A stretch of DNA of 64,000 nt. Origin: Raja brachyura (taxonomy: Eukaryota). The stretch covers positions 85,808,001 to 85,872,000 of the forward strand of contig OY740782.1 of the NCBI GenBank assembly GCA_963514005.1. Direction: 5' to 3'. The position numbers and the translations under genes were made by a program. The notes under the pieces were generated by a model. It made no database searches. It was not told where the DNA came from and saw only the letters and a list, made by a program, of their open reading frames with translations. Shown here one piece after another: positions 1-64,000 of the stretch. Position 1 is the stretch's first letter. Each line of letters begins with the position of its first letter.

Positions 1-187
1 GTTTGATCCTTATTTTATGAGGAGTTACGATGAGGGATTTCGTGAAGACCCCGCCAGCACGCATGCGCGACATTCTTCAAAGCAGGGGTGTGGAATCACA
101 GATAACAACAATGAGTGATGATAGTAAGATTAAGAGAATCTAATATACCAGTTGACCTTATGATATAGGGTTAGGAGCAGAGGGCAA

Positions 188-290
188 GAAATCCCTCATT
201 GTAACTCCTCATAAAATAAGGATCAAACTTCAAACTGGTAAGTTCTCATTTAATCTTACTATTTTACTTCAGAGTCACGTGAAGATTTCA
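188..290. other. DIRS internal complementary region (ICR), copy 1
   Basis: 188-228 is the near reverse complement of 1-41. 261-278 (attttacttcagagtcac) matches the reverse complement of 7646-7663 with one mismatch. The two halves join at ATT. Confidence 0.9.
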
Positions 291-464
291 AAGCTCTGTG
301 ATTCCATGTCCTGGACCACGTCCATGCTCACACACTGCTGTAATACTGATGGAGGATGTATGTTAACATATTTCAGACTTGAACAAGCTGAAAAATAATA
401 ATGTATTTATTACTATAAAACAAAAAAACCCTGCATTCGGGGACAAACGTTTAGGGAACAGCAC

Positions 465-1506
465 TTAAAACTGACTCTGCAACGTTGCGGGATTGGCCAC
501 AGGTTTATTATAAACCCGCTGAAATGTAGTTTCACTGGCCCAGCCTGCTGTTGCGAGGACATAATCCATGGGTACCTCCATGGTCCTCGCCGCTGATGTG
601 GATGTAGGCCTGGTAGAATGAGATTTAAACATGTTAGTGTCTATACCTGCTGCACCCAATACCACTCTGAGCCACCTGGAGATAGTCTGCACCGTCACCC
701 TATGATGTGGGTTTTTATGGCTGATAAACAGTCCCATCTCCATTTTCCTGATGGTGTGTGTGACATTAATATAATGTCGGATATATGTGGCTATACAGTC
801 GAACATCAACGGGGTATGCTACGAATTCCAATTTCAGGCCAGTAGTTCCAGGCCTGTGTTGCTTAAGTAACTCATCTATAAAGAAAGTCACTTTATTGGG
901 GGTCGAGACCATCCTGTCCAGTTTTAGTTTCTGTAGTGTCTGGACCCGTTGTGCAGTGTTTAGTGCCATTAGCATCACCACTTTGAAGGTGAGTTTGTCC
1001 AGTGGTAAATCCATCATAGGCGACCAGCTCCTGAGTAGGGACAACACAACTCCAATATCCCAGGTGATATTATATCGTGGTCGGGGAAGGTTGGAATTAA
1101 ATATACCCCTCATACGTTTGGATACCAGCTGGTGAGATCCCACTCCAATATTGAGAGAGGATGATAGTGCACTCCTGGCACTGTTTATGGCACTGTAACT
1201 GAGGGCCTCATCAAAATGAAGGCCCGCGAGGAATTCCAGCACATTGGTAATCATAGCAGAGTTGTAGATATTCTTGGTCGGACTACAGAAGGCCTCCCAC
1301 TTCCTTATGTGGGTGAGGTACTGCTTCCTTGTCGTCTCTCTGCACGATGCTGTGATGATGTCCATGGTTCTTGTAGACAGCCCGAATTCCAGCAACAGCC
1401 TCTTCAGAACCTGCAAGCCAACAGGTTCAGAGGACCATGGCATGGATGATATTCCCCTGTTATGGGATTGGTCACCAAATTCAGACATTTGGTAACCTGA
1501 ATCCAT
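465..1506 (-). pseudogene. DIRS tyrosine recombinase (frameshifted; ORFs 766-1506 and 465-809)
   Basis: Motifs LSYSAINSARSALS, LNTAQRVQTL (catalytic R region), KSHSTR (HxxR) and AGWASETTFQRVY (catalytic Y). Confidence 0.9.
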
Positions 1507-1509
1507 GGT

Positions 1510-3221
1510 TCATTCATCATGCTGTGGACCACCGGGTACCATGGTTGTGTGGGCCAGTCGGGTATTATCAGTATACCTGATGCAGAATCTAGTTAATTTT
1601 CTGCAATACCCGACTGATGAGGCAGAATGGGAGAAATGCATAGAAAACCATTTCCCCAATATAGCGAGAACGCGTCCATCGCCACTGCCCCAGGATCTGG
1701 TTCCCAAGAGACATATGTTGGTATCTGATGGTTCAACCTGCATGCAAAAGGTCGATATCTGGTGTTCCATATTTGGCTATAATTTTAGCAAATATTTGGG
1801 GGTTCAACATCCACTTGATGTTGTCATTAAATACTCGTGACCTGGTGTCTGCCACTGTATTGAGCTTACCCGGAAGGTATGTAGCTGATATCCAAATATT
1901 TCTTTCAATACACCAGAGCCAGATTGAATTAGCCAATTCATCACAAGATATTCACTTGATACCACCTATATGGTTTAAATATGCCACCACAGTGGTATTA
2001 TCTATTTGAAGACGGACATGCGTATGATGCAGATTAGTGCAGTAAGCCCGCAGCCCGTGGAATGCTCCCAGCATTTCCAAATAGTTTATACCTTGTGATT
2101 GAAGAAGAGTAGACTTGTGCAAATCCCAACTGCCGCCACAACTAGAAGTGGTGTCGGTAGATCCCCAGCCCTGGGCATCTGCGTTGGTCTGTAACACGAC
2201 TGATGGATTTGATATAATGATGGGTTTAAAACAATCACGAACATTGCTAATCAACCATATTAGCTCAATTTTTGCCTTGCTTGGCAGCTGCATTGGTCTG
2301 TCAAAATGTCCAGCATTTGCTTTTAATGCTGAGATTTTAGCTCTTTGCAAGTTTTGACAGTGTAACGGGCCAAATTGTGCAGCTGGAAATGTAGCTACAA
2401 GTTTCCCAATCACCTTAGCAGCATGTCTAATGGTCAGTTTCCTGGCACAAGCAAGGCTGTTACATGCCTCTATTATGTCTGTTGCTTTGTTCTCTGGGAT
2501 AGTGACAATCATATCACTGGTGTTAATTGTGAATCTCAGATAGTCCATAATCCCAGAGGGGATGAACTTAGATTTGTCTGGATGGATGACAAACCCTAGT
2601 TTCTTGAATAATTATTTGGTAGCTGTTACTGCTAATTTAGCTAATTCCAAAGTTCTGCCCACAATTAAAATATCATCTAGATATGCCATGACTATGTGGT
2701 TTTGTCTTCTTAGAGACACCAATACTGGTTTTAGTATTTTGGTAAATAACCTAGGGGCTGTGGTAAGCCCATTAGGTAGGGCTTTGTATTGCCATAGTTG
2801 CCCCATCCAAACAAATTTTAAGTATTTCCGGTGATGTTCCCGTATAGGTACTGAATAGTATGCATCTTTTAGGCCGATGCGGACCATGAAGCACCCTCTG
2901 GAAATCAGTTGCTTAGCCGTTTCAAATATTTCCCATCTTGAAATGGGTATATTGAACAAAGGTATTCAAATGGGTTAAATCAATTATGATACGACATCCA
3001 CCATCTTTTTTGCTTTAGGTAAAGATGTTAGATACAAACTCAAGAGGTTCATGTGTCGTTTTTTCTATAACCCCCTTGGTGTATAACCTTAATAGCTCCA
3101 CATGTCCTTCCACTTTTTCTTTGTGAGAAAGTGCAAATTTCCTGTTAGGTACATGCTGAGCTGGGGGAAGATGGCCATTTATGAATTTAATTTCATAACC
3201 CCAAATACTTTGTAATATAAA
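1510..3221 (-). pseudogene. DIRS pol: reverse transcriptase, RNase H and Dam-like methyltransferase domains (fragmented)
   Basis: RT: LKDAYY, LPNGLTTAPRLFTK, YLDDILI (2612-2959). RNase H: INYLEMLG, QIDNTTVV (1952-2548). MT start: PDIDL (1733-1936). Several frameshifts. Confidence 0.9.
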
Positions 3222-3230
3222 TCTTATATT

Positions 3231-5595
3231 AGCAGGCTATTTTAGACTGGGTATTGAGTAATGAGGAAGGGTTAGTTAGCAGTCTTATTGTGCGTGCCCC
3301 CTTGGGCAAGAGTGACCATAATATGGTCGAGTTCTTCATTAGGATGGAGAGTGACATTGTTAATTCAGAAACAATGGTTCTGAACTTAAGGAAAGGTAAC
3401 TTTGAGGGTATGAGACGTGAATTGGCCAAGATTGACTGGCAATCAATTCTAAAAGGGTTGACGGTGGATATGCAATGGAAGACATTTAAAGACTGCATGG
3501 ATGAACTACAAAAATTGTTCATCCCAATTTGGCAAAGGAATAGATCAGGGAAGGTAGTGCATCCGTGGATAACAAGGGAAATCAGGGATAGTATCAAAGC
3601 AAAGGATGATGCGTACAAAGTAGCCAGAAAAAGCAGCATACCAGAGGACTGGGAGAAATTCAGAGACCAGCAGAGAAGGACAAAGGGCTTGATTAGGAAA
3701 GGAAAAATAGATTATGAAAGAAAACTGGCAGGGAACATAAAAACTGACTGCAAAAGTTTTTATAGATATGTGAAGAGAAATAGATTAATTAAAACAAATG
3801 TAGGACCCTTGCAGTCAGAAACAGGTGAGTTGATCATGGGGAACAAGGATATGGCGGACCAATTAAATAACTACTTTGGTTCCGTCTTCACTAAGGAAGA
3901 CATAAATAATCTGCCGGAAATAGCAGGGGACCGCAGGTCAAAGGAGTACTTGAGTGAAATCCAGGTTAGTCGGGAAGTGGTGTTGGGTAAATTGAATGGA
4001 TTAAAGGCCAATAAATCCCCAGGGCCAGATAGGCTGCATCCCAGAGTACTTAAGGAAGTAGCTCCGGAAATAGTGGATGCATTAGTGATAATCTTTCAAA
4101 ACTCATTAGATTCTGGAGTAGTTCCTGAGGATTGGCGGGTAGCAAATGTAACCCCTCTTTTTAAGAAGGGGGGGGAGAGAGAAAACGGGGAATTACAGAC
4201 CAGTTAGTCTAACATCGGTAGTGGGGAAACTGCTAGAGTCAGTTATTAAAGATGGGATAGCAGCACATTTGGAAAGTGGTGAAATCATTGGACAAAGTCA
4301 GCATGGATTTACGAAAGGTAAATCATGTCTGACGAATCTTGTGGAATTTTTCGAGGATGTAACTAGTAGCGTGGATGGGGGAGAACCAGTGGATGTGCTG
4401 TATCTGGACTTCCAGAAGGCTTTCGACAAGGTCCCACATAAGCGATTAGTATATAAACTTAAAGCATATGGCATTGGGGGTTCAGTATTGATGTGGATAG
4501 AGAACTGGCTGGCAAACAGGAAGCAAAGAGTAGGAGTAAACGGATCCTTTTCACAATGGCAGGCAGTGACTAGTGGGGTACCGCAAGGCTCAGTGCTGGG
4601 ACCCCAGCTATTTACAATATACATAAATGATCTGGATGAGGGAATTGAAGGCAATATCTCCAAGTTTGCGGAAGACACTATGCTGGGGGGCAGTATTAGC
4701 TGTGAGGAGGATGCTAGGAGAATGCAAGGTGACTTGGATAGGCTGGGTGAGTGGGCAAATGTTTGGCAGATGCAGTATAATGTGGATAAATGTGAGGTTA
4801 TCCACTTTGGTGGCAAAAATCGGAAAACCGACTACTATCTAAATGGTGGCCGATTAGGAAAAGAGGAGATGCAGCACGACCTGGGTGTCATGGTACACCA
4901 GTCATTGAAAGTAGGCATGCAGGTACAGCAGGCAGTGAAGAAAGCCAATGGTATATTAGCTTTCATAGCAAAAGGATTTGAGTATAGGAGCAGGGAGGTT
5001 CTACTTCAGTTGTATAGGGTCCTGGTGAGGCCAGACCTGGAGTATTGCGTACAGTTCTGGTCTCCAAATCTGAGAAGGACAGTATTGCCATAGAGGGAGT
5101 GCAGCGAAGGTTCACCAGACTGATTCCTGGGATGTCAGGACTGTCTTATGAACAAAGACTGCATAGACTCGGTTTATACTCTCTAGAATTTAGGAGATTG
5201 AGAGGGGATCTTACAGAATCTTACAAGATTCTTAAGGGGTTGGACAGGCTAGATGCAGGAAGATTGTTCCCGATGTTGGGGAGGTCCAGGACAAGGGGTC
5301 ACAGCTTAAGGATAAGGGGGAAATCCTTTAGGACCGAGATGAGAAGGAATCTTTTCACACAGAGAGTGGTGGGTCTCTGGAACTCTCTGCCACAGAGGGT
5401 AGTTGAGGCCAGTTCATTGGCTATATTTAAGAGGGAGTTAGATGTGGCCCTTGTGGCTAAGTGGGATCAGAGGGTATGGAGAGAAGGCAGGTACGGGATA
5501 CTGAGTTGGATGATTAGCCATGATCATATTGAATGGCGGTGCAGGCTCGAAGGGCCGAATGGCCTACTCCTGCACCTAATTTCTATGTTTCTATG
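3231..5595 (+). mobile_element. 5'-truncated CR1-clade LINE (HER1-like) inserted in DIRS pol; ORF2 frameshifted
   Basis: SDHN endonuclease end, [47 protein letters not shown] (mutated FADD). 3' tail (tttctatg)n. The DIRS frame WGSITSDTF/ILQSIWGY is restored if the insert is removed (taaa duplicated). Confidence 0.95.
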
Positions 5596-5712
5596 TAAAA
5601 GTGTCAGAAGTTATAGAACCCCATGCATTCCAGAATGTACGCAACCTCCGTCCTACTTGTGATGTTATACATGCAGCACTCCCAAGAGAACCAGAACCCC
5701 TTACCTCCATGG

Positions 5713-7526
5713 TTACCGGCGGTGCTTGTTGTACTGGCCTTTCTTGGGTCTTGGTGTTGCTGGGATGTGGGGTTGGCGCATCTTTGAGGCTGGTCGCTGT
5801 GGGCCCTGTCCTAAAAAAGGCTTTTGTTGGTAGGGCGCGACCAGAGGGTTGGTTCTAATTGCCCTGTCGGTTTGAACCCGAGGCCTGTTCGATGTTGCAT
5901 ACGGATGCTGCCTGTTATACGCCGCTGGTCTGCTCGAGGATGGTGGTTTCATCAACCCGACCGCTTTTGCTTCCTCATCCAGGTCTTTTACCTGTTTAGG
6001 CAGATCTTCACCGAACAACTGTCGGTGGCGGCGTTACATTGGCTTTACACAAACCCGCAAATTTTGGTTTTAGTGTTGGACGGATGGAGCTCTTGTGAAA
6101 ACAGTTGATCTCAAACTGAATATTGCATAGCAACGCTAGTGCACCCTGCTTCTCCTCCATCATGTCCGTCCTGTCTATGGACCTGGCAAAGGCAGTAATG
6201 CCTGTGGTCAACAATTTCAGGATTTTTTGTAATTTTAATTCCTGGGCCCTGATCCCAGGACTGATGTTACCCCAGATGGATGTGTTGATGGTGGGGACAT
6301 TGACCGACACACAATTTTCCGGAGCTTTGTATTTGTTAATATTCTCCAACAGCACCTGTTCCTGCAGCTGGTGTGTGGTCAAATAATTGATGCTGGCTGC
6401 TAGCCTTGGTTGAAGAGGTTGCCCTGAGTGTGCTGGTTGGATGAACTTTGATACTACTTCGAGAAGTTCCTTTTCAGGCATCTCTGGCAACACAGGTTCT
6501 TGCGCCAACCCCTCTTCAAAGTCAGCTAATGGCTGACTTCTGGCACTCCCTATTGAAGAGGGAGAGATGTTCAGTAGTTCTGCTGTGTGTCTGGTTGATC
6601 CCAAAGACACACGCTCTTGATGGAGAAGGTCCCTTTCGAGCAGCCGCTCCACCATTCGCTCCATTCGAGCCATGCGACCGTCGCCGCTATCTGCGGATGA
6701 CAAGTCGACTTCCCCAAGTTCTGATGAACGATTGGGGCTTCTACCATCAGCCCACACCTAGTCGAGGTGATGTCTAAGGGACCTAGGTAGGTAGTCAGTG
6801 CCTGCCGCTCCTACAGGGCTACAGGACTCCCGCGTGGATATGCCGCAAGTCCGCGGTCTTCCGGACTGCGGCAGTGATGAGTCGCTGCCAGCCACTCCAG
6901 CGGGGCTACACGACATCCGCGCGGGCTTGCCGCCAGTCCTGGAAGTATGGGACTGATGCGACTTAAAGTCGGTACGAACCGCTCCTGCGGGGCTACCCGA
7001 CGTGTGTTTTTCCACCGGTCCGCGATCTGGCCAACTGAATTGGTGGTGAGTCGGTGCCAACTGCTCCTGCGGGGCAATCCAACTTTCTTGTTGATTTTCC
7101 ACCTGTTCGTGTTCTGGCAGACTGACGGTGGTGAGTCGGTGACTTTGGTGCGATCTTCCCACTGGTCTGCCCTCTGGTGACCTGCAATAGTGGGGAAGTG
7201 GAACATGCCATTGAAACAGGCACTGACTTACGCACCTTTTTACCGCTTACCCAGTGCTGTTTGGGTTGAAGCAGTAGGGAGTCAGGGTCTTGCCTACCCT
7301 GCTCCCGCGCGGTCCTCCTGCCAGTGTGCAGCTCCCTGGCCTGCTGTGGTGGAGAGTTGGGTCCTGCCGACTGAGCTGGGCTCCCAGACTCTTTTCCCGG
7401 CCCGTGGTACGGGTGCTGCCGGTGTAGCGGACAGCTCCAGGGATATCGGCCACTGACTTCCATCCAAAGTCCGCGGTCCTTGGAGGCATGCTTCGATGCA
7501 GCCTTTGTATTATTCCTCCTTTCCAT
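5713..7526 (-). pseudogene. DIRS gag-like ORF1 (split by a stop at 6758-6760 and frameshifts)
   Basis: ORFs 6758-7162 and 6008-6757 are in frame across one stop. Motifs YKAPENC..VPTIN..IW, ELKLQKI and a FGEDL..VKDL continuation (5713-6018) resemble DIRS gag. Confidence 0.75.
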
Positions 7527-8651
7527 CGTTTCTGTAAGAAATTCGCAAATACAGAAACTAACCAGCTCAAGGTTAGTTGAGATGCAAATGCGAGCGACGA
7601 TATGTCGCGCATGTGTGCTGGCGGGGTCTTCGCGAAGTCACTCATGTGACTCGGAAGTAAAATTAATATCCCATTTTAATTTTTCATCAGTGATTATTTC
7701 AAGAAGGTATTCATTAGTGTCAGAGACAGTCTGACAGACTTTCATCTATAGTATGATAACATTCAGTTGTAAAAATAGTATTATCCTTGTTGCTACTAAC
7801 CGAGTGAGGTATTGAGCTAATAAATAATTCACTGAGCTCTCATTGCATTCCTATAACCAGGTAAATTTAATCAGAATACACCAAGAGAGAAGTACTATTT
7901 AGCCTGGCATCTGATCACTATTTGTTAATGACAAAGATCTGCAGTTTGAGGTTTCCATGGAAATAAAGTTAAATTCTTATCAGATGAGTGTTCACTATTT
8001 ATATAAAAACAAGAAGCCTTCCCAAAAAGTACAGCCAGTGCTTTGGAGTCACAGCAAGGAGCCATTAAAAAACAATAATTAAATAATTGCTCTATGGAGT
8101 AATAAATTAAATACATCTCAGCAAAAAACCCATGTGACGCAATGAATTTGCACAATTTCATCCTTGGATAGATGGGAATAAAATATCCACATCTTGATGC
8201 TATGAGTCCCATGTGAAATACATTTGGGCAGATTCAACTTTGTTCCCTGCAAGCAAGCAGAATAAAGCTGCCCACCATTCATCAACCACTTCCTGTCGAC
8301 GACCTGCTCCAAATCAGCTCCCTAGGGAGAGTGTGCATTCCCTTCAATTGGAAGTCTTGAACCTTGCCTCAATCTACTGCCTGTCAATGCTGCTGAAATG
8401 TGTCCTAAAGTTGGTCTACAACTTTGTCTCTTATAGTAACTGGCTGGCTTACACAACAGATTCACTTCTCCAGCAGGTGGGTCCAATCTGGAGCAAATTC
8501 TCAGCTGCAATCTTTGCTGAGTGTCACGCTTTAATAGTTGCTAATTTAGAATTGTAATTCTACTGGCCCTACTTAGCCTGATGGCTGCAACCAATATTTG
8601 CAAGGCATTGACAAAGTCATCATCCTGAACCATATTCTCGCTGTTGGGGAC

Positions 8652-8826
8652 ACAAGGAACTGCAGAATCCTGAGCAAAACACAAAGTGCTGGAAGAGCTC
8701 CATGGATCAGCAACATCTGTGGAGGGGATAGACAGGCAATGTTTTGGGACATAATCCTTGTCCCAACCCAAAACGTTGTCTGTCCATTCCTTCCACATTA
8801 ATACTATTTGTCCCTCCACAGATGTA
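8652..8826. mobile_element. Penelope-type short repeat, degenerate inverted pair
   Basis: aaggaactgcag..cacaaagtgctggaagagctc..catctgtggagggg followed by inverted cccaaaacgttgtctgtccattcc..ctccacagatg. Confidence 0.65.
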
Positions 8827-9551
8827 TTTCTCATATTTTCTATATCACTATGGTAGCACTCCAGAAGAAGGTTAATATAGGTAAGGCAACAAATAATAAA
8901 TTAATGATTTCAATTAACCCTTATCAGCCTGGTTGACTTGGACATCTTCAAGTCTTTCACAGGATACATAACTCTTTATCTGTTTGGCCAGCGCGTAATA
9001 TGTATTGAGGATGTACTGCGGATCAGAGAAGGCCAGGATACAAAGATTGACACAGAGTGGCATGGGTATCTTTTATGATCAGAGGTTAATGAAAAAGGAA
9101 TGCTGAACATGTGAAACACTAAAATATTCCACCTCTTAATGAGGAAGTATTTGCATAAGCTAGCCATGTCCGGTTACATATTTATGAGTAAAAGACCTCT
9201 TCTTTGATCACAGCCCAAGTTAATATTTAAACACTATTCATTTGTTTCAGATAAATTGAGGATTTATGTCGAAAAAATGAAATGATTAAATCTAGCTTCC
9301 TCTGCAATGAACTTCAAAGCAGATCTGCCATTGAACTGGGTTTGGAGCTCTTGCATTGATAAAAGTCTGATGAAAGCACTCACTCTGAAGACCCTTGCAC
9401 CAAAATTTACTGTCAGGGACATTTTGCTCAGTGTGAGATTAGAGTTGCTGTCTCTCATAAGGAGAACTGATTAAACTCAACAGAGGTGAAATAGCTATCC
9501 TTAAGTTGCCAAACAACACTTTGGTCAACCTCGTTATTAAATATAAGCTCA

Positions 9552-9905
9552 TTCAAGAGTCAAGAGAGAGTTAAAAAGTGTTTTATTGTCATGTGCACCA
9601 AATCGGACAAATGAAATTCTTACTTGTAGCAACACAACAGGTTTGTAAATACAGTACTCAATAGACAATATAATAAACAATCAATAAATTTTTAAAAATG
9701 CAATACAATGCAAATGAAATACAAAACCTAAGGTCCATAATTTGGTGTTTAGTTAGTAGTGTTCAATAGCTAATGGTCATTGGGAAGAAGCTGTTCCTGA
9801 ACCTGAACATTACGGTTTTCAGACTCCTTTATCCTCTTCCCGATTGCAGGAGTGAAATTAGAACATGGCCAGGATGCTCTGGGTTCTTGATGATGCTGAT
9901 TGCAT
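9552..9905 (-). mobile_element. Rex1/Babar-like LINE 3' fragment
   Basis: caagagtcaagag tail and gggaagaagctgttcctgaacctg segment shared with the copy at 23669-25110. Confidence 0.65.
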
Positions 9906-10065
9906 TCAATTTAAATTCTAAGTGGGTTTAACATTGCACAGTTCCATTTTGTCAAGGGAACATGAATTTTATTTAAAATAAATGCATTTAATAATGAAAG
10001 CATTAAAAGTATAATTTATTCCTTGACAAAAATGCAACTGTGCAGCATTTAACCCACTTACATGT

Positions 10066-10390
10066 TAGACACAAAAAGCTGGAGTAACTCAGCGGGTTAG
10101 TGAGTCTCATTGTCTATATTCTTTTTTACCTGGCTCACAGCTAACAATGGCCTGTTTTCTTTAATGCGTTACTTTTTTGCATATTTTTCATTCATTTGTT
10201 CTATATCTCCCCACATCATCGTCTATATCACATGTTTCCCTTTCCCCTGACTCTCAGTCTTAAGAAGGGTTTCGACCCAAAACATCACCCGTTCCTTTTA
10301 TCCAGAGATGCTGCCTGTGCTGCTGAGTTACTCCAGCATTTTGTGTCCATCTTTGGTTTAAACCAGCATCTGCAGTTTCTTGCTACACAT
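10066..10390 (+). mobile_element. Penelope-type repeat with short inverted 5' segment and degenerate hammerhead motif
   Basis: agtcttaagaagggtttcgacccaaaacatcacc..gctgagttactccagc..ccagcatctgcagtt. 10066-10096 is an inverted copy of the 3' part. Confidence 0.7.
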
Positions 10391-10504
10391 ATACGTGTTG
10401 TTAATTGGGGTAACTTTAAATTTTTCATGTGTTCATTCATGTATTTTCCACTGCTAATTCCACTTACCTACAGGAATTCTTCCCGAGTGAGGGCACAACA
10501 AGAA

Positions 10505-10930
10505 TGGGCAGAGACATACAGATTAGCATATGTTGAGCATTTAACAGCACTGGGGAGACCTCATTGAAATTTACAGAATAATGAAAGCCATAGATAGAGT
10601 GAATGTGGGAAGTATGTTTCCACTGGTGGGAGAATCTAAGACCAGAGATCATATCCTCAGAATTAATGGGGCTCTCTTTTAGAAAGGTGAGAAGGAACTT
10701 CTTTAATCAGAGGGTAGTTAATCTGTGGAACTCATTGCCACAGAGGGCTTTGGAGGACAAGTCAGTGGACATTTGTTAAGGCAGAGATATACAGATGCTT
10801 GATTAGAATGGGTGTCAAAGGTTACGGGGAGAAGGCAGGAAAATGGGATTAGGAGGCAGAGATGGGCCATGATTGAATGGCGGAGTAGACTTGATAGGCC
10901 AAATGGCCTAATTCTATTACTATAACTTAT
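10505..10930 (+). mobile_element. CR1 LINE 3' fragment
   Basis: Similar to 5140-5580 (gtagttaatctgtggaactcattgccacagaggg; gattgaatggcgg..ggccaaatggcct). Confidence 0.8.
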
Positions 10931-10949
10931 AAATTAAGTCAATACAAGG

Positions 10950-11177
10950 AAGTGTTTAAGAAGGAACTGCAGATGTTGTAAAATCCAAGGTAGACAAAAA
11001 TGCTGGAGAAACTCAGCGGGTAAGGTAGCATCTACGGAGCGAAGGAAATAGGTGACGTTTTGGGTCGAGACGGTCGGGTTTGAAGAAGGGTCTCGACCCG
11101 AAACATCACATATTTCTTTCGCTCCATTGATGCTGCATCACCTGCTGAGTTTCTCCAGCACTTTTGTCTACCTTCAA
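10950..11177. mobile_element. Penelope-type fold-back (inverted pair) insertion with hammerhead-like motif
   Basis: 10987-11070 is the near reverse complement of 11090-11174. Flanking tcaatacaagg / tcaatagaagg (10939-10949, 11174-11184) is a probable TSD. Confidence 0.8.
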
Positions 11178-11184
11178 TAGAAGG

Positions 11185-11345
11185 TTGGTTTGTCGGATGA
11201 TCTGAGCTGCATCCATAATTTGCTGAAATTTCTTGCAGTCTTGGATGGAGCTGCTCCCAAACCAAGCTGTGTTGCATCCTGATAAAATGCTTTCTATGGT
11301 GCATCTGTAGAAGCATAACAGTGCTCCTTTTCCACTTAAAGCATG
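11185..11345 (-). mobile_element. Rex1-like LINE ORF fragment
   Basis: Translation FYRCTIESILSGCNTAWFG resembles the Rex1 RT C-terminal region. Confidence 0.7.
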
Positions 11346-11978
11346 CATGAGATTCACTGGAATCAGTGAGATGTACATATTTTTCAAGGGGTTTTGAGAC
11401 AATTTTGTTTTTTTCTTTTCCTCTATTCACTTGGCATTTTCTCCCTTTGACAGTGTGTGTTTTGGGAGTGTGGTGCTAGGCATGTAAATTATGTGGTCTG
11501 ATTATTATAATTAACTGAATGTAATGAAGGCCGCAGTCCCAGGATATTTCCCTGGGAAAGAGCTAACATTAGTTCACCTTGTGTTCTCGTAAATTTGGAG
11601 TATTTTGTGGACACAACATTAATTATATCTCTTCAATATCTCCAAAGGAACAGTAGTCAGGCCATACCATGAGGACCCAGTGCTGGCTATAGTCAGTGCA
11701 GTCCAATATCAGGAAGCTTACTTCAATCAGATATCGGACACTATTTAATGTATAGGCACTGAGAATGTGTGAAGAGTTTTTGAACAGTTTTTGTTTAGTA
11801 TATATCTTTTTATTCTGCATCAAATTTATTTTATATATATTTTTTTTAATCAGACATTGGCCTTAATTTAGACAGATACAGGGATTGATGCCTGCTTCAG
11901 GAATAAACCCATGATACTTCTGCTGGCACTGAATTTATATCCATCTTAGGCAAGGTAACCTGCACCCACTCTGATTGT

Positions 11979-12024
11979 TAAAGAAGGAACTGCAGATGCT
12001 GGAGTTTCTCCAGCTTTTTGTGTA
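11979..12024. mobile_element. 46-bp Penelope-type mini-insertion with 15-bp TSD
   Basis: acccactctgattgt at 11964-11978 and 12025-12039 flanks aagaaggaactgcagatgctggagtttctccagctttttgtgta. Confidence 0.85.
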
Positions 12025-12436
12025 ACCCACTCTGATTGTGTGGGTTCTGAGCCGGCTGATCGGGTCAATGTGAGACTGCAGACATTTTCCCAAATGGGGC
12101 AGGAGATGTATCGTAGGGCAGGGGGGTTGATAGCTTGTGACTGGGAGTTAGGGAAGTCTTGTGGCTGGAATTGGGGGCTAGTGATGAGGAGGGAGTCACA
12201 TTTGGAGCAGCAGCTGGTCTGCAGTGGTGACAAGAGTCTGGTGTGGACCGGAATTCTAATGTCTTACCTGACTCTGAGAAATATCCATCAGCCAGGATCC
12301 ATCTCTTACTGCAGACAGGCTCTCTGCCATATAATATTTGCGAACATGCTGTCTGATAGGAACCCATCTTATGTCAGTAAAAACTCGATGTGGTTACATT
12401 TAATTATGAAACAAAACTTTAACTGAATCACATTGC

Positions 12437-23668: not shown

Positions 23669-25110
23669 GTCAAGAGTCAAGAGTGTTCTTACTTGCTGCA
23701 GCACAACATAATATGTGAACAGGTAAACATAGTACATAATAGGGAAAAAGTTCAATAATTAATAAATATAGTGCAATAATAATATGATCTTTTGCAGTTC
23801 AGAGCTCAGAGTTTATTCGTTGTTGTGTTTAATAGCCTGATGGCTGTAGGGAAGAAGCTGCTCCTGAGGCTGGACTTTACAGTTTTCAGGTTCCTGCACC
23901 GTCTTCTTGATGGCAATGGCGAAATGAGTGTGTGGCAGGATGGTGTGGGTCTTTGATGATTTTGGCTGCCTTTTGAGGCAGCGACTACGATAGATCCCTT
24001 CGACGGTGGGGAGGTCAAAGCCAGTAATGGACTGGGCAGTGGTCACACCTTTTTGTAGTCTTTTTCACACTTGGACTTTCAAGTTGCCGAACCAGGCCAT
24101 GAAGCAATCAGTCACAATACTCTCTACCATGCACCTGTAGAAGTTTAGGAAAATCCTCTTCGACATGCCGAATCTCCGTAATCTTCTTAGGAAGTAAAGT
24201 TGCTGATGTGCCTTCTTTATAATTGCATCGGTGTTCTAGGTCCAGGAAAGATCTTCAGAAATATGCACGCCCAGAATTTGAAGTTTTTGATCCTCTCCAC
24301 CAATGTCCCATTGATGTGAACAGGATTGTGGGTCCTCAACCTTCTTCTTCCAAAGTCCACAATCAGTTCCTTGGTCTTACTGATGTTGAGAGCCAGGTTG
24401 CTGTGTTGGCACCATTTGGTCAGTCAGCCGATCTCACTTCTATACTCAGAGTCGTCCCCATCTGTGATTTGTCCGACAAAAGTGGTGTCGTTGCCAAACG
24501 ATGATGGAGTTCGCACTATGTCCGGCTATGCAGTCATGGGTATAAAGTGAGTAAAGCAGGGGGCTGAGCACGCAACTTGGAAGGAATGATGGTATTAAAT
24601 GCTGAGCTGTAGTTTATAAACAACAGCCTGACGTAAGTGTTTTTATTGTCCAAGTTGGTAAATGCGGAGTGGAAAGCCAGTGAGATCGCATCCTCCATTG
24701 ACCTGTTGTGGCGGTATGTGTACTATAGTGGGTCGAGGTTCTTGTCGAGGTAGGAATTGATGTGCACCATAACCAACCTCTCAAAGCACTTCATCACAAC
24801 AGACGTTAGTACCACTGGTCGATAGCCATTGAGGCACGTCACCTTACTCTTCTTGGGCACCGGTATTATTGATGCCCTCTTAAAGCAGGTGGGAACCTCA
24901 GACCTCAGGTTGAAAATGTCCACAAAAACTCCCACCATTTGGTTTGCACAGGTCTGAGAACTCGACTGGGTATACCATCAGGTCCAGGCACTTTCTGAGG
25001 GTTCAACCCCCTGCAGGATCTTATTACGTCAGCCTCTGTGACTGTGACTGTAATACCATCAGGGAGAATGGGGGCTCTGGAAGGCACATCAGTGATCTCC
25101 CTATCAAAAC
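23669..25110 (-). mobile_element. Rex1/Babar-like LINE, 5'-truncated with internal deletions
   Basis: [42 protein letters not shown]-like region and SFFPTAIRLLN; tail (tcttgac)n. Confidence 0.85.
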
Positions 25111-25408
25111 CTGGAGCTTATCAGCAAACTAGCATGCAGAAAGTGTAAAATTGCCTATCAATCTAATATTTCTAATCTTTAAATCAATGGCTGGGAGGAG
25201 GCAGCAACCTGGGAGAGGAGCCAATCCTCAAGGACATAGCTGTATTTCTGCTAGAAATTGTAATCACACCCCTCTTTCTCTCCCTCACTACAATTAGTCT
25301 GAAGTCCCGACCCAAAATGTTACCTATGTATGTCATTTCAGAGATACTCTAGCACTTTGTGTTCCAAGAGATTTCAATAACTTGAGATGCATTATGAAGG
25401 CTAGCTAA

Positions 25409-26120
25409 TCTATATAATTAAAAGTTTAAATTTGACCACTTCCTGTTGCACTGTATATTGATTTTAGAAAAAAAGTGACCACTTCAGTCCCCCTCCAGCT
25501 GTCCGGGCCAGAGGATTTTTCCCATCGATGAAAAATAAAAGACATTAATGTTTAAAAAAGAACACTGAGAATACTGACCTGTAAGTGCCCTTTTTGTGTT
25601 TTTAAAGTGTGCCTTTTGCAACTGTGTGGTTATTGAAATGTGTGCTTTTTGCAACCGTGTGCCTTTTGCAACCATGTGCCTTTTGCAACCGTGTGCCTTT
25701 TGCAACCGTGTGCCTTTTGCAACCGTGTGCTTTTTGCAACAGTGTGCCTTTTGCAACTGTGCCTTTTGCAACTGAAAAAAGATGAAAATGTCTAAAATTG
25801 ATTGTCCACCCTCTCCCCCTTCTCTCTCACAGTCTCTCACCGGTTTTCGGCAGAATTTCTGGCAGTTTCTGAGCTGCCAGCCTACCAGGTTACTGAGTAA
25901 CTGAGCTGCCAGCCCAAGAATCCATTCGGCCCACAATGTCCACACTGGCTCTCTGGAAACTAGTCCCTTCGGCCCACAACACCCATGCTGACAATGCAGA
26001 AAGCCCCCCCCCCCCCCACACTGGCCAGCAATCTTGGAATTGGTGAAGAGGTGGAATATTGTGTTGGGGGACCATCCCTCCCGTGTGAAGCTGGGCCCCA
26101 ACGGGTCCCACTTAGTCTAG
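25409..26120 (+). mobile_element. Non-autonomous Helitron, 712 bp
   Basis: Inserted between A and T, starts TC (tctatataatt), ends CTAG. Hairpin tgggccccaacgggtccca (26092-26110) lies 10 nt before the 3' end. No TSD or TIR. Confidence 0.85.
25607..25775. repeat. 17-bp minisatellite (gtgtgccttttgcaacc)n inside the Helitron
   Basis: About 8-9 near-identical tandem units directly visible. Confidence 0.92.
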
Positions 26121-26954
26121 TACATAATTAAATCTCACCTCCCACAATGTCCATCCACAGTCATATACACTACTCTATGCAGCCTTCTACACTACTCTTA
26201 CATCATGCCAACACTCTCCATTAGTTGGGGCTCAGTCAATGTCCATCTTGACTGCCACGAATGTCTCCTGGTCAAACTTTACTTCCAATGATTCAGCAGG
26301 AACTGATGCATCTAGACTGGTGCATTCCCGGGGCAGCAGCAGTAAATGTTCGACTCAGCATCTGCAAGGTGGCACTCAGTGTCCAAGAATAAGTCCAGGC
26401 TTCTGCTGTTGCTAAATAGTGAGTTTAGTCCTGACAACTAGGGCTGAACTTCTAGGCAAACTTGTTACAATTAACAACTTACCTCTCTCTCTCTTGCTGG
26501 AGAAGGTGGTGTAAGGTTGACAACAGCAGAAGGTGAAGCACAACCTCTTGCACAGAAAGATAGCTGAACTTATCTACTTTTTTGCTGCCATAATGCATTT
26601 TCCAGGATTGCGAGATTTCTAATAGTACAAGGAGTCGTTGAGTAAATGCACATTGTCTTGAAGGTGCCATTTTATTTAAGAACCTCAAATAATGTACTTC
26701 ATCAATGTCTGATCCACCAACATCAGGAAAAAAACATTTTTCATGCTATTCTCCTTTAAATCAGCAACCAACAAAATTGCAATAATTATTGACCATTTTG
26801 AAGAGTGCAGTTGCTAGTTATTGTACATGGCAAAGATTGTGGGAGAAGGGGGGTACCTGTATTCTGTTTCTGATGGTTCTCTGCAGGAGTTGAGAAGGTA
26901 GCATTGACTAGCATGGATCTGAGGCTGTCAACAACGTGCACTGTGTCCAGCCCA

Positions 26955-27248
26955 GTGACCCGGATTCAGTCCTGACCTCCAATGCTGCCTTTGTGGAGTG
27001 CGCATGGTTTCTCTGTGACAGGTGGGTTTCTGCAGGTGCTCCGGTTTCCTTTCACATTCGAAAGGTATGTGGGTTTGTAGATTAATTGGCCACTGAAATT
27101 TCCCTTTGCATTGAGGTGACTGCTAGAATTTGGTGGTAAGTTGATGGGAATATGTGGACATTAAAATGTGATTAATGCCAATTGGTGCTTGACGGATGGT
27201 GTAAATTTGGTAGGTTAAAGGACTTGTTTCGTTCTGTGTGACTCCATG
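26955..27248 (+). mobile_element. Older V-SINE copy
   Basis: gacccggattcagtcctgacc..ggtgctccggtttcctttcacattc..ggacttgtttcgttctgtgtgactc. Confidence 0.7.
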
Positions 27249-27343
27249 AGTCACCAGAAATTTTGGTTCTGGTAGGTCACATAGGAGCTTTGTAGCCGAC
27301 AGCAAAAGTCACCACTCTAGCTGAGATTTCAATATTTATGTAA

Positions 27344-27650
27344 GGGCGGAATGATGGTGCAGCAGTAGAGTAGCTGTCTTACAGCGCCAGAGACCTGGGT
27401 TTGATCCTGACTGTGGCTGCTGTCTGTACGGAGTTTGTATGGTCTCCCCATGGCCGCATGAATTTGTTTCCCGGTCCACCAGTTTTCTCCCACATTCCAA
27501 TGATGTACAGGTTTGTAGGTTAATTGGCTTTGGTAAAATTGTTAAATTGTTCCTAGTGTGTAGGATAGTGCTAGTGTACAGGGATCGCTGGGCGCCGTGG
27601 ACCGAATGGCCTGTTTCTATGCCGTATCTCTAAACTAAACTAAACTAAAC
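27344..27650 (+). mobile_element. HE1-type V-SINE
   Basis: tRNA-like head, V-domain and tatctc(taaac)4 tail. Confidence 0.85.
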
Positions 27651-29439
27651 AAGAAAGATCAGTTCTCTTTGGCTATCTACCGTAGTTCCCATCAGTAATT
27701 TTTAATTAATAACTTCAAAAATAAGTCATTACATTTATTAATTCTTATTGGAGTGATAATAAAATGTTACTGCCTTTACATATTTAGTATTACAGAAAAA
27801 AAATCTGAAGGCTGTAAATATCAATGATCAACATCACTATTTATAGCATGTCAGATTGTTGAAGTGCGATGCAAGGACCCAAGCAGATGAAAGGTTTTCA
27901 GTCAGTATGTGGTGCGGAACTGAGTGATTTTCAGAAGGGAGAAAGAAATGAAATGAATAATACATTACAGTAATAGCAGAGCTGATTAGCATCATGGATG
28001 CCACAGCATGATTTACTCACACTGATATACCTTGATAGATAGGGAGACAATCTGCTCTTAGTTGGATGACGAGAAACAGAGATTAACAGGAAACTGACAA
28101 TGTCTAATGTATTAGAATGCAATAGAAAATTACTTTGCAGGGCCCCATCTGAGAAATGGCCAAAAATGTATCTGATTTCATATTACATTCAAATTACCAA
28201 TGTTGTTATTATATTTTGTTAAATAAAAATGTAATCATATTTTTTCAGTTATGATTCCAAAACACTGCAAACACACATTTTTGCATAAGCAACCTTGGAG
28301 GTGAATCTGTCATTGGTATTGTTGTAAAACAGGTGATAATGTATGGAACACTGTTTGATTGAATAAACGTTCACTTAATACCGAGCAAGAAAGATTATTG
28401 TATAAAGCATAAACAAGCACAATTTGCTTTTTGGTAATGCCCAAATCAAACTTCAGCTTCAAGGCCTGTCACCTATTGTGATAAATAATGCTCAGTTCTG
28501 GGGTAGCTTTTTCAACGTGGGGCTTTGATTCTTTCCACTTTGCTCAGAATTGCCTCAACATATTTTTACCTGGCCGGAGTCAGTGGATCCATTCCCACAG
28601 CTGACTTCTGAGGCCGACTTTGCAGGCCGGTATCTTGGTCCCCCAGAGGCCTATGAGCGCTGTTCCAGTACTGTTGAACTCCTCTTGGACATCCACGTTA
28701 GACTGAAGGGGTGGCGGGTGCTCCCATCTACCACATTGTCGACAGATTTGGCAAATCTCAGGTATTTGGGAGCTGGCCCTGTAGTTGTGTTCGCGCCTCA
28801 GCCTCGTAGGCAGCCGCAGATCCAATCCTCATTGGGACTTCCCAGGGCAACTCATTAACTAGTGTCAGGGTGGCCCATGCAAGAAATGCAAGAAATGCAA
28901 GTTTTGCTGTAAAATTAATTTGCATTTAATATTTGTTTAATTTAAGTTTCTAACACATGATGCTTTGGAGACACGGGAGGGGTATAATTAGTGTCAAAGG
29001 AGTATTGTTGAATCATTATTACGTTACCTCTGTTGGTCCGGCAAAACAGCAAGGCTCTGGAACCAAGGCTGCCGTAAAATGAGTGGCGTACCTGTATTAA
29101 ATTATTCCATAAAAATTGTAAAGTGACATGAAGTTGTGACTCACTTACATCAGAAGTTATTGGAAGACAAGATTGGATATTGCAATTAATTTTCATTTGA
29201 ATCATTTTCCAGGTTCAAATTCCAGTATAATTGCTCAGTGAACAAGATCCCTGCTAAAAATATAGGACCTTATTGATTCAACCTATGTCATCAACATCAG
29301 CCTGAGAAAGATGTCCTCGTACTTCATACTGATCTGTAACTCAGTTAGATGAATATTCTTCATTGGCACAGAGGAAGTAATGAATGGCAGGTTCCAGAGG
29401 AGTGTTATTAAATAGAGAGACCTAATGATACAAGAACAT

Positions 29440-29932
29440 AATTCCCTCGATTTGGCAACACTTGTGTTGAAAAGGATGTGTGGAATACTTGTCTTCATTG
29501 TCTATGGCATTCAGACCAGAATTTGGACATCATATTGCCATTGTGCTTGGAGTATTGAGTGTGCTTCTGGTTGCTGCATTATAGGAAGGATGTGTAAGAA
29601 GGAAAGGGTGCAGAAAAGATTCACATGGATGTTGTATGGACTGGAGCACATGAGTTACAGTATAAGGGATGACTGATAGCCCAAGCCTAATTTTCTTGGG
29701 GCTGGAGGCTGACAGGTGACTTTATAGAAATCTATAAAATCAAGAGAGGCAGGTAGTCAGTCTAATTCCTATGGCAGGCTATTCAGAGTCTGGACCATAA
29801 GTTTAAGATGTGAAGTGAAAGATTTAAAGGGGCAGTTTTTTTATGCAAAGGGATGTTGGGCATGTGGATGGAGCTGCCAGAGGAGGTGGTAGAGGCAGGT
29901 ACAATTACTTTGCTTAAAAAACATTTGGATAG
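29440..29932 (+). mobile_element. Old CR1 LINE 3' fragment
   Basis: gaaagggtgcagaaaagattcacatggatg..gagctgccagaggaggtggtagaggcaggtaca..aaacatttggatagg. Confidence 0.75.
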
Positions 29933-30222
29933 GGGCAGTGGTAGAGTTGCTTCCAAATATGCCAGAGACCCAAGTTGGATCCTGACTACAGCTGGTGTCT
30001 GCACGGAGTTGGTACGTTCTCACCGTGACCACGTGGGTTTTCCCCAGGTGCTTCAGTTTCCATCCACACTCCAAAGATGCACAGAGTTGTAGGTTAATTG
30101 GCTTTGGTAAAGATTGTAAATTGTCCCTAGTGTGTTGGATAATGTACAGGCAATACTGGTCGGCGCGTACCCGGTGGACCAAAGAACCTGTTTCCGCGCA
30201 GTATCTCCAAACTAAACTAAAA
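29933..30222 (+). mobile_element. HE1-type V-SINE
   Basis: Head gcagtggtagagttgc, V-domain, tail tatctccaaactaaact. Confidence 0.85.
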
Positions 30223-30349
30223 GTAATCTAACTGTAGAGTCTCTACAGGAACCAGGGTTGGAAGAAATGTAGTCTAGATAACTGTGGGGGTCAGTGGGTT
30301 TATAATAAAGACAATCAATATCCCTTACAATTTATGTATAGAAAAAATA

Positions 30350-31570
30350 GGTCTACAAAGGATGCAATCACCCTTGTACCACATTGAACTCAAAGAACAG
30401 TATAAGAACACCTATGCCAGGTGCTATTCATTCATCTCAACATTATAATACCAATTAAGCATATCTCTAAACGTCTGGACCTTGCTGCCTCCATCTGCAA
30501 CTGGCTTCTGAACTTGCAGACTGCAGACCTCAGTTAGTTACAATTGGTCATAACATTTCCTCTACTCTGACCAACAATACTGGTGCTCTTCAAGGTTTTG
30601 TGTTGTCCCCTGCTCTACTCCCTGTACACCCACGACCGTGTGGCCAAGTACAGCACCAACTCAAGTTTGCCAATGACTCCACTGTTGTCAACTAGATCAA
30701 CAAACAATGATGAGACAGAGTACAGGAAAGACATTGTATCATCGTGCTGGAACAAAAATCTAGCCCTAAACACCAGCAAGAGGAAAGAGTTGATTGTTGA
30801 TGTTAGGAAACGAGGGGGATAACAAAGCTCTGTGTCTATGACTGTAGATGCTGGATAGATGGTTGACTGTTTCAAGTTTCTGAGCATTAATATCACCAGC
30901 AACTTAATGTAACCCTTCACACTGATGCAGTATCCCAGAAACTACCATTAATTTACTTACAAGGGTCTGAGAAGATTCGGCATGTCCTTGAGTATTCTGT
31001 GGAACTGCGGATTGCTAGAGAAAGTATTCTGACAGAATACATCTCAGCCTGGTAAGGCCACTGCTCTGCCCTTGGCTGTCTGCATCTGCAGAGAGAAGTT
31101 AACTCCTCCCAGTCCATCACTTCTTTCCATCCAGTTCATCTTCACAATGCATTTTCTCAAGAAGGATAGAAGTATCATCTTGGATGCTTGCCACCCTGGC
31201 CATTCCCTTTACTCTCTTCTACCCTCCTGGAGAAGATGCAGGTGCTTGAAAGCCCAGGTGTCCAGAAAATAACAGCTTCTTCCCCATGTCTATCAGACTC
31301 CTGAACCAATTATCTCTTTTACACGGCTTTCCTGGAGGTGTGCTTACTCTTAACTGTACTTTATTGGGTTATTCCATGAATGTACTTTTTTTTTTGCACT
31401 ACTTCAGTTCGCACTGCAATCTTTGTACCATTCAGCCATTATGCATTAATTGTGGTATTTATTGTCGTATTTACCATAATACTGTTTATTCTATGAGTTT
31501 CATGTAAACTATTTTGTTGCACCATGGTGCACATGACTATAAACAAACCTGAATCTGAATCTGAATTAGA
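30350..31570 (+). mobile_element. Old Rex1-like LINE fragment
   Basis: [48 protein letters not shown] motifs; (ctgaat)n tail. Confidence 0.75.
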
Positions 31571-32668
31571 ATCTGTGGGAATAGGAGTTATGTCATATTT
31601 TTGTGGAATGATACACCAACACGAATCATGATTATAGAATAATAGAATTGTTATGGCACCGAAGGGGTGCATTTGGATTCACTCAATGGGTCTTTTCTTC
31701 CAGCACAGCAATTCTCGGATTCTCTGAACACAATTTGCTGCCATCAAGAAGAGAGATGTCGAGGAAATCACCTCAGGGAAAAATATCAAACCTGAGATCG
31801 AAGATGTTCTGTTATTTGTGCACTGCCTTGACAATTTGTTTGTGATGTAGTAAGAAGATTTGGAAAAAAACCCACTTCAATTATTTTTCAGATGACTTAT
31901 CAAGGAAAATGTCACAACGACACTCAGGGAGGACATCCTGGAGGGTCCATCCAGCAGGGTAATATGAGGAGAGCTCAACGTGCAATCACGATGTTGTGGT
32001 TATACTGTAGGACTCCCAACAGCCAGTGAGAGACAGGGGAACAATTATGTCGATAGGTTACCGAGAAATGTGAAAACAACAGGCTGGTGTAGTGGGTGAC
32101 TTTAATGTCTCCAATATTGACAGAGACTCACTTAGTGCAAGAGGAGTAGATGGGGTGGAATATGTTTGGTACATCCAGGAGAGGTTTGTGACACAGTATT
32201 TAGATAGTCTAAACTAGGAAGTGGCCATACAAGACCTTGTATAGGAAAATAAGCCTGTCCAGGTGATCCCATTTTGCACCAGTGCATTTTACATTAGTGC
32301 TGTTCCCTTACAAAATTGAAGAATCTGTTCCAAATTAATATTATAAATTGGTCCATGCCATCATGGTTAAACGTGTTTTACAATTAAAGAAAAATGTTAT
32401 TTTATGTAAAATGATTTCAGTGTCTGTGTCAATATTGTTGGTGAAAGAAATATTCCAAATTGGGTAATAGCAAAGAAATAAAAGAAAAACAAAAGATAAT
32501 GAAGGTGAATTTAGTTTTGAAGGAGCTGGCTGCATGCTTATTTTCATTCTGTTGAATAAAATTTTACTATTTACTGATTACATTTATGTAATTATCTGAG
32601 AAATATTGTGCTTTTGTATTCTATGCACTGCAGAAGAATGCCTATTAATTACTTATTTTAGGAAGTAA

Positions 32669-33090
32669 AGGGACTGGCCCACTTGGGCGACCTAATTGGC
32701 GAGTTTAGAAGAGTTTGAAAAAATGACATGTTGAAGACCTCCTTCGACTATGTAGAAGACCTCCTTCGACCTCCTTCGACTATGTTGAAGACCAGCTTCG
32801 ACTAGCTACGACTAACTTTGGGAAGATTGGACAGCGAATAGTGGAGAGTGAAGATGACTTCCTTCGACCTCCCTTCTACCTCCCTTCGACTATGATGAAG
32901 ACTATCTACGACTACCTTAGACTACCTATGATTACCTATGGCTATGATGAATATCCACGACTGCCTCGATTACCTATGACTAACATGCCGACCTACTACG
33001 ACTAAACCTACGACTAAACCTACGAGTATAAAAAGTATAGATTTTTTTCATAGTGACCTTTTTTTACTCGCGGGCATTTTTTAACATTGT
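32669..33090. mobile_element. PIF/Harbinger-derived non-autonomous element (one TIR, cgac-rich array)
   Basis: TAA then agggactggcccactt, a variant of the TIR at 48134. Repeats of gaagacctccttcgactatg are shared with 50790-50920. Confidence 0.75.
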
Positions 33091-33654
33091 AAAAGATGTG
33101 TCAGTAGCGCATGAACTCTCTCATTGCACTTGTACCATTCAGAAGGTAATACAGGAATCTGAAAACAATGACCACAAGCTTCATCGGTTCATCAGAATGA
33201 CTGTCGGGACACGCGACAGAATGACCGTTGAGCCGCAGCTATCCCTCAGCAGCAGTCCTGGTTCACCCGCCGCCAAACCTGAAGAGGGAACCCACTGAGC
33301 CCGGCCCCTGCTCATCCTTGAGGCACGGAGAACCGGTGAGTCGAGGGAGTCTTGCCGCGGCAAGAACAATGAGCCAGTGAGAGGATCAGGAGGTCCTACC
33401 TGAAGGTCGGGCGTGGGAGGGGCCCCTGAATCCGATAGGTTGAAGGTGGTCGAACAAAGGAGAGGGATGAACAAAGGAAAGTGTTCGCTTGCCGATTCAG
33501 ATCGAAGCGTTGGCTGGAGACCCTGCAGCCAGGACAATGAGGCTTAATGGACAGCTGCAGCTTGGACTTTGAATGTGGTGCCAAAACCTGGTGACTTTTG
33601 TGTACAATCTCAGTGGGCTATTTCTATGTAATTTGTACTTAATATACTTAATAC

Positions 33655-34023
33655 TTAATTATAAATGGACTGGAGAAGCTAGATGCAGGAAAAATGTTCC
33701 CAATGTTGAGCGAGTCCAGAACCAGGGGCCACAGTCTTAGAATAAAGGGGAGGTCATTTAAGACTGAGGTGAGGAAAAACTTTTTCACCCAGAGAGTTGT
33801 GAATTTATGGAATTCCCTGCCACAGAGGGCAGTGGAGGCCAAGTCACTGGATGGATTTAAGAGAGAGTTAGATAGAGCTCTAGGGGCTAGTGGAGTCAAG
33901 GGATATGGGGAGAAGGCAGGTACGGGTTATTGATAGGGGACGATGAGCCATGATCACAACGAATGACGGTGCTGGCTCGAAAGTCCAAATGGCCTCCTCC
34001 TGCACCTATTTTCTATGTTTCTC
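33655..34023 (+). mobile_element. CR1 LINE 3' fragment
   Basis: SRTRGHSLRIKG..FFTQRVVNLWNSLP..FKRELD and tttctatg tail. Confidence 0.9.
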
Positions 34024-34767
34024 TGGGGTTATGCCTATGTACAATGATAATTTACTGCACTGTATGCAAAAAAAAAGTTATTAATTGTACCTTGATACAT
34101 GTGATAATAACAAACCATCGAATAATAGTATTTTCCTTGCAAATATCAGGCTCTTTATACAACATAATGCTTAACTTTGAAGTATGGACTGTCCTTGGTT
34201 GCTTTAATGTCTTTAGTTGCTTCTTTATTTGCACTAGTATTGTTTTTTTTTGTGCTTATTATAGATTATCTGCATGCATTGTGTTTACAAGCCTGTTATG
34301 CTCCTGCAGGTAAGAATTTAATTGTTCCGTTGTCGGTACATACAACAATTAAACACTCATGATTCTTGAATTAAAGTGAAAAATAGAGTCCACAGGAGAT
34401 GGTAGATAGGTCTGCCACAGGAAGAGCATCCAGCTGCGTGTCTGAGGTTGTAACGCAGGTCGCTGATCTCAGTGTGGACAATGGCCATCATTTAGCTGTT
34501 GGCCCTCTGAATAGCATGTTCATGGGAAATGGTTCTAGAAAACCTAGGTTCCACTGTGAGTAGATAAATGTGCTGTTTTCCAGTCCGAATGTGGCATTGG
34601 AAATAGGTTTGAGGCATTGCCATTATCCATGACCTTGAGTGGAGGAACTTTACACCAGGAAAAATATGTGAGGCAAACATAAATCCAGCTGAAAAGGAGA
34701 GATCAAATTTCCTAGAGATCTAAGACACCCACATATGGGCAATTAATTGTTGTTCTCTGTGGTGTTG

Positions 34768-35040
34768 GTTTAGTTTAGTTTAATTTAGAGATACTACGTG
34801 AAAACAGGCCCTTCGGCCCACCAAGTTTGCATCAACCAACGATCATCCGTACACTAGTTCTATCCTACTCACTAGGGACAATTTACAGAAGACTGCACGT
34901 CTTTGGAATGTGGGAGGAAACGTGAGCATCCAGAGAAAACCCACTTGGTCATAGGGACCAATGCACAAACTCCCTACAGATAGCAACCATAGTCAGGATC
35001 AAACTAGAGTCTCCAGCGCTTGAAGGCAGCTCTACTGTGC
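34768..35040 (-). mobile_element. HE1-type V-SINE
   Basis: (gttta)n gagata..caggcccttcggccca..gaatgtgggaggaaa..tcaggatc. Confidence 0.82.
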
Positions 35041-35420
35041 CTCTATGCACCCAGTTCTTCTGTTCTTTTAGCACAAATATATATTTTTTTCCTGGAATTG
35101 GACAAAAGAACTTCTTAAAATTCTCTCCATTTTCTCTTTACCAAAGTTAATTGAGAAAGCCACAGATACAAAGAAAGAAAGGAATGAATTCAATTGCATA
35201 CAGATTGAAAGTCTGTTTTCTATTGTATGCTTTGTCTATCCTAATAAATCTCGTTGAAATGTCTGGATGTGGATGGTAAGCAGCTTGCTTTCAGACCTGC
35301 AACACTGGTTCATGTCACCAGGCACTGTCCAGTCTGAGTATCCTCAAATTATTTCCAATGCTCCCTCAGCAAAACACTGTATCACATAAAGGGGATAACG
35401 TAGAACTAGTGTAAGTGGTT

Positions 35421-35541
35421 GTAGAAACAAGGAACTGCGATGCTACTTTACAAAAAAAGACAAAAAGTGCAAGTGTAACTCAACATGTTCTTCAGGAATG
35501 CTGCCTGACCCACTGAGTTACTCCAGCACTTTGTGTCTTTA
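35421..35541. mobile_element. Penelope-type inverted pair within a SINE tail fragment
   Basis: aaggaactgc..gacaaaaagtgc..gtaactca followed by inverted tgagttactccagcactttgtgtc. Confidence 0.65.
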
Positions 35542-36539
35542 TTGTTGTGCGAACGGATGATCGAAGGTTGATCTGGACTCAGTGGGCTGAAGGTCCTGTT
35601 TCCATGCTGTATCTCTCTATTAATCAATCAAAAAACCTGACTATGACGCGAGCAGGATAGATGGACATCATTCTGCTTTGTGGCTGTGCTTGCTTTAGCC
35701 AGTGCAACACATATTAGTCCAACTGATGGGAAAACTAATCAATGGTGTAAATAAGGACCACAGGTGGGCCGGTGATTCTGTTGTTGAAGAGGAACTTGAA
35801 GTTCACGGAAAATGGAGCCAAAAATATTTTTTTTCAAAAAGAAGAATTTAGGAGACAATGTTCATTAACTTCCAGCTGTTCAACTATGTTAAAGAAGAAA
35901 GTATCTGGTGATCCATTTAAACCTGAAAATTAAGAAGAAAAACATCTGAAATGAAAAGCAGTATCTATAAACAGAACTGAAACGATTGATTGCTGCCATG
36001 AATATATTAGTGAAAAATGAGGCTGTACTCCTGGAAGACTCCTGGATGATCAGCCATGATCACATTGAATGGCGGTGCAGGCTCAAAGGGCCGAATGGCC
36101 TACTCCTGCACCTATTTTTCTATGTTTCTATGTTTCTAAATGCATCACAGCTAAAATCCTTAAAAACCTTCCAGGATAAATCTCATTGCAGATAAAGATC
36201 TAGTTTGTTGAATTCCTGACACAGTATTACTCATACAGAAGAAGCATTTTTGTGCTGGCTCCACACCAGTTTCACACTCCAAACATATACCCACGTTTTC
36301 CTCAATTTTCTTTCTGCAGTGTAAACCCAACTGAAAGATTTGCCAAAACCTTGGCATTAAAGACTTTCCTATCCAAAGGAAATGAATTGTTGATTGCCGA
36401 GACGTTAATGAGATAATGATTCCTCCCAGAAGTGGCAACTTTACAGCTGTTTTAGAAGTCTTGCCATGTACATTGTGGGAGTGAGTTTCTCTGCGGTCTT
36501 TTCAATAGTGTGCAATGATATTGACGAAAGGTTCCTGGT

Positions 36540-38155
36540 CGTAGCCCCCCTCGGTCATGACTGACCATGGGTGATGCATCCTAGTTGTTGGCTGCTTGCT
36601 CCAAACCTTGACTGGAGAAGCGTCGCTTATGGCTCAGGAGACCAATACAGGATTGACAGTCCCTGTGGCAAATGTCACATTTGTGTGTAGTCTCTAGTTT
36701 GTTGAAGTTGCTGCACTCCTTTCTGAGTGCCCGCTTGTCTGCCGCTGCATTAAACAGTTTCTCTTCCACCGTTTTGAGATGTTGGTTCAGGGTACCTCTC
36801 TACCTCATGCGGTCAGCTGCAAGGCTCTCCCAGGACTCCACATCTACGCTACCTGAGTAGAGTGTACGTACTGGGAAGGCCAGCGCGAGACAGGATCTTG
36901 CCGTTGGACACTCTGTCTTGCCAGGATATGCCCAGGATACGGCGGATGCTTCTCAGGTGGAAGATGTTGAGCCTTCTCTCCTGTCTGGCATATGTAGTCC
37001 ATGTCTCACTGCCGTACAGCTGCGTGCTGTTGACACAGGCGTTGTAGACTGCTATCATTGTCTTCACTGTCAGCTTTGGGTTGGTCCACACTCGAGTTGT
37101 GGGGCGAGCGAGAGTTGTAGCTGCCTTCCCGATCCTCTTATCAATTTCTGTGTCCAAGGAGAGGTTGTTGGTGATGGTGGAGCCGAGGTACGTGAACTGA
37201 TGGACGGTATCAAGTTCGTAGTCATCGATGGTGATGACAGGCAGTTCCTCTGTATCCTGCCCCAGGACAGTCAACTTCTTCAGGCCAATGGTCAGCCCGA
37301 AGTCCTTGCATGCCCGATAGAAGCGATCCATCAGTGACTAGTTCCTGCCGGGTGTGGGACACAACACAACAACCTGTCTCTGATGAGAGCTTCACGTACT
37401 TTTGTCTTTGCTCTGAGGCGGGTGAGGTTGAAGAGCCTGCCATCTGATCTAGTACACAGGTAGATCCCCTCTGTTACATTGACGAAGGCATGTTTCAGGA
37501 GCAGAGCAAAGAAAATCCCAAAGAGTGTGGAAGCGAGGACGCCTTGTTTGACGCCTTGTTTGACGCCACTGCGGATGTCGAAGGGCTCAGAGAAGCTGCC
37601 ATTGAACTGCACTGTCCCCTTCATGTTGATGTGGAAGGATTCTATCATGCTCTGCAGTTTTGGTGGGCAGCCGATCTTTGGCAGGGCCTTAAATAGGTCA
37701 TCACTGCTGACAAGGTCGAAAGCCTTGGTGAGGTCAATTAAACCAACATACAGGGGCATACGCTGTTCTCTGCACTTCTCCTGGCGCTGGCGAAGGAAGA
37801 AGACCATGTCTACTGTTGACTTTACAGCTCGGAAACTGCACTGTGACTCTGGGTAGACATGATCTGCCAGCTTTTGCAGGCGGATCAAGATGACACGAGC
37901 AAAGACCATGCCGACGATGTTGAGGAGGAAGATGCCTCTGTAGTTGTTGCATTCGCTTCTCTTGCCCTTGTTCTTGTAGAGGATAATGATCATGACATCC
38001 CTCATGTCCTGTGGTACAGCTCCTTCTTGCCTGCACTGGCAGAGGACTTCATACGAAGGAAGCAGTAAGGTAGTCTTGCAATGGTTGATCAGGTCAGGGG
38101 GTATCCCGTCACTGCCTGGGGCCTTGCCTGAGGCAAGGCTGTCAATTGCTGAGCT
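36540..38155 (-). mobile_element. 5'-truncated RTE-clade LINE with 36-bp TSD
   Basis: KAPGSDGIP, CNNYRGI, DLTKAFD, GVKQG, FTYLGS, YGSETWT and C-terminal CDIC..C..IGLLSH. Duplication at 36504-36539 and 38165-38200. Confidence 0.93.
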
Positions 38156-40020
38156 CTTTTTTATAATAGTGTGCAATGATATTGATGAAAGGTTCCTGGT
38201 AATCCTGGAGGAACTGTGTAAATACTGTTGATGTAGCTTCTCTGGGTTTCTCACATCTTTCTTTTCAGTCATTGTGAACACTTAGCGAGGTGCCAGCAGA
38301 TATTACTGGTGGCAGATTTTTATTCCATGCAGTGCTACCTCCCTGACTTCTCTTCATTCCCACATTCCCTTTAAAAACTGACTGAAGACTGAAGACCGTG
38401 GTAAAGCCTTCCAACTCTACTGCAAACTTTGTCTATAAAAGGCTGGCATCCATTCTTTTAGTCTGTCAATTATCATCTGATGTTCTATCACATTACACAT
38501 TAGCTATGAACGCAAGTTGTTGTCTCTCTTATTACATAAAATGCAAAACTGGACGAGATCAGCATGCTGAGCGAACATACCCTTGTGGTTTAAATTATGT
38601 GCATGAATTACTCAAACTTCCTCTGTGGGCAAAGCCCTTACTTGTGTTAAATGATTAGTAACTGACGTCATCCAAAATCTGTGAGTTGGAAATTGGTAAA
38701 AACAACCATCTACAATTCACCATTCATTTTCCAGCATAGACAGAACTGGCTTTAAATCTTACAAAAAGATGTTGTTCTTTTGTAATACAAAGGCTGGTTT
38801 ATGTTTTTAAGTCTTTGAAGCAGGACTTGCTATTCGAATAGCAGCACTACCACAATGGTTCGAAACGAAAATGAGCAATGCCAAGCTGGAGTTAATAAAG
38901 GGATTCTCTCCATTGAATCCTTTGGATCTATGAACTTTGAAGTTACTCAATTTTTAATGTTAAAAATGTGTTATAGGTCATTTGGATATTGTTCGTACGT
39001 TCATAAAATGGTTTCATCAGGGATTCCCTGTTTAGCATCATGCTGAGGTTGATATTATCAGTTGCAGTGCAGTGTTCCCTCTCGACACGTTACTTGCTTC
39101 TGTCCCTAGCATGTTGCCCAGTGGGTGTGATCTTTGCAGTCAATACTGAAAGGGGACATGCCACGATACAAAGCCACATTCTTCCTGCTTCATGGAAGTG
39201 TTGCCACGCACTGACAGATGGAAGAGTGTCCTCAAGATAGTCAGGGGGACCTGAACATACTGGTGAGGGTCAGTTCTAGATGGAGACACGTGCTTTGCGC
39301 AAGGTGTCACTGGAAACTGTCTTCACCTACAGCTAGGGTCTCCTGCCAGGAGGTTGACAGACACCTCTATAATATTTGTGAATGGCTGCCTCTTTCCTTG
39401 TGATTGGAGTCTGGGCGACATCCGTACAGAAGCAGTGAACAGTAAACTGAAAGATGTGGCAGAGATTAGCAGCCTGAAATTATCCTGAGGTTAGGATCCT
39501 TACAGCCACCTGCTTTGTTTACGATCTCATTACCACTGTGACAAGAACACCCATGTTAGGCATAAGGCTCTGTGGGCACAATCTCTCTGGTTATCAATCA
39601 TGTTGTTTTAGTAGAACTCCTTTGACATTCACATATATTCACAATCAGTTAAATTCTGTCAAAAATGTAAATATCTTTAAAAAAATTACTTTTTAAAATA
39701 TTGATTTAATTAATAAAACTTAGAACTGCAAACATTTAAGCTGTAATCAAATAAAATCCTTAATTTACCTTTCTTCCATCAGCTGGATTATCCCATTGAT
39801 GTCAGGCTCACTGTATGGACCATGGGTTAACATGCAGCGGGTTGAGTGAGCTGACTTCCAGCTGAGGGCTGTGAATTCTACAGACAACTGGACCCATCCT
39901 ATGAGAAAGCTACTGAGAAGTGTGGTTCAGATTGTGGCATGCTGAGGAAAAGGCTGTGTGATGGCATACTCAGGACTTCTCCAGTTATCAACATTATCAT
40001 AGGACATAAAGAATACAGTG

Positions 40021-40132
40021 AAGACACAAGAAAGTGCAGATGCTGGAATCTTGAGTAAAAAAAACAAAGTGCTCGAGGAACTCAGCAGGTCAGATAGCGC
40101 CTGCAGTTGGTTTTTCCCCAGCACTTTGTTTA
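40021..40132. mobile_element. Penelope-type repeat fragment with short inversion
   Basis: gtgcagatgctggaatcttgag..acaaagtgctcgaggaactcagc and inverted ccagcactttgt. Confidence 0.6.
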
Positions 40133-40454
40133 TTGCTCACAGAACAATACAGCACAAGAACAGGCTCTTCAGCCCACAATGTCTATGCCGAACATGAGGT
40201 ATACTTAAACTTCTCCGTTCTATTTGCATGTGACCAACGTCCCTCCATTCCCTGCATATTTATGTGTCTACCCAAAAGCCTCTTAAGCACCAGTATTGTA
40301 TCTCTTCCACCACAACTATCTAAACCACTGTACCATGCAAGTTTCCTCCTGCCTCTATCTCATTTAGTCATAAGTCACAGTCATAGAGTCGGGAAACAGG
40401 CTCTTCAGTTCAACTTGTCCATTTCAGCCTTGCAAGGAAGGAAGTTCTATGTCG

Positions 40455-40668
40455 GCAAAGGATGCAGAGAAGATTTACGAGGATGTTGCCAGGACCCGAG
40501 GGCCTGAGCTATAGGGAGAGGTTGAGCAGGCTAGAACTCTATTCCTTGGAGCACAGGAGGACGACAGCTGATCTTATAGAGGTGTACAAAATCATGAGAA
40601 GAAAAGATTGGGGAGACGTACAGTTTCTTGCCCAGAGTAGGGGAATCAAGAGCCAGAGGACATAGTTC
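40455..40668 (+). mobile_element. CR1 LINE fragment
   Basis: QRRFTRMLPG..LSYRERLSRL.LYSLE..DLIEVYKIM. Confidence 0.8.
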
Positions 40669-40952
40669 AAGTCAAGTCAAGTCAACTTTATTTGTCACAT
40701 ACACACACAAGATGTACAGTGAAATGAAAGTGGAAATGCCTGCGGGAATGTGCAAAACAACAGAACAACAGAACAGAACATAAACCGGTATTTCCAATTT
40801 AAAAAAAGACACAACAGTAATTACTCCCTGGGGAGATCGGAGTTTACAGTTCTGATGGCCTGTGGGAAGAAACTCCATCTTATCCTCTCTGTTTTTGCAG
40901 CTTGACAGCGGAGGCGCTTGCCTGAGCGTAGCAGCTGGAACAGTCCATTGCT
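40667..40952 (-). mobile_element. Rex1-like LINE 3' end
   Basis: (caagt)n tail, tttatttgtcacatac and ctgatggcctgtgggaagaaactc. Confidence 0.7.
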
Positions 40953-41504
40953 ATGACTCTATATCTCAGCGATAAGTATATCAGAACATGGGAGCATCCT
41001 TCCACTGACAAGCTTACCCAACCATTCAATATGACTATGGCCTCCTCACCTCTTTTGAACCACTTCCACTTAGCCCTCGATTAACTAGTTGTTCAAAAGC
41101 CTTTAAATACTCAGGCCTCTACGGTCCTCTGGGGAAGAGAATTCCAGAGATTCACCACCTGTCGGCAGAAGTCTGCTCCCTAGACCATACTGAAAGAAAC
41201 AGTGTCATCCAGTATTCAGGCAGCAAATGAACCAAGAATAATGGAAGGTCTGTAGAGAGTCAAAATGTTGTGTACAAACGTTGTTATTATTAATAAGACA
41301 TTACAGGTTTGGCACACATGCGAGTACACTCTAACATAAAGTCATTGTTGCTGCTGTTGAGTGAGGTTGTTGACTTGAACTCTCGAGCAAAGTTTCTGCT
41401 GTAATTGTAGGGCACACCCCTTAACTGATGATGTTCTCTTCCTGCCAAATGCAGTCACTTGACTGTTCCAGTTCTGGTGATGAGGGTTCGATCAGTAAAT
41501 GACT

Positions 41505-41523
41505 TGACCACCAGGTGGCACCA
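41505..41523 (+). promoter_or_regulatory. Candidate CTCF-binding site
   Basis: tgaccaccaggtggcacca matches the core consensus CCASYAGRKGGCRS; located outside recognisable repeats. Confidence 0.55.
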
Positions 41524-42812
41524 CAGTGAATGGCATATGTACACTCAAAAATCATTTGGTCGTTCGCTCGTGTGTCAGACGATGTAGCTTGCTGTTGGCT
41601 TCTGTCGTTGTCCAACATGTTGACAGAATTGTTGCGCGACGCGTCACAGAGTGCATCGTGTCGTTGCTTCCAGAGATCGCCACGAGGAGGCTTCTGTCAT
41701 GATCCCCAAAAATAATAAAGGAGTATAAGTTTATGCTGTTAGGGTTGTGGTCAGAGAGGTTCTGTTGGAGTAAATGTGTTGTCAGTTGGAACAAATGTGT
41801 CATATATTCCGTGCTGTTGAATGCAGAAGTGCACTGATGTTTACTATCATAAAAGACTTACTGCTAATTCTCTTGTGTCAGATTGCTGAACTGCAAATGG
41901 ACTCTTGGGGTCCAGTGTTACAGAGACATTAATCAACATCCCAGACCTCATGTGCCAAATTATTGCCAATGTCACTGGAAACTCCACTCTTTCAAGTTGA
42001 AAACTGTCTTGTTTGCATCCTGGAGTAAAATTAATAAACTAACCCAGGATGTCAGTTTACTCAACTGAACTGTGCAATGGTCTGCAAAGTGAAAGAAATG
42101 CTGAAGGTTTCATGGCACCTCAGAACAATTGTCAATATCAAATCCACTGAGAGCAGTTCAAAGGGTGACGGCACCAAGTTAATTCCATATTGAAATAATT
42201 ATTTGTTTTTATTAAAATATCCAATGATTTATTACACCATTTGTTCACCTGACAGCAAATGGAAAGCTGGAAGGTTAATGATTGGGGCCAGTGATCCTAA
42301 AACAGATGGGAATTGTACTAAAAAAAATGAATGGCAGATGTTACAATTAAAGCAAAAACACAACAAAATACATCCATAAGGTTATTTCATACAAATTGTA
42401 AGCAAAAATCATTTTAGGTGGCATTTTATGTCCAACTCTGCTGCTGTGGAAATAAACAGTTGAAGTGAGGAAATGGCAGCGGAATGCATTAGAGGAAAAT
42501 TTGTCTCATATTGGCCAACAAATCTGTGCTGGCAAAATGTGTTTGAAACTATGAGCTGCTACAACAGCAGGAGGTTTATAAATAGATACACATGGTATTG
42601 ACTGGTCTGGTTGCTCACAGATATGCAGATTGGAGAGGTCAAGATGTGGAATGATGTGGAGAAGAAAAGGATTTTTTCAGTAAATTGTTCTGGAAGAGAG
42701 CAGGGACAGGACCATCTGTTTCAAAGACTGAAGGTCAACAAACAATAGATGAAAATGGTTTTCCACCAATTGTACTTCAAAAACACCAAAGTTAACATTT
42801 GTTACCTTTGAA

Positions 42813-42813
<1 letters not shown>

Positions 42814-42850
<37 letters not shown>
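42814..42850. repeat. (TA)n microsatellite
   Basis: Directly visible. Confidence 0.95.
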
Positions 42851-42852
<2 letters not shown>

Positions 42853-43496
42853 GTTTTTTTCCACAGGGTTTGTTTTCCTCGTGTGTGAGTAGATTGTGGC
42901 CTGTTTGTGGTTGACTCCTCCTACACTGAAGGGAAAGTAATGACGTCTGGTCAAAAGACCCAAAGCCTAATAATAATTCTGATGTTGTACACATTCGTTG
43001 CCATAGAGACCAAAGGAAACCAACCATTAACTGGCATCAAATTGTTGGTAACCATTGAAGTGAAATAACAGACCATAACATTTCCACTTAGCATTCCTCT
43101 GTCTTCTATTTAACTGTCACAACAAAATGTACAACTACCTGCATCATGTAGAAAGGAGGCTTTCTGGGATCAACAAATTATTATTTTTTAAACTTCATAC
43201 AGTGGAAATCGGATATCAATCCATCTCACCATCTGCTTTGAAATTTAAAATGATCAGTTTTATCTCTCCTTCACAGTTCTAACATAAAGTATTTGACCTA
43301 AAATGTTAACTCTATTTCTCTTTCCTCAGATGCTGCCTGACCTACCGAGTGTTTCCATTCCTGGATCCATCTGCTGCTTTGTGGAGGTTTGGTGAAATGG
43401 CCACTATGGAAATACTGAAGGAGGATTTGTACTGTCAAAATTGGTACTTCAAAAAGTGAAAATAGAAAAACATTTCAAACCTGATCCCAACTTGCT

Positions 43497-45118
43497 TAGA
43501 AACATAGAAATTTAGAAAATAGGTGCAGGAGTAGGCCATTCGGCCCTTCGAGCCTGCACCGCCATTCAATATGATCATGGCTGATCATCCAACTCAGTAT
43601 CCTGTACCTGCCTTCTCTCCATACCTCCTGATCCTTTTACCCACAAGGGCCACATCTAACACACTCTTAAATATAGCCAATGAACTGGCTTCAACTACCT
43701 TCTGTGGCAGAGGATTCCTGAGATTCACCACTCTCTGTGTGAAAAATGTTTTCCTCATCTCGGTCCTAAAGGAATTCCCCTTATCCTTAGACTGTGACCC
43801 CTTGTTCTGGACCTCCCCAACATCGGGAACAATCTTCCTGCATCTAGCCTGTCCAACCCCTTAAGAATTTTGTAAGTTTCTATAAGATCCCCCCTCAGTC
43901 TTCTAAATTCTAGCGAGTACAAGCCGAGTCTATCCAGTCTTTCCTCATATGAAAGTCCTGACATCCCAGGAATCAGTCAGGTGAACCTTCTCTGTACCCC
44001 CTCTATGGCAAGAATGTCTTTCCTCACATTTGGAGACCAAAACTGTACGCAATACTCCAGGTGTTGTCTCACCCAAACCCTGTACAACTGCAGTAGAACC
44101 TCCCTGCTCCTATACTCAAATCCTTTTGATATGAATGCTAACATACCATTTGCTTTCTTCACTGCCTGCTGCACCTGCATGCCTACTTTCAATGATTGGT
44201 GTACCATGACACCCAGGTCTCGTTGCATCTCCCCTTTTCCTAATCTGCCACCATTCAGATAATAGTCAACCCTCCTGTTTTTGCGACCAAAGTGGATAAC
44301 CTCACATTTATCCACATTATAATGCATCTGCCATGCATTTTCCCACTCACCCAGCCTATCCAAGTCACCTTGCAGCCTCCTAGCGTCCTCCTCACACCTA
44401 ACACTACCCCCCCAGCTTAGTGTCATCCGCAAACTTGGAGATGTTGCATTCAATTCCCTTGTCCAAATCATTAATATATATTGTAAATAGCTGGGGTCCC
44501 AGCATTGAGCCTTGCGGTACCCCACTAGTCACTGCCTGCCATTCTGAAAAGGACCCGTTTGCTCCTACGCTTTGCTTCCTGTCTGCCAAAAATTCTATAA
44601 GATTCGTTAGACCTGATTTACCATTCGGAAATCCAAGCTGACTTTGTCCAATGATTTCACCACTTTCCAAATGTGCTGCTATCCCATCTTTAATAACTGA
44701 CTCTAGCAGTTTCCCCACTACCGATGTTAGACTAACTGGTCTGTAATTCCCTGTTTTCTCTCTCCCTCCTTTTTTAAAAAGTGGGGTTACATAGCTAACC
44801 TGGATTTCACTCAGTTCCTCCATCTTATTTGACCCCCGGTCCACTGCTATTTCCGGCAGATTATTTATGTCTTCCTTAGTGAAGACAGAACCAAAGTAGT
44901 TATTCAATTGGTCTGCCATGTCCTTGTTCCCCATGATCAATTCACCTGTTTCTGACTGCAAGGGATCTACATTTGTTTTAACTAATCTTTTTCTTTTCAT
45001 ATATCTATAAAAACTTTTGCAGTCAGTTTTTATGTTCCCTGCCAGTTTCCTTTCGTAATCTGTTTTCCCTTTCCTAATTAAGCCCTTTGTCCTCCTCTGC
45101 TGGACTCTGAATTTCTCC
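43497..45118 (-). mobile_element. 5'-truncated CR1 LINE, same family as 3231-5595, with two internal deletions
   Basis: Near-identical peptides ([44 protein letters not shown]) and tttctatg-type tail at 43497-43520. Confidence 0.94.
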
Positions 45119-46371
45119 TTTTACTCATACAATTATGTTGACAAGTGGCCCCTTTTGATTTTTGCCCTGGATTTGTCTGCCTGCCATTATTAATTTTCAC
45201 CTTGCTACCGATTGCTTCTACCCTCATTTTATACCCCTCTTTCTCTCTGCCCACACATTTAAGAAACCCACCACCTCTTATTCTCTGTTTATTATTTTTT
45301 TCTTCTATCCCTCCTACATGTTGGGTCTGAGTGCTTCCCTTCTCTGCCTCCTGCCTCAGACCATGTCTACTAGCTTTCTCTGCTAGTAGACATCTTGCTT
45401 TAGATTTTATTGAAGACAAGGCAGGCAACCTGCTCTCTGAGGGCTGGCTCCTAATTACACATTTTAAGGAGGGAACATTGCACCAATGTTTTACCAATTC
45501 CATTTGAATGTAATAGCTAGCTGGACACTCAGTCTGCTGCATGTAAGTATTCAAGTCTTCTTCCACTAAGAGGAACAGAAATCTGCCGTGGTTTTGCAAC
45601 TTAAAGGCGGCATGGAAGAACAGAATTTAGCAAGAAACCAAGAAACCATGGTTAGATGAATGCAAAAGGCTGGAAGCTTAATAGTAATGCCATGGAAATC
45701 ACAAAGCTTTGGTCCCTCCATTCAGTTTCCGTAATTGCAGTGAATTATGACAAAAAGCTAGTTTAATATTGCAAATATTGGGATCTACAGGGTGTACATG
45801 TCTCCCAGGCAAGGAAACAAATGGCACAGCAACCTAGAAGGTGATGTGAATACAACAGAAGGAAATGAAGTCATGGAAGAGTGCATGCTAAATGGTACTT
45901 ACACTGCAGGTGGTGACAGAAGATTTGTGAATTTAAAACTACCATTAAGATAAATGTGCAGCTTCTTGTAATGAATATTGATAGTGCAGTAGATTGCTCA
46001 GTAATGGGGCAGGACAGTCACACCTTTATACTAGTCCCGTTAACTAAGAGCAATGTTCTATTGTGCACATTCTCTGCGGAATCACTGAAAATATTGGGAG
46101 AGATAAGGTACACAGTTGCTCAGGATGGGGAGAATCAAGTTGCTGATTACCAGCTAAGCACATCCAGTGACTTATAGTGCTGGATAGGGACTAAGTCAGA
46201 GTACATGGGACCAACAGATTCCATTTGAGCTCTTCACTAGATGGAGTGGAAAAATACGACAAGCGTGCTTTCTTTGTTTTACGTCTTGTTTGGTGAAGAT
46301 GGGAAAGGATACAGGGATTAAAAGAACCAAACTGAAAGTGCTTGGGAGGGTCAGAAGTGAAACCATGAGTA

Positions 46372-46497
46372 AGCAACAGGAGAGGGCATGGTAGACAGGA
46401 ACGGGGTACTGATTGTGGATCATATTGAATGGCGGTGCTGGCTCGAAGGGCCGAATGGCCTACTGCTGCACCTATTGTCTATGCCTATTGTCTATTG
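46372..46497 (+). mobile_element. CR1 3'UTR fragment
   Basis: gatcatattgaatggcggtgctggctcgaagggccgaatggcctact and (ctattgt)n tail. Confidence 0.8.
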
Positions 46498-46826
46498 ACA
46501 CAAAGCAAAATTCTGCAAGTACAAACAAGGCAAACAACCTAAACAAGTGGCTCACCTGGATAATGAAGTAGATGTGAATACAGCAAAAGAGCTAGTTCAT
46601 AAACATATTACTTAGACCAGCTAGCTTGAGTTACAGGGAGAAAGTGAACAAGCTGGATATTTTTGTTTGGAACGTAGGATGCTGGGGGTGTCTTTATTAA
46701 ATGCACAAGATTATGAAGGTTCTGGATACAGTGAACACGCATAGTCTTTTTCTGAGAGTAGATTATTTTTGACTGTAGAATGACTTTTCTGGGTCATTTT
46801 TCCTCCCATTACTGTATGTTATGAGG

Positions 46827-47046
46827 GTACACAAAAGGCTGGAGAAACACAGCGGGTGCAGCAGCATCTAAGGTGCGAAGGAGATAGGCGACTTTCGGGT
46901 TGAGACCCTTCTTCAAAGGAGAAGAAGGGTCTCGACACGAAACGTTGCCTATCTCCTTCGCTCCTTAGATACTGCTGCACCCGCTGAGTTTCTCCAGCCT
47001 TTTGTTCTACCCTCGATTCTCCAGCATTTGCAGTTCTGACTTTAAC
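46827..47046. mobile_element. Penelope-type fold-back insertion with 16-bp TSD and two back-to-back hammerhead-like motifs
   Basis: TSD actgtatgttatgagg at 46811-46826 and 47047-47062. 46823-46914 is the near reverse complement of 46921-47014. Confidence 0.87.
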
Positions 47047-48133
47047 ACTGTATGTTATGAGGCTGCCTCTTTGATTAATGAAAACCCTTTCCTTCAGCCA
47101 AGTAAGTGTGCAGTGAGATTTGTGAGAAAAGGACAAATATTCCTGGAATGCAAATGTTTAGTTAAAAGACGAGCTTAAGTTAAACATTTAAATACACGGT
47201 ATGATGTGCTTGGAATGACAAAATAAGTTTCAGTAGTGAGAATATTTTGTTTCTAACCTTGTGGAAAAGGGCTCAGTTTTCTTCCGTGAAGCTAATTATA
47301 CTGGCCTGATGATGCAGTTATGAATGTTGATTGTAAATCATATCGCAGTGTACAGCAAAAACAGAAAATTACCTGGCTAAGAGCAACATTTATCACCTTG
47401 TATCAGCAGCAGTCTAAGGATCACAAAAATGTTTTAAGACACTCAGCCGAATAGATCATTTTATAACTTCTAATAAAGCAATTGATCAGCTTAATTGCCA
47501 CTCATTCATTTCCTGCAGCTTCAGAGCAAACAGCTGTTCTTGCTCAATAATCCTTTTGACATTAGATATTATTGAAAGGGGGAAAATCTATATGCTATGA
47601 TAAATATGACCAGCAATTAAATGTTTTCAATATTTCGAATAGATGAATAATTTAGCCACTGCTGAAACAAATTCTGTGCATCAACAGAAATATGATAAAG
47701 GAGCTGTTTAAAATTCAGTGATCTGCATCCTAATGGAGCAGTCATGTGCAAGATTAGCAGATGGCTCTTCAGATTTTGAAGAATTGCTAAATTATTGCAA
47801 ATCAAGGAAATAAAACTGCTTAAAAAAAAGGATATTGAGAAGGTAGCAACAAGCCTGTATTGCAGCCAAAGACTTAGATCATGTCATAAATGCCATACTT
47901 AAATTGGATTATGATATCCAATTCTCTCCATAATTCCTGGTCTCCTCCATAATCTATTCACAGAAAATAGCAGTTGAGGAGTGATAGGTTGAGTGGGAAA
48001 GCCACTGAAGGTTATGAAGCCGTCAAACTTGGCACAAATATTTTATTTTGTCACTGATGCGTTTTTTTGTACCACACAACTTCATGATTCAGGTTTTAAA
48101 AATAATAATGGCTCCTTGTTGATGTAATTTTAA

Positions 48134-48338
48134 AGGGCCTGTCCCACTTTCACGACCTCTGCCGAGTTTGCCCTCGACTTATACTTGCAACATGGTCGTC
48201 ACGAGGTCGTAGGTATGTCGTGATGCTAGTCATAGGTACTCGTGGCATCAAGTAGATCGGGGCGTTTTTCCAGCCTGATGAAAAATGTCCACGAGTAAAA
48301 AAGGTCGTGAATTAGGTCATGAAAGTGGGACAGGCCCT
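48134..48338. mobile_element. PIF/Harbinger MITE, 205 bp
   Basis: Perfect 19-bp TIR agggcctgtcccactttca / tgaaagtgggacaggccct with TAA TSD (48131-48133, 48339-48341). Confidence 0.93.
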
Positions 48339-50084
48339 TAAGAGTTTCACAATGTTCCCATTGAGGCAGCCAAAGAATAGCCAACCAAATGCTGTTAGTT
48401 TCCCCGTCCATTCATGATCAGCCTTGGACGGAGACAAGATGGTGATTACAATGCACATTATTCATAAGGAAAAGGCCTGTAATGTCAGAGTGGAAAGGAG
48501 AACAGGAACAGATGCAACAGCAACAATGAGGTTTAACACAACTGTAAGAAGAGGTGAGGTTGAAGACAGACACAGCGCAAAGTGAAAAAGGGGCAGGACC
48601 ATCATCAGCTAGTAATGCAGCTGGAGGCTGGAGCAATCAAAATGGTGTTAAACTATTCGAGTTCTGACAAAGCAGGCTAAATATGGCATCTACATCAATA
48701 TGCAGCTGGCAGTTTGGTGTAGACACCAAGAATATTGGTATTGATATTAGCTTATAATGAAATATTTGCTGCAAAAGATACTAAAATAAATGTAATGTAC
48801 TGACATTGATATCAAGGAAGGTTTTCCTGTTTGTAACCCTGCTTGCATTGGTCAGGAAAGCAGTAAATTAGGTGGAAACACAGAGACAACATGCCCCTTT
48901 GCCCCTCCCACCCGACTAGTGACTGTGGGAGAGGCAGGTTCTACTAGATCTCATCGATTAAGACATTTAATATCTCTGTCCAAATATTTCCACCCAATTC
49001 CTTCCTCTCAATTTCCTTTGAACATCTCATGAGTATTGTATCTGCAGTAAAATATTGTATCATAAACCTGAAGCACTATTTACTTTCTTAAACTAGCTCT
49101 GCTTCAGATAATAATTAACATCTATTAGAGCCAGCCTGTCATCTTATTACAGCTTTACTGTCACTCTTCCAGATTGTTTTCTTAAGAATGGTACTTGTAT
49201 CTAAATGCATCTGCTTTATTTAATTTTTACAGACTTCATTCCACCTTATTTCCATCTTTTGTCCATGTTCCGCTCATACCCCTGATTCTGCGATGTCAAT
49301 CATGTTTGGCTTTGAAAATAGCAAGGCTACAGTTTACAAGAGAACCTGGAAGCTACTACGAAATATGATCATTTACTTTTCTGGTCCTCTTTCTGGTGCA
49401 TTAATGTGCTTTAATTCCTACACAGACATTTTTAATTCATCATAAAATGTCAATTCAAGTCGCTTCAATTTAGTAGTGGGATGTTAATCTGACTGAAATT
49501 TGATTTACTTAGAATCCTAGAATCATTTCAACCCAGAAGGGAATATTCAACCCATTGATACCAACATTTTGAAAGAACAATCCATTGGTCCAATTCTCTG
49601 GTTCTAATTCCCCTGTTCTTCAAATGTCCTTTCCATCAATTGCTTTCCCAATTTATTTTGAATGTCACCATGAATCTGCTTCCACTTACCTTTCCAGAAT
49701 GCAATTCAGATTGTGATATCTTACTGCATAAACAGTTTTTAATAAAACATTTATTTCAGCAATTATCAAAGGAAAGGATTTTGGATCATTTACTTGATCT
49801 ACATTTGGACTACACTTGGTCTGCACTTGATGTATACTTGATCTACACCTGGACTGCACTTGAGCCTTCCTCATTTTAAGCACTGCTTTTTAAATCATCT
49901 CTCAATCATTTTTGGTTCATGGAGAACGTTCCCAGCCTTTCCAGAAATGAAAAAGAAAAAAGAAAATGATGGCAATCTTCAGTAAGTCAAGCAGTATCTG
50001 CAAAAGGAGGAACTGAATTAATGTTTAATCAAGTAAAATATGTACAAAATAAGAACTGTGCAAAATTCCTCCAACGGTCTCCAC

Positions 50085-50332
50085 GGCTATATATGCATTT
50101 GTTAATATTCTATTTGGTAGTGTTCACAAAAAAAACCATAATGATAGCCGGCACCCTTGCCAAGCACATGACCCCCTGGGGTGATATCTCCTCCCTCATT
50201 TGCAGGGCATCTCAACCACACCCTGCCCCGCAATATGCAGCAGCAGAAGGACCCTAGACTGTAGTCCTTCCCCACGGAGCCTTGGCATTGGCTGCACCAA
50301 GCTTCAGTGCATCCCTCAGCACATACTTTTCA
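50085..50332 (-). mobile_element. Tx1/L1-like LINE ORF2 C-terminus and 3'UTR fragment
   Basis: Minus-strand translation YVLRDALKLGAANAKA resembles Tx1-type C-termini; recognised from memory, not searched. Confidence 0.5.
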
Positions 50333-51031
50333 CAATGGCTTCTCCTGTTTATATGCTTTCTGCATGCTTATTCCTTTCAAACCCAGCTCCAAGCACCCCA
50401 GCGCAATGCACTGTTGGGATAACATACTGATAGCAACCAGCTGTGAAAACTCTAAAGAAAGACCCAGGGATATGGAAGTCTAAAGAAGGCCAGTTGTCTC
50501 TCATAACAATATTCTGATTTATGTTTTGTGGGCTATCTGCAATATATAATCAAAATAATCTTTGCATTAATTTCTGAGTATTCTATGTCATCATTCAATA
50601 CTTATTTATTTCTTCTGTAACCTTTATATTACGGTTGCAATTGTTATGCCTGAAACAACATGATTTTGTTCAAGTGAAGATAGACACAAAAACCTGGTGT
50701 AAAGCCCCTGTCCCACTTTCACGACCTAATTCACGACCTCTGATGACCTTAAACGACCTATTAAAAAAATCAAGGTCTCGGTAACCTACGACCTCGTACG
50801 ACCTTCCACGACTATGTCTACGACCTCCGACTATGTTGAACATCTCCGACGACTATGTTGAAGACCTCCCACGACTATGAAGAAGACCTCCTTCGACTAT
50901 GTTGAAGACTGGCTTCGACCATGTACGTTTTACTGCTGTTTGCAGTAGCCCATTTGCTTCAGCAGCCTTTTAAGAAAGGCAGAAGGGGAAGAGCAAGGGT
51001 GAAGAAGAAGCACAAGAAGAGGTCTCAATGA

Positions 51032-51152
51032 GTGAATGGAGATGATGTGATGGACTGTCCCAGTACACCAGATGACTGGAAGAGAGTGACACTGGGCTTT
51101 GACAAAAGATGGAACTTTAAGCACACGTGTGGGGCAGTGGATGGCAAGCATG
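51032..51152 (+). pseudogene. Harbinger DDE transposase fragment (HARBI1-like)
   Basis: CPSTPDDWKRVTLGFDKRWNFKHTCGAVDGKH matches the P.T..EW...F..RWNF..C.GA.DGKH motif that carries the first catalytic D. Confidence 0.85.
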
Positions 51153-51172
51153 CCATTCTTGTCCTTGTCCCT

Positions 51173-51691
51173 TTACCCCTCATTTTCCTTTTCATACAGG
51201 ATGGCATTCTGCTGGAACCATTGCTCAAGGTCCCCCTTCTGCTGCCTGGTGAAGGTGTAGGGCATAACCTTCCTCCAGCCCTCCCTCACAACCAATGGGG
51301 CATCTGCCTCTGATGCTGTGTCAGACAATGGAGAAAGGGCTGCTTTGCTGCCTTCAAATGAGGCAGTGAAGGATGGGGTGGTGGTGGGGACATAAACTAC
51401 CACCCTAGTCTCCTCCTCCAGGGATCTCTCGTGCAGGGCTACCTCCTCCTGCATTATCACCTCCTGTGGCATCACCTCCTGCCACTCCTCCTCTTGGGTG
51501 GGCACACCTGCATGCCCGTTTTTTTTTAGGGTTGTGCCCTCCCACTGCGCTGCTGCCTTTTTGGTGCCATCTCTAAAACACAAGTCTTCTCTCCAAATAA
51601 TTCTCCAGCTATGAACGAACATGCCTTGGAGTGACAGAGGTGACGTTCTGCTGTTTAAACTACCTTTTTTTTCTACTGACCTTTTTTTCAC
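51173..51691 (-). pseudogene. Probable Harbinger second ORF (Myb/SANT/MADF-like) fragment
   Basis: Acidic low-complexity region, then YTFTRQQKGDLEQWFQQNAILYEK, resembling the start of a MADF-like domain. Convergent with the transposase remnant. Confidence 0.5.
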
Positions 51692-51842
51692 CCCAGAGCT
51701 ATTACCTTCGATTGTCTCTGACCACGTACGACTAGCATCGCGACCTACTACGACCTACCTACAACCTCCTACGACCTCGTGGCGACCATGCTGCGATTAT
51801 GAGTCAAAGACAAACTCGGCAGAGGTCGTGAATTAGGTTGAG

Positions 51843-51960
51843 ACTCTTCTTAAGAAGGGTCACCCATCCTCTCTAGTGATGCTGCCTGTCCCGCTGAGTT
51901 ACTCCAGCTTTTTGTGTCTGTCTTCGGTTTAAACCAGCATCTGCAGTTCCTTCCTATACA
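51843..51960 (+). mobile_element. Penelope-type repeat; its inverted partner at 50675-50702 is separated by the Harbinger
   Basis: aagaagggtc..gatgctgcctgtcccgctgagttactccagctttttgtgtctgtcttc..ccagcatctgcagttcc. Confidence 0.75.
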
Positions 51961-53235
51961 TTTCTTTCTAGTTCTTGATTTCTTTATTGAGTTGCATCAT
52001 ATACTATAGTTTTCTATAGTCATCTAATCCATCCTATTTGGAGGTTGATAAAAGTGTAAATAACATCCAGTGTATGTATTGAGAAAAATAAAGCTATACC
52101 AAAACCATAGTAAAAAGCAACAAGGAAAGGATGCATAGGTATACATCAGAATATTTGAAAAAGAAAAGGTTTATTTGTTCCAGCATGTGACAAAATCCCT
52201 TGTATTCAGCCTTGTCTCATTCCGTTTATAGGTTTAACAAACAAAAAGCTATTAACTGGGTTAAAATTAATCTTGAATCAAGTGATATTTACATAAATGT
52301 TCGAAGTTGCTACTTTCCTCTAATAGGAGTGATTCCTAACTTCATACGTGAATTATTTGATTCTATTTTCCATTAGTTCTTGACTGTGCAACCGTAGGAA
52401 TTAAATTTTCTTTATCTATCCTATCAGTTTCCATTAACACCTTGAAAAAATTGACTAAATCATCCCTGAAGTTTTTAAATTGCTGTGAATTCAATCTTCA
52501 TATTTTAACGTTAAGAGACCGAGATTTAGTTGGGTGAATTCATTCTTCACTCCCTCCAAAGTCTTCTATAGTTTGATGCCAGAACTCTTGGTGTAGTCTA
52601 TATGGGAGTAATCTAGAGCTCCATCAATATGTTGATATCTTTACATAACATTTTAAAATTGATGTAGACAGATGCTGAAGTCACAATGAGCCTCCATTGT
52701 TTTAAGCTTTCCATTATTTACCAGATATTCTGTATTATTCTTCCAGTCCAAGTTAGATAACTTCACATTTGCCAGCATTAAAAGCATTTGCTGCAGTTTT
52801 GCAGATTTACTTAATCACATATCTCGGCAATTTTATGGTTCTGACTGTACAGCTCCCAATATTGTCCACCATTATATCTCTGGCAAACATGGATATCTGC
52901 CCTCTATCTCATCTCTCGAATTTATAAAGAGAGAAAAAAGTTGAATATCACATACAGAACTTTTGGAATCCAGGTAGTCACAGGTTGTTGAGTTGATTAT
53001 TGTCATCTCTCTGTTTCTGCCACTTAGCCAGATACCTAACCAAGTCAATAATTGGTTATCATCATCAATGTCATCAGTTTCAACTTTATTCATATTCGGT
53101 GTCATTTGAAATTCCATGAATAATATCGAGTGACAATTCCCCATCTACTACTTTAATCACCTCTTGAAATGTTTCAGTCAGGCCTGACCACACCTAATGA
53201 TCAGCTGAAAATGTTCAAGATGTTGAATCACTCTG

Positions 53236-53525
53236 GGGTGGCATGGTGACACAGTGGTAGAGCTAGTGTCTTACAGAGCCAGAGACCCCGACTATGGGTG
53301 CTTGTCTATACGGAGTTTATACGTCCCTTTGGGACTTGTGTGGGTTTTCTTCAAGAACGTCGGTTTCATCCCACACTCTAAAGACGTACAGGTTTGTAGG
53401 TTAATTGGCTTGGTACAAAAGTGTAAAAACTTGTCCCTAGTGTGTGTTGGGTAGTGTTAATGTGTGGGGATCACTGGGCAGTGCGGACTTGGTGGGCGCT
53501 GTATCTCTAAACTAAACAAAACTAA
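53236..53525 (+). mobile_element. HE1-type V-SINE
   Basis: ggtggcatggtgacacagtggtagag head, V-domain and tatctctaaactaaac tail. Confidence 0.85.
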
Positions 53526-53831
53526 GCACTCTGTCCTGAATTATAGACTATGGTAATTTTAGAACAGTCGATGTTCGGTTGACTGGCAAAATTATTTCAT
53601 GTTCTACTCTCGTCTTTCATACAATTTCTTTATGTGAAGGAATAGTTTGCACATTGGGAGAATGTTGAATGTTTATTGCAAGAGTATTTCTAATATCCAT
53701 ACTACACCCATCAATACTCTGGAATAACATGTTCAAGCACAAGGGAATTAACACTCTTTCAGGTTATTCTTCTTCACATTTTTCTGGTTAATTTTGGCAT
53801 GCTCCTGTCCTTGATTCAATACTGGCATCAC

Positions 53832-53960
53832 ATGGAACTGCAGATGCTGGTATCTTAAGCGAAAAACAAAGTGCTGGTGGAATTCAATGGGTCAGGTGGC
53901 ATAATTTCCTCCATAGATGCTTCCAGACCAGATTAGTTCCTTCAGTATTTTGTGTTTTAC
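53832..53960. mobile_element. Penelope-type inverted pair (old)
   Basis: ggaactgcagatgctgg..acaaagtgctgg and inverted gttccttcagtattttgtgtttt. Confidence 0.6.
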
Positions 53961-54806
53961 ACAATGATGTCATCCTTGGGATGTCTCGAGCCCTGTCTTT
54001 AGGTAGTCCATTGTGTGTTTGGTCCTGGGCTTCTCCAGCTGGGCTAAAGCTAGCCAGATCTCACAGGGCAATACAACTCAGACATCTCCTTTAGAAGTTA
54101 TTGAAACTATGTAACACTGAAACCAAAACAACATAACATTTTCAAAATCATATTATTAGAAGAAAGTGCAAACAAAACTGTATTACACAGGATGTTAGGA
54201 ATACAGAGGAATTAAGACACACCATAAACTATTATTGAAAATCAAGGATCTTTGCAGCTTCTTGCTGTAAAAATGTTGGATTGCCCTGAACTTTTAATAT
54301 ACCAGGGAATCACATTAGGAACAATTAATTGACATAAACCCTCCTTTTGTGCTGAACCCTTACATGTCCAGTTGAATTGTATAAAGATTAAGTTTGCAAA
54401 AGATTATGTTGATGGGGTAGATTTACAGTTTATCTGCACCTTGAATATTTCCTGCCTACTGATATTCCAATGAGAGAAAACAGATGATGGGCATTGTGAC
54501 CCTTGGCAGCTACTGTTCATTAAGGGATTTTCAAATTAACTGTAAAAAAAAGTTTTATAAAGATCCTGTGGATTTTAGTCCACTTTAGTCAATCAGGAGA
54601 TAAATTTATGTCTTCCCGATGGAGCTGCCCACTGGAGTCTACTCCTGTGTGATTGAGATCTTAACTTCTTATAACACAAGTCATTTCTAACAGGCTTCTC
54701 CTATTCTTAGTGAGACATGGTTGAGGACGGCACAGCATAGTAGAGCTGCTGTCTCATAGGTCCAGAGATGGGTTCAACCGTAACCTCCAATGCTGCTAGT
54801 ATGGAG

Positions 54807-54899
54807 GTCAGGGTCCTGAAGAAAGGTCTCATCACCACTCCTTCTCTACAGAGATGCTGCCTGTTCCGCTGAGTTACTCCAGCTTTTTGTGTCTATCTT
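54807..54899 (+). mobile_element. Penelope-type short insertion with 14-bp TSD
   Basis: TSD ctgctagtatggag at 54793-54806 and 54900-54913; contains ctgaagaaaggtctc. Confidence 0.82.
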
Positions 54900-55093
54900 C
54901 TGCTAGTATGGAGCTTGCACATTTTCCCTGTAACATTTGAGTTTCCCCAAGGTACTCTGGTTTCCGCCCACGTCTCAGAAACATTAGTTTTTGGCTCCTG
55001 CAAATTGTCCCTACTGTGTAGATTCGTGGTAGAATCTAGGAGGGTTATTGGGAGTGTGGTGAGAATAAAATGGTCCAGGAATTTGTTTGAATA

Positions 55094-56587
55094 TAGTGCA
55101 TTCTGAAAGTATTCAGACCCGTTCACTTTTTCCACATTTGTTACAGCCTTATTCAAAAATGGATTAAATTCATTTTTTTTTAATCATCAATCTCCATAAT
55201 AAAAATGCAAAAACAGATTAGACATTTTTCCAAATAATAAAAATAAATAACTGAAATATCACATTTACATAAGTATTCAGACTTCACTCAGTACTTTGTT
55301 GAGGCACCTTTGGCAGTGATTACAGCCTCAAATCTTTTGGGTATGGTGAATCAAGTTTGGCACACCTGTATTTGGGTAATTTCTCCCATTCTCTGCAGAT
55401 CCTCTCAAATTTAGTCAGGTTGGATGAGGAGCAACGATGCACAACTATTTTCAAGTCCCTCCAGAGATATTCATTGGGTTCAAGTCCGGGTTCTGGCTGG
55501 GCCACTCAAGGACATTCACAGACTTGTCATGAAGGCACTCGAGCATTGTCTTGGCTGTGTGCTTGGGCTAGTTGGCCTGTTGGAAGGTGAACCTCTGCGT
55601 CTGAGGTCTGAGGTCCTGAACACTCTGGAGCAGGTTTTCATCAAGGATCTCTCTGTACATTTCTCCATTCATCTTTCCCTCGATACTGACTAGTCTCCCA
55701 GTACCTACCACTGACAAACATCCCCACAGCATGATGCTGCCACCACCATGCTTCACCATAGGTATGGTATTGGCCAGATGATGAGCGGTGCCGGGTTTCC
55801 TCCAGACGTGACGCTTGGCATTCTGGCCAAAGAGTTCAATCTTGGCTTCATCAGACCAGAGAATCTTGTTTAGGTGCCTTCTGGCAAACTCCAAGTGGGC
55901 TTCATGTGCCTTTCACTGAGGAGTGGCTTCTGTCTGGCCACTCAAAAGGCCTGATTGGTAAAGTGCTGCAGATATAGTTGTCCTTCTGGAAGTTTCTCCC
56001 ATCTCCACAGAGGAATTCTGGAGTTCTGTCAGGGTGACCATCGGGTTCTTGGTCACCTCCCTGACCAAGGCTCTGCTCCCCCGATTGCTCAGTTTGGCTG
56101 GGCGGCCAGCTCTATCAAGAGTCCTGATGGTTCCAATGTTCTTCCATTTAAGAATGACGGAGGCCACTGTGCGCTTTGGGACCTGCAATGCTGCAGAAAT
56201 TGTTTTATACCCTTCTCCAGATCTATGCCTCGACACAATCCTGTATCGGAGGTCTACGGACAATTCCTTCGTCTTCATGGCTTGGTTTTTGGTCTAACTT
56301 GCACTGACTTATGGACTCCAATCAAGTTGTAGAAGCATCTCAAGGGTAATCAATGGGACCAGGATGAATCTAAGCTCAATTTTAAGTGTCATAGCAAATG
56401 ATCTGAATACTTATTTAAATGTGATATTTCAGTTACTTCTTTTTAATTACTTAACAAAAAATTTTAAACACCCGTTTTCGCTTCTTCATTCTGGGGTATT
56501 GCATGTAGATTGATGATAAAAAAAATGAATTTAACGTAACAAAATGTGGAAAAAGTGAAGGGGTCTGAATACTTTCTGAATGCACTG
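55094..56587 (-). mobile_element. Tc1-family DNA transposon (IR/DR type), defective
   Basis: TA flanks. TIRs of about 190 bp (agtgcattctgaaagtattcagaccc / gggtctgaatactttctgaatgcactg) with inner repeat aagtattcaga. Transposase pieces [22 protein letters not shown] and a degenerate SPDLNPIE..W. Confidence 0.95.
55320..56278 (-). pseudogene. Tc1 DD34E-type transposase, frameshifted
   Basis: ORFs 55913-56278, 55568-55894 and 55320-55505 are consecutive parts of one transposase. Confidence 0.9.
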
Positions 56588-56614
56588 TATGCTGCTCAAT
56601 GTCAACACAGATTT

Positions 56615-56926
56615 TAGGTTGTTATTAATTTAGAGATACAGCACATGAACAGGCCCTTAGGCCTACCGAGTCTGTGCCGACCAGTGATCCCTGCACACTA
56701 TCACTATCCTACACACTAGAGAACATTTACAATCTTTACCAATGCCAATTAACCTACAAACCTGTACATCTTTGGAGTGTGGGTGGAAAACAGAGCACCC
56801 AGGGGAAACCTACACGGTCACGGGGAAAACATACAAACTCCGTACGGACAGCACCTGTAGTCGGGATTGGATCCGGGTTTCTGGAGCTTTAAGGCAGCAA
56901 CTTCATCGCTGCGCCACCGTGCCGCC
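56615..56926 (-). mobile_element. HE1-type V-SINE
   Basis: Reverse complement of the head (cgctgcgccaccgtgccgcc), V-domain and tail. Confidence 0.87.
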
Positions 56927-57495
56927 TGCTTGATGGGCTGAACGACTGCTTTCTGTGTTGTACGTCGCTATGACATATCTTCCATCCCCACTGTAAATAA
57001 AGCAAAGGAACTTACATCTCCATACAATCATTTACAACATTGCCAAAATCACTTTAAAAATGCTCTGCCTAATTCTTAATCACCCTTTATTTGTTAACAT
57101 AATTGTAATTTTTTTGTTAACTGTAATATTCCTTGCAAGCATCTTTTCATACTCACTTTCTACAGCACTTTCTCGGCATTTGTAACTCAATCAACTTACA
57201 ACTACTACATTTACAAATTACTACATTTTGGTATGCTTTTTATTTTAGTTTTATATTGACTCTATGTTTTAATTGTCCACAGATTTTTTTTGTGTATTAT
57301 AAACTTATTGTGTATCATATTATATGTCTACCTTCTGGATACCTCCATTGATGTTCTGCCAACTTACATGTTAACAATTTTGTTCATTTTACCAGGGACG
57401 TTTTCTGCCTCATTCCAGTGCAATCAAGCTTACCTAAATCTATAATATTTTGTTTCACAGACTTCTAATTCAAACACGAAGAGAGCAGATTAATG

Positions 57496-57815
57496 TGGTC
57501 ATGGTGGTACAGCAGTAGAGGTGTTGCCTTACAGCGCTTGCAGTGCCAGAGACCTGTGTTCAATCCCAACTATGGGTGCTGTCTGTACGGAATTTGTACG
57601 TTCTCCCCGTGACCGCATTGGTTTTCTCTGAGATCTTTGGTTTCCTCCCACACTCCACAGGCGTACAGTTATGTAGGTTAATGGCTTGGTGTATGCAAAT
57701 TGTCCCAAATACGTGTAGGATAGTGTGAATGTGCGGGGATTGCTGGTCGGCGCGGACTCGGTGGGCCGGAGGGCCTGTTTCAGCACTGTATCTCTAAACT
57801 AAATGTAAACTAAAG
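57496..57815 (+). mobile_element. HE1-type V-SINE
   Basis: Head with gttcaatcc B box, V-domain and gggccggagggcctgtttcagcactgtatctctaaact tail. Confidence 0.87.
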
Positions 57816-58315
57816 GGATGTGCCAACAAGTTACTCACAATTTAAGTATTTACATGAATTTTAAGCTCAAAACTGACTCTGGCATTCTCCTAATCAGTTG
57901 CAAATACACTGACGGAAGATCAGAGGAATCCTTAGGTGAGCCATGTTTTTATCAAACATGCAATAAATTTACAGCAGACAATTGACAGAGCTACTGAAGA
58001 AACTCCCTATGTGTAAGGATGAGAAATATTTGTCACAACTGCTGGACAATAGAAGAAATCACACAGTTTAATTGATCACACTATGTGTTTTGTCAGGCAT
58101 CTGGTACATGGATTTTTAAATTAAAATTTCCATCTCTACTGCCAGCCTAACATATGAAGGATGCCACATAAGCAAGCAGTTAATAACATTTGCTTATTCT
58201 ACCATGGAAGACTAATTAGAGTTTAAGGAAATTAATTTAAGATTAGATTTACTTGTGATGTAATCAGGTGCAGAGTGCTGCAAAATAATGTAAATGTACA
58301 GTTGTGTGTTGAGAC

Positions 58316-58581
58316 AGTTTAGTTTAGAGATACAGCGTGGAAACCAATCCTTTTGGTTCATTTGTAAACTAGTTATATTCTTCACATTAGGGACAATTTT
58401 TACAGAAGTTAAACAACTTCCCTGCACTTCATTGGAATGTGGGTGGACACCAGAGCACCCGGAGAAAACCCACATGGTCGCAGGGAAATCATACAATCTC
58501 TGTGCAGACAACACCTGTAATCAGGATTGAACCCGGATCTCTGGCACTGGAAGGCAGCAACTCTACCGCTGCACCACTGTG
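58316..58581 (-). mobile_element. HE1-type V-SINE
   Basis: gtttagtttagagatacagcg..ccagagcacccggagaaaaccca..ctctaccgctgcaccac. Confidence 0.83.
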
Positions 58582-58789
58582 AATCTCTACCATATTTAGT
58601 TAGTATAACATCCATTGCTGCTTTCTGAAGCTTGGTTAATCTGACTCTGTAAGATTTTATTAACCAGGATCCATTCTGAAGAAAGTTTTCTTTAGAAAAC
58701 CTTGATGGTAGAGTTCACACTGATAATTGATGCCCAGTAATTCGATATCTAAAGTCATTCAATCAAAGCCTAGCATGTAGTCTCAGCTG

Positions 58790-59020
58790 AATATGAAAGA
58801 TTCCATGGTACTTATTTAAAGAAACCTGTAGAGTTATACCCTGTGGTCTGACCAATATTTATCCATCACTCAACACTACTAACATGGAATAATTGATTAT
58901 CACATCGATACTTCTGGCTGCCTACTGGGCACAAATTGGTTGCCACACTTCCTCCATTACAACAGTGGCTGTGCTTTAAAAAGTACTTGATTGATTGCAG
59001 AAGTGGTACATCTTTGGGAG
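58790..59020 (+). mobile_element. Ancient DeuSINE (AmnSINE1/SacSINE1-like) remnant
   Basis: aaagattccatgg..ccaatatttatcc..cacaaattggttgcc..cattacaacagtg..aaaagtactt follows the Deu-domain consensus as recalled. Confidence 0.7.
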
Positions 59021-59254
59021 AATCTAGAACTATTTCATTTTTCTCTTATGCAGACGAAAGTAATTTGGCCTATCAAAACTATGCAGGCTCCTATCATTCC
59101 TATTTTATCCATCATTCTATCATTCGCTTTCCCAATTATATCCCTGCAAACCAGCGACACTTTGCATACCTTGGGTATGCAAAACAAAGAATATCACTGT
59201 GGCTTGTCACATGTATCAATAAAGTGTCACTCATTCATTCATTCACCCCGCAAG

Positions 59255-59552
59255 TGTGGCATGGTGGCGCAGGGGCAACGCGATGTCACAAGGACGGCAC
59301 GGTTGCGCAGGGGCAGCGCCGGGTTCTAACCTGATTACAGGTGCTGTCTGTACGGAGTTTGTACCTTCTCCCCATGACCGAGTAGGTTTTTTCCAAGATT
59401 TTCAGTTTCCACCCACCCTCCAAAGATGAACAGGTCTACAGGTAAATTGGCTTGGTAAATGGAAAAATTGTCCTTAGTATGTGCAGGATAGTGTTAATAT
59501 GCGGGGATCGCTGGTCAGCACAGACCCGGTAGGCCGGAGGCCCCGTTTCCTA
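59255..59552 (+). mobile_element. HE1-type V-SINE with duplicated 5' head
   Basis: Two copies of ggca.ggt.gcgcaggggca.cgc, then V-domain and tail. Confidence 0.8.
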
Positions 59553-59919
59553 GATGGGCAAGACATTCTGATCCGAACCAATGAATAAAATAATAGTATA
59601 CTAAGATGAATCAAAGCCACCTCACAAACATCCTGGGACTGTGACAAAATTGGAAGAATTATCACAGCCAGGTTCAGTAAAATACTCCTATAATCATTCT
59701 CACATAATTGTACTCAAGCTCTGTTCAACCAATATTTCAGATTCCTCTTTAATTCCTGGTATCACCCTCTCACCAGTGAGAGCAACCTGATGTAGCTTCC
59801 CCTTCAGCTAATTAATAATTATTTCTTCATATTGAGCACAATTTAGCCGGGGATAGCCAAGGGACATAGAATGGATGTTGGCTGAGGCACCAATATTGAA
59901 ACTGGCCAAAACCTGAATA

Positions 59920-60150
59920 GCTATGTGTGCTGTCTGTACGGAGTTTATACATTCTCCATGTGAGCACATGTGTTCTCTCTAGGTGCTCTGGTTTAATCCC
60001 ACATTCCAAAGAAGTCCAGGTTAATTAACTTTGGTAAAATTGTCCCTCGGGTGTAGGATGCTGTTAGTGTATGGGGTGAACACTGGTCAGCTTGGACCTT
60101 GTGGGCTGATGGGCCTGTTTCCACATTGTATCTCTAATGTATAAAGTCTA
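59920..60150 (+). mobile_element. 5'-truncated V-SINE
   Basis: gtgctgtctgtacggagttt..cccacattccaaaga..gggcctgtttcc..tatctctaa. Confidence 0.8.
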
Positions 60151-60383
60151 ATTAACATCATATTGACAACAAACATAATTGGGCCAGCCTATTAATGACA
60201 AGAAAAGGTCAGAAACAAGGTGTCCTATGGCAAGTGATTCACCTCCTGACAATCCAATAGATTTCAACCATCTACGTGGAGTGTTATGGATGTCTGGATG
60301 TGTGCACCTCCACCAATACTTGAAGCTCTACTCTATCTGGAACATGCTTGATTGGAGTCCAGTCCACCATCAACAATAAATCT

Positions 60384-60421
<38 letters not shown>

Positions 60422-64000: not shown

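Follow-up and report, generated by a model that had tools for sequence, protein, structure and literature searches.

Introduction

DIRS1-like retrotransposons have been described with the architecture lITR-lICR-rICR-rITR-rE (PMC3266345). As laid out in the passages of that paper on element structure, the ICR is complementary to both ends and its halves overlap on a 3-nt ATT, the inverted terminal repeats (ITRs) are short with divergent and conserved parts, and a word of at least 10 nt is common to both ITRs and both ICRs; the locus described here agrees on each point. Because such a word is shared, the two ICR halves can also pair together. In the Cappello model for Dictyostelium DIRS-1, as related in PMC7192593, the ICR templates the rebuilding of the ends in a single-stranded cDNA, a scheme that the present element fits. 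According to the same source, the cDNA of DIRS-1 is antisense, single-stranded and mostly linear, and the ICR is required after first-strand synthesis. Accounts of the DIRS-1 transcript differ, with the right LTR given as mostly missing in the relevant parts of PMC7192593 and PMC5633606 and as nearly entire in those of PMC3950715. Of the scheme by which the ends are rebuilt from the ICR, synthesis is primed and the recombinase acts on its substrate, the need for the ICR is the one element reported as shown in the sections of PMC7192593 on this topic. The literature that we searched describes neither a stem around the ICR nor an arm directed against it; figures of the founding DIRS papers, or supplements, may show the stem or its flanking motifs, and Cappello 1985, Goodwin and Poulter 2001 and Poulter and Goodwin 2005 are represented here through the papers that cite them. 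A preliminary description of the DNA analysed here had proposed that a conserved local hairpin competes with the terminus for the ICR of a DIRS element. Here, we show that this hairpin consists of two layers, an outer stem (P1) that encloses the ICR and an inner anti-ICR arm; together they apparently form an undescribed layer of the 3' end, of which one part is widespread and the other lineage-specific.

Results

The analysed stretch (64 kb in full, hereafter the window) is eukaryotic DNA rich in repeats, among them LINEs and SINE-like families. It contains two DIRS1-like retrotransposon copies, both on the minus strand, and no further DIRS copies were detected in the window by blastn, tblastn or profile search. 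In both copies, RVT_1 and integrase matches or tblastn place reverse transcriptase (RT), RNase H and methyltransferase ahead of a co-oriented tyrosine recombinase; the methyltransferase is assigned by tblastn to the pol of a distant element (L002, introduced below), whose own Dam match is weak (E 4e-4). Copy 1 has a broken pol with RT, RNase H and methyltransferase region at 1425-3170 (minus strand; RVT_1 at 2615-2965, tblastn with L002 pol) and a tyrosine recombinase ORF in pieces at 465-1509 (minus strand), whose Pfam matches to Phage_int_SAM_4 and Phage_integrase are below the curated cut-offs. Among the 30 recombinase homologues listed, 26 have integrase domains listed, and a skate protein with 52% identity is the only organism-named match.

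The left terminus and left ITR of copy 1 lie at 7602-7663 (minus strand) and begin with ATT at 7663-7661; the right end would fall approximately 35 nt past the window start, judging from copy 2. The right ITR (22-73, minus strand) is an inverted copy of the left end with 88% identity to 7602-7652 over only 52 nt and no match further in. The ICR is complementary to both termini, and its halves overlap on a 3-nt junction. Its right half (185-263, minus strand) is the complement of the right terminus, its left half (264-284, minus strand) that of the left terminus, and the ATT circle junction lies at 261-263 (plus strand). Of the right terminus of copy 1, the ICR-complementary part at 1-44 (minus strand) is in the window, and 42 of its 44 nt are complementary to 185-228. 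The corresponding terminus of copy 2 is 79 nt long (60851-60929, minus strand), is complementary to 61083-61161 at 73 of 79 positions and ends in ATT; copy 2 has its complete right end at 60851 and otherwise runs off the window. Each copy thus has only one end in the window, and ATT is found at both of these ends. The divergence between ICR and terminus is 5–8%. The element is an ordinary member of the DIRS1-like group. Copy 1 is decayed: a LINE interrupts its pol, its reading frames are broken, and the left half of its ICR lacks, by deletion, 12 nt that copy 2 has.

Some further features were recorded in passing. At the start of the left terminus stands a short hairpin of 7 bp and a 4-nt loop (7627-7657, minus strand). 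It is mirrored in the left ICR half of copy 2 (61169-61187), and the 12-nt deletion in copy 1 takes this mirrored hairpin away. The LINE in the pol of copy 1 (3233-5596, plus strand) has an RT and a sister copy of about 90% identity at 43502-45118 (minus strand). An open 1,285-aa LINE ORF at 14381-18238 (plus strand), which carries endonuclease and RT domains and has a 393-aa ORF before it, may belong to a young element, and an array of 17-nt tandem repeats occupies 25599-25778.

All five helices assigned to the hairpin in the preliminary description exist (91-102/295-306, 121-132/251-262, 134-138/243-247, 146-153/233-240 and 180-184/193-197), with 42 of 42 pairs being Watson-Crick. The fold of 85-310 has a z-score of -6.1 as minus-strand RNA and -5.3 as plus-strand DNA, and none of 200 shuffles reached it in either case. 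Aligned on its own, 85-184 of copy 1 scores 44 against the reverse complement of 189-310 (shuffle maximum 38, 0/500) and the arm of copy 2 scores 46 (shuffle maximum 29, 0/500), while 595 other 100-nt stretches of the window score at most 34. With only the arm shuffled, none of 200 shuffles equalled the duplex energy in any of four strand and chemistry settings, in both copies. These fold and arm-only shuffle tests rule out chance complementarity. Two Rfam matches in window positions 1-1000 are far below threshold, and both lie outside 91-306.

The hairpin has two layers. The outer stem P1 joins its 3' arm in element sense (91-102, minus strand) to its 5' arm (295-306, minus strand) by 12 of 12 pairs. 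It had been counted as part of the ICR-sequestering structure; it lies outside the ICR and uses none of its bases, so its pairing and that of the terminus are not mutually exclusive in bases and, from the coordinates, would cross as a pseudoknot. The inner anti-ICR arm (103-184, minus strand; 0/300 shuffles in each window copy) had been taken for a degenerate second copy of the terminus. It is indeed a degenerate copy, but of more than the terminus: the entire ICR is reproduced in it, inverted and colinear, and the match crosses the junction, takes in the left-end half and extends into flank that is not part of the terminus. The arm has no counterpart in the left ITR, and its assignment to the right ITR was rejected because the left-end match stops at 73. 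Within the arm, 121-130 faces the junction and 146-153 faces a GGTAAGT word, and an apical hairpin GAGGG/CCCTC spans 180-197 (180-184/193-197, strand-neutral), where the consensus of five elements described below has three G-C pairs. The junction was said to be covered by the stem, and for A261 and T262 this is so, both being in Watson-Crick pairs within 121-132/251-262; T263 faces G120, which gives a wobble on the plus strand only. In copy 2, all three ATT bases are covered (61020-61030/61151-61161). The hairpin of copy 2 occupies 60992-61214 (minus strand), with P1 at 60992-61000/61206-61214, the inner arm at 61001-61082 and the ICR at 61083-61194.

Between the two copies, 38 of 115 four-fold degenerate sites are identical (33%), which is saturation, and identity is 50% in the 3' UTR, 92–95% in the ICR and 62% in the arm. 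In each copy, pairing survives at approximately 70 of the 95 arm positions that align (z-score of the inner arm -5.9 to -8.5 in both), so with silent sites saturated the arm is not a relic left to decay, and a neutral, never-refreshed relic is ruled out. Exact runs between the copies are found at 78-85, 87-92, 94-101, 121-130, 174-178 and 180-184. However, paired positions of the inner arm (103-184) are not better conserved than unpaired ones (32/53 versus 15/27 identical, P = 0.43; the other P value obtained is 0.38), and partly different patches are paired in each lineage. This patchwise pairing fits selection on the fold, but it also fits repeated re-copying. In a decoy consensus of the two sequences, with the inner arm paired to the ICR, 4 of 61 pairs are changed on both sides and one of them is clean, at 93/304 in the outer stem (G-C versus A-T). 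A second, at the apex, is doubtful, as the base in the ICR does not agree at this point with the terminus of the same copy.

These numbers bear on the reading that only P1 is functional and that the inner arm is a by-product, produced when template switching across P1 re-copies patches of the ICR into the spacer. Template switching is reported to extend identity between imperfect inverted repeat arms (in the parts of PMC3820800 and PMC8604942 on that process), and the copy-specific patches, the lack of excess conservation at paired positions and the missing arm in all three distant elements (below) agree with such an origin. However, the blocks common to both saturated lineages (121-130, 94-101 and 180-184) fall on the junction, P1 and the apex, and neither arm is near-perfect: with ICR and terminus only 5–8% apart, decay after insertion is ruled out as the source of the approximately 25% mismatch. 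We regard the by-product reading as unlikely.

To place the hairpin among other elements we compared five of them (copy 1, copy 2 and L001–L003; YR 35–55% identical). L001–L003 are three loci out of 112 candidate stretches from a scan of a prokaryote genome collection; all are DIRS1-like by their ORFs, with recombinases 35–44% identical to those of the window copies and ICR regions that align with the window ICRs. Their contigs, found in bacterial metagenome-assembled genomes, are likely eukaryotic contamination, and that of L003 also carries LINE pieces. A search of plasmid and phage sequences for relatives gave no match, no DIRS terminal sequence was found in supplement file S4 of PMC3266345 or in the supplement files of PMC5941688 that were available, and Rfam had no match in L001–L003.

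P1 is present at the same place in all five elements with its letters swapped. The longest perfect helices are 12 nt in copy 1, 9 in copy 2, 9 in L001 and 12 in L002, and L003 has an interrupted stem of 14 pairs with a longest perfect run of only 6. Depending on element and chemistry, 0–25 of 1,000 shuffles reach the observed pairing, and in a cross matrix the arms pair with their own partner alone, except between the homologous copies 1 and 2. With DNA parameters, the 20-nt segment beside the first motif (below) pairs with the spacer more strongly than all 193 other upstream segments in four of the elements and than 192 of them in copy 2 (ranks 1 and 2 of 194, respectively). The RNA parameters give a weak result for copy 2, where 17 of the 193 segments equal P1. 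P1 was first spotted by eye in L001–L003, which makes these P1 tests post hoc. RNAalifold recovers P1 unprompted, with changes on both sides in 6 of 8 pairs. What covaries across the five elements is the outer stem, which is not a decoy. Predicted P1 occupancy in copy 2 ranges from 0.01 to 0.97 with the stretch folded, and is 0.38 in L001 as RNA.

P1 is flanked by a repeated word, GCT(T/C)TRAA. Its first copy lies between P1 and the ICR (287-294, minus strand) and is at this place in all five elements; its second lies between the outer stem and the right ITR (76-83, minus strand) and is present in the four elements that reach far enough, copy 2, L003 and, as a variant, L001 being the others (L002 ends before). 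The whole window has 13 matches to the word on both strands. A reading as a TCF/LEF site was dropped because the variants in L001 and L003 do not fit. In copy 2, the second motif is part of a 10-nt tandem duplication (60964-60983).

Two observations concern the surroundings of P1. The flank just after the terminal ATT of copy 2 (60844-60850) repeats 7 nt of the P1 3' arm, so that the other P1 arm could pair across the integration junction; this is a single clear case in which chance is possible, and by eye the flank of L003 matches its own P1 arm at 7 of 10 positions. An AATAAA lies approximately 100 nt upstream of P1 in both copies (406-411 and 61320-61325, minus strand) and an ATTAAA in L002, with no AATAAA upstream of P1 in L001 or L003; it could mark an mRNA end before the ICR.

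The inner arm does not share the range of P1. Presented originally as a conserved feature of DIRS elements, it is found in both window copies and in none of the three distant elements, in which 152, 190 and 105 of 300 shuffles reach the observed alignment score. L003 has a weak inner-arm signal as RNA only (6/150 shuffles), and L001 and L003 lack approximately 25 nt exactly at the junction-facing block.

What the inner arm competes with was examined by folding. The pairings had been called mutually exclusive, which is correct for the inner arm and the terminus, both of which use ICR positions 193-262, and does not extend to the outer stem. The idea of a balanced two-state switch fails on energy, given that terminus:ICR pairing wins by 81.6 (RNA) and 50.4 (DNA) kcal/mol, and the idea of only two folds fails on a third one, the ICR self-hairpin, which likewise spans the junction, is beaten by terminus pairing as well, and emerges as the consensus when the five elements are folded together. 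In that consensus, P1 encloses a long self-hairpin across the junction in place of the decoy fold. Pairing is seen in 90% of 208 cells, compared with 36–45% in slid controls, both partners differ in 23 of 42 pairs, and none of 500 shuffles does as well; the structure was taken from the same alignment that was tested, and the control ignores relatedness. Part of the self-hairpin covariation arises because both ICR halves are copied from inverted ITRs.

Comparable stability is confined to the decoy fold and the self-hairpin as sense RNA. The two-copy consensus depends on the strand: for the sense strand it is the self-hairpin, in which many pairs are G-U, and for the antisense strand it is the decoy fold. 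With each copy folded singly, the decoy has an advantage over the self-hairpin of 9 and 3 kcal/mol in sense RNA and of 13 and 14 kcal/mol in antisense DNA at 37 °C, and in a longer RNA of copy 2 the self-hairpin wins. When the terminus is absent, the predicted helix probability of the hairpin is 0.93–0.98 in copy 1 and 0.96 in copy 2 cDNA; in a truncation series, the decoy fold is predicted to hold until approximately 25–45 nt of terminus are present and is then gone. Heuristic direct-path estimates put the barrier between decoy and subsequent terminus pairing at no more than 40 (RNA) and 29 (DNA) kcal/mol. The models predict a one-way hand-over that is triggered when the end is made, and not a balanced switch.

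Shuffling the inner arm of copy 2 restores the RNA self-hairpin (from 0.02 to 0.98) and lowers access to the landing site, the 12 nt common to ITR and left ICR, from 0.46 to 0.21 as RNA and from 0.34 to 0.20 as DNA (0/40 shuffles reach native); the site is mostly paired even with the arm. For the ICR folded alone as cDNA, the junction is unpaired at 0.45 and 0.31 in the window copies versus 0.09–0.35 in L001–L003, a weaker opening than the 0.81–0.83 of the truncation series.

A general DIRS switch between decoy and terminus pairing that times ICR use, as first proposed, would draw on the exclusive use of 193-262, and barriers of the above size, being upper bounds, could give a kinetic delay. 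However, the gap of 50–82 kcal/mol, the existence of three folds and the absence of the arm from all three distant elements make it very unlikely.

The hairpin also covers a GGTAAGT word (237-243, plus strand; 61137-61143, plus strand, in copy 2), which we take to be like a 5' splice site, or splice donor. Its complement ACTTACC is in the ICR of all five elements, the word itself is on the right terminus approximately 20–25 nt from the end, and our literature search found no paper joining DIRS, tyrosine recombinase and GTAAGT. The spacer has two C-rich boxes in the three distant elements (L001 2046-2084, L002 4233-4258 and L003 2942-2977), which give four GGG runs on the cDNA strand, and three runs are found in the window copies; such boxes could be quadruplex or Sp1/KLF-type sites.

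The fold might act in an antisense transcript that starts from the right end, lacks the terminus and hides the splice-donor-like word. The decoy is most stable as plus-strand RNA (-82 and -84 kcal/mol, 22–23 better than the self-hairpin), 146-153 pairs over 233-240, and all nine one-sided changes in the plus-strand consensus keep a G-U pair, partly by construction. The G-rich boxes of the spacer could be promoter sites, and in DIRS-1 the right LTR drives antisense RNA (in the relevant sections of PMC3950715). However, G-T wobbles number 5–8 on the plus strand versus 1–2 on the minus strand in copy 1 and 0–4 versus 3–6 in copy 2, so the asymmetry is seen in copy 1 only, and P1 of L002 and L003 is lengthened by G-U pairs on the sense strand. 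An action in antisense RNA consequently seems quite unlikely. In general, the wobble counts do not decide between the strands, the two copies pointing in different directions.

Discussion

The reading that we prefer, held with middling confidence, is that the two-layer hairpin likely keeps the ICR and its ATT junction covered in a single-stranded intermediate until the right terminus displaces it, as the folding models predict. The role would be to mask and present the junction in single-stranded cDNA or RNA, for which we see the chances as about even. P1 closes the ICR domain in the five elements compared and has GCT(T/C)TRAA next to each of its arms, where the left ICR half and the right ITR are entered; these two stretches serve as templates for end rebuilding in the published model. 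In this way P1 may organise the domain and bring two motif-marked template entrances together. The inverted ICR copy lengthens P1 inward across the junction in the window copies only. In the distant elements, the junction is probably covered by the ICR self-hairpin on both strands, whereas in the window lineage the self-hairpin appears to lean on G-U pairs of the sense RNA and to be weak on the antisense cDNA, where the inner arm may take over, with a modelled advantage of 13–14 kcal/mol as cDNA versus 3–9 as RNA. The arm may have arisen by template switching across P1 and then been kept or re-copied, possibly because it prevents the two halves of the ICR from closing on each other and gives the incoming cDNA end modestly better access to its landing site. 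The transition would run in one direction only, set off when the terminus is synthesised or released, and the terminus would then displace the arm for good. If the right LTR is in the transcript from the start, the hairpin would be only transient.

A broader version of this masking model is possible but doubtful: a replication platform shared by animal DIRS1-like elements, in which P1 sets two protein-docking words where the templates for end rebuilding begin, and the junction is covered by the self-hairpin in most lineages and, on the cDNA strand of this one, by an anti-ICR arm of recent evolutionary origin. As RNA and cDNA would fold differently, reverse transcription itself would then flip the structure.

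By analogy with integrons, the ICR and arm could form a folded single-strand attachment site, a putative mimic of the double-stranded junction onto which the tyrosine recombinase would be loaded. The inner block with the best conservation has the junction at its middle, copy 2 pairs both sides of ATT, DIRS-1 cDNA is single-stranded and integrable when supplied (PMC7192593, in the passages on cDNA) and integron attC is a precedent (in the portions of PMC3458562 that deal with folding). However, exchange at the ICR junction would permute elements and the observed ends are canonical, and the arm is not general among the five elements, which leaves this the least credible of the readings considered.

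Both the covarying stem, with the two words beside it, and the anti-junction arm of this lineage offer short, mutable targets for which compensatory rescue is possible. In addition, P1 and the motifs could help to locate ICR boundaries in annotation.

Compared with known systems, the locus adds features to the DIRS1-like architecture: the passages of PMC3266345 on that architecture mention neither a stem that closes the ICR nor a word repeated on its flanks, and they place no inverted copy of the ICR in front of the ITR. In Xenopus, ICR and ITR overlap slightly in most families according to the corresponding section of PMC9210276, whereas here they are 110 nt apart. The 3'-end hairpin of DIRS-1 RNA (4792-4805), suggested as a primer in one part of PMC7192593, is terminal, whereas the hairpin here is internal and encloses the ICR. 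The Cappello end-regeneration model, in the form given by the citing papers, has no masked ICR state, unlike our proposal. Template-switch quasi-palindromes, as presented in the sections of PMC3820800 and PMC8604942 on their formation, are likewise imperfect inverted repeats with lineage-specific perfect patches; they reflect a mutational process and not a function. Such a process might account for how the inner arm arose, though not for the fixed position of P1 beside two motifs. Integron attC, in the account of its folded form in PMC3458562, is likewise an imperfect single-stranded DNA hairpin centred on a tyrosine-recombinase crossover; the productive junction here is the one made by the termini.

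What the first reader, a model, noticed from the sequence alone, without database searches (positions are those of the whole stretch)
46811..47062. Short fold-back Penelope-type insertions whose consensus rebuilds a minimal hammerhead ribozyme
Seen: more than a dozen copies of one short family occur in the window (8652, 10066, 10950, 11979, 19441, 25296, 35421, 40021, 46827, 51843, 53832, 54807 and others). Many are inverted pairs, and several have 11-16-bp TSDs. Aligning 10255-10295, 11075-11110, 25296-25325, 46921-46950 and 54811-54830 gives the consensus gt-CTGAAGA-a-gggt-ctcg-accc-GAAA-c-GTC-acc. This is the CUGAnGA / stem II / GAAA / NUH hammerhead core with a palindromic ACGT in place of stem III. 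Known: Penelope-like elements carry minimal type I hammerheads that are thought to cleave as dimers. Inference: this is a high-copy, non-coding, ribozyme-bearing retroelement family. In this copy and at 10950-11177 the inversion point falls at the ribozyme core, which suggests the RNA structure sets where reverse transcription folds back. No single copy here has a fully intact core.
Basis: partly seen in the sequence, partly recalled or inferred. Interest (0 to 1): 0.75.

Follow-up and report, generated by a model that had tools for sequence, protein, structure and literature searches.

The report
Penelope retroelement fold-back insertion scars
These short hairpin-shaped repeats carry decayed remains of a known minimal hammerhead ribozyme motif and are most likely the truncated ends of Penelope-like jumping genes, probably laid down when both cut DNA strands primed copying of the same RNA, so they are real but mostly ordinary.

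Summary
Observation largely confirmed. There are 14 insertions (13 clear, 1 weak) from several subfamilies. The focal copy is a fold-back with a perfect 16-bp TSD. The motif fits the published minimal type I hammerhead of Penelope-like elements (PLEs), and no copy is intact. G12 is a minority in the window (3 of 10 arms); it is restored by CpG-decay logic and by contig loose ends in 4 of 4 runs. In 8 of 8 scorable fold-backs exactly one arm has the 30-40-nt PLE tail, and in 4 of 9 the arms are not nested. That favours priming from both nicked strands at two RNA start sites over a hairpin fold-back. Arm 5' ends are enriched 17-28 nt upstream of the predicted cut (9 of 23; scan-corrected p about 0.02 with one arm per insertion). 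None lies at the cut, and 13 of 23 lie outside the core. A splice-acceptor-like site abuts that zone. No GIY-YIG or PLE-type RT was found in 71 ORFs scanned, so non-autonomous status is unproven. The scan noted the same pattern before in two other genomes. Verdict: new member of a known kind.

The parts
46811..46826 (+). Left target-site duplication of the focal insertion (16 bp). Its last 4 nt are complementary to the element at the tailless start site.
   Evidence: 16/16 match to 47047-47062, above all 1500 random pairs; pairing runs 4 nt into the TSD in the fold
46827..46915 (-). Left (inverted) arm, no tail; reaches U4 of the hammerhead core; one base missing at position 15.2
46916..46920 (.). 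Junction filler between the two arms (the left arm may extend 2 nt into it)
   Evidence: sequence; loop of the hairpin
46921..47046 (+). Right (forward) arm with tail; starts at G5 of the core
46921..46950 (+). Hammerhead remnant: G5-A9, extra A, stem II with one mismatch, GAAA, palindromic 4-mer, H17 at 46946 (predicted cut 46946|46947); lacks C3-U4 and the 5' strand of helix I
   Evidence: against the consensus in PMC4209133 Fig. S3
47015..47046 (+). PLE-type tail (about 32 nt) present on one arm only
   Evidence: two 3'-end classes in contigs of 4 runs
47047..47062 (+). Right target-site duplication
8650..8800 (.). Old fold-back; tailed left arm, junction at stem II; right arm broken off, no clear TSD
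10067..10392 (.). Fold-back with 30-nt tailless left arm and long tailed right arm (10120-10392) holding the whole core at 10259-10286 and a splice-acceptor-like AG at 10256-10257
10950..11176 (.). Fold-back; tailed left arm ends in stem II, tailless right arm starts at the 5' edge of the core; 11-bp TSD (10 of 11) at 10939-10949 and 11174-11184
11979..12024 (.). 46-bp insertion: inverted tail only plus forward pre-tail segment only (arms do not overlap); perfect 15-bp TSD at 11964-11978 and 12025-12039
19441..19549 (-). Single tailed arm ending at the 3' foot of stem II
25263..25365 (+). Single decayed arm running upstream through a pyrimidine tract and AG (25296-25297); deletion inside the core
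35421..35543 (.). Fold-back joined 12-35 nt downstream of the cut (no core left); tail on left arm
40021..40142 (.). Fold-back joined downstream of the cut; tail on left arm; weak 10-bp TSD
43265..43357 (+). Old single arm of a distant subfamily, with upstream pyrimidine tract and AG and a possible 4-bp helix I
50676..51962 (.). Fold-back split by a later 1.1-kb insertion (about 50700-51836); spacer-less palindromic junction at about 51852|51853; tail on right arm
53830..53961 (.). Old fold-back joined 10-22 nt downstream of the cut; tail on left arm
54807..54899 (+). Single tailless arm starting 9 nt before C3, with a deletion across stem II and GAAA; perfect 14-bp TSD at 54793-54806 and 54900-54913
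60567..60621 (-). Weak, old copy
   Evidence: E 0.084

Best explanation
The repeats are head-to-head inverted insertions with target-site duplications, a 30-40-nt tail on one arm only and a decayed minimal hammerhead motif, and they are most likely the 5'-truncated pseudo-LTR ends of Penelope-like retroelements, probably made when both nicked target strands primed reverse transcription on the same uncleaved RNA at two start sites and the two short cDNAs were then end-joined. SHOWN: copies, arms, TSDs of 10-16 bp in 5 insertions (3 of them perfect), one tail per fold-back, two classes of 3' end, the motif and its decay, and the positions of arm ends. FROM PAPERS: an anole PLE protein cuts and extends both strands, starts internally at two sites that bound the tail, and does not need ribozyme cleavage (PMC11167929). 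INFERRED: a staggered double nick gives the TSD; one RT starts at the tail end and the other about 35-40 nt further in; both stop early; the antisense cDNAs are joined with 0-20 nt of filler. RT stops more often than elsewhere at the 5' edge of the core, where a splice-acceptor-like boundary lies; the cause is open. The ribozyme is then a passenger in these scars: it probably matters only in the master element's tandem RNA, as a weak, dimer- and protein-dependent ribozyme.
For: Tail on exactly one arm in 8 of 8 scorable fold-backs (p 0.004 against independent 50:50 choice); the ninth has a broken arm. Contigs of 4 runs (116,539-129,842 laid per run) end at two places, 10347 and 10377-10390, and 12 of the 15 joints shown join those two end classes on opposite strands, never like with like (343 joints not shown). 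In 4 of 9 fold-backs (10950, 11979, 35421, 53832) the tailless arm reaches further 5' than the tailed arm, and in 11979, with a perfect TSD, the arms do not overlap at all; neither arm can then be a copy of the other. 0 of 23 arm ends lie within -4..+9 of the predicted cut, so cleaved RNA is not the visible template. The motif fits the published consensus, including the extra base after A9 and G10.1-C11.1. G5 is restored in 97% of laid depth; loose-end consensus reads G12 in 4 of 4 runs and G16.2 in 3 of 4. The same TSD + inverted pLTR + one-sided tail layout is described for rotifer PLEs.
Against: No RT or GIY-YIG gene is linked to any copy: 0 of 71 ORFs scanned hit GIY-YIG, and the 5 RVT_1 hits belong to other retroelements (71 of about 100 frames >=90 codons were sent). 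G12 is A in 7 of 10 window arms and in about 83% of depth laid on the 10060 copy; reference bias and CpG decay are likely causes, but dead master variants are not excluded. Non-nested arms could also come from later lopsided deletion of a palindrome centre. In vitro the anole enzyme showed no strand difference in start site, which does not by itself predict strict tail/no-tail pairing. The joint table reports outer ends, and could instead reflect tail-to-tail neighbours. 8 of 13 insertions have no TSD above chance. The sample is one window and arm ends were partly set by eye.
Confidence: 0.72

Rival explanations
1. Structure-set fold-back (first reader; close to the self-priming model of PMC3846280): one cDNA or antisense RNA stops at the hammerhead, folds back on itself and is copied into the second arm.
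For: 4 of 9 fold-backs join inside the core or stem II; 9 of 23 arm ends lie at -28..-17, about 9-10 times the stop rate elsewhere (scan-corrected p 0.003 for all arms, 0.02 for one arm per insertion). 46827 and 50676 are nearly symmetric, and 50676 is a spacer-less palindrome centred in the core. Palindromes at PLE inversion junctions are read as self-priming in PMC3846280.
Against: 4 of 9 fold-backs have non-nested arms. 5 of 9 join outside the core. Ends lie past stem II and not at its 3' foot (1 of 23), where a hairpin would stall RT. Self-pairing energy at observed ends is no better than jittered positions (p 0.80) and the core is no more self-complementary than the downstream part. No core-centred joint is among the 15 shown, and contig depth does not drop sharply at the 5' edge of the core (confounded by reference bias).
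Confidence: 0.15
2. A dedicated non-autonomous, ribozyme-bearing RNA (retrozyme-like or SINE-like PLE derivative) whose short master ends near the core or a few hundred bases upstream, mobilised in trans by a PLE enzyme. This is compatible with twin priming and differs only in the source RNA.
For: No PLE coding sequence in the window; the longest arm holds 166 nt of non-coding, pyrimidine-rich sequence upstream of the cut; contig depth falls about 1000-fold toward 10098-10119; no long open frame downstream of the core. Non-LTR retrozymes are reported as PLE derivatives, including in one cartilaginous fish (bioRxiv 10.64898/2026.07.22.740005).
Against: No tandem direct units, the defining retrozyme layout, among the 14 insertions. 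The depth fall at 10098-10119 coincides with the junction filler of that copy. Heavy 5' truncation is normal for coding PLEs (PMC8557442). Many contigs run on 100 nt or more upstream of the core.
Confidence: 0.3
3. Ribozyme cleavage defines the template: cleaved RNA is reverse transcribed and arms end at the cut.
For: The motif is kept across subfamilies that are 50-85% identical downstream, which suggests selection on it in the masters.
Against: 0 of 23 arm ends at -4..+9; 13 of 23 arms run through the cut site. PMC11167929 found uncleaved RNA to be the main substrate and no RNA-seq ends at the cut.
Confidence: 0.04
4. The hairpins are MITE-like DNA transposons with terminal inverted repeats, or the motif is a chance match.
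For: Inverted arms with a TSD; no Rfam hammerhead hit.
Against: TSD length varies from 10 to 16 bp, the two outer ends differ by the tail, single-arm copies with a TSD exist (54807), inner ends vary, and the motif matches a published consensus at every defining position once CpG decay is allowed.
Confidence: 0.02

Closest known systems
Minimal type I hammerhead (min-HHR) of metazoan Penelope-like elements (Cervera and de la Pena 2014, PMC4209133; abstract, results, discussion, part of methods and supplement parts 1-2 of 3 read)
   Same: CUGAnGA, one unpaired base, G10.1-C11.1, short stem II, GAAA, palindromic 15.2-16.2 with no loop 3, UH. Mostly found as single motifs in truncated copies, sometimes as pairs on opposite strands. 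A 2-bp helix I and an intron end at helix I are described for D. virilis, and a 2-bp helix I with the same C-G-U-C end is listed for Culex.
   Different: Stem II is 4 bp, at the short end of the range. No cartilaginous fish appears among the 56 motifs of Fig. S3 as read. All window copies are decayed.
Canonical EN+ PLE insertion unit: inverted 5'-truncated pLTR plus one-sided 30-40-bp tail plus TSD (PMC3846280 and PMC8557442, passages read)
   Same: Head-to-head inverted arms, tail on one side, TSD, palindromic junctions, heavy 5' truncation.
   Different: Here nothing but the two short arms is left (46-330 bp, no ORF); TSDs reach 14-16 bp against 8-10 bp in the rotifer cases; those papers propose self-priming or leave the mechanism open.
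Poseidon of Anolis carolinensis, PAc (Frangieh et al. 2024, PMC11167929; main text and start of methods read)
   Same: Two RT start sites bounding the tail, about 70-110 nt downstream of a hammerhead here and a similar distance there; both target strands cut and extended; cleavage not needed.
   Different: In PAc the ORF starts at stem II; here no long frame follows the core. The paper does not derive fold-back insertions from double priming; that step is my inference.
Non-LTR retrozymes (bioRxiv 10.64898/2026.07.22.740005, parts 1-2 of 5 read; PMC7229834 seen as listing only)
   Same: Short, non-coding, type I hammerhead-bearing, PLE-related repeats.
   Different: Retrozymes are tandem direct repeats with a complete ribozyme per unit; these are dispersed inverted scars with no complete core.
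Twin priming of LINE-1 (recalled; the search listed three papers that mention it, none read)
   Same: Both target strands prime on one RNA and give an inversion inside a TSD.
   Different: In L1 the two parts do not overlap and the second primer is random; here the two start sites are fixed and close, so the arms usually overlap as a hairpin.

Membership tests
PLE minimal type I hammerhead | C3 U4 G5 A6 N7 G8 A9 | tested here: met
   Majority at each position in 6-9 arms; G5 97% in contigs of 4 runs
PLE minimal type I hammerhead | G12 A13 A14 A15.1 | tested here: inconclusive
   A13-A15.1 10 of 10; G12 only 3 of 10 in the window and about 17% of laid depth, but G in the loose-end consensus of 4 of 4 runs (agreement 0.54-0.56); the site is a CpG
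PLE minimal type I hammerhead | Unpaired base after A9 and G10.1-C11.1 closing helix II | tested here: met
   A in 8 of 9; G10.1 6 of 9; C11.1 9 of 10
PLE minimal type I hammerhead | Palindromic 15.2-16.2, U16.1, H17 | tested here: met
   C 7 of 10, G 6 of 10, U 10 of 10, H17 C or U 10 of 10
PLE minimal type I hammerhead | Helix I (usually 3-5 bp; 2 bp in some) | tested here: inconclusive
   2 bp in 10060 and 25296, possibly 4 bp in 43293; absent from the focal copy; not populated in the energy model
PLE minimal type I hammerhead | Self-cleavage as a dimer | not testable with these tools
   Modelled dimer -6.1 kcal/mol against -27.3 for the best alternative fold; the model lacks tertiary and protein effects
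EN+ Penelope-like elements | Telomerase-like RT plus GIY-YIG endonuclease | tested here: inconclusive
   None in 71 ORFs scanned; no genome held; the copies are too short to include it
EN+ Penelope-like elements | Inverted 5'-truncated copy at the 5' end | tested here: met
   9 of 14 insertions
EN+ Penelope-like elements | 30-40-bp tail on one end only | tested here: met
   8 of 8 scorable fold-backs; two 3'-end classes in 4 of 4 runs
EN+ Penelope-like elements | Target-site duplication | tested here: met
   3 perfect and 2 weaker among 13 tested; 8 not above chance
EN+ Penelope-like elements | Direct pLTRs in partial tandem around an ORF | not testable with these tools
   No full-length copy in the window; no genome
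EN+ Penelope-like elements | Retained spliceosomal intron ending at helix I (as in D. virilis) | tested here: inconclusive
   Pyrimidine tract plus YAG at the 5' edge of helix I in 3 of 3 copies that run upstream; top 1.3%, 0.2% and about 2.6% of 4077 window YAG sites (the third has another AG nearby); no RNA run to test
Non-LTR retrozymes | Tandem direct units each with a complete type I hammerhead | tested here: not met
   0 of 14 insertions in the window; elsewhere in the genome not testable
Non-LTR retrozymes | Abundant circular RNA | not testable with these tools
   No RNA run listed

The most novel reading that the evidence does not exclude
An intron acceptor sits directly on the 5' strand of hammerhead helix I, so splicing gates the ribozyme. 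The unspliced RNA has a 2-bp helix I and stays uncut as the insertion template. The spliced RNA gains a G-rich exon end (seen in front of the core in copies 10950 and 54807, from two subfamilies) that makes a 4-bp helix I. The same boundary stops the two coupled reverse transcriptases of one dimer, and this sets where the fold-backs turn.
Probability: 0.1. Interest if true: 0.6.

Novelty: new member of a known kind. Interest (0 to 1): 0.27.

Why it matters
As it stands this extends a known ribozyme motif and a known insertion layout to another high-copy vertebrate family, which is ordinary. Its value is as a data set. How PLEs make inverted pseudo-LTRs is not settled in the papers read, and very many short scars with TSD, tail side and junction readable would test it directly. 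Strict tail/no-tail pairing and non-nested arms point to two RTs working on one RNA. The pile-up of arm ends at an acceptor-like site next to helix I is a concrete lead on why PLEs keep both an intron and a weak ribozyme.

Tried and rejected
No whole genome is held, so no genome-wide consensus, breakpoint map or partner search was possible. Rfam scan: no hammerhead family among 15 matches at E<=5; the miRNA hits are hairpins far below gathering score. Pattern scans for the conserved 3' motif: 0 in viral contigs; 19 loci in metagenome contigs, all 19 without similarity beyond 19-29 nt and dropped as chance. Run search: no RNA holder listed among 20 runs; this says nothing on expression. Read laying gave contigs only and cut tables (201 differences, 343 joints, 1757 loose ends not shown), so junction positions could not be mapped genome-wide. 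My idea that junctions fall where two cDNA ends can self-pair was tested and not supported (p 0.80). Arm-to-arm differences show no G>A over C>T bias (9 against 14), so no sign of cDNA editing. Folding of 5 real copies gave no hammerhead fold (z 0.1-1.6). Pfam scan: no GIY-YIG in 71 ORFs. Paper searches: searches listed no paper on this family in cartilaginous fish and none deriving PLE fold-backs from twin priming; most listed papers were not opened and subscription journals and Repbase are not covered, so this does not show absence from print. Supplements of the bioRxiv retrozyme preprint could not be seen and may list the same family. A look-up of earlier findings by sequence returned one unrelated phage note. 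The host group (cartilaginous fish) is recalled from the repeat landscape and was not tested.

Full report
Setting. The window is repeat-rich, 30-50% GC eukaryotic DNA. It holds reverse-transcriptase, tyrosine-recombinase and Tc1-type remnants (Pfam RVT_1, Exo_endo_phos, Phage_int_SAM_4, HTH_SB). That it comes from a cartilaginous fish is recalled from the repeat landscape and was not tested. No genome is held. Positions r below count from the predicted cut after H17 (r = 0; window 10286 in copy 10060, 46946 in the focal copy).

Observation. The focal element is as described. A 16-bp direct repeat (46811-46826, 47047-47062) flanks an inverted arm (46827-46915), 5 nt of filler and a forward arm (46921-47046). 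As single-stranded DNA it folds at -103 kcal/mol, z -20. A profile of window arms found 22 hits at 13 places and none on the reversed window. With the stub at 50681, which is the cut-off left arm of the 51843 copy, I count 14 insertions, 9 with two arms; 60572 is weak. Eight arms compared over about 60 nt downstream of the cut are 49-87% identical, so several subfamilies of different age are present. Of 13 insertions tested for TSDs, three are perfect (14, 15, 16 bp; beyond all 1500 random pairs), two are weaker (10/11, p 0.02; 9/10, p 0.06) and eight are not above chance.

The ribozyme motif. Column counts over the arms that cover each position: C3 4 of 6, U4 6 of 6, G5 5 of 7, A6 9 of 9, G8 8 of 9, A9 7 of 9, an extra A 8 of 9, G10.1 6 of 9, C11.1 9 of 10, A13, A14 and A15.1 10 of 10, C15.2 7 of 10, G16.2 6 of 10, U16.1 10 of 10, H17 C or U 10 of 10. 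On contigs from four runs laid on 10098-10420, G5 is restored in 97% of depth, but G12 in only about 17% and G16.2 in 13-14%. Both sites are CpGs, and the reference copy carries A at both, which favours contigs with A. The unaligned loose ends at 10301 (about 2000 contigs per run, another subfamily, agreement about 0.55) read G12 in 4 of 4 runs and G16.2 in 3 of 4. So an intact ancestral core is likely but not proven for every subfamily. No window copy is intact and Rfam finds none. Helix I is 2 bp in 10060 and 25296 and perhaps 4 bp in 43293. In an energy model of a unit pieced from window copies, stem II pairs have probability about 0.1, and the designed dimer (-6.1 kcal/mol) is far above the best alternative (-27.3). 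This agrees with the low or protein-dependent activity reported for such motifs (PMC4209133, PMC11167929) and is no evidence of cleavage.

Anatomy of the arms. Outer ends fall in two classes, r about +60 to +68 and r about +95 to +105. Contigs of all four runs end at the same two places (10347 and 10377-10390). The 30-40 nt between them is the PLE tail (PMC8557442, PMC3846280), which Frangieh et al. mapped to two RT start sites (PMC11167929). In 8 of 8 scorable fold-backs exactly one arm has the tail (p 0.004). In one search, 12 of the 15 joints shown link the two end classes on opposite strands and none links like with like; 343 joints were not shown, and the table may be reporting outer ends of fold-backs or true tail-to-tail neighbours, so I take it as weak support. 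In 4 of 9 fold-backs the tailless arm reaches further 5' than the tailed arm (10950, 11979, 35421, 53832). In 11979, which has a perfect TSD, one arm is only tail and the other only pre-tail. A single strand folding back can only make a second arm that is part of the first. Two priming events, one from each nicked strand, make all the patterns seen. Later lopsided deletion of a palindrome centre is the caveat. In the focal copy the last 4 nt of the left TSD are complementary to the element at the tailless start, as a primer-template overlap would be.

Where the arms stop. I assigned 23 arm 5' ends from pairwise alignments and by eye. Ten lie in the core (-28..0), nine of them at -28..-17; ten lie downstream (+10..+75) and three upstream. 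Against a constant stop rate the -28..-17 zone is enriched 9-10-fold; corrected for scanning, p is 0.003 with all arms and 0.02 with one arm per insertion (300 simulations each). The whole core gives a median p of 0.06 with one arm per insertion. None lies at -4..+9 and one lies at the 3' foot of stem II. Self-pairing of cDNA ends does not explain it (p 0.80). Summed contig depth for the 10060 subfamily shows no sharp fall at that edge (0.65, 0.57 and 0.44 million across 10263-10241 in X1) and is still 0.34 million 100 nt upstream of the cut, although reference bias blurs this.

What lies at that edge. All three copies that run further upstream have a pyrimidine tract and YAG directly before helix I (top 1.3%, 0.2% and about 2.6% of 4077 YAG sites in the window). 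In D. virilis Penelope the intron ends at the 5' end of a 2-bp helix I (PMC4209133). Two copies from different subfamilies (10950, 54807) have a similar G-rich 7-9 nt in front of the core that would lengthen helix I to 4 bp. It could be an exon end. It could also be templated filler: each stretch is also the reverse complement of nearby element sequence (stem II; 10245-10251). No RNA run is available. This is the novel case, at about 10%.

Mechanism. Shown: the layout, the tail pairing, the non-nested arms, the decayed motif and the end positions. From papers: a PLE protein cuts and extends both strands, starts at two internal sites and uses uncleaved RNA. Inferred: a staggered double nick, two RTs on one RNA, early stops and end-joining with filler. 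I put this at 0.72. A structure-set fold-back gets 0.15. A dedicated non-autonomous master gets 0.3 and is compatible with twin priming; no coding partner was found in 71 ORFs, which neither proves nor excludes it. Retrozyme membership fails in the window, since there are no tandem units.

Novelty. Motif and layout are both published for PLEs. Six paper searches listed nothing on this family or on twin priming as the origin of PLE fold-backs, but coverage is limited. Two earlier notes of this scan describe the same pattern in other genomes, including arms stopping just before the ribozyme; they are unchecked and not counted as support. I had reached the double-priming reading before seeing them (note). 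Verdict: new member of a known kind, interest 0.27.

Noticed in passing
window 50700-51836 and 48123-48349: A 1.1-kb element split the 50676 fold-back at a TAA site and lost its far end; a 227-bp relative with 36-nt terminal inverted repeats lies at 48123-48349. Looks like a Harbinger-type DNA transposon and its MITE (family name recalled, not tested).
   Followed up: partly
window 14381-18238 and 12588-13769: An unbroken 1285-codon endonuclease-RT frame with an upstream 393-codon coiled-coil frame: an apparently intact L1/Tx1-type LINE in A+T-rich DNA.
   Followed up: no
window 41622-41718 (-): Weak match to the HDV-like CPEB3 ribozyme model (23.4 bits, gathering 35, E 0.089). May be chance or the 5' ribozyme of a decayed LINE.
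   Followed up: no
window 1-263 and 60851-61161: Two related segments, each with 44-79-nt inverted repeats, next to DIRS-like tyrosine-recombinase and RT remnants (766-2965, 61967-63895): probably DIRS terminal structures.
   Followed up: partly
window 9912-10067: An A+T-rich imperfect inverted repeat (39-nt arms) directly abuts the left end of the 10060 insertion; it draws several sub-threshold plant miRNA hits.
   Followed up: no
window 25303, 51862, 54830: Three copies have small deletions inside the hammerhead core or stem II, two of them between short repeats; hairpin-prone deletion or RT skipping of stem II.
   Followed up: no
table 5: The best-supported opposite-strand joints all pair the pre-tail end with the tail end. 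If literal, tail-to-tail neighbours of unlike ends exist, which would suggest insertion into existing copies at the tail boundary.
   Followed up: partly
window 55913-56297 (-): Tc1/Sleeping Beauty-type transposase fragment (PF25787).
   Followed up: no
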